Part shown: positions 1 through 30,954 of the stretch, piece after piece
Layout of the letters: each line of letters opens with the position of its first letter
How positions within the stretch are numbered: the first letter of the stretch is position 1
Assembly (NCBI GenBank): GCA_041694835.1
Contig: JBGFRZ010000020.1
Span: 1-30,954, forward strand
Direction: 5' to 3'
Length of the DNA stretch: 30,954 nt
DNA from: Ignavibacteria bacterium
Lineage (GTDB): Bacteria > Elusimicrobiota > Endomicrobiia > PHAN01
Translations under genes and position numbers: made by a program
The notes under the pieces: generated by a model
What the model saw: only the letters and a program-made list of their open reading frames with translations
What the model was told of the DNA's origin: nothing
Databases searched by the model: none

Positions 1-17
1 TTGTTTTCGTCAGAAAT

Positions 18-46
18 ATTATAGCAATTCCGGAGAGAAAATGCAA
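18..46 (-). promoter_or_regulatory. sigma70-type promoter pointing out of the left edge of the window
   Basis: Minus strand reads TTGCAT-17 nt-TATAAT with an extended -10 TG (TGcTATAAT). Confidence 0.6.
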
Positions 47-132
47 ATGTTTTATCGTCGGATTTACCGACGAGAATTATTTCAAAGAACTAAAGAGGGT
101 TTTTCAACGCTCTCATTATATAAAAATCGGGG

Positions 133-1002
133 TTATTCCAAAATTTTTTCCTGATTTCTGTCAAGTCGGGCTTTCAGGCTTTTAAGCTGGATAATATTTC
201 CGTAATCTATCTTCAACTTCCCTATAAGGGCAGAGTCGTCCATAAGAGAGCCGTGACAATCCGTTCCGCCGGTTTTTATAAGCCCCAGATCGTTGGCCCA
301 GCCGATATAGGTTGAAGTAAGTTCTGTGGAATGCTTAATGTGCCAGACTTCAATGCCCATGAGACCTTTATTTACAAGAGACTTCAAAGTATTCTTTGTA
401 ATGTTGCCGTAGAATGGGTGCGCCAAAACGGGTATCCCTCCGATTCTTTGTATCATCTTTATAGCATCTTCTGGTTTAAGCCTGAGCTTGGGGACATAGG
501 CGGGCCTTCCTTCGCCAAGATATTTTTCAAACGCCTCTTGCACGTATGAGACGTGTTTTTCCTCAAGCAAGAGTTTGGCGAAATGCAACCTGCCAATGCT
601 TCCAGGACCAGCGGTTTTGAAGAGCTTTTCTTCGTTGATTTTTATTCCTATATGATTGAGTTTGTCGAGTATGTGGAAGGCGCGGTGCTCGCGGGCCTGA
701 CGGAAAAGCTTGAGCTCCTCCTGAAACTTTATATTTTCCCAGTTGATGTAGTAGCCAAGTATGTGCATCTCGTGATCCTGAGAAATCCTCATCTCGACCG
801 AAAGCTCGACTCCCGGGATGACCTCGATGCCGATTTTTGCTCCCTCTTTTATTCCTTCGACGAGACCGTCTGTTATGTCGTGATCGGTTATACTTACAGC
901 GCTCAGTCCGGTTTTCTGTGCCCTTCTTACAAGCTCGGAAGGACTAAAAGAGCCGTCGGAGTATTTTGTGTGAAGATGCAAATCTGCATAAAGTCTTTCC
1001 AT
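133..1002 (-). CDS. PHP-domain metal-dependent phosphoesterase (TrpH/YciV-like)
   Basis: Motifs DLHLHT..SDG, ITDHD, GVELS, HILGY, GRLHFA, LAHP, GGTDCHG. Confidence 0.92.
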   Translation of the reverse strand: MERLYADLHLHTKYSDGSFSPSELVRRAQKTGLSAVSITDHDITDGLVEGIKEGAKIGIEVIPGVELSVEMRISQDHEMHILGYYINWENIKFQEELKLFRQAREHRAFHILDKLNHIGIKINEEKLFKTAGPGSIGRLHFAKLLLEEKHVSYVQEAFEKYLGEGRPAYVPKLRLKPEDAIKMIQRIGGIPVLAHPFYGNITKNTLKSLVNKGLMGIEVWHIKHSTELTSTYIGWANDLGLIKTGGTDCHGSLMDDSALIGKLKIDYGNIIQLKSLKARLDRNQEKILE

Positions 1003-1056
1003 ATTTGAGTTTTAGAATTCAAGACCCGAGACTTTCTAAATCTCCAAAACTTAAAC

Positions 1057-2349
1057 TTATAACAAATCGGAAGCAAGAGAAGCAAGCTCGCTCCTTTCAG
1101 ATTTCGTAAATGTAAGATGCCCATATATATCCTGACCCTTGAACCTTTCGACAAGATTCGTGAGACCGTTTGAAGATGCATCGAGATAAGGGTTGTCTAT
1201 CTGATGCGGATCTCCGGTCAGAACGATTTTTGTTCCGGCGCCGGCGCGTGATATTATCGTTTTTACTTCATGAGGCGTGAGATTCTGTGCGTCGTCTATA
1301 ATTATGTACTGACCCGGCAGGCTCCTTCCGCGGATGTAGGTAAGCGCTTCTATTTCTAAAAGCCCTGTGTCGAAAAGATAAGATATTTTTGAAGTTATAT
1401 CCTGTCCCGGATTCTTCCTTTCGAGCAAAAACTCCATATTGTCGTATATGGCGCCCATCCATGAGAAGAGTTTTTCCTCCTTTGTTCCCGGAAGATATCC
1501 TATGTCCCTTCCCATCGGAATGACAGGCCGGGCTATGAAAAGCTTGCTGAATTTTTTTTCTTCGACAACCTTTTGAAGACCGCATGCGAGAGAAAGAAGC
1601 GTTTTGCCTGCTCCGGGAACACCGATAAGGGTAACGAGGTTGATGTCATTGCACAAAAGCAGCTCCAGAGCAAACTTCTGATGGACATTGAGGGGCTTTA
1701 ATCCCCATGGCGCAACATTCTGGTGGTAAAGAGGCATGAGTTTGTTTTCTTTCAAACTATATTTCGCTATCGCGCTTTTAGAACCGCTTTTATTTTTCAT
1801 TATTACACATTCATTTGCCAGCAAACCTTCCTGGGAAACAAAATTTTGCTGCGCGTAAAATTTATCTATTTCCGAGTCGGCGGTCTCGACTTCCCGCCAG
1901 CCATCGTATAATTCTTCTATCTTTACCTTTTCTTTTTCGTAATCCTGAGCGTCTATACCAAGTACTTCCGCTTTTATCCTGAGGTTAATGTCTTTAGTGA
2001 TGAATACTACGTTTCCGCCTTTTTTCTGTAGATCGAGGGCGAGAGCGAGTATACGATTGTCGGCTTTCGGCACAAGGAAAGGCATCGGATGCGGTTCATC
2101 CGGCTCAAGTGCTACTTTTATGATGGAGTCCTTCACTTTGAGCCCATCGGAAAGTTTTCCCTGAGAACGCAAGGAGTTCAGTTTCCTGATTATTGACCTC
2201 GCCTGGCGACCTCGCTCATCGTTGTTTCTTTTGAATCCGTCAAGCTCTTCTATTACGGTCATCGGTAGAACAACGGTGCTTTTTCTAAATGTCAGAAATG
2301 AATCCGGATCGTGAATCAAAACGTTTGTATCAAGCACAAATGTCTTCAA
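1057..2349 (-). CDS. phoH: PIN domain + PhoH-family ATPase (PhoH2/YlaK-like)
   Basis: N-terminal FVLDTNVLIHDP, EELD, DNRIL, TKDINLRIKA (PIN); Walker A GVPGAGKT; IGYLPG, RGRSL, DAQNLT, GDPHQID. TTG start overlaps the upstream stop. Confidence 0.93.
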   Translation of the reverse strand: MKTFVLDTNVLIHDPDSFLTFRKSTVVLPMTVIEELDGFKRNNDERGRQARSIIRKLNSLRSQGKLSDGLKVKDSIIKVALEPDEPHPMPFLVPKADNRILALALDLQKKGGNVVFITKDINLRIKAEVLGIDAQDYEKEKVKIEELYDGWREVETADSEIDKFYAQQNFVSQEGLLANECVIMKNKSGSKSAIAKYSLKENKLMPLYHQNVAPWGLKPLNVHQKFALELLLCNDINLVTLIGVPGAGKTLLSLACGLQKVVEEKKFSKLFIARPVIPMGRDIGYLPGTKEEKLFSWMGAIYDNMEFLLERKNPGQDITSKISYLFDTGLLEIEALTYIRGRSLPGQYIIIDDAQNLTPHEVKTIISRAGAGTKIVLTGDPHQIDNPYLDASSNGLTNLVERFKGQDIYGHLTFTKSERSELASLASDLL

Positions 2350-3134
2350 TTTTTTTCTCCAAAATTTGTTTCAATATAAAATCCTATCTTTTTCGAGTTT
2401 TCCGTAAGGCCGAAAAGCAACGTCGCCGACAGTGGAATCTTTAAGGCATTATAGTGAATGCCGGGAGCGATATAAAGCTCCTGTTTGAATCCACGGGGTT
2501 CCTGCCAATAGTTGTTGAAACCCTTCAATTCACCGACGAATGTCATTTGTTCATCGTAGCGATATCTCGCTCCGGCCCTGTATGAAAATACGCGCGGCGG
2601 ATTTGCTCCGGCAAGAACCTCTTTATCGTTGAACTCTCCGGCTATGCCAAAAATAACCTCAACGGGTCTGATTTCCTTTATCATATACCATCCGCCAGAA
2701 AGTCCAACCCCGCCAAGCCCAAGATTTTTAGTATGGTCAGCAATCGGCAGCGAAACACCTCCCTCAAGAAATATCATCGGCGGGTCGTCTTTTTTTCTGA
2801 AAAAGTTATATTTAACGGAAAACTTCATATCCGAAATGCCGCGATTCGATGTCTTGTATATCAATCCCCACCTTATTTTGAGCTCAAGGCTCTCAAGTAT
2901 GCCATAGTAGATGTTGAGTGGCAACTCAAAATAATCGTCAGAAAGAATTATTGAACCGCTGAAACTATGTGCGTTTTTGGGTGTTTCGGGCGGGAATATG
3001 TCTGGCCGCCACGGCTCAATTACAGAAGCGGAAACAATGGTGAAAGGAAGGAAAAAAATAAGAGAGAAAGTGAATAAAAATAAAAAATAAATTTGCATGG
3101 TTTTCATAAATTTCCTCAATTTATGTTTTTTCAC
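2346..3134 (-). CDS. Exported protein, probable outer-membrane beta-barrel
   Basis: Hydrophobic signal-like N-terminus, alternating beta-strand pattern, GISDMKFSVKYNF and GVSLP motifs. Start codon uncertain (3134 GTG or 3107/3098 ATG). Confidence 0.55.
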   Translation of the reverse strand: MKKHKLRKFMKTMQIYFLFLFTFSLIFFLPFTIVSASVIEPWRPDIFPPETPKNAHSFSGSIILSDDYFELPLNIYYGILESLELKIRWGLIYKTSNRGISDMKFSVKYNFFRKKDDPPMIFLEGGVSLPIADHTKNLGLGGVGLSGGWYMIKEIRPVEVIFGIAGEFNDKEVLAGANPPRVFSYRAGARYRYDEQMTFVGELKGFNNYWQEPRGFKQELYIAPGIHYNALKIPLSATLLFGLTENSKKIGFYIETNFGEKN

Positions 3135-4245
3135 GACCGACGAGCATAAGAATGACCACTACAACAAACAGAAGGGAGGTGCGAAGCAAAATCAGATAAG
3201 CGTCTGTTGTGCTCGCGTTTTTTATCGTAAGGGCGCCGAGACCGATGGTGAAATTCAAAAGAAGAACAAAAATCAGAGCCGTCGTTTTTGTAAATCCTAT
3301 ATGAATGAGACGGTGGTGGAAGTGATCTTTTCCCGTATATTCAAGCCACCCCCTGAAAGTTTTTACTGTGCCGTTTCTTATTCTTGATATGGTCGTATAG
3401 AGCATGTCGAAAATGGGAATGCTCAAAACCATCAGAGGTGTCGTAACAGCCACAATAGGATCGGGATATCCCCACGTTCCAAAGACCGCTATCCCTGCTA
3501 TCAAAAAACCAATGTAAGTTGCACCCGAATCACCCAGAAAAACTTTGCCTCTGAGATTTTTGAAAAGAAAACCTATACATCCACCAACAAGAGCCATCGT
3601 CATGTACGCAAGATAACTCTGTCTGGTGCCGAAAGCCACAAGGAAAAATAAAATTCCGCAGAGCCCAATCATACCAGCCGCAAGGCCGTTTATCCCGTCG
3701 AGGAAGTTTAAGCCGTTCGCTATCCCTACGAGCCAGATTATCGTTATCGCATATTCAATAGCAATCTCCCCCGCGATATGCGGAACAACCGTTATCCTTA
3801 CCCCACCCATGACCACTATAAACGCAGCACATATCTGGACGAAAAGTCTCATTGATGCCCGCTGGGGCTTTATATCATCTATAAGTCCCATCACATAAAT
3901 TATCGAAGAACCAATGACAAGGGCGGTGAGCTCTTTTGAAAACTGGAGGTTTCTTATCGTCGAAAAAAGAACGGCGGCAAAAATAGCAAAACCGCCCATG
4001 CGAGGAGTCGGAACATCATGAATTTTTCTTTCCGACGGGTAATCAAGAACTTTGAATCTGTGCGCGAGATAAATCGATATGTCCGTCATAATAGTGGAAA
4101 TGACAATTGAGACCAAAAATACATAAAGCCACCTGATATCGGCGAGCCACGCCCAACGACCGCCATATGGCTGAAGCAAAATGAGCAAAAGTAAAATCAA
4201 CAATATCGTTCCGATTTTATTTTTCAACATAAAAAATATGCGCAC
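3121..4245 (-). CDS. Undecaprenyl-phosphate HexNAc-1-P transferase (WecA/TagO/MraY family)
   Basis: RKIH..PTPRMGG, GLIDD, NFLDGINGLA, FLGDSGA, HFHHRL; multiple TM helices. Confidence 0.92.
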   Translation of the reverse strand: MRIFFMLKNKIGTILLILLLLILLQPYGGRWAWLADIRWLYVFLVSIVISTIMTDISIYLAHRFKVLDYPSERKIHDVPTPRMGGFAIFAAVLFSTIRNLQFSKELTALVIGSSIIYVMGLIDDIKPQRASMRLFVQICAAFIVVMGGVRITVVPHIAGEIAIEYAITIIWLVGIANGLNFLDGINGLAAGMIGLCGILFFLVAFGTRQSYLAYMTMALVGGCIGFLFKNLRGKVFLGDSGATYIGFLIAGIAVFGTWGYPDPIVAVTTPLMVLSIPIFDMLYTTISRIRNGTVKTFRGWLEYTGKDHFHHRLIHIGFTKTTALIFVLLLNFTIGLGALTIKNASTTDAYLILLRTSLLFVVVVILMLVGREKT

Positions 4246-4862
4246 TATAAAAACGCGCGCATTTCAAGCCTTAAAGGAACAAAACCCTCTGCATAGTGCG
4301 TTCTGTTCTGATAGCCTCTGAAAATCGCCGTGGACTTCGCCGCGTCAAGTATAGAAAGCCCCGCTATCTTTGTAGCGAACACCTGTGATTTGTGCGCTTC
4401 AAGAAGCTTTATCTTTTCGCCTATGTGATTCGTTATATCAACGAAGACGCGAGCAAGCGAAAAATCGATAGTTGTGGGAACTTCGTAAAAAAGAACGTTT
4501 TTTATGTATCTTGTCGCCGTTATCGTGCTTTGAGCGGTGTTTCTGTGGTCTTGATGCGTATCGTCGGGATGATGAACAAAAATGAGGTCGGGTTTTACCT
4601 TCTTTATGACATTCTCAATGAAAATTATTATTTCTCTGTTTAAGGGTATCTCGGTATCGGAAAAATTTCCATATATAACTTTTGCGTTTAATATATCAGC
4701 AGCCGATCGCTGCTCTTTTTTTCTTTTAACGACCGAGCCACCATGTGAGCCACTTGTCATTACAAGCAGATGAATGTTCGAGGTTTTTTTGAATTTGGAG
4801 AGTGTGCCGCCACAGCCAAACTCTATATCGTCGGGATGAGAGCCTATAGCAAGGATATTCAT
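4245..4862 (-). CDS. PIG-L/LmbE family N-acetyl-sugar deacetylase
   Basis: HPDDIEFGCGG, HQDH, HKSQ, YAEGF. Start moved to MNILAIG at 4862 because the longer ORF runs into a repeat array. Confidence 0.9.
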   Translation of the reverse strand: MNILAIGSHPDDIEFGCGGTLSKFKKTSNIHLLVMTSGSHGGSVVKRKKEQRSAADILNAKVIYGNFSDTEIPLNREIIIFIENVIKKVKPDLIFVHHPDDTHQDHRNTAQSTITATRYIKNVLFYEVPTTIDFSLARVFVDITNHIGEKIKLLEAHKSQVFATKIAGLSILDAAKSTAIFRGYQNRTHYAEGFVPLRLEMRAFL

Positions 4863-4871
4863 AATAATATT

Positions 4872-4962
4872 AGTTAGAGCACAAGAGCATAAGTGCACAA
4901 GTCACTCGTCATTCATTATTCACTATTCGCTCTACTGCTCTACTGTTGTGATGCGCTCCTGC
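4872..4962. repeat. Degenerate 7/8-nt tandem array (AAGAGCAC-like, then CACTATT/CTCTACTG-like)
   Basis: tagagcac aagagcat aagtgcac aagt, then cattcattattcactattcgctctactgctctactgtt. Confidence 0.75.
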
Positions 4963-4969
4963 TTTATAA

Positions 4970-5770
4970 CTACAATGACAAACTTTGGACCGTTTCAACG
5001 ACAGTCTCCAAATCTATCATCTCAATCTCTTTTCCAAAACCTGTGAGAAGCGCCGAGTCGCAAAGGAGATTTATCCTTCTCGGGATGCCTCCCGAGCGCT
5101 CGACTATCAGGTTATCAGCCTCATCGGTAAATATTTTTCTGGATGCTCCGGCGATTTTAAGACGATGGTCTATGTAATTGCGAATCTCTTTTGCTGAAAG
5201 TGGCTCAAGGAAAAACCTCATGGCTATCCTTTGATTCAACTGTTTGTTCCCCTCTATCTTTTCCCTTAGTTCGGGTTGCCCGAGTATAAGCAGAGATAAT
5301 AGAAACTTGTCTTCGTGCTGGAAATTCAAAAGTAGTCTGAGTTCCTCAAAAATGTTTTTATCTTCTATCGCGTGGGCCTCGTCGATAACGACGACCGTCT
5401 TTTTTCCGTCGGCGAGATTGTTTTTCAGCATGCGTTCAAGCTCAATAAGAACATCCGCTTTTCTTATCGGCAGAGTTGTGGAGCCTAGACTGTGCGAAAT
5501 CATCCTCAGCATCTCCACGTCGTCGAGCCTCGGGTTTGTGACGAGGGCAACTTTGTATATGGAGTTTTGCAGTTCTTTCATGAGCGCCCTGGCAAGAAGA
5601 GTCTTTCCGCAGCCATAGACCCCTGTGAGAAGTCCGGCGCCTTTTCCCTCCTTGACGACATAGAGCATTCTGTTGAGGCCTTCTTCGTGTTGGTCTGAGT
5701 GATATAGGTATTTTGGGTCGGGCGTGTTTTCGAACGGTTTTTCATTCAACTGCCAGTATTTCTCGTACAT
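4970..5770 (-). CDS. ExeA/GspA-like AAA ATPase (stand-alone)
   Basis: KPFENTPDP, Walker A GVYGCGKT, Walker B VVVIDEAH, GQPEL, SGGIPRRINLLCD. Start moved to MYEKYW at 5770. Confidence 0.92.
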   Translation of the reverse strand: MYEKYWQLNEKPFENTPDPKYLYHSDQHEEGLNRMLYVVKEGKGAGLLTGVYGCGKTLLARALMKELQNSIYKVALVTNPRLDDVEMLRMISHSLGSTTLPIRKADVLIELERMLKNNLADGKKTVVVIDEAHAIEDKNIFEELRLLLNFQHEDKFLLSLLILGQPELREKIEGNKQLNQRIAMRFFLEPLSAKEIRNYIDHRLKIAGASRKIFTDEADNLIVERSGGIPRRINLLCDSALLTGFGKEIEMIDLETVVETVQSLSL

Positions 5771-5787
5771 GGTTTTAAGATGTAAGA

Positions 5788-5930
5788 AGTTAGAGCACAA
5801 GGCACAAGACAGAACAGTAGAGCAACAGAACAGTAGCGAGTAGATAGGGGATAGGGTTCAGAGGATAGAACCACTTATCCACTATTTGTCATTTGCTATT
5901 CCCTATTGCCTACTGCCTATTGCCTGCCTT
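5788..5930. repeat. Degenerate 7/8-nt tandem array, purine-rich half then pyrimidine-rich half
   Basis: agttagagcacaaggcacaagacagaacagtagagcaacagaacagtag, then tccacta tttgtca tttgcta ttcccta ttgccta ctgccta ttgcctg. Confidence 0.8.
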
Positions 5931-5940
5931 TCCGCATTCA

Positions 5941-6633
5941 CTACTTGCTATTTGCTTCTTCTATCATTTTTCCGCTCTCCGGACCGCAGTTAAAAAGCAT
6001 ATCAATCGCTGAGATGTACGGTTCAAAGCCGTCAAAAAGTTGCTTATATTTCGGGGGTCTGAAATCCTGATAGACGACTTTTATCCCGTTTTCTTCAAAG
6101 GTTTTTTCATCCATGTAATCCCTGGCGCCTGTGCCGGAAAGATACGTATCCGCTCCAAAATGTTTGCATATATCAATGAGCCTCTGAGTGGCTCTCGATT
6201 CAAGTTTTAGTTTGCTTGAAAACTCCACTGGAGTATTCATGCCGAGTTCCTTCATTATAAATTTTATGGTTTCAACATTCAGGTCGCAAAGATATTCCCA
6301 GTTTATTTTATATAATTTTTCAAAAAAATCAATATATAACTCAAAATAGGCGCTTTTCGCATAGTTGTGAATTATGCTTTTCAGGTGTTCATTTTTCCAT
6401 GTGGACGTCGGATATATCAGGACCTCGTTTATTCTTTGGTAATAACTCCCCTTCGTTATGACGGGGACTGTCAGCCACATAAAACCTTCTTTCGTTCGGA
6501 TCTTGTTCCTGTTCTGAAACTCTCTCTTTTTGTACTGGACATCGTCGAGAAATACAAAGAGATCGCTTCCCGCTATCTTGTCAAAATAACCAAGCCACGG
6601 AAGATATTGAGGTTGATGGACGCTGATGAGCAT
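5941..6633 (-). CDS. WbqC-like protein
   Basis: HQPQYLPWLGYFDKI, FLDDVQY, QNRNKI, WLTVPV, YLSGTGARDY, SAIDMLFN. Confidence 0.93.
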   Translation of the reverse strand: MLISVHQPQYLPWLGYFDKIAGSDLFVFLDDVQYKKREFQNRNKIRTKEGFMWLTVPVITKGSYYQRINEVLIYPTSTWKNEHLKSIIHNYAKSAYFELYIDFFEKLYKINWEYLCDLNVETIKFIMKELGMNTPVEFSSKLKLESRATQRLIDICKHFGADTYLSGTGARDYMDEKTFEENGIKVVYQDFRPPKYKQLFDGFEPYISAIDMLFNCGPESGKMIEEANSK

Positions 6634-6641
6634 AGATAATA

Positions 6642-8144
6642 TTATGTAGCAGGCAAGGAACGATTTTTACCTTTTCCTTCTACCTTATTATTTTCTACAA
6701 AGACAGGATTTGTCGCCAGATAGTTTGGATAACCAGCGTCTATGAAAACTCTGTAATAACTCATCGGACGATTTTCGCTGCTATCTGATATTTTTTCGTT
6801 CATACCGCGGTCATAAAAGAACTTGCCGGGGATTTCCGCTTCCATCGAATTAACCACATCACCGTCTTTTATTATATAAATTTTCGCTTGTCTTTTTAAG
6901 TCATCCGAAGTTTTTATGTCCATGAAAATTTTTACAGCACCATGAGATTGCAGTCTTCCACCGAATATCGCTCTTTCATCGCCGCTCTCGACATAAAAGT
7001 CTTCGAGTGTCATCTCCCACTCCGCGGACCTCCAAAGAGCGTAAAAAGAGCCGTTTTTCAGCCCGTCAATGACATCGTTTTTGTTTTTTTTCACAACCCA
7101 TACTATATTTTTGCAGGAATCGATATCACCTTTATATCCTTCCCCGTAATCAACCTCGCTTACGGCCCAAACGGGTTTTTTTCTTTTTCCGCGGCAGTAT
7201 TCTTCAAGGACATCGTCCCAAACACCTCCGACGGAACCCACTTTTCTGTATCCTTCGGGAAAAATGGCAAAGCCCGTGTAGTCCTTTGTTCTCATTAAAA
7301 CATTTGGATACGGCATGGTCTTTATAAACACATTCTCTATTTTTCTTGGATTTTCCCAATTCGTCGCTTCAGGATGCGCCCAAAAAGTGAGGGCGTTTTT
7401 CGAGCCAACGTAGTCTATCGCTTCCTGATAGGGTCTGTTATTGTCGAAGATTGGTCTGTGCGGTTCGTATTTCGGTGTTTCGAAAGGATAATTGCCGAAA
7501 AGTGCGACCAAACCGGCGGTTAAAAGCAAAAAGGCAGGAAACTTTTTCTTTTTGAACAAGACAAATCCGAAAATCACAAAAACCGCGGGCCATAGCATGA
7601 TAATATCAAATTCGCCCGGTTCGGAAATTCCACTGAGGGGAAGCATCCTGTAATCACCGGGATTTTCCATGCCGACGATTAGCATATGCCTGTGCCAGTC
7701 GTTTATAGTGAGATTCTGTTCTGGCAAACTTCCGCTCCACCAGTAATAGGGAGTGGATTCAATGCCCGAAATTATAATGATGTCGGGATATTTGATGCGG
7801 AGTTTTGCTATTTCATACAGATATTTCTCGGGACCCTTTTTTATGACGGAGTCGAATTCATTTTTTACCGATAGTATTCTAAAATACTTAACTGGGCCAT
7901 AAATCCAACTCATGACAACGTGATCGGTCGGTATTATGACATCTATGTTCTTCTGTCTTGCTCTTAAAACCAGATCCTCAAGCGAATGGGAAACGCCGTG
8001 CGAGAAGTTCGAGTGAAGATGCATAATGCAAGAAAGTTTCTGGTAAGCGAATACTTCTGACACATATATGAAACTGCAGATTAACCCCGTTAGAAATATC
8101 TGACGGATATATGAATGGCGCTTATTTTCCTCCATAGAACGCAT
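6642..8144 (-). CDS. Membrane-associated PHP-like metallohydrolase
   Basis: Signal-like N-terminus; HLHS, TDH, GIE, HRH, AHP and SEVD metal-ligand-type motifs; two internal hydrophobic helices. Start probably 8144 or 8135. Confidence 0.65.
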   Translation of the reverse strand: MRSMEENKRHSYIRQIFLTGLICSFIYVSEVFAYQKLSCIMHLHSNFSHGVSHSLEDLVLRARQKNIDVIIPTDHVVMSWIYGPVKYFRILSVKNEFDSVIKKGPEKYLYEIAKLRIKYPDIIIISGIESTPYYWWSGSLPEQNLTINDWHRHMLIVGMENPGDYRMLPLSGISEPGEFDIIMLWPAVFVIFGFVLFKKKKFPAFLLLTAGLVALFGNYPFETPKYEPHRPIFDNNRPYQEAIDYVGSKNALTFWAHPEATNWENPRKIENVFIKTMPYPNVLMRTKDYTGFAIFPEGYRKVGSVGGVWDDVLEEYCRGKRKKPVWAVSEVDYGEGYKGDIDSCKNIVWVVKKNKNDVIDGLKNGSFYALWRSAEWEMTLEDFYVESGDERAIFGGRLQSHGAVKIFMDIKTSDDLKRQAKIYIIKDGDVVNSMEAEIPGKFFYDRGMNEKISDSSENRPMSYYRVFIDAGYPNYLATNPVFVENNKVEGKGKNRSLPAT

Positions 8145-8160
8145 GATACCGATTTTTGTA

Positions 8161-9348
8161 TCACATATTTTCATAAAGTTTATCAAGCAAAACGAGCATT
8201 CTTTCAATGCTAAAGCGTGGAAAGCCATCAACACTTTCAAAAACAAATTTTTTCGCGTCGGCGCCGATTTTTTTTCTCTGCTCCCTGCGGTTAATCAGTC
8301 GTATTACCGCTTCCGCTAATTTTTCAGAACTTTTCGGCGGCACAAGTAAGCCCGTCTCTTCGTCTTTAATCAAATATGGTATACCTTGAACACTTGTTGC
8401 AACTACCGGTTTTCCGAGCGAGAATGCCTGAACTATAGTTTTTCCCATTCCTTCGTTTAATGACGGTTGGACATATATATCCATTATAGAGAGTAAATCC
8501 ATTACATCATTCCTCATACCGGTAAAAATAATTTTGTCTTTTATCTCCAAACTCTCAACTCTCAACTCTAAACTCTTTCTTTCAGAGCCGTCTCCCACTA
8601 TTAAAAAAGATATTGAGCGATTAAGCGATTTGGTAATTAAGCGAACGGCATCGACAAAATATTTTATTCCCTTGACGGGTTCAAGGCGCGATACTGTGCC
8701 GATTACAATAGCGTCTTCGGGAATATCTAATGAAGTTCGTAATCTGTCCCCGGCACCCTGTCCTCTGTTCGCTGTCATTTCTACGCCGCTGTGAATTACC
8801 GTCCATTGTTTGGGTCTTCCGACACCAAAAGCAAGCGATTCATTTTTTTCTCCTTCTGTTAATGCAACGAGTTGATTCGTAATTTTGGCCGTTACACGCT
8901 CTAAGAGCAGAAAAAACAACGATTTTAATTTTCCATAATATCCATAAAAAATATGTCCGTGCGGAGTGTGGATTATTTTCATAAGTCGTAAGTCGTAAGT
9001 CGTAAGTCGTAAAAACCATGCTGCCCAGCGGCCGATAAAACCGGCTTTAGAAGTGTGGGTGTGGACAATGTCGGGTTTTTCTTTTTTAATTATTTTATAG
9101 ATTTTCCAGAAAGCGATTATATCTTTTACCGGCGATATTTCTCTCACCAGAGAAGGTAGAAGGTAGAAGGTAAAAGGTAAAAGGGGTGTGGTGGATAGAA
9201 GGGTTTTGTCAAAATCTTGACTTAAACCATAAATCAGAACCATCTCGTATTTATTTTCAGCGACTCCCCGGCAGATCAGAAGAACGGTCTCGGCGGAGCC
9301 GCCTTTATCAAGTCGCGTAATTATGTGCATTACCTTTTTTTTATTCAT
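8161..9348 (-). CDS. Glycosyltransferase family 4 (GT-B)
   Basis: HIITRLDKGG, HTHTSKAG, HTPHG, KG, PSLNEGMG..IVQA (Q where the second E of ExxxxxxxE is expected). Start MNKKK at 9348. Confidence 0.92.
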   Translation of the reverse strand: MNKKKVMHIITRLDKGGSAETVLLICRGVAENKYEMVLIYGLSQDFDKTLLSTTPLLPFTFYLLPSLVREISPVKDIIAFWKIYKIIKKEKPDIVHTHTSKAGFIGRWAAWFLRLTTYDLRLMKIIHTPHGHIFYGYYGKLKSLFFLLLERVTAKITNQLVALTEGEKNESLAFGVGRPKQWTVIHSGVEMTANRGQGAGDRLRTSLDIPEDAIVIGTVSRLEPVKGIKYFVDAVRLITKSLNRSISFLIVGDGSERKSLELRVESLEIKDKIIFTGMRNDVMDLLSIMDIYVQPSLNEGMGKTIVQAFSLGKPVVATSVQGIPYLIKDEETGLLVPPKSSEKLAEAVIRLINRREQRKKIGADAKKFVFESVDGFPRFSIERMLVLLDKLYENM

Positions 9349-10183
9349 AATTTTCAGGTTTTTTCGCAACTGCGAGCAGTGAAGAAGAAATGCAGAACTT
9401 TCTTAAAGACAGGTAAAATATCGCCTGAGCGAAAATATAATAAATGAATTTCACAACTGAAACGAAAAGCCCGCCGAGTTTGCCTCCGGTGCCGTATGGG
9501 TCGCCTGATGTTGGTTTTGAGTTTTGTATTGTGTTTTTTTCAAATCTTGCATTTTTTAACAGATTGTTTAGCGCGGCACTGTTTATACCCCATCTGTGTA
9601 CGATGGCGGGTTGAAGTTTCAGTAATTTAAAAAATTTTGTCTGAGCAACTTTCCAAAATATTTTATGATATGAGAAATTGTTTACTCTAAGAAACAGAAC
9701 TCCGCCGGGTTTCAGTATTCTGTAAATCTCATCCAGTTCTGATTTTGGTTCGGGCAGTAAATCCAAAACCCCCCAGAGCGTAACAATGTCGTAAAATTTT
9801 TCAGACAATCCGAGATTTTGAAGCGGTTTCTCATATACTTTTAATCCCAATTTTTCACGGCAGTATGCGATTGCGTTTGGGGAGATTTCTACACCTTCGC
9901 ACCGCCACCCGTTGTCTGCTGCATATTTCATAAAGTAACCGTGGCCGCAACCGATATCAAGCAATAATCCTTTTCGAGGCAATAGTTTGTTTATATTTTT
10001 GAGTCCCTCCGTAAAGAGTATTTTTTTTGAATGCTGATACACATCTTCTTTATTCTCCGACGGTGGAGAGGGATTTAATTCTTGCCTCGGAGCCGCGCTA
10101 AACGCAATGGCGCACCGACGACATTTTAAATAATTTTCGAGTGTCTCCTTTAGATATTCAGAACCGCATATCGGACAATTCAT
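9341..10183 (-). CDS. Class I SAM-dependent methyltransferase with N-terminal Cys cluster
   Basis: CPIC...CRRC, LLDIGCGHG, GVEIS, ILKPGG. Confidence 0.88.
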   Translation of the reverse strand: MNCPICGSEYLKETLENYLKCRRCAIAFSAAPRQELNPSPPSENKEDVYQHSKKILFTEGLKNINKLLPRKGLLLDIGCGHGYFMKYAADNGWRCEGVEISPNAIAYCREKLGLKVYEKPLQNLGLSEKFYDIVTLWGVLDLLPEPKSELDEIYRILKPGGVLFLRVNNFSYHKIFWKVAQTKFFKLLKLQPAIVHRWGINSAALNNLLKNARFEKNTIQNSKPTSGDPYGTGGKLGGLFVSVVKFIYYIFAQAIFYLSLRKFCISSSLLAVAKKPENYE

Positions 10184-10258
10184 AAATAATCACTCAATAC
10201 TATCTCAGCAACGTCAAATTTTATAACAGATGGACACAAATTACGGGAACAAATACTG

Positions 10259-10321
10259 AACCGCAAATTAACGCAAATTTCACAAATTATTTTTTCGTGT
10301 TATTCGTCTAATTCGTGGTTT
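10259..10321. repeat. Imperfect palindrome built from ~9-nt units
   Basis: aaccgcaaattaacgcaaatttcacaaatt ... ttcgtgttattcgtctaattcgtggtt. Confidence 0.6.
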
Positions 10322-10328
10322 ATTCTTT

Positions 10329-10519
10329 GGGTCTTCTCCATTTTTTGTTGTGCGTATAAAAACAAAGTGTTTGAGCGGGTTTAATCAAGTGTGAACACTT
10401 GATTACCTCGCAGTCCCGATTTATCGGGACGAGAATGAGCGAAAATACTTTATTTTTACACATCATAGCGGTATTGCAAAATCTTTACCCAATGTTACAA
10501 CAACATTTGGAGAAGAGCC
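10329..10519. mobile_element. MITE-like structured element, copy 1
   Basis: Terminal IR GGGTCTTCTCC/GGAGAAGAGCC, long imperfect outer stem, two internal hairpins; homologous to 13489-13641. Confidence 0.7.
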
Positions 10520-10530
10520 TATTCTTTTAA

Positions 10531-13476
10531 CTACACTATCTCTGATACTGCTTTCAGGACATCTTCGGGATAAACTTCCGTAAGACATACAGGATTTTTA
10601 CATTTAAATTTATAACAAGGCCTGATACATTTCACATCCGCTTTTCTAACAATCCGGCATCTTTCTTGAGACACATACGGAGTAAATCTATTTACATCTC
10701 CCGGACCAAAAATGCCGACAACTTTTGTTCCGACGGCGGCAGCAAGATGCATCGGCCCGGTATCGTTTGTAATAAGCAATTCCATCCGCTCAAATAGCGC
10801 CGAAAGTTCATTAAATGATAGAATTCCATTCGTAACTATAACATTCCTAAATCCATCTGCAATCTCTTTTGCCGACGGCAATTCGCATTTCTCGCCTGTA
10901 ATAAAAATTTTTGCCTGGTATTTCTCGTTCATAAGTTCTATTAACTTTCTCCAGTGTTTAACAGGCCATCTTCTTGAAGGGCGAAACGCCCATGGATTTA
11001 AACCGATAATTAAGTCATGATTTTCAATTTGACTTTTGGAAAGATATTCATTGATATTGTTCCGGTCTTTGTCTGCTACCGTCCATGTTATGTGCAGAAC
11101 TTCCGGTTTTGTCTCTATGCCAAGTGCTGATATAAGTTTTGCCGTCAGTTCTACTTCGGAATTTTTTTCATATCGTTCTTCTTTTATCGGGATATCATAA
11201 AAAGACCCAAAATTTGAAATATTGCGTCCGATAGTAATTTTTGCGTTTAATAATTTGCAAAGCAAAAACATTTTTAAGAGTCCGCCGAATGTTCCAATCG
11301 CGCGCAAATTTATTAATACATCGAATTTTTTATTGTTCAACATTTTTATTGTCTTTAATAACTGGGGAATTGAACCTGCGGATATATGTCGATATTGCAG
11401 CGGAAGGATGGAAAATTCGTCTATTTCTGAAAAGTTCTTTGCTAATTCCAATGAACGTGGGATGGTTAATAATTCTATATAAGCGTTCGGATAATGGTCC
11501 CGCAGTAACTTTATTATCGGCGACATCATTGAAATATCGCCTAATCCTCCCAAATTCATAACAAGTATTTTTTTTGCATGTATCTTGGGTTTCTTTATTC
11601 CCCTGCATTTTTCTTTGATTAGTGGTAATTCAATCTGGCAAAGTTCTCGCCATTTATCAAAAACCAACAACGACCAGAGTTGGTCGGAAAAATTTCTTTT
11701 TCCGGCAATATGTTCAGCCCACATTTTTTCTATAAACTCATATCGCAGATAATCTCCATATTCTTTTTTTCTGATAAATTCTTCCATATAACTTTTAAGT
11801 TCGTCTCTGAGCCATCTTGCAAGCGGCACCATAAAATCCATTTTTTTCTGTTCAATGATTTCAGACGGCAAATGCTTGCTCAGAGTTTTCCTGATTAAAT
11901 ACTTTAAAGTAAGCCCTTTCATTTTTAACGATGGCGGAATTGACGCCGCAAATTCTACAACCCTATGGTCGCAAAACGGCACGCGCAATTCAAGTGAGTT
12001 TAACATACTCATTCTGTCCGCCATACAAAGCAGGTCGTCGCACAAGTATGTGTTTATATCAACAAACATAATTTGATTTAACAATTCACCAGAAGAAGAC
12101 AAGTTAAAGTAATGTTCGTGTGGCTGAACGCTTTTTTGACGAGCAAGAAAGGCGCGAAATTCGTTGGTATAAAAATTTAATTTATCATCTTTAGCAATAT
12201 AAGACACAAACGAAAGATACCTATTCGGAGTTGAAAATTTTAATCCGCTCAAAAATCGCTTAAATCTCCCTAACGAATTATCAGCCGTATAACTCTCGGG
12301 AATAAGTTCAATAATATTTCGCGGAATATTCAGAGTCGGCAGAACTGACGCGATTTTCATTCCCAAGTATCTCGGATAGCCGCAGAAGAGTTTGTCGCCC
12401 CCTATACCGGTTAGTGCAACTGTGTAATTCTCTCTTGCTGCCTTTGATACGAGATATGTCGGAATCGCGGACGAGTCAGCAAACGGCTGAGAAAAGCCCG
12501 AAATAATTTCTGATAGAAGTTGGGTGGAATCCGGCGAGGCAACAAATTCTTTATGGTTTGTTTTTAAGCGTTCCGATATAATTCGCGCTTTGCCAAATTC
12601 GTTATATGAAACGTCTCTCTCTGAATATCCGAGAGTAAAACTATTTATAGTTGCAATTTTAGATGCGAATGTAGTTACTGTGCTGGAATCAAGACCACCG
12701 GATAAAAAGACCGCCAAGGGCACATCGCTGATTAAATGCTGTTTGATTGTTTCTTTCAGTAATTCTTCCAATCGCTCGATATAGAAATTTTCTTTCTCGG
12801 TTCGCTCGGAATTAAATTTTAAATTCCAGTATTTTTTTAACTCGACTTTATTATCTTTACAGACAAGATAATGAGCCGGCGGTAAATGAAAAATATTTTT
12901 ATAAATTGTTTCTGGCTGCGGGATATATAGAAAAGTAAAGTAGTTGTCAATCGCGGTTAAATTTAACTCTTGTGAAATTTCCTGTTCAAGCAGAATCGCT
13001 CTTATTTCAGACGCAAAAACAATGTTCCCTGAAGAAGGATTTGCATAAAACAGCGGTTTAATTCCAAGACGGTCGCGCGCAAGGAACAACAGAGATTTTT
13101 TACTGTCCCATAAAGCAATCGCAAACATGCCACAAAGATATTTAAGAAAATCTTCCCCGTATTCTTCATATAGATGAACGATAATTTCCGTATCAGTTCT
13201 GGTATAGAATTTATGATTTTTTGATTCGAGTTGCTGTCGAAGTTGTATGTGATTGTAAATTTCACCGTTGAACACAACCACAACTGTTCTATCTTCGTTG
13301 TATATCGGCTGGTCGCCTGTCAAAATATCAATGACTTTTAACCGCCTAACGCCCAAACTTATGTTTTCATCGGTATAATATCCTCCGGAATCCGGACCGC
13401 GATGCGTCAGCGCCGATGTCATTTTGTACAACAACTCGGTATTTTTTTTATTCGTAAACCCGCAAATTCCGCACAT
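10531..13476 (-). CDS. asnB: Asparagine synthase-like glutamine amidotransferase fused to a GT9 (heptosyltransferase-like) domain
   Basis: MCGICG, HRGPD, FNGEIYN, RDRLGIKPL, LSGGLDS; C-terminal ~350 aa with ILVMNLGGLGD, RRWP, TNDTGPMHLAAA, GIFGP, CxxPC. Confidence 0.9.
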   Translation of the reverse strand: MCGICGFTNKKNTELLYKMTSALTHRGPDSGGYYTDENISLGVRRLKVIDILTGDQPIYNEDRTVVVVFNGEIYNHIQLRQQLESKNHKFYTRTDTEIIVHLYEEYGEDFLKYLCGMFAIALWDSKKSLLFLARDRLGIKPLFYANPSSGNIVFASEIRAILLEQEISQELNLTAIDNYFTFLYIPQPETIYKNIFHLPPAHYLVCKDNKVELKKYWNLKFNSERTEKENFYIERLEELLKETIKQHLISDVPLAVFLSGGLDSSTVTTFASKIATINSFTLGYSERDVSYNEFGKARIISERLKTNHKEFVASPDSTQLLSEIISGFSQPFADSSAIPTYLVSKAARENYTVALTGIGGDKLFCGYPRYLGMKIASVLPTLNIPRNIIELIPESYTADNSLGRFKRFLSGLKFSTPNRYLSFVSYIAKDDKLNFYTNEFRAFLARQKSVQPHEHYFNLSSSGELLNQIMFVDINTYLCDDLLCMADRMSMLNSLELRVPFCDHRVVEFAASIPPSLKMKGLTLKYLIRKTLSKHLPSEIIEQKKMDFMVPLARWLRDELKSYMEEFIRKKEYGDYLRYEFIEKMWAEHIAGKRNFSDQLWSLLVFDKWRELCQIELPLIKEKCRGIKKPKIHAKKILVMNLGGLGDISMMSPIIKLLRDHYPNAYIELLTIPRSLELAKNFSEIDEFSILPLQYRHISAGSIPQLLKTIKMLNNKKFDVLINLRAIGTFGGLLKMFLLCKLLNAKITIGRNISNFGSFYDIPIKEERYEKNSEVELTAKLISALGIETKPEVLHITWTVADKDRNNINEYLSKSQIENHDLIIGLNPWAFRPSRRWPVKHWRKLIELMNEKYQAKIFITGEKCELPSAKEIADGFRNVIVTNGILSFNELSALFERMELLITNDTGPMHLAAAVGTKVVGIFGPGDVNRFTPYVSQERCRIVRKADVKCIRPCYKFKCKNPVCLTEVYPEDVLKAVSEIV

Positions 13477-13488
13477 AAGTTTATTTTT

Positions 13489-13641
13489 GGCTCTTCTCTA
13501 TTTTTTGTTATGCGTATAAAAAACAAAGTATTTGAGCGGGTTTAAGTCCGAAGGACTTACCTCGCAGTCCCCCGATGTTACATCGGGGGGCGAGAATGAG
13601 CGAAAATACTTTGTTTTTTACAACAACATTTGGAAAAGACC
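13489..13641. mobile_element. MITE-like structured element, copy 2
   Basis: GGCTCTTCTC...GGAAAAGACC ends, AAAAAACAAAGTATTT/AAATACTTTGTTTTTT stem, two internal hairpins. Confidence 0.7.
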
Positions 13642-13642
13642 A

Positions 13643-14161
13643 TTATTTCTTTAACTCCGTATAAACATTCAAAGCCGGAAAAATTCTTAACGGACTTTGT
13701 TCATAGACATTCGGCAATAAATTAAACAATGGCTCCAAAACCCAATTCCAGATTGATAACCGTTTCCCAAAAATAAGTTTCGCTTTGCAAGAGGAAAATT
13801 TGAAATCAAAACATCCGCAGTCACGGGCATAATAAAAAAACGTGTTATACCCAAAAAAATGTTTATGCGTCGGGTCGGTATATGCCAACTGCCATGTAAA
13901 ATGCGGAACGGTAATTTTTGCCATACTTCCTTTTTTTAATATCCTATAAATCTCTTTCATCGCGCGGTTGCAATCTTCCAAATGCTCCAAAACATTATTC
14001 ATTATGATTTCGTCAACGGAATCGTTTTCAAAAGGCCATGGCTCTTTGTTCAAATCCCAAATGATGTTTATTTCAGGCGACTTCGGATTTTTGTCAACGT
14101 TGATATATCCTTCCAACGGTCTGGCGCCAGAGCCAAGATTTAGTTTTACTGAACTATGCAT
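13643..14161 (-). CDS. Small SAM-dependent methyltransferase (Methyltransf_11-like)
   Basis: LNLGSG, GYINVD, WDLN..PWPF, VLEHL, EIYRILK, DPTH. Confidence 0.88.
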   Translation of the reverse strand: MHSSVKLNLGSGARPLEGYINVDKNPKSPEINIIWDLNKEPWPFENDSVDEIIMNNVLEHLEDCNRAMKEIYRILKKGSMAKITVPHFTWQLAYTDPTHKHFFGYNTFFYYARDCGCFDFKFSSCKAKLIFGKRLSIWNWVLEPLFNLLPNVYEQSPLRIFPALNVYTELKK

Positions 14162-14172
14162 TTTTATTCCTC

Positions 14173-15300
14173 TTATTTTTCAAAACATTCAAACACTTCT
14201 AATAATCTCCCTGTCATTTTTTCAACTGTGTAAAGTTTGACTCTCTCAAATCCCCTTTGTCTTAATTCGTTTTTCATATTTTCATTTTTAAGCAATTGCT
14301 CAATTTTGTCGGAGATGTCTTTTGTGTCGCAAGGATTAAAATATAGACAAGCATCGCCAAGAATTTCGGGCATTGAAGAAGTATTTGAACTTACTACCGG
14401 ACAACCACAAGCCATCGCTTCAAGCGGCGGCAGACCGAAACCTTCGTATAACGACGGAAAAATAAAAACGGCGGCACCGCTGTATAATGTGGGTAAATCA
14501 TTATCGGAAATAAAGGGGAGAGGGTAGACGGTAGAAGGTAGATGGCCAGAAACAAAATTTATTGGTTGAGAGTTGAAAAAACTGCCAACGCCGGCAAGAA
14601 CTAAAGAGTATTCCTCTTTTATGTCTTCGCTTAAAAAATTATACGCATCTATAAGACGAACAAGATTTTTATGCGGATTTGAATTTCCGACATAGAGCAG
14701 ATATTTATTTTCAATACCATATTTTTTCCTGAGAACGGCGATTTCTTTTTCGGACTTAGGCAAAAATTGTTCAGACACCGAAGGATAAATCACAGAAATT
14801 TTATCGGGTTCTATTTTTAACAAATTCATTATATCTTCTTTGCTTTTATCGCTCAAAGCGACGATTTTTTCGGAGTTCTTCACATATATATCTAGTAACC
14901 ATTTTTTGTAGATTCTACTTTTAAAGCGACTTTTGTATGGCTCTACGAGCAAGTAAGTTAAATCAAAAAACGAAGATATCTTTTTTATTTTTTGATAGAG
15001 CGGAACTTTCGGATATGGTGAATAAAAAATATCAATCTTTTGTTTTTTCAGAGCAGTTCTTAATTGAATCTGTTCCCAACACAACCGGCATTTCTCGTAA
15101 ATGACAACTCTTTTATATCCTTCTAAAACACTATTTGCAGTGTCGGTGTGTTGATTGCCGAAAAGTATAAACTCCCTGTCATGCTCATTATGTCTTGAAC
15201 AACTACAATAACTCAAAAAATCAACTAAAAATCTTCCTATGCCCGTCAATTTATTCTTTTCCAATTCGCGAATATCAATTCCAATTTTCATTTTTTTCAT
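14173..15300 (-). CDS. Glycosyltransferase family 4
   Basis: IGIDIR..TGIGR, YVG...[22 protein letters not shown]. Confidence 0.93.
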   Translation of the reverse strand: MKKMKIGIDIRELEKNKLTGIGRFLVDFLSYCSCSRHNEHDREFILFGNQHTDTANSVLEGYKRVVIYEKCRLCWEQIQLRTALKKQKIDIFYSPYPKVPLYQKIKKISSFFDLTYLLVEPYKSRFKSRIYKKWLLDIYVKNSEKIVALSDKSKEDIMNLLKIEPDKISVIYPSVSEQFLPKSEKEIAVLRKKYGIENKYLLYVGNSNPHKNLVRLIDAYNFLSEDIKEEYSLVLAGVGSFFNSQPINFVSGHLPSTVYPLPFISDNDLPTLYSGAAVFIFPSLYEGFGLPPLEAMACGCPVVSSNTSSMPEILGDACLYFNPCDTKDISDKIEQLLKNENMKNELRQRGFERVKLYTVEKMTGRLLEVFECFEK

Positions 15301-15337
15301 TCCTTATTATTATGGCTGAAAGACAATTCTCGTTTAT

Positions 15338-16423
15338 CTAATGATGTTGTTCCAGTGTCTTTATGTAGAGATTTTCCAAGGCGGATAATTGTTTAGTCAA
15401 AGTAAATAGTGAATTTATCTTTCCCCTTGCGTTTATTTCAATCATAGCCCGTTTTTTTTCGTTAGAAATGATTTCCAAAATAGCATTTGCCAATTTTTCT
15501 TTGACGGGTTCTACAAGGACTCCGTCGATATTATGCTCTATTATTTCTTTAGCGCCTCCCAAATTAGTGGCAATAACTACTTTCCCGCAGGACATCCCCT
15601 CTATGATTGTTCTGCCGAATGGTTCGGGTTCTATCGACGGATTAACAACAACATCGCACAGATTCATCAGTTCTGGCACATCGTATCTAAACCCGGCAAA
15701 AATAACTTTGTCTTTTAACTCTAAACTCTCAACTCTCAACTCTAAACTTTTTCTTTCAGGACCGTCCCCAACAATTAGAAAAACGAATGATTGAGCGATT
15801 GAGCGATTGAGCGATTGAGACAAAATTTTTGCCGCTTCAAGAAATAATTTATGCCCTTTCCATGGTTCAATCCGAGAAAATATTCCTATGACTTTCTTAT
15901 TTTGCACTATATTCAACACTTGATATTGATATTCAATGTCAAGTTTGGGCTTGTATTTTTCGGTATCGACAGAATTGCAGATTTTAACAATTTTATCATT
16001 ATTTTTAAGCCAGAAAAATTTTGATTTTACTGCATCGGAAATAACAATAATTTTTGTCGATAAATTACCAATAAGTTTGTCTTTCCAACCAGCGGATTCA
16101 ATCACTCTAACATGCCATATAAAAGGTATTTTTAACAATTTTGAACAAACCGCCGATAAGAAAGCATACTTTACAGTAGGAGCATTACAATGAATTATTG
16201 CAGGAGTAATTTTATAAATATCAAAAAATAAACTCCAGAAAGGTGTGATTTTGTATGAAATATTTTCTTTTTCAAGCGATCTGGTAAACGAGCACTCATT
16301 TGGAACAAATACAACAGGTTCAAATTTTGTTCTATCAAGATATTTTAAGATAAGTAACAAACTTATTTGACCGCCACCCGGAGGTTCTAATGGCATGTCA
16401 AGATACAAAATTTTTATCTTCAT
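15338..16423 (-). CDS. Glycosyltransferase family 4
   Basis: GGGQ, WHVR, SRIEPWKG, EPFGRTIIEGM. Confidence 0.92.
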   Translation of the reverse strand: MKIKILYLDMPLEPPGGGQISLLLILKYLDRTKFEPVVFVPNECSFTRSLEKENISYKITPFWSLFFDIYKITPAIIHCNAPTVKYAFLSAVCSKLLKIPFIWHVRVIESAGWKDKLIGNLSTKIIVISDAVKSKFFWLKNNDKIVKICNSVDTEKYKPKLDIEYQYQVLNIVQNKKVIGIFSRIEPWKGHKLFLEAAKILSQSLNRSIAQSFVFLIVGDGPERKSLELRVESLELKDKVIFAGFRYDVPELMNLCDVVVNPSIEPEPFGRTIIEGMSCGKVVIATNLGGAKEIIEHNIDGVLVEPVKEKLANAILEIISNEKKRAMIEINARGKINSLFTLTKQLSALENLYIKTLEQHH

Positions 16424-17258
16424 ACTTTTGTGCTATAGCTAAAATTGCCAAATACCACTTTTTTCTTAGCATCTTTGAAACATAGTAAGATACATATTCA
16501 ATTATTCTCCAGTAGGGGTCTACCTGGCAGAAATCTGTTTTTATTTTTATTATTTTAAAGTTACATTTTTGAAGCAGGAGTTTCAATGTATCAACAGAAA
16601 AATGATATAAATGTGGTTCTTTGGAATCAGGTGTATAAATTTGAAAATACTGTCTATTTACAAATCTATAAAATTCTTGTCCAATAACATCGTCAACATT
16701 CGGCACTGCTATAATTAAATAGCCACCGGGTTTGAGTAACTGCTCTGCTTTTTTTAGAGTTATTTCCGGAGATGACAAGTGTTCAACGGTATGCCAGAAT
16801 GTTATAATGTCGAATGAATTGTCTGGAAAATCGGAATTTTCAAGCGCAGTATTGTTGATGTTTAATCCAAATTTTTCTTTGGCATATTTTACCGCAAATT
16901 CGGAAACCTCTATACCATAAACATCGTATCCATTTTGTTTGGCGGTGTATAGAAACAATCCCTCTCCACAACCAACATCAAGAAGTCTTACTGAAGGGAG
17001 TAGTTTTTTTACAATTTTGAACCGTCTTTTCCATAGTTTTATTCTTCTTTCTTGTTGTTTTGGGCTGGTCCAGTGGGTATAATAATCGTTTCCATATCTT
17101 TTTAATAAGTCATTTTGTTCAGGTTGCGGGTTGGTAAATACCAATTTACATTCTGTGCAGGTGTATATGTATTTCCCATAAACGCCGTTTTTATATGGTG
17201 TAAATTTATCACCATTACAAATCATACATTTACCTATATTTCTCATATCAAGATACAT
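16398..17258 (-). CDS. Class I SAM-dependent methyltransferase with N-terminal Cys cluster
   Basis: CMIC...CTEC, LLDVGCGEG, WHTVEHL, LKPGG, VPN, HLYHF. Confidence 0.9.
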   Translation of the reverse strand: MYLDMRNIGKCMICNGDKFTPYKNGVYGKYIYTCTECKLVFTNPQPEQNDLLKRYGNDYYTHWTSPKQQERRIKLWKRRFKIVKKLLPSVRLLDVGCGEGLFLYTAKQNGYDVYGIEVSEFAVKYAKEKFGLNINNTALENSDFPDNSFDIITFWHTVEHLSSPEITLKKAEQLLKPGGYLIIAVPNVDDVIGQEFYRFVNRQYFQIYTPDSKEPHLYHFSVDTLKLLLQKCNFKIIKIKTDFCQVDPYWRIIEYVSYYVSKMLRKKWYLAILAIAQKYEDKNFVS

Positions 17259-17599
17259 AGGATGCGGATTTTCGCAGATGAGTTTATAGTTGCTTTAATC
17301 TGCGTTTATCAAAGTTGTTTCTGCGTTCATCTGCGTTCAATTATTTTTTAGGACGCAGATTTACAGGATTATCGCAGATTAAAAACTTTACCACGAAATC
17401 ACGAAAATTAGAAATCACAAAATTCTTTACAAGTATTTTCGTGTTTTTGCACTTTCGTGGTTCAAATCTTTTTTCATCTGCGTCTATCTGCGTTCAAAAA
17501 TAAAAAAGCGGAGTAGAAATAGGACGCAGGCCTTCGCAGATGAGTTTATAGTTGCTTTAATCTGCGTTTATCAAAGTTGTTTCTGCGTTCATCTGCGTT
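17258..17599. repeat. Three tandem palindromic units TAGGAYGCRG...ATCTGCGTT, with a 67-bp perfect direct repeat and a nested ACCACGAAA/TTTCGTGGT hairpin
   Basis: 17271-17337 is identical to 17533-17599; the middle unit 17349-17495 carries the nested element. Confidence 0.88.
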
Positions 17600-18584
17600 T
17601 TAAACTAATGTTAACAATTCTTTTTATCCTGCCAAAATCAAACATAATGTCAGCGGTCAATTTTATAAAAGGGAAAAGCAAAAAAGTTATTATTTTTTTT
17701 GTAGATGAAAAATTGTATGGATAAAAATAACTGAACATAAATCTTGTTCTAGATATCTGTAAAAAATACCATATAAAAAATGCCCCCGGCAAAATCATCC
17801 AGTTAAATATAAAACTCAATACCATAACAGGTAAAATTTTTAATATTACTGATGTTGAAATTAAATATTTAATATGAACAGTATGTTTTAAAAAAAGTTC
17901 TGCATCTGCTATTCCACGCCTTAAATACCACCGACACATGTCAAAAAAGTTTGTCTTTGAATAATGCCATAGTAATGCATTGGGGATATATCTAAATTGG
18001 TTCACTCCAAATTTTTTTGTTATTCTTATTCCTAAATCTGTATCTTCTCCACCATGAAAGTTTCTAAAATCAAAATACCCTGCTTCTTCTATGACAGATT
18101 TTTTTAAAATCATGTTACATCCGGTTACCTGAGATATTGATATAACCTTTCCTTTTGAAAAATTATGAAACCTAAAGCCCCCACCTGGATGGCCCATAAC
18201 ACCTTCTGAAAAACTTATGATATTAGCATTTTTGGGAATTGGAAATGTAGTACCCATAGCCCCTGCTATTTCTTTATTTTCCTTGATAACTCTTGTTAAA
18301 TTCTCAAACCAGTCGTTTGTAATTTCTTCATCATCGTCTATAAAAATTATATATTCACCTGTTGCATTTTTAACACCCAAATTTCTTTGAGCGCTAAAGC
18401 CCGCCTCCATTTTTGGAATTCTTATATGTTTGATATTACCATCAACTGATAGTTCTTCTAAAATATCTGATGCTTCTACAATTATTATTTCCAAATTTTT
18501 AGGAACAGATTTTAATAAACTTTCAAGACCATTTGTTAAATAATCTCTATTGTCTTTTGAGATTATAATTATTGAGTATTTCAT
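17589..18584 (-). CDS. Glycosyltransferase family 2
   Basis: YSIIII, QRNLG, IFIDDD, GCNM, GEDTDL; C-terminal TM helices. Start moved to MKYS at 18584. Confidence 0.9.
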   Translation of the reverse strand: MKYSIIIISKDNRDYLTNGLESLLKSVPKNLEIIIVEASDILEELSVDGNIKHIRIPKMEAGFSAQRNLGVKNATGEYIIFIDDDEEITNDWFENLTRVIKENKEIAGAMGTTFPIPKNANIISFSEGVMGHPGGGFRFHNFSKGKVISISQVTGCNMILKKSVIEEAGYFDFRNFHGGEDTDLGIRITKKFGVNQFRYIPNALLWHYSKTNFFDMCRWYLRRGIADAELFLKHTVHIKYLISTSVILKILPVMVLSFIFNWMILPGAFFIWYFLQISRTRFMFSYFYPYNFSSTKKIITFLLFPFIKLTADIMFDFGRIKRIVNISLKRR

Positions 18585-18672
18585 AGTAATATTGAACCAT
18601 ATTTTTACGATATTTTTCGCACATGAAAAGTCGAATATCAAGAAAATAGATCTGACTCCATCATCGAGTATG

Positions 18673-20118
18673 TCATTTTATTTTGTATAGTTTAAAATCG
18701 CCATCTTTATAAATCAAATCTAATCTATCTTGGTGCTCCGCTATCAGCGGTAGCAGAAATTTCTTGGTTGTATAAAGCGAAAATGGTTCGCAAACAAGAT
18801 AACTGGCATTTCTCAAGATTTTGTCGGCAAACTGCGGGGATTCAAAAGGAACAAAGATTGTTTTCGTTTCCGTAAAGAGATATATTATATCCGGGTTAAT
18901 TGTGGCTATAATATCATCACTTGCTGCACTTTTATCTATAAAACGCGCCGTTTCCATTAACTGACGACCTTTTTTTTCCTCTTCTTTTCGAGTGATGAAA
19001 AGATAATTATATGTTGAAAATAAATTTACCAACAATATCAACACAACGCCCAGCGGATAAATGTTAAATTTCAAAAAATGGGATAAAATTTTTAATGACT
19101 GGGAATAATAAAAAAATGAAAAGGCAATTATAGGCATCAGATATCTTGTACCGTGCATTGAAAAGGGAGCATAAAACATAAGTAAAAGCAAATAACCACC
19201 CATATAAAACTCCAAAGAAGTTCTTCTTTTGATTAAAGAATAAAAGAATCCCACCAAGCATAAAAAACTAAAAATTAAGGCAATCATACTTCTGCCAATG
19301 AACTCAATCCCGGTTAAATTTGCAGGCGCGGCATAAAATACCAGCGCATATATATTCTTTAAGATTCTTGCAAATATATTGGCGTCGTCCATTGTTAAAG
19401 AATGCTGTGCTAACGAAAGTTGAAGGCGTAATGTCCCCACTATCGTATCTTTGTATAACATAAACAGTGCGGTCATTGCAATTAAAAAAAGCCCAACGAT
19501 GATTTTTTTATTATATTTTGAAAACTCTTCTTCTGATTTAATAATAAACAACGAAATAAGCACAGCGATTATAAGTGTTATTCCAACATATCTCGTTAAA
19601 AACGACAATAATGCTGAGAGAAAAATAACAACCACGGCAAAAGGCGCGGATTTACGACGGCGAACTAAAAAAAATAATGTGGTTGTGGAGAAAAAAATAT
19701 AGACGACCTCAGGCAGCACATAATACATATATCTCACCATATACGATGAGATACCAACAGGGATTAAAACAATTATGGCTGTTTTCTCGTCGCTAACTTC
19801 TCTGAGCAAAAAATACAGCATAACCAGTGAGGACAATCCAAATAAAATTAAGAGTGTCTTGAGAATCAAAGGAGAGTAACCAAAGAAACTTAAAATAGGT
19901 GACAAGATGAAAGGAAAGAGTGGCGGAGTAAATCCTTGATGGGGCGGATTGTTAGGATAACATATGTCTCTAAAGCCCACTCCTTGACCAATTGCTTGGG
20001 CTAAATTCATATATAAAGCATGGTCGCCGAAAATTTGTGGTATAGGCGTCAGAAAACTGAAATACAAGACCGCAAAAAATCCTATTATAAGAAGTGAATA
20101 CTTTGTATATTGATTCAT
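18673..20118 (-). CDS. GT-C fold membrane glycosyltransferase (ArnT/PMT-like)
   Basis: GD..LY after TM1, PPLFP, TRYVG, RYLMP; many TM helices. ATG at 20118 overlaps the upstream stop (ATGA). Confidence 0.75.
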   Translation of the reverse strand: MNQYTKYSLLIIGFFAVLYFSFLTPIPQIFGDHALYMNLAQAIGQGVGFRDICYPNNPPHQGFTPPLFPFILSPILSFFGYSPLILKTLLILFGLSSLVMLYFLLREVSDEKTAIIVLIPVGISSYMVRYMYYVLPEVVYIFFSTTTLFFLVRRRKSAPFAVVVIFLSALLSFLTRYVGITLIIAVLISLFIIKSEEEFSKYNKKIIVGLFLIAMTALFMLYKDTIVGTLRLQLSLAQHSLTMDDANIFARILKNIYALVFYAAPANLTGIEFIGRSMIALIFSFLCLVGFFYSLIKRRTSLEFYMGGYLLLLMFYAPFSMHGTRYLMPIIAFSFFYYSQSLKILSHFLKFNIYPLGVVLILLVNLFSTYNYLFITRKEEEKKGRQLMETARFIDKSAASDDIIATINPDIIYLFTETKTIFVPFESPQFADKILRNASYLVCEPFSLYTTKKFLLPLIAEHQDRLDLIYKDGDFKLYKIK

Positions 20119-21452
20119 CGAGTTTGACTGATAATTTCCTTGTATGCGTAAATAATCTTCTTTACAATATTTTTCCACTGGTATTTCTCTTCAATAATTT
20201 TTCTTGCATTCAGTCCTAATTCTTCTCGCCTTTCCGGATTGTTTAACAGCCTGACGGTTTTTTGCGCAAATTCGTTGGGATTATCGGCAATAACGGCGTT
20301 ATAGTTGTCAATTACTTCTATTCCTTCGTACGAATGTTTTGTGGCGACAACAGGAAGTCCGCAGGCAAGTGCTTCAAGAATTTTATTTCTAATTCCAAGA
20401 CCAGTTCTTATCGGAGCGACAAAGATATTAGAATTTTTGAGGTATTCATAAATATTTTCTACAAATCCTGTAACTGTTATTGAGGTATCTTCTTTAGCAA
20501 GTTTCAAGACATCTTTAGATGGATTTCTCCCTACTATATAAAATTTGACATCTTTAACTTCTTTTTTTATTTTGGGGTAAATATTTTTGACAAAATATAC
20601 ACAAGCATCTACATTTTGAAAAAATGACATATCGCCGGTAAAAATAAGATTTTTGCTGTCTGCAATATCGGTTCCTATAAATTTTGTTGTGCGAACATTT
20701 TTCCAACCTCCCATAGCGTCTCTCCCAAATCCCCCTCTATCCCCCTTTGCAAAAGGGGGAAGCGAAGCGGGGGGATTTTTTTCCTTTATTACAGGGGAGA
20801 AGGGGATATCCCCTCTATTAAGAGGGGGTAGGGGTGTGTAAAGGGAGCTTTCAATCTCTACACCGTTTGGAACAACATAAACCTTTTTATCGGAATGTCT
20901 GTCAAGGATATATTTTTTTGCTTCGTCTGATACAACGAAGAAATGCTTAAAATGGCTATAAAATTTAATGTCAGAAATATAAAATCGTGGTATTCGCGTC
21001 AGTTTTATAAACTTTTTAAAGATATTGGTTTCATAAACAACTTCATACCAAGCACCTTTTAACCCACAAGCCCATAAATCTATAACTACAGGAACATTTT
21101 TTATATTTAAAGAATATTCAGCCATCTGAAATTTATGAACATGAATCAGGTCATACTTGTTTTCAGAAAGCACCCTGTTGGCGAGTTTCAAAAAATTCTT
21201 ATCTTTTGTATATGCTCGGAACAAGAATAAATTAGTTAATCGTTGAGACAATCCGTTATTTGGCTTATCGACAAAATAGATTTTATTTACATTTGCACTT
21301 ATATCATCGGGATTGTTCTCGTTTATGTCAGCATGACAGATTAAATCAACTGAAACTTTTTCTTGTTTCAGATATTTCAATTGCTCATACATTCTTGAAG
21401 CGCCTCCACCTAAAGTGTGCGGCATCTCGGGTGTTACAAAAAGTATTTTCAT
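20115..21452 (-). CDS. Glycosyltransferase family 4 with an in-frame palindromic insertion
   Basis: VPNGV, IFTGDM..FQN, VGRNP, GIRNKILEALACGLPVV; long Pro/Gly-rich interdomain linker. Confidence 0.9.
   Translation of the reverse strand: MKILFVTPEMPHTLGGGASRMYEQLKYLKQEKVSVDLICHADINENNPDDISANVNKIYFVDKPNNGLSQRLTNLFLFRAYTKDKNFLKLANRVLSENKYDLIHVHKFQMAEYSLNIKNVPVVIDLWACGLKGAWYEVVYETNIFKKFIKLTRIPRFYISDIKFYSHFKHFFVVSDEAKKYILDRHSDKKVYVVPNGVEIESSLYTPLPPLNRGDIPFSPVIKEKNPPASLPPFAKGDRGGFGRDAMGGWKNVRTTKFIGTDIADSKNLIFTGDMSFFQNVDACVYFVKNIYPKIKKEVKDVKFYIVGRNPSKDVLKLAKEDTSITVTGFVENIYEYLKNSNIFVAPIRTGLGIRNKILEALACGLPVVATKHSYEGIEVIDNYNAVIADNPNEFAQKTVRLLNNPERREELGLNARKIIEEKYQWKNIVKKIIYAYKEIISQTR
20727..20840. repeat. 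REP-like palindromes (TCCCCCTTT-N3-AAAGGGGGA type) inside a CDS
   Basis: aaatccccctctatccccctttgcaaaagggggaagcgaagcggggggattt plus degenerate cccctctattaagagggggtagggg; same family as 30863-30896. Confidence 0.85.
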
Positions 21453-22570
21453 TGCAGCGCTTTTTTAAAAACTTCCAGGGTTTCCCTTGCAGTTTTTTCC
21501 CAGCTAAAATTCTGGGCGCATTTTAGCCCTTTAATACTAAGTTCATTCTTGAGTTGTTCATCGTTGAGAACTTTAAGGATAGAATTAGAAATTTCATCTT
21601 GAGCCAATGGATTTACCAGTAATCCTGCATCTCCGACAACTTCAGGTATGGAGGTAACATTAGACGCTACTACTGGTATTCCACAACTCATTGCTTCAAG
21701 TACAGGAAGACCAAAACCTTCATACAGAGAAATAAATACAAACAGGTCAGCAGCGTTATAAATGTAAGGCAAATCCTCGTCAAGAATATATCCGGTAATT
21801 TTAATTTCATCTATTAGATTTAATGATTCGATCTTTTTGAGGACATCCGCTCCCCATAATGTCTTTCCACAAAGTACAAGTTTGTGCGGAATTTTATATA
21901 TCCTTTTTAGTTTTTCAAAAACATTTACCAGCCGTAGTAAATTTTTATGCGGACCGATATTGCCAACATAAAGAATGTAGTCAGAGTCAATACTGTATTT
22001 TTTAATTACATTGCGGACTTTTTCTTTGTCTTGGATAGGTCTGAAATTTTGAGCAGCAGCCAAGTGGACAACGATAACCTTTTCAGGTTCAACTCCATAA
22101 TGTTTGCATAGTTCATTTTTTGTATATTCGGAAATGGCAATTAGATATTTTGAACGTTTTATTGTATTTTTAAGTCGCAAATCAAAGAGGTGTCTGTGTT
22201 CTTTATATTCATCGTAAAGCATTGTGGTAATATCATATACCACTGACACAACAGAACATTTTTTAAATACGGGGGAAAAATAAATCGTTGAAAAATATAC
22301 TTCCGGATTCTGAAAATAATTCTCCGTGAAAGGAATATAATATTTATTTTTTGTCCACAGAAATTCCAAAAACCTGTTTGGTAGAGGGATGTTGTAAGAA
22401 CGGACATTGGGCGATGAGTTAAAATTATTTGTGGGTTTCTTAGAAATGCGAAAAAACAGTGAATATAAATTTTCGTTGTCAATTTCAAAGATATGTTTTA
22501 ATAAATAATGCAAATATGACCTGCCACCCGCTTGTCCTAACAAAGGCAGGGCATCAATTGCTATTTTCAT
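21449..22570 (-). CDS. Glycosyltransferase family 4
   Basis: [39 protein letters not shown]. Confidence 0.93.
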
Positions 22571-23861
22571 TCAATAATTCCTTTAAACTCCTGAACCGCA
22601 AAAAATCAAATTTTAGCAGGAATATGTCTTTGAGCAAATTGAAGTTTGTAATATTTCGTATTACGTAATTGCAAATCAAAAAACCGACGAACTGCGTTAT
22701 GATGGTGGATAGAGCTGCACCCTTCGCCCCATATAGCGGTATTAAAATAAAATTAAGTAAAATGTTAACTGAAAGATTAAGGGCGGCGATAACGAGTACT
22801 CTTTTTTGTTGTCCGGCTGAAATAAATATATTGCCGTAAATAATATTTGAGTAAACAAACATAATACCAATGGCAAGGAGTTTGAACACATCTATTGAAT
22901 TGTGATACTTTTCGGACAGGATGAGTAAAATCAGTGGTCTGCTCAATAATAAGGAAAAAACAAAAATAAAAAATCCTATGCAAAATATAATTTTTAGTGT
23001 TCCTTCAACTAAAGCATTATAAGTTTTTTTGTTATCTTCATAATATTTTGATAAGAGAGGAAAAACAACGCTGCTTATGACAGCAGGGACAAATAATAAA
23101 AAGTTATAAAACTGCAAAGCGCCGCTGTAGAACCCCACTTCTGTGTTTGATTTGAGAAAGGATAACATTACGATGTCAATTTTTGTATAAAGGGTTGAGA
23201 GTATGATTACAATAAATAGCGGAATGGATTCTTTGAGCAAAAATTTTGTCTTGTCTATATTAAACTTGTAAACGGGTTTTATGAATGATAAACCGACGAA
23301 AAATAACACGAGTCCAGGAATAATTTCAGAAAGAACATGCGTGCCTAACACCCCGAAAGTTCTGAAATTCAATCTGCTTATTATAATGAGCCCCAACAGA
23401 AATAATACCTTTTTTAGAATGTTGACAGATACAATGTACCATGTTTTTAGTTCAGAATAGAAAACTGAGTTTATGGTCAACAAAGGATATGTAAAAAAAG
23501 TAGTGGTGGTTATTATGACCGCTGATTGTTTAACCTTATTATTAAACGAAAAAGATGTGACTGCTATCAATAAAACACAAAAGAGCAGCAAAAAAACTCT
23601 CAAGATTGCAGCATCACCGATAAGAACTCTGCCAAACTCTTTGTTTTTACTCAACTCCCGCGTAAGTACGGGTGCCATGCCGAGGTCCAGAATTGGAGCA
23701 AAGATCGCAATATATGAAATGGCAAAAGCATAAAGACCAAATTCTTCCACACTTAAGTATCTAACCAAAATCGGCAAAATCATCAGTGACAAAAATGTCT
23801 CAGGAATTTTTCCGCCTATTTGTGAAATGATATTGGCTCCAATCCTCTTAGTGATGTTCAT
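22554..23861 (-). CDS. wzx: Wzx-type oligosaccharide flippase
   Basis: About 12 TM helices, RYLSVEEFGLY, DLG, KIDIVMLS, VGFYS, FPLLS, NFILIPLYGAKGAA. Confidence 0.9.
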   Translation of the reverse strand: MNITKRIGANIISQIGGKIPETFLSLMILPILVRYLSVEEFGLYAFAISYIAIFAPILDLGMAPVLTRELSKNKEFGRVLIGDAAILRVFLLLFCVLLIAVTSFSFNNKVKQSAVIITTTTFFTYPLLTINSVFYSELKTWYIVSVNILKKVLFLLGLIIISRLNFRTFGVLGTHVLSEIIPGLVLFFVGLSFIKPVYKFNIDKTKFLLKESIPLFIVIILSTLYTKIDIVMLSFLKSNTEVGFYSGALQFYNFLLFVPAVISSVVFPLLSKYYEDNKKTYNALVEGTLKIIFCIGFFIFVFSLLLSRPLILLILSEKYHNSIDVFKLLAIGIMFVYSNIIYGNIFISAGQQKRVLVIAALNLSVNILLNFILIPLYGAKGAALSTIITQFVGFLICNYVIRNITNFNLLKDIFLLKFDFLRFRSLKELLNENSN

Positions 23862-23909
23862 TTTATCCGCATAATTATTTGATATTTACAATTGCCGCTC
23901 AATCGGCAA

Positions 23910-24716
23910 CTACAATAATTTTCTTGCTTTTAAAACAACTATTCCATTTACCCCGCAAAATGATACTGCCGACGATTGTTCAAGAGATTCCTTGTCGCAC
24001 GGACGCCATATCGTGTTTTCTTTTCGTTTAAAATAAAGGGCTGATTCAATTTTAAAATTTTTAAGCAGCAAATTTAATGAATGTTCATCGTATACTCGGT
24101 AATTATTTGTTTCTTCATATTTTCCGAACGGAACACTCATAATAAAAATACCTTGAACTTTCAATATAGTAAAAATTTTCTCGGTTGTCCTTGCATCTCC
24201 ATCTGTGTAAACATTTGAACCATATACACTTTTTCCGATGTGTTCAATGGTAGAAACTGCAATCACAGCATCAAAACTTTCGGAAGGTAGTTTTAATTCA
24301 GTAAAGTCACCTTTTAGAGATGTGAGATTGGGATGCTTAAATTGATAATCCCGCAAATCAACGCCAGTAACTTTGTATCCCAAACTGGCTAACTCTAACG
24401 ATAAATAACTCCCCCTATGCCCCAAGTCCAGTATTTTACTTTCCGCGGGGGCATCGCCCAATAGCATAAATGTGATAGGCCATTCAATTAGACGTTCCGT
24501 TGCGTATAGGTCGAAGTATTTTTCTCTTTTATATTTCCACAGAAAATTAAATACCAATTTCAACCGGTAGAAAATATTCTTAGGGGCTTTATAATATAAA
24601 GTCCATATAAACGTTTCCGGGGGTAATTCATAAAAGCGGAATTTTATAAAAATTTGTTCCCAGAAAAGTTCTTTGAAATTTTTAAGAATTTTCAAGAATT
24701 TATGTTTCACTTGCAT
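23910..24716 (-). CDS. SAM-dependent methyltransferase (DUF268-like)
   Basis: ERLIEWP, ILDLG, GVDLR, STIEHIG..YG, SVPFG, RVYD. Confidence 0.8.
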   Translation of the reverse strand: MQVKHKFLKILKNFKELFWEQIFIKFRFYELPPETFIWTLYYKAPKNIFYRLKLVFNFLWKYKREKYFDLYATERLIEWPITFMLLGDAPAESKILDLGHRGSYLSLELASLGYKVTGVDLRDYQFKHPNLTSLKGDFTELKLPSESFDAVIAVSTIEHIGKSVYGSNVYTDGDARTTEKIFTILKVQGIFIMSVPFGKYEETNNYRVYDEHSLNLLLKNFKIESALYFKRKENTIWRPCDKESLEQSSAVSFCGVNGIVVLKARKLL

Positions 24717-26052
24717 TCTCTAATCTGTGTAAAACTCCAACAACTGCCGCCAGAAACCAAAAAGGTTGCATTATTCTGACAATTATGAAAGTGTTAACTC
24801 CAATAGACTGGAAAAGAAGTCCTATGAGGGCAGCGAGTAATCCTATGCTCACTGAAACAGATAAATCACTTTTGGCATTTTTAAGAACATCCACAGACAT
24901 TTTAAAGATTGAATAAATTAACCAGATGAATGTTATGAATCCAATTAACCCGAATTCGCCGATTATCCGCGGAAACTGAGCGTCAACGAGTCCTACACCG
25001 GTAGCGCCATGACCAAAGAAGGGACGTTTCGGAAGCCATATTGTGAAAGCATTTTTCCAGCTATCTACGCGGGCGGCGGCTGATAATTCCAAGTTAATTC
25101 CTAAATCGCTTTTAGGTCCGGTAAATGTCTCCTTCATCCGGTTTATCGCGGAACTGGTCAGATCCGGCACGATTAAAGGGGCGGCGGCGAGAGAAAATAA
25201 AGTAAGGACTACAAGCGTAAATTTTCTTTTCGGAGAAAAAAATACAAGTGCAGGTATCACGATTCCAATAGAGTAATAAGACGCTCGCGAAAGCGTTCTA
25301 ATAAACGGGGGAATTAAAAACAAAAGCAACCCCAGCGAAAAATATCTGACTTTTTGTTTTTCATAATTCATGAAAAAAGAAAGCGCCAGAGACATAATAA
25401 TTAACAGATATCCCCCCAGAGTTCCGGCCTCACCAACCGTGCCAGCCGCATCGTGGTCAAATGGTGGATAAACCCTTTCTGCCGTCGGAAAAAGCGAGTA
25501 AGCGTAAACAGCGACAACTATTGCGGTTATTGTTCCAGCGATAATAATTTTTTTAAGAGACTCGAGCGAATTAATTATGTTAACCGCAAGCCAGAAGAGT
25601 ATGAAATACTGGATATACTTCAACACGAAAAAAAATGAAGTCAGGGGTTTTAATCTTCCATCAAAAATACCGAGAGCCGTCGAGATAAAATAGACAAGTA
25701 CTATTGCCACAAGAGGCGTGTCTATCGGAGTTTTTATGAATTTCCTGGCATGGGGCGTAATCGCATGATATGCTATGTATGCTATAAAGACAGCCACGAG
25801 AAGAAAATCATCTATCCTGACCGTTATCGAGCGACCGGGAATTTTTGCCAGTTCGATTTCCGGGGAAAGAAGCATCGAAAATACCAGAAGTATGAGCCCG
25901 TTTTCAGGGTTCTGGAATGTTATAAGCCCGACTATTGCGGCGAGAAGTATGCCGAAAACTATGAATATGTTTCCGACAGCTATAAGTCTTCCCAAAAGAA
26001 CCGCACCCAGCATTACGGCCACAAAAAGAATTACGGCAGGAATCCTGAACAT
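24700..26052 (-). CDS. O-antigen ligase/Wzy polymerase-like membrane protein
   Basis: About 12 TM helices, TLSRASY, SAAARVDSW, PFFGHG, EFGLIG; located directly after wzc. Confidence 0.8.
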   Translation of the reverse strand: MFRIPAVILFVAVMLGAVLLGRLIAVGNIFIVFGILLAAIVGLITFQNPENGLILLVFSMLLSPEIELAKIPGRSITVRIDDFLLVAVFIAYIAYHAITPHARKFIKTPIDTPLVAIVLVYFISTALGIFDGRLKPLTSFFFVLKYIQYFILFWLAVNIINSLESLKKIIIAGTITAIVVAVYAYSLFPTAERVYPPFDHDAAGTVGEAGTLGGYLLIIMSLALSFFMNYEKQKVRYFSLGLLLFLIPPFIRTLSRASYYSIGIVIPALVFFSPKRKFTLVVLTLFSLAAAPLIVPDLTSSAINRMKETFTGPKSDLGINLELSAAARVDSWKNAFTIWLPKRPFFGHGATGVGLVDAQFPRIIGEFGLIGFITFIWLIYSIFKMSVDVLKNAKSDLSVSVSIGLLAALIGLLFQSIGVNTFIIVRIMQPFWFLAAVVGVLHRLENASET

Positions 26053-27903
26053 TTATTTTTCTTTGTGATAGTATTTGTATGTGTAGTAGAAGCCGTAGTG
26101 GTGCTGGATATCGGTGCCCTTGACCCCGTTGAAAACCAGGCCTATAAGGTTGGCTTTCACACCAAGAAGCTGATCCTTCGCCCTTTTAATGGCAGTCCGG
26201 GACATCCTTCCAACCTGATAAACGAGTATCGTTGCGTCGCAAAAACTGCTTACTATCAGGGGGTCAGCAAATAAAAGAACCGGCGGGGTGTCGAGCACAA
26301 CAAGTTCGAAGTTCTGCGAAATCGTTCTTATCAAATTTTTCGTCGAGATGGAATTCAGGAAATCGATAGGATTCGTAGGTATCTCGCCGCACGTAATTAT
26401 TTTCAAGTTTTCTATGCCGGGGAAATCTATGATTTTTTCAACCGCAAGCTCCCCGAGCATAAGATCGGCTGTGCCCCTCACGACATCGTGAAACGGTTTT
26501 CCTAAAACGCCGTCGCTAATTCCAGGTGTTCTCGGAAGCCCCAATACTTTGTGGAGAAGCGGCCTTCTAAGGTCCATCTCTATAAGTATCGTCTTAACCC
26601 CCGACTGGGCGGAAGCGATGGCGAAGTTGATGGCGGTTATAGTTTTTCCTTCAGAGATCCCAGAGCTTGTAAAATTCAGAACATTCCCCTTTTCCTTAAA
26701 GTGCGTGAACTGAAGGTTTGTCCTGAGCGTGTGGTAAGACTCGACGAATGGCGATTTGTTGGAATGATATATTATCATTAAAGAACGTTGGGCGCTCACT
26801 TTGTCATCTTTCTTCGAGGTTTTTATCTTCGTAGGAGCCTCAAAAGGTATTATACCAAGAACCGGTACCCCGAGATAAGCCTCAACATCCTCAATGGTTC
26901 CTATGGAAGTGTCCAGATTTTCAAAAAAAAGTGCGAGAACAAACCCGAACATTATCCCTATGAAACTCCCGACAGCAAGATTCATCGTCTTGTTGGGGCT
27001 CACCGGGGATTTTGGCTCAAACGCAGGCGTAACTATAAACGCACTCTGTTCCCTGTCGGCTTCGGCTATCTCTGCCTCTTTGTATCTTTTCGCAAGCAGG
27101 GTGTATAACTCTTCGTTTATTTTAAGCTCCCTTGACAAGCGCGCATATTCAAGCTCTTCTTTCGGAAGCAACTTCATCTGCTCCTCCACAGCGGATATCT
27201 GGTCGGAGAGTTTCCTCACTTCAGGGTGATGCTGGGTGAATTTTTTCAAAAGCTCGCTTTTTTTCGTCTCAAGATCGACGAGCCGTGAAGCCAAAAATCC
27301 CCCCACGCCTTTCGCACCGGATTTTTCGGTAAAGACCCTTAAGTTCTCCTCCGATTCCTTGAGCTTCGCATATGAGTCACCCATCTGTCTCTCTATGAAC
27401 TCTCTAAGTTCTCTCGCCCGCCGGGTTCTATCCTCTATTCCTTTTTCAATGTAAACCTCGGCTGTGCCGTTCGCCACGGAAGCGGTCTTGCGCGGATCGT
27501 TTGAAGTTGCGGTAATCTGTATCAGATTTGAATCGCCCACGCGCTCGGCGTTTACCATCGACTGCAACGAACCAATAATTTCATGTTTTCGGGATTCCGT
27601 TATATTTTCATCGATAAAATTAAGTTTCAATGCCGTCCTTTCGGCCACAACGGCGCTTTTTATAACTTTTACTTCCGTATTTATCATTGAATACATATCC
27701 CAACCTGAAACATCTACGGCAACACCCGGAATCGTTTTTTGCGGTTCGACTTTTACTACGGCGGCGGCTTTGTAAACCGGCGTCTGAAGGGAGGTATATA
27801 TATATGTGGAAATGACGGTAAGCGAAGCGGTAAAGAATATCACCCATTTTTTTCTTCTTATTATCCGCCAGTAGTCGTAAATGCCTAATGTGTATTGAGC
27901 CAT
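26053..27903 (-). CDS. wzc: Polysaccharide co-polymerase / BY-kinase (Wzc)
   Basis: Two TMs around a coiled-coil periplasmic domain; TSSGISEGKT, EMDLRRP, VVLDTPP; C-terminal Tyr cluster YGFYYTYKYY. Confidence 0.95.
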   Translation of the reverse strand: MAQYTLGIYDYWRIIRRKKWVIFFTASLTVISTYIYTSLQTPVYKAAAVVKVEPQKTIPGVAVDVSGWDMYSMINTEVKVIKSAVVAERTALKLNFIDENITESRKHEIIGSLQSMVNAERVGDSNLIQITATSNDPRKTASVANGTAEVYIEKGIEDRTRRARELREFIERQMGDSYAKLKESEENLRVFTEKSGAKGVGGFLASRLVDLETKKSELLKKFTQHHPEVRKLSDQISAVEEQMKLLPKEELEYARLSRELKINEELYTLLAKRYKEAEIAEADREQSAFIVTPAFEPKSPVSPNKTMNLAVGSFIGIMFGFVLALFFENLDTSIGTIEDVEAYLGVPVLGIIPFEAPTKIKTSKKDDKVSAQRSLMIIYHSNKSPFVESYHTLRTNLQFTHFKEKGNVLNFTSSGISEGKTITAINFAIASAQSGVKTILIEMDLRRPLLHKVLGLPRTPGISDGVLGKPFHDVVRGTADLMLGELAVEKIIDFPGIENLKIITCGEIPTNPIDFLNSISTKNLIRTISQNFELVVLDTPPVLLFADPLIVSSFCDATILVYQVGRMSRTAIKRAKDQLLGVKANLIGLVFNGVKGTDIQHHYGFYYTYKYYHKEK

Positions 27904-27911
27904 AGTTGTAA

Positions 27912-28019
27912 ACCCCGCACCACGTCTTTACAGGCGTGGCTTTGGTGAATAACCCTGCGCGGGAAAACCGTTCCCCTTCATTCCCGTCTTTACAGACGGG
28001 GCTTTCTGTGGCGCGGGGT
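27912..28019. mobile_element. Non-autonomous palindromic element with two direct-repeat hairpins (IS200/IS605-end-like)
   Basis: Outer IR ACCCCGCACCAC/GTGGCGCGGGGT; internal CCACGTCT-TTAC-AGGCGTGG and CCCGTCT-TTAC-AGACGGG, each ending in GGCTTT. Confidence 0.6.
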
Positions 28020-28020
28020 A

Positions 28021-28186
28021 AATAGATAGCAGGTAGAGATAAAGATAGAGAATAGCAAATAGAGGTGAGAGATGAGAGAATAGCAAATAGCGAATAGTGG
28101 ATGGTGGCTGGTGACTGGATGAAACGAGCCACGAGCCACCATCTTCTCTGTCCTCTGACCTCTGTTCTCTGTTTTCTGCCCTCTGT
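28021..28186. repeat. Mosaic 7-nt tandem array, purine-rich half then pyrimidine-rich half
   Basis: atagcaa atagagg tgagaga tgagaga atagcaa atagcga atagtgg atggtgg ctggtga ... tgtcctc tgacctc tgttctc tgttttc tgccctc. Confidence 0.85.
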
Positions 28187-29773
28187 TTATATTCCTGCCC
28201 GTATTACAAGTATCAACGAGAGCAAACTCAGCCAAGGCATTACATTCTGGAGCCACCAGTTGGCCGAGGATATCGTCTTTTTAGGAAGATATATGGTGTC
28301 GTCGACTTTAAGCTCGATGTCCGCTTTTTTACCTTTCAAAATTTCGTCAACATTAACCGCTATGAACTTCGTCTTATCGCCTTCTTTTCTCAGAATAGAA
28401 ACCGACGATATCTTCGCCGTTTCTGAGAATCCGCCCGCAAGCGATATCGCTTCAAGCAGCTTGAGATTTTCTCTGAAGTCGTAGTTCCCGGGATGCCTTA
28501 CATCACCAAGCACCGATATCTTTTTTGCACCGACAGAAACCTCAACCATATCGGCCGGTTCCAGCAAAAAATCTTTAGAAAAATCGCCAGTTTTTATTAT
28601 TTCATCTATGTCCACAATAAACGTTTTTTTGGAAGCGCCTTCGCCGCGATAAATTTTTATTCCCCTCCTGTTCGCCTTTTCGGTAAAACCGCCGGCTTGT
28701 GAAATAAGCTCAATAAGTCTTAAATTTTCTCTGTATGGAAATCCGCCCGTAGATTTAACCTCGCCTGTTATAAATATCCGCCTTTTCGCGTACTGTTTTA
28801 CTATCACCGAAACCTCCGGGCTTGAGATGTATTTCGAATAAAGCTTTTTAAGCTTCTCCGAAAGTTTCTCGACGGTTTCGCCTTTGGCGTTCAAAACACC
28901 CACCAAAGGTAGTGTTATCTCGCCGCCCGGCTCTACAACGACCTCCCTGGAAAGCTCTTCGGCCGGATAGATGTTCACCGTCAAAATATCCCCCGGCTCG
29001 ATTTTATATCCTGTCCTTTTTATGACGGGCGACTCCACCCGAATATCCCGCTTTGAAGTTTCTACGGCAACTGCGGGGGATGGCGGAGGCGTTTCTTTCT
29101 TTATTTCCGAGTTCTCTTTTTTAACGACGATGGAAAAGCCGGAGTCTTTTTCTTTTATCTGATAGTTTGCGGGTTTTTTCAAAAAAACCACAACCCTGAC
29201 TATCAGCGGCTCTTTTTCAAACTGCCCGGCCTTCACCTTTTCGATGGTTTCCGATTTCACAAAAATCTCTTTCTCTTCTTTGGTGAAATCGACTGTTACG
29301 CCATACAAATCAAGTATTATTTTGGGGGCAACAAGCGGGTCGGGATCTTTGAGCAAGAAACTGTTGGAACTTTTGGGTTTGTCGGAGATGATTTCCACGT
29401 TGAGGGAATCGCCGAGGTCATCTACGGTGATTTTTTTTACGGACGAAATGGGTGGCTTTCGCGATTTTTCCTTAAACGGTTCTTCTTTGCGAATCGTCTT
29501 TTTTCTTTGTTTTTCCTGCAGCGATATCGCGTTTTCAAGTTCCGTAAAATCGAGATTCTTTCCCTTATATTTCGATTTTATCTTTAGAAGTATGGCAAGG
29601 CGGTCATTCGGCGAAAGATTTTGCGACGACGAGACCTTGTAGTAGTATTTCAGGGAGGCTTCAAGGTCGTCCTGTGTGTAAGCCGATAAATTTTCTGGCA
29701 GGAAATTTATCAGCGACACAAATAATACTGCCGGAATTAATTTCAAAATCTGTTTCATTAAAATCCGAAACAT
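28187..29773 (-). CDS. wza: Polysaccharide export protein (Poly_export + SLBB repeats) with N-terminal AMIN-like domain
   Basis: YKIEPGDILTV..VEPGGEITLPLVG, ITGEV..AGGF, VLGDV..AGGF, C-terminal hydrophobic helix; PKIILDL..KVKAGQF...VRVVV resembles AMIN. Confidence 0.88.
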   Translation of the reverse strand: MFRILMKQILKLIPAVLFVSLINFLPENLSAYTQDDLEASLKYYYKVSSSQNLSPNDRLAILLKIKSKYKGKNLDFTELENAISLQEKQRKKTIRKEEPFKEKSRKPPISSVKKITVDDLGDSLNVEIISDKPKSSNSFLLKDPDPLVAPKIILDLYGVTVDFTKEEKEIFVKSETIEKVKAGQFEKEPLIVRVVVFLKKPANYQIKEKDSGFSIVVKKENSEIKKETPPPSPAVAVETSKRDIRVESPVIKRTGYKIEPGDILTVNIYPAEELSREVVVEPGGEITLPLVGVLNAKGETVEKLSEKLKKLYSKYISSPEVSVIVKQYAKRRIFITGEVKSTGGFPYRENLRLIELISQAGGFTEKANRRGIKIYRGEGASKKTFIVDIDEIIKTGDFSKDFLLEPADMVEVSVGAKKISVLGDVRHPGNYDFRENLKLLEAISLAGGFSETAKISSVSILRKEGDKTKFIAVNVDEILKGKKADIELKVDDTIYLPKKTISSANWWLQNVMPWLSLLSLILVIRAGI

Positions 29774-30246
29774 TAATTTTTTTCCAGAGGTTTCACATCC
29801 AAATAAGAGCCGGGAAATCCGCGGCCGGTGTCGGTTGTCTTTGGATTGTTAACATCTTTCTGCGGCCTGCCATCGACGATAAAATTATAGACATATTGAC
29901 CCGGGGCAATTTTTATCGTAACTGTCCAAATGCCGTTTTGAGCTTTTTTCATATCTTGAGGCATCCAATCGTTGAAATCTCCCACTATGGACACCTTTTT
30001 CGCCGACGGATTTCTGTGTTTGAACAGGATATTTCTCGTCTCCGTTTCCGGAGGGGCAATTTTTTCAGAAGACGGAGCGGCTGGAATGTTGGGCACCTGA
30101 TGGCGGACATTCATCTCTTTTCTTTCATAAGTTTCTTTTCTCTTTATGTTGTTTCTGTGATACACAATCCTTGAAAAAATCAAACTGCCGCTCACAATAA
30201 TGGTAAGAACAACAACAATCACGTCGAATCTCGTAGAATTTTTCAT
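29773..30246 (-). CDS. Membrane-anchored CBM48/AMPK-type glycogen-binding domain protein
   Basis: N-terminal TM; AKKVSIVGDFNDW, GIW, PGQYVYNFIVDG, D.NNP. Confidence 0.85.
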   Translation of the reverse strand: MKNSTRFDVIVVVLTIIVSGSLIFSRIVYHRNNIKRKETYERKEMNVRHQVPNIPAAPSSEKIAPPETETRNILFKHRNPSAKKVSIVGDFNDWMPQDMKKAQNGIWTVTIKIAPGQYVYNFIVDGRPQKDVNNPKTTDTGRGFPGSYLDVKPLEKN

Positions 30247-30644
30247 TTATTTTCTCCACTCAGACCTACGAGTATCTTGTATATAGATTCAAGCTTCCTT
30301 GTTATCTCTTCAAGTCCGCTGAGGCTCTCTATGTTTTCATTAAGTTTTTTCAAGTTCTCTTCGGATGTGGCCTCGGGGCGGGCCGATTTAACAACGGACT
30401 CAATTTCGTCCAGCCTGTTGTTTATCGCTTTTATGTTTTCGAGGATTATATGGAATTGGGCATTTTGGGAGAACTCCGTAGTTTTTTCCTGCGATTCTTT
30501 AGCTTTCGACGTCACTTCTTCACGCTTCCCGTTTTTTTTCGAAACGAATATAAGCCAAACGCCCATAAAACCCGCCGGGATAAAAACAAGCAAGGAAAGT
30601 TGAAAGATGGGATCCTTGATGAGTTGTTCGAAAACCTCCGACAT
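30243..30644 (-). CDS. Hypothetical protein with one TM and a coiled coil
   Basis: GGAGG Shine-Dalgarno just upstream; stop overlaps the next start (ATGA). Confidence 0.75.
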   Translation of the reverse strand: MSEVFEQLIKDPIFQLSLLVFIPAGFMGVWLIFVSKKNGKREEVTSKAKESQEKTTEFSQNAQFHIILENIKAINNRLDEIESVVKSARPEATSEENLKKLNENIESLSGLEEITRKLESIYKILVGLSGENK

Positions 30645-30666
30645 CACACCTCCCTAATCTCATGAA

Positions 30667-30693
30667 ATTATACAAAAAATAAACAAAAATCAA
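30667..30693 (-). promoter_or_regulatory. Candidate operon promoter
   Basis: TATAAT at 30672-30667 with TTGATT 15 nt upstream (short spacer) in an AT-rich context just before the first RBS. Confidence 0.35.
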
Positions 30694-30742
30694 AAATTTT
30701 TTAGGATTAAAGGCAGACTATTTAGGGTTCACTGAAAAACCT

Positions 30743-30913
30743 CACCACAGAGGCATTCACCCCGTTAGATAGCAAGCATCTAACGGGGCAAAGAACACAG
30801 AGAAAAACCTTTACCACAAAAGCGCGAAAGTTGGAAATCACGAAAAAAATAATCCACCCATTTCCCCCTTTAATAAAGGGGGATTTAAGGGGGGGGTTCG
30901 TGTCTTCGTGGTT
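30743..30913. repeat. Cluster of nested palindromic elements
   Basis: CCCCGTTAGAT-7-ATCTAACGGGG inside ACCACAGAGGCA..AGAACACAGAG; TCCCCCTTT-AAT-AAAGGGGGA inside ACCACAAAA..CACGAAA...TTCGTGTCTTCGTGGT. Confidence 0.85.
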
Positions 30914-30954
30914 CAGAGTTTTAATAACACAAAACTCACATCTTCGTGGGTGAT

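Follow-up and report, generated by a model that had tools for sequence, protein, structure and literature searches.

The five short tandem tracts within one GT4 glycosyltransferase gene are probably, though by no means certainly, local cases of a genome-wide class of word arrays (period 7, less often 8) which exists at the level of the DNA and in which patches of sequence are overwritten through template switching and slippage, followed by selection. At several well-anchored sites, alignment with homologues shows that such patches take the place of native codons while the length stays the same or nearly so. The window, i.e., the whole stretch of 30,954 nucleotides that was analyzed, belongs to genome G000 (Elusimicrobiota), a metagenome assembly of 1.9 Mb in 89 contigs with a completeness of 97%. 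The unit families used in this genome form a limited set, found in intergenic hairpins, in the complementary arms of cassettes encoding PF05635 proteins, and within open reading frames (ORFs) as isolated patches of some 30 nt, which are read in frame and persist mainly in the stop-free orientation.

The gene hosting all five tracts (8161..9369, minus strand) is an open ORF with Pfam matches to Glycos_transf_1 (PF00534, E 1.3e-43) and Glyco_transf_4 (PF13439, E 8.7e-18), both over the cut-off. It encodes 402 aa if translation starts at the TTG at 9369, or 389 aa if it starts at the ATG at 9330, and has 62 invariant columns in common with 26 homologues. With both Rossmann-like domains, the conserved C-terminal motifs and an open frame it is, by its sequence, a complete GT4 enzyme, and the word arrays imply no function for it. 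The neighborhood is a surface-polysaccharide locus with WbqC, PIG-L, a methyltransferase, three GT4 genes, and a Poly_export/SLBB exporter. The nearest homologues in the collections searched, which are named Endomicrobiia or Elusimicrobiota, reach about 61-63% protein identity at best, and because of this distance no event was seen as it happened. The initial annotation had described five stretches within one open glycosyltransferase frame; they are present as described, but its claim that all five are tandem repeats holds beyond shuffled controls for three (A, B, and E), and the other two (C and D) are not significant alone.

Chance was assessed with 2000 synonymous-codon and 2000 codon shuffles of the gene, counting any window of equal length which reached the observed lag matches; TRF called four of the five tracts, and tract C was not called even at a score of 30. 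All five lie on the minus strand, and their placement on helices and strands is a prediction from the alignment and the GT-B fold. Tract A (9151..9185; TRF 9151-9184, period 7, 4.9 copies, 96% matches) reads (ACCTTYT)x4.9 on the coding strand, encodes PLLPFTFYLLPS, and appears to overlay the strand before LVREISP; its 26 of 28 lag-7 matches were reached in none of the shuffles of either kind. The same is true of tract B (8982..9012; TRF 8982-9012, period 7, 4.4 copies, 100% matches), a perfect (CGACTTA)x4.4 array with 24/24 lag matches, encoding LRLTTYDLRL in the variable segment after GRWAAW. Tract E (8550..8577; TRF 8550-8576, period 7, 3.9 copies, 95% matches) consists of (GAGAGTT)x3.9, encodes KSLELRVESLE, and seems to stand in place of the helix after GDGSER; its lag matches (19/21) were reached in 0.0045 of the synonymous and in 0 of the codon shuffles. 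With shuffle frequencies of 0 or 0.0045, these three tracts are far beyond chance and are strong period-7 arrays, whereas C and D are degenerate. Tract C (8744..8778; ACAGAGG-like; peptide TANRGQGAGDR) lies in the variable stretch that links the two GT domains and measures 41 aa here and 37-45 aa in 10 orthologues; its 16/28 lag-7 matches were reached in 0.73 of the synonymous and 0.12 of the codon shuffles, and it includes one exact ACAGAGG unit, the commonest family of the genome. Tract D (8612..8643; peptide RLITKSLNRS) is a weak octamer array (CGCTYAAT) of 2.4 tandem copies and one separate copy (TRF 8612-8630, period 8, just 2.4 copies, 90% matches), whose 15/24 lag-8 matches were reached in 0.52 and 0.065 of the two kinds of shuffle; it is strengthened by a perfect octamer array at the same position of a paralogous gene (15338-16423), and its unit is also that of an arm of the PF05635 cassette at C55:39714. 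None of the five tracts has a complementary partner within the gene.

It had further been proposed that some repeats occupy native structural elements with little change in length, and that segments are rewritten instead of merely receiving insertions. For the helix after GDGxER this stands: the length at tract E is unchanged with respect to eight of the nine loci compared, its lag-7 identity is 0.69 against 0.20-0.49 in the orthologues, its synonymous sites match the unit, and the T variants within it sit exactly at positions which would otherwise form TGA. For the strand before LVREISP it does not, since the segment holding tract A has 57 aa versus 50 in the three closest orthologues (L002-L004), a net gain of seven residues. 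The tract B segment is equal in length in 6/11 orthologue loci and 6 aa longer than that of L002, and some homologues have a segment shorter by 6-7 residues; genome G038 has a homologue of 39% identity with a different array (CATTACA x4.3) on the same residues. The +7 aa of tract A together with the 6-7 aa variation at tract B indicate that insertion and expansion occur too.

The proposal of rewriting also stands for CysRS and for FTCD_C, a domain of an FTCD-type cyclodeaminase. In both, near-perfect arrays align gap-free to PDB homologues, and alignments with Elusimicrobiota orthologues run gap-free through the array in 4/5 and 2/3 cases, respectively. The single FTCD_C site carries three different period-7 sequences in three genomes, while the same IleRS codons bear unrelated arrays in G000 (ATCCCCT) and in G053 (AACTCTC), the flanks being identical and the length equal. 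These recurrent sites span residues 76-87 in CysRS, 63-73 in FTCD_C, and 247-256 in IleRS. Decayed arrays are found in G038 at the CysRS and FTCD_C sites where those of G000 are perfect. Length shifts at arrays amount to +1 to +4 residues in LeuRS and +3 in both HisC and the first ArgJ tract; an insertion of 27-35 nt would be expected to add 9-12. The UDP-GlcNAc 2-epimerase is an ambiguous case, with 9 aa more than 5enz but a span equal to that of 1f6d. AroA, which had been considered as a case of overwriting, was withdrawn as its relatives have nearly identical quasi-periodic AT-rich sequence. A 32-nt tract is identical in CysRS and in the paralogous glycosyltransferase; the finding of an identical tract in three genes could be convergence, with the T/G pattern imposed by stop avoidance.

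The idea of a system tied to this glycosyltransferase was not upheld, as the class is genome-wide: at a TRF score of at least 40 there were 384 period-7 and 141 period-8 arrays in the whole genome, and none of either period in a 5th-order Markov genome. Exact arrays of at least three copies numbered 104 for period 7 and 13 for period 8, with one each for periods 5 and 6 and none for period 9. Canonical heptamers number 181, each of the seven most frequent having 34-50 arrays, and a few unit families are found again and again, at dozens of loci that are otherwise unrelated and in either orientation. For CAGAGGA the count was 130 versus 0 for the reversed pattern, a control which is invalid for GAGAGTT, where reversal gives a rotation of the same unit. 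About half of the period-7 arrays of score at least 40 are in ORFs (195 wholly and 28 partly, with 161 intergenic), although per base they are still some 6-fold denser in intergenic DNA; gene calls are ORF-based, and part of the 176 of 510 ORF-internal arrays that fall in the first tenth of the ORF may be upstream DNA. An enrichment of period 7 in coding sequence, for which the initial annotation had suggested a test, was borne out: ORFs held 197 period-7 and 69 period-8 arrays (score at least 40), while synonymous shuffles gave 8.8 and 1.8 and codon shuffles none, a 22-fold period-7 excess over the synonymous shuffles. Period 7 is a feature of the DNA and no by-product of protein sequence. 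Where only one strand of a unit is stop-free, the coding strand is that strand in 228 arrays and the other in 51. Exact period-7 runs of at least 25 nt were counted 49 times in ORFs and four times in intergenic DNA (92% ORF; coding fraction 88%), those of at least 17 nt 213 and 106 times, which we read as neutrality toward the target. The median length of solitary tracts is 30 nt for period 7 (ORFs n = 42, IQR 28-32; intergenic n = 39) and 34 nt for period 8, the lower side of the length distribution being censored by the TRF score threshold. Array-bearing enzymes include CysRS, IleRS, LeuRS, ProRS, CarB, HisC, ArgJ, PurM, and PyrD; HisF was seen to contain a composite hairpin block of about 90 aa. 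Loss of mismatch repair as a cause of the arrays was rejected, since MutS and MutL are both present.

The window contains word arrays at further sites. The paralogous GT4 gene (15338-16423; 30% identical to the host gene by BLASTP) carries a copy of the tract E-type heptamer (ERKSLELRVESLEL) at 15717..15748 (minus strand; TRF) and, at the tract D position, the perfect octamer array (TCGCTCAA)x3.9 at 15789..15819 (minus strand; TRF 100%; peptide SQSLNRSIAQS). The third GT4 gene (14173-15300) contains (CTACCKT)x3.4, of the tract A family, at 14519..14542 (minus strand; TRF). Gene conversion between the two paralogues sharing tracts is not favored, as six of the 24 nt that separate the tracts differ while the tracts themselves are nearly identical. 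In intergenic DNA, where no strand was assigned, a composite of AATAGCA, AGAGRTG, GGTGGCT/ACGAGCC, and CTCTGTC arrays at 28020..28190 (TRF, fold) uses the unit families of the coding tracts and forms a long imperfect hairpin (DNA fold -34.8 kcal/mol, z -3.9, matched by 0/200 shuffles); its CTCTGTC array (28146-28186, 5.9 copies by TRF) confirms that the CTGTCCT-type unit also occurs between genes, as had been noted initially. In another gap between genes, at 4876..4945 (no strand), TRF identified the octamer arrays AGAGCACA and GCTCTACT, and at 5790..5930 (no strand) an intergenic block in which purine-rich word arrays are followed by pyrimidine-rich ones (CTATTGC x4.3). The window has six period-7 arrays of score at least 40; samples of up to 20 kb from the genomes of 19 relatives had 0-2 each.

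The genome contains 12 full and three partial copies of PF05635, each full copy being flanked on both sides by complementary arrays (arms). The arrays of this class have unit families in common with intergenic hairpins and with the arms of the 12 cassettes, arm units make up six of the seven commonest families of the genome, and 277 of 1165 non-arm arrays share a unit with an arm, where the shuffled control averaged 14.5 and peaked at 66. In the host gene a single tract out of five uses an arm unit; the families of the other four are absent from the arms. As to the co-occurring gene family for which a search was envisaged initially, across 301 Elusimicrobiota genomes PF05635 was present in 24/28 with (GAGAGTT)3 or (CAGAGGA)3 arrays and in 66/273 without, an odds ratio of 18.8 which ignores phylogeny and is based on two unit families. 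It fell to 7.0 when two large clades with neither arrays nor PF05635 were dropped, and the equivalent values for the control family RVT_1 were 2.7 and 1.8. PF05635 went unmatched in four array-positive genomes, and both array families are absent from several genomes in which it has 6-10 copies. A literature search, with subscription journals mostly outside its coverage, returned no paper on a link between PF05635 and heptamers. No PF00078 (RVT_1) match, i.e., no reverse transcriptase, was found in the 97% complete genome; one Y1 transposase was observed.

The tracts might instead be ordinary slipped-strand repeats, in which chance proto-repeats grow by polymerase slippage, steps of three units survive in genes, and apparent overwriting is the concerted evolution of old arrays. 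We regard this as possible but distinctly less than probable. The +7 aa of tract A and the length variation at tract B fit it, as do the decayed arrays of G038; a +3 followed by a -3 unit step could homogenize older arrays in CysRS and FTCD_C without net change in length, a special repair defect is neither needed nor seen given MutS and MutL, and the idea put forward in the available part of PMC4692102 is that the polymerase footprint favors slippage at 7 nt. The exchange of unrelated units on the same IleRS codons is nevertheless beyond its reach, and it explains neither the repeated presence of a few families, in either orientation, at dozens of loci with nothing else in common nor length differences of 0 to +4 residues in place of multiples of seven; intermediates with seven residues more or fewer in the CysRS helix would also have to be viable. 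Heptamer tracts acting by one-unit slippage as phase-variation switches of surface-polysaccharide glycosyltransferases would suit the locus, and a 7-nt repeat changed by one unit does shift the frame. Such contingency loci are very improbable here, however, because the tracts are also present in the essential single-copy CysRS, IleRS, LeuRS, CarB, and ProRS, where the off-state would be lethal, because every tract was seen in frame, and because five switches within one gene make no regulatory sense.

A dedicated system around the PF05635 cassettes, whose Avd-like four-helix-bundle protein would write or spread the arrays, would account for the complementary brackets of the 12 full copies, for the predominance of arm units among the commonest families, and for an association well above that of RVT_1. 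We consider it improbable: besides the neglect of phylogeny, the restriction to two unit families, and the discordant genomes, the arms are themselves arrays, so the link may be partly circular, and the cassettes may merely settle in hairpins; the lack of a reverse transcriptase match and the single arm unit among five tracts also speak against it. Scarcely credible is an artefact of the 89-contig metagenome assembly, or of sequencing, as the tracts are far shorter than a sequencing read, lie in frame, avoid stops by their orientation, keep conserved residues, and have same-site counterparts in independently assembled genomes. We judge no better of selection for 7-residue-periodic peptides; heptad-like hydrophobic spacing does occur in peptides such as LSTLNSQ, but such selection would neither fix synonymous sites nor populate intergenic DNA.

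The overwriting of patches by template switching, slippage, and selection thus remains our preferred explanation, with template switching or patch conversion as a mechanism that we infer. During replication or repair synthesis, a switch primed by a few bases of microhomology would lead onto a distant array or a slipped local register, four to five units would be copied, and synthesis would return to the original template, leaving a patch that is overwritten without insertion. Slippage would then alter the copy number by three units (7 or 8 residues), keeping the frame and keeping the arrays homogeneous, and selection would purge patches causing stops, frame shifts, or damage to the fold. Because of this selection, recurrent "hot spots" would develop in those helices and loops in which a peptide with a 7-residue period is tolerated. 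A bolder version, which we think unlikely, is that Elusimicrobiota have an active process, with a PF05635 protein as partner, writing patches of about 30 nt (four to five 7/8-nt words from a genome-wide pool) on any DNA including essential genes; if true, this would be an analogue of targeted sequence replacement free of reverse transcriptase and an unrecognized source of protein-segment turnover. If same-length overwriting is real, it is a new mode of bacterial protein change in which helix or loop segments of about 10 residues are swapped in one stroke, with recurrent hits on the same tolerant sites, aminoacyl-tRNA synthetases included, and it would provide a testable mechanism, with PF05635 as candidate partner family, for the long-unexplained heptanucleotide excess of bacteria. 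For uncultured lineages, such tracts distort alignments and trees as well as homology models, and they are not to be confused with phase-variation switches.

Rickettsia palindromic elements (RPEs) are selfish palindromic insertions of at least 100 nt which lengthen housekeeping proteins in frame where a site is permissive. In-frame repeats are likewise tolerated in housekeeping proteins here, and composite hairpin blocks of the HisF type behave alike and would fall within an RPE-like definition. Unlike RPEs, each of the five tracts is a tandem word array with a single arm and a length of some 30 nt, and no residues are added at tract E or in CysRS and FTCD_C. Repeat units in the ORFs of Borg elements are reportedly multiples of three, whereas our 7/8-nt units are read in all three frames and replace native segments. 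Both yield new peptide segments from tandem repeats in ORFs, the rapidly evolving Borg repeats creating disordered protein regions according to the available part of PMC9879509. Diversity-generating retroelements, in which template-to-variable-region retrohoming proceeds with Avd, resemble our case, as far as the available text of PMC10053308 extends, in a length-neutral coding rewrite from a distant template, and Avd-like PF05635 is abundant in G000. They differ in that no reverse transcriptase match was found in G000, the tracts are tandem words with no long repeat pair, neither a TR/VR pair nor an adenine-specific pattern is apparent, and the targets are many. The over-represented heptamer repeats of bacteria, which include the cyanobacterial sequences known as STRR, are reported to have been surveyed in 2007. 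Heptanucleotide repeats such as GGGAATC and GGGGA(T/C)T of Xanthomonas and Nostoc are over-represented in bacteria (Rehm et al., 2015; PMC4692102) and, in the part of that paper available, share with ours the 7-nt tandem units, several families per genome, hundreds of dispersed sites, often convergent or complementary pairs, and an unexplained role and origin. They are mainly intergenic there and Elusimicrobiota are not among the hosts named in that part, while about half of the G000 arrays are in ORFs, in frame, with an 8-nt class and, at anchored sites, codon replacement without change in length. TAACTGA direct repeats of marine Beggiatoaceae, Cyanobacteria, and Bacteroidetes (MacGregor, 2015; PMC4679880) similarly form a heptamer family patchy across distant phyla, a minority of which lies in ORFs as peptides of variable surface loops in a stop-limited orientation; as described in the accessible part of that work they differ in having a single unit, mostly just upstream of starts, while 24 sets fall within ORFs or overlap them, mostly at peripheral ones, and same-length replacement in conserved enzymes is not reported there. 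Our literature search, in which subscription journals were mostly outside coverage, yielded no description of heptamers that overwrite codons in frame at unchanged length. The process was initially called undescribed; with the heptamer excess and a few in-frame cases already in print in the available parts of these two papers (PMC4692102; PMC4679880), what our tracts add to the published systems is at most the length-neutral overwriting.

The stretch 8543-9185 lies inside a single open frame on the minus strand (8161-9369, 402 aa, or 389 aa from the ATG at 9330) which encodes a complete family-4 glycosyltransferase (GT; Pfam Glycos_transf_1, E = 1.3e-43, and Glyco_transf_4, E = 8.7e-18). Its homologues are labelled Endomicrobiia or Elusimicrobiota by the source databases, and the gene sits in a surface-polysaccharide locus with WbqC, a PIG-L deacetylase, a methyltransferase, two further GT4 genes, and a Poly_export/SLBB exporter. 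All five repeat tracts which the initial annotation had placed in this one frame were confirmed with the sequences given there. Tandem Repeats Finder (TRF) calls four of the five, all on the minus strand: A (9151-9184, period 7, 4.9 copies), B (8982-9012, period 7, 4.4 copies, perfect), D (8612-8630, period 8, 2.4 copies), and E (8550-8576, period 7, 3.9 copies); tract C (8744-8778, minus strand) received no call. The gene was compared with 2000 synonymous and 2000 codon shuffles of itself, the highest-scoring window of the whole gene being taken each time. The share of synonymous shuffles reaching the observed periodicity was 0 for tracts A and B and 0.0045 for tract E; for D (0.52) and C (0.73) it was within chance. 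Tracts A, B, and E are solid, far beyond chance, and D and C are degenerate. Where the phase of the tract E unit, GAGAGTT, would read TGA, the copies carry T in place of G exactly there.

These tracts are instances of a genome-wide class with limited recurrent units and are not peculiar to this GT. The window is an entire contig of a 1.9-Mb genome in 89 contigs (42.5% G+C), where exact tandem arrays of at least three copies number one each for periods 5 and 6, 104 for period 7, 13 for period 8, and none for period 9. At a TRF score of at least 40 the genome yields 384 period-7 and 141 period-8 arrays, whereas a fifth-order Markov genome of the same size yields none of either. The commonest units are ACAGAGG (50 arrays), AAGAGCAC (47), AATAGCG (42), and AAGTGCAC (42), followed by ACGAGCC (41), AAATAGC (40), and ACTATCT (34), the full list comprising 181 heptamers and 156 octamers. 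According to ORF-based gene calls made for this analysis (1620 genes, 88% coding), which are crude and tend to over-long starts, the 384 period-7 arrays divide into 195 contained entirely within ORFs, 28 that overlap them in part, and 161 in intergenic DNA. At least one array is found in 248 of the 1620 ORFs and at least four in 34, the GT included; the first tenth of the ORF holds 176 of the 510 ORF-internal arrays, some of which may really be upstream DNA. For solitary tracts of period 7 the median is 30 nt, whether within ORFs (n = 42, IQR 28-32) or intergenic (n = 39), and for those of period 8 it is 34 nt; the score threshold censors these distributions at their short end.

Many ORF starts (e.g., C53:5311-5420, C75:22638, C87:4779) consist of array-written hydrophobic peptides (ALRHFILSPLTSHLS..., IRYSLFAICY...) by a flank that recurs, aataaaatgccgta. 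Either arrays have built leaders resembling signal peptides here, or ORF calls that start too early have taken in hairpins lying upstream. Two giant repeat-domain proteins of more than 8000 and more than 5400 aa (C66:3-24671 and C77:9955-26223) carry the octamer-written peptide TPSLNRSIAQSL at the equivalent position of several internal domain copies. Among the relatives sampled the array load is patchy, not nil, as seen from a CTTCTTA array of 30.7 copies in the same-family relative G002 (C8; locus L017:1405-1619) and six period-7 rows in a 4.3-kb sample of G017 (L034).

At a score of at least 40, ORFs hold 197 period-7 and 69 period-8 arrays. Five synonymous-codon shuffles gave on average 8.8 and 1.8, respectively, and codon shuffles gave 0 for both; ORF periods 6, 9, and 11 did not differ from the shuffles. 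The excess over shuffled controls, by which the initial annotation had proposed to judge the period-7 tracts, thus stands, and since it exceeds synonymous shuffles the periodicity resides in the DNA, synonymous sites included. For units with only one strand free of stops in all phases, the stop-free strand is the coding strand in 228 arrays versus 51, and units such as AATCAGT, in which neither strand is free of stops, are confined to intergenic DNA. Exact period-7 runs of at least 25 nt number 49 in ORFs versus 4 between genes, which at 88% coding is proportional to target size; for runs of at least 17 nt the counts are 213 and 106, shorter or decayed runs accumulating between genes. This distribution is what uniform hits on all DNA, then purging from genes, would leave, and it may have arisen in this way.

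The GT was set against up to 14 orthologous loci of relatives (53-63% identity), at both the DNA and the protein level, and against 26 database homologues. Tract E overlies the helix after GDGSER, a segment of 29 residues in eight of nine loci, the ninth having an unrelated insertion; its lag-7 identity is 0.69 here versus 0.20-0.49 in the remaining loci, and five differences from orthologue L005 are synonymous changes matching the unit. Tract E is thus an in-place replacement. The region of D and E together spans 56 residues as compared with 57-58 in five of six orthologues. The tract B segment has the length found in six of 11 orthologues, and is 6 residues longer than in L002 and, by alignment, 7 longer than in the database homologue P0003; in the homologue of another Elusimicrobiota genome, G038 (39% identical), a different array, CATTACA x4.3, lies on the residues of tract B. 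Tract C falls in a linker 37-45 residues long. At tract A the native F-T-x-Y is retained and the segment runs to 57 residues where the three closest orthologues have 50, which amounts to three units gained on balance. The proposal that the repeats rewrite protein segments rather than insert into them is therefore borne out at tract E and not at tract A, and the gene displays both modes.

Twenty array-bearing ORFs were named by Pfam, and several of them were aligned with proteins of known structure and with their orthologues in five genomes of the Elusimicrobiota. In CysRS (C43:11799-13205), KSLELRVESLEL is encoded by 4.9 copies of the tract E unit, in a region aligning without gaps to two PDB enzymes and four of five orthologues; G053, also of the Elusimicrobiota, has a native-looking AKIPLAEL of equal length between the same flanking codons, and G038 a decayed copy of the array. 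A perfect 32-nt array (KLSTLNSQLST) lies in an FTCD-type cyclodeaminase, which aligns without gaps to two PDB chains; on the corresponding codons the array of G038 is related but decayed, and G053 carries CTGCAAT x4.4, a different array. In IleRS, ATCCCCT x4.1 here and a perfect AACTCTC array in G053 occupy the same codons with identical flanks and equal length. Were a tract of 27-35 nt simply inserted, the protein would grow by 9-12 residues; eight of 11 reasonably anchored solitary tracts differ by at most 3 residues from most comparison sequences. Length does change at arrays in LeuRS (+1 to +4 residues), HisC (+3), and ArgJ (two tracts, +3 and +12), UDP-GlcNAc 2-epimerase is ambiguous as to insertion or replacement, and long composite blocks are true insertions in some genes (e.g., about 90 residues in HisF). 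Replacement of native codons also occurs elsewhere in the genome, as in CysRS and the cyclodeaminase. AroA was dropped as an example because relatives have nearly identical quasi-periodic sequence. It should be noted that AroA (C70:26770-28035), CysRS, and FTCD_C (C9:16324-16902) are 66-73% identical to G038/G053, labelled only as same phylum. AroA shares 55% identity with its counterpart in the same-family genome G001, which supplies the closest match for IleRS and LeuRS. The pattern suggests that genes were transferred or that relatedness to the G038/G053 lineage is uneven; that lineage also has two repeat unit families in common with the present genome.

Two consecutive copies of the tract E unit, one mismatch at most being allowed, are found at 47 sites in the genome, which lie in both orientations and both within ORFs and in intergenic DNA. 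A paralogous GT (15338-16423, minus strand; 30% identical overall) likewise carries ERKSLELRVESLE where tract E lies and, in the place of tract D, a perfect octamer array encoding SLNRSIAQS; the 24 nt separating the two tracts show six differences between the paralogues. This paralogue and CysRS, an unrelated protein, share an identical 32-nt tract and the heptamer-written peptide KSLELRVESLEL. Intergenic arrays are assembled into composite elements whose flanks recur and in which arrays have partners of complementary sequence; the element at 28020-28190 folds into an extended, imperfect hairpin (z -3.9). A dispersed element of more than 15 near-identical copies (ctggtgactggaggaa, ACGAGCC repeats, cgctgctctgctgccc; e.g., C23:13408, C52:35638, C56:26730, C7:4007, and 28100-28143 in the window) is a small REP/MITE-like hairpin with GGTGGCT and ACGAGCC arms. 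In the intergenic region 17264-17600 a direct repeat of about 70 nt (at about 17274 and 17531) flanks a hairpin of CACGAAAT-type octamer arrays, with several short inverted repeats besides.

The genome has 12 full and three partial copies of PF05635 in its 1.9 Mb (contigs C52, C55, C81, C6, C39, C8, and C7; L065-L076), none of them in the window. This is the 23S-rRNA-intervening-sequence protein family (23S_rRNA_IVP), likened in the literature to the DGR protein Avd (PMC10053308). Every full copy has an array at most about 55 nt upstream and a complementary 7/8-nt array just downstream, with words varying between copies. These arms include six of the seven commonest unit families, and of the 1165 arrays that lie outside arms, 277 have a canonical unit also found in an arm (letter-shuffled control: mean 14.5, maximum 66); among the five GT tracts only D has an arm unit. 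Among 301 sampled Elusimicrobiota genomes, (GAGAGTT)3 with at most two mismatches occurs in 27 and (CAGAGGA)3 in four, and both are absent from both same-family genomes. PF05635 is present in 24 of 28 array-positive genomes versus 66 of 273 others, an odds ratio of 18.8, or 7.0 after removal of two large clades that have neither, with kin not independent in either figure; the control family RVT_1 gives 2.7 and 1.8. Only two units were used, the arms are themselves arrays, and the genomes are related, so that PF05635, a candidate for the co-occurring gene family which the initial annotation had suggested looking for, is a lead and not a result. No RVT_1 match was found in this genome, and MutS and MutL are present.

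A DNA-level array class, a shared unit pool, and filtering by frame and stops are established, as are same-length replacement at anchored sites, recurrence at the equivalent sites of further genomes, and, at two sites, lengths that differ by unit steps. The account we somewhat favor is patch writing by template switching with slippage and selection: synthesis would switch template via microhomology onto another array or a slipped register and return after four to five units, leaving a written patch; three-unit slippage and homogenization would then follow, and selection would spare patches where a 7-residue-periodic peptide is tolerated. The native CysRS flanks in G053 (AGAAGTTTGGAG ... GAATTGGC) resemble the unit at both borders, a single case that would fit two-ended microhomology. 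Plain slippage with concerted evolution, to which the three-unit gain at tract A might be referred, is possible but doubtful; it is unable to swap the ATCCCCT array of IleRS for the AACTCTC array of G053, since unrelated arrays on the same codons cannot be interconverted by slippage. A system driven by PF05635, with its cassette arms on one side and the single arm unit among the GT tracts on the other, seems unlikely, and switching of the contingency type slightly more so. That the arrays are artefacts or products of peptide selection is very improbable, and the latter would not account for periodicity at synonymous sites.

An excess of heptanucleotide repeats is described for bacteria, and the polymerase footprint is said to favor 7-nt slippage (cited in Rehm et al., 2015, PMC4692102). 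TAACTGA repeats are common to Beggiatoaceae, Cyanobacteria, and Bacteroidetes; 24 sets of them lie inside ORFs or overlap one, and stop codons limit their orientation (MacGregor, 2015, PMC4679880), and Bacillus has repeats of "constant size, variable sequence" (Subirana and Messeguer, 2021, PMC8161180). The arrays described here belong to the same kind. A full-text literature search found no report of same-length replacement in conserved enzymes or of a link between PF05635 and arrays. A 2008 paper reportedly describes small dispersed repeats within heptamer arrays of Nostoc, which may bear on the novelty of these findings. From the published heptamer repeats the present arrays differ in the share inside genes, in the 8-nt class, in same-length replacement in conserved enzymes, and in the link to PF05635 cassettes.
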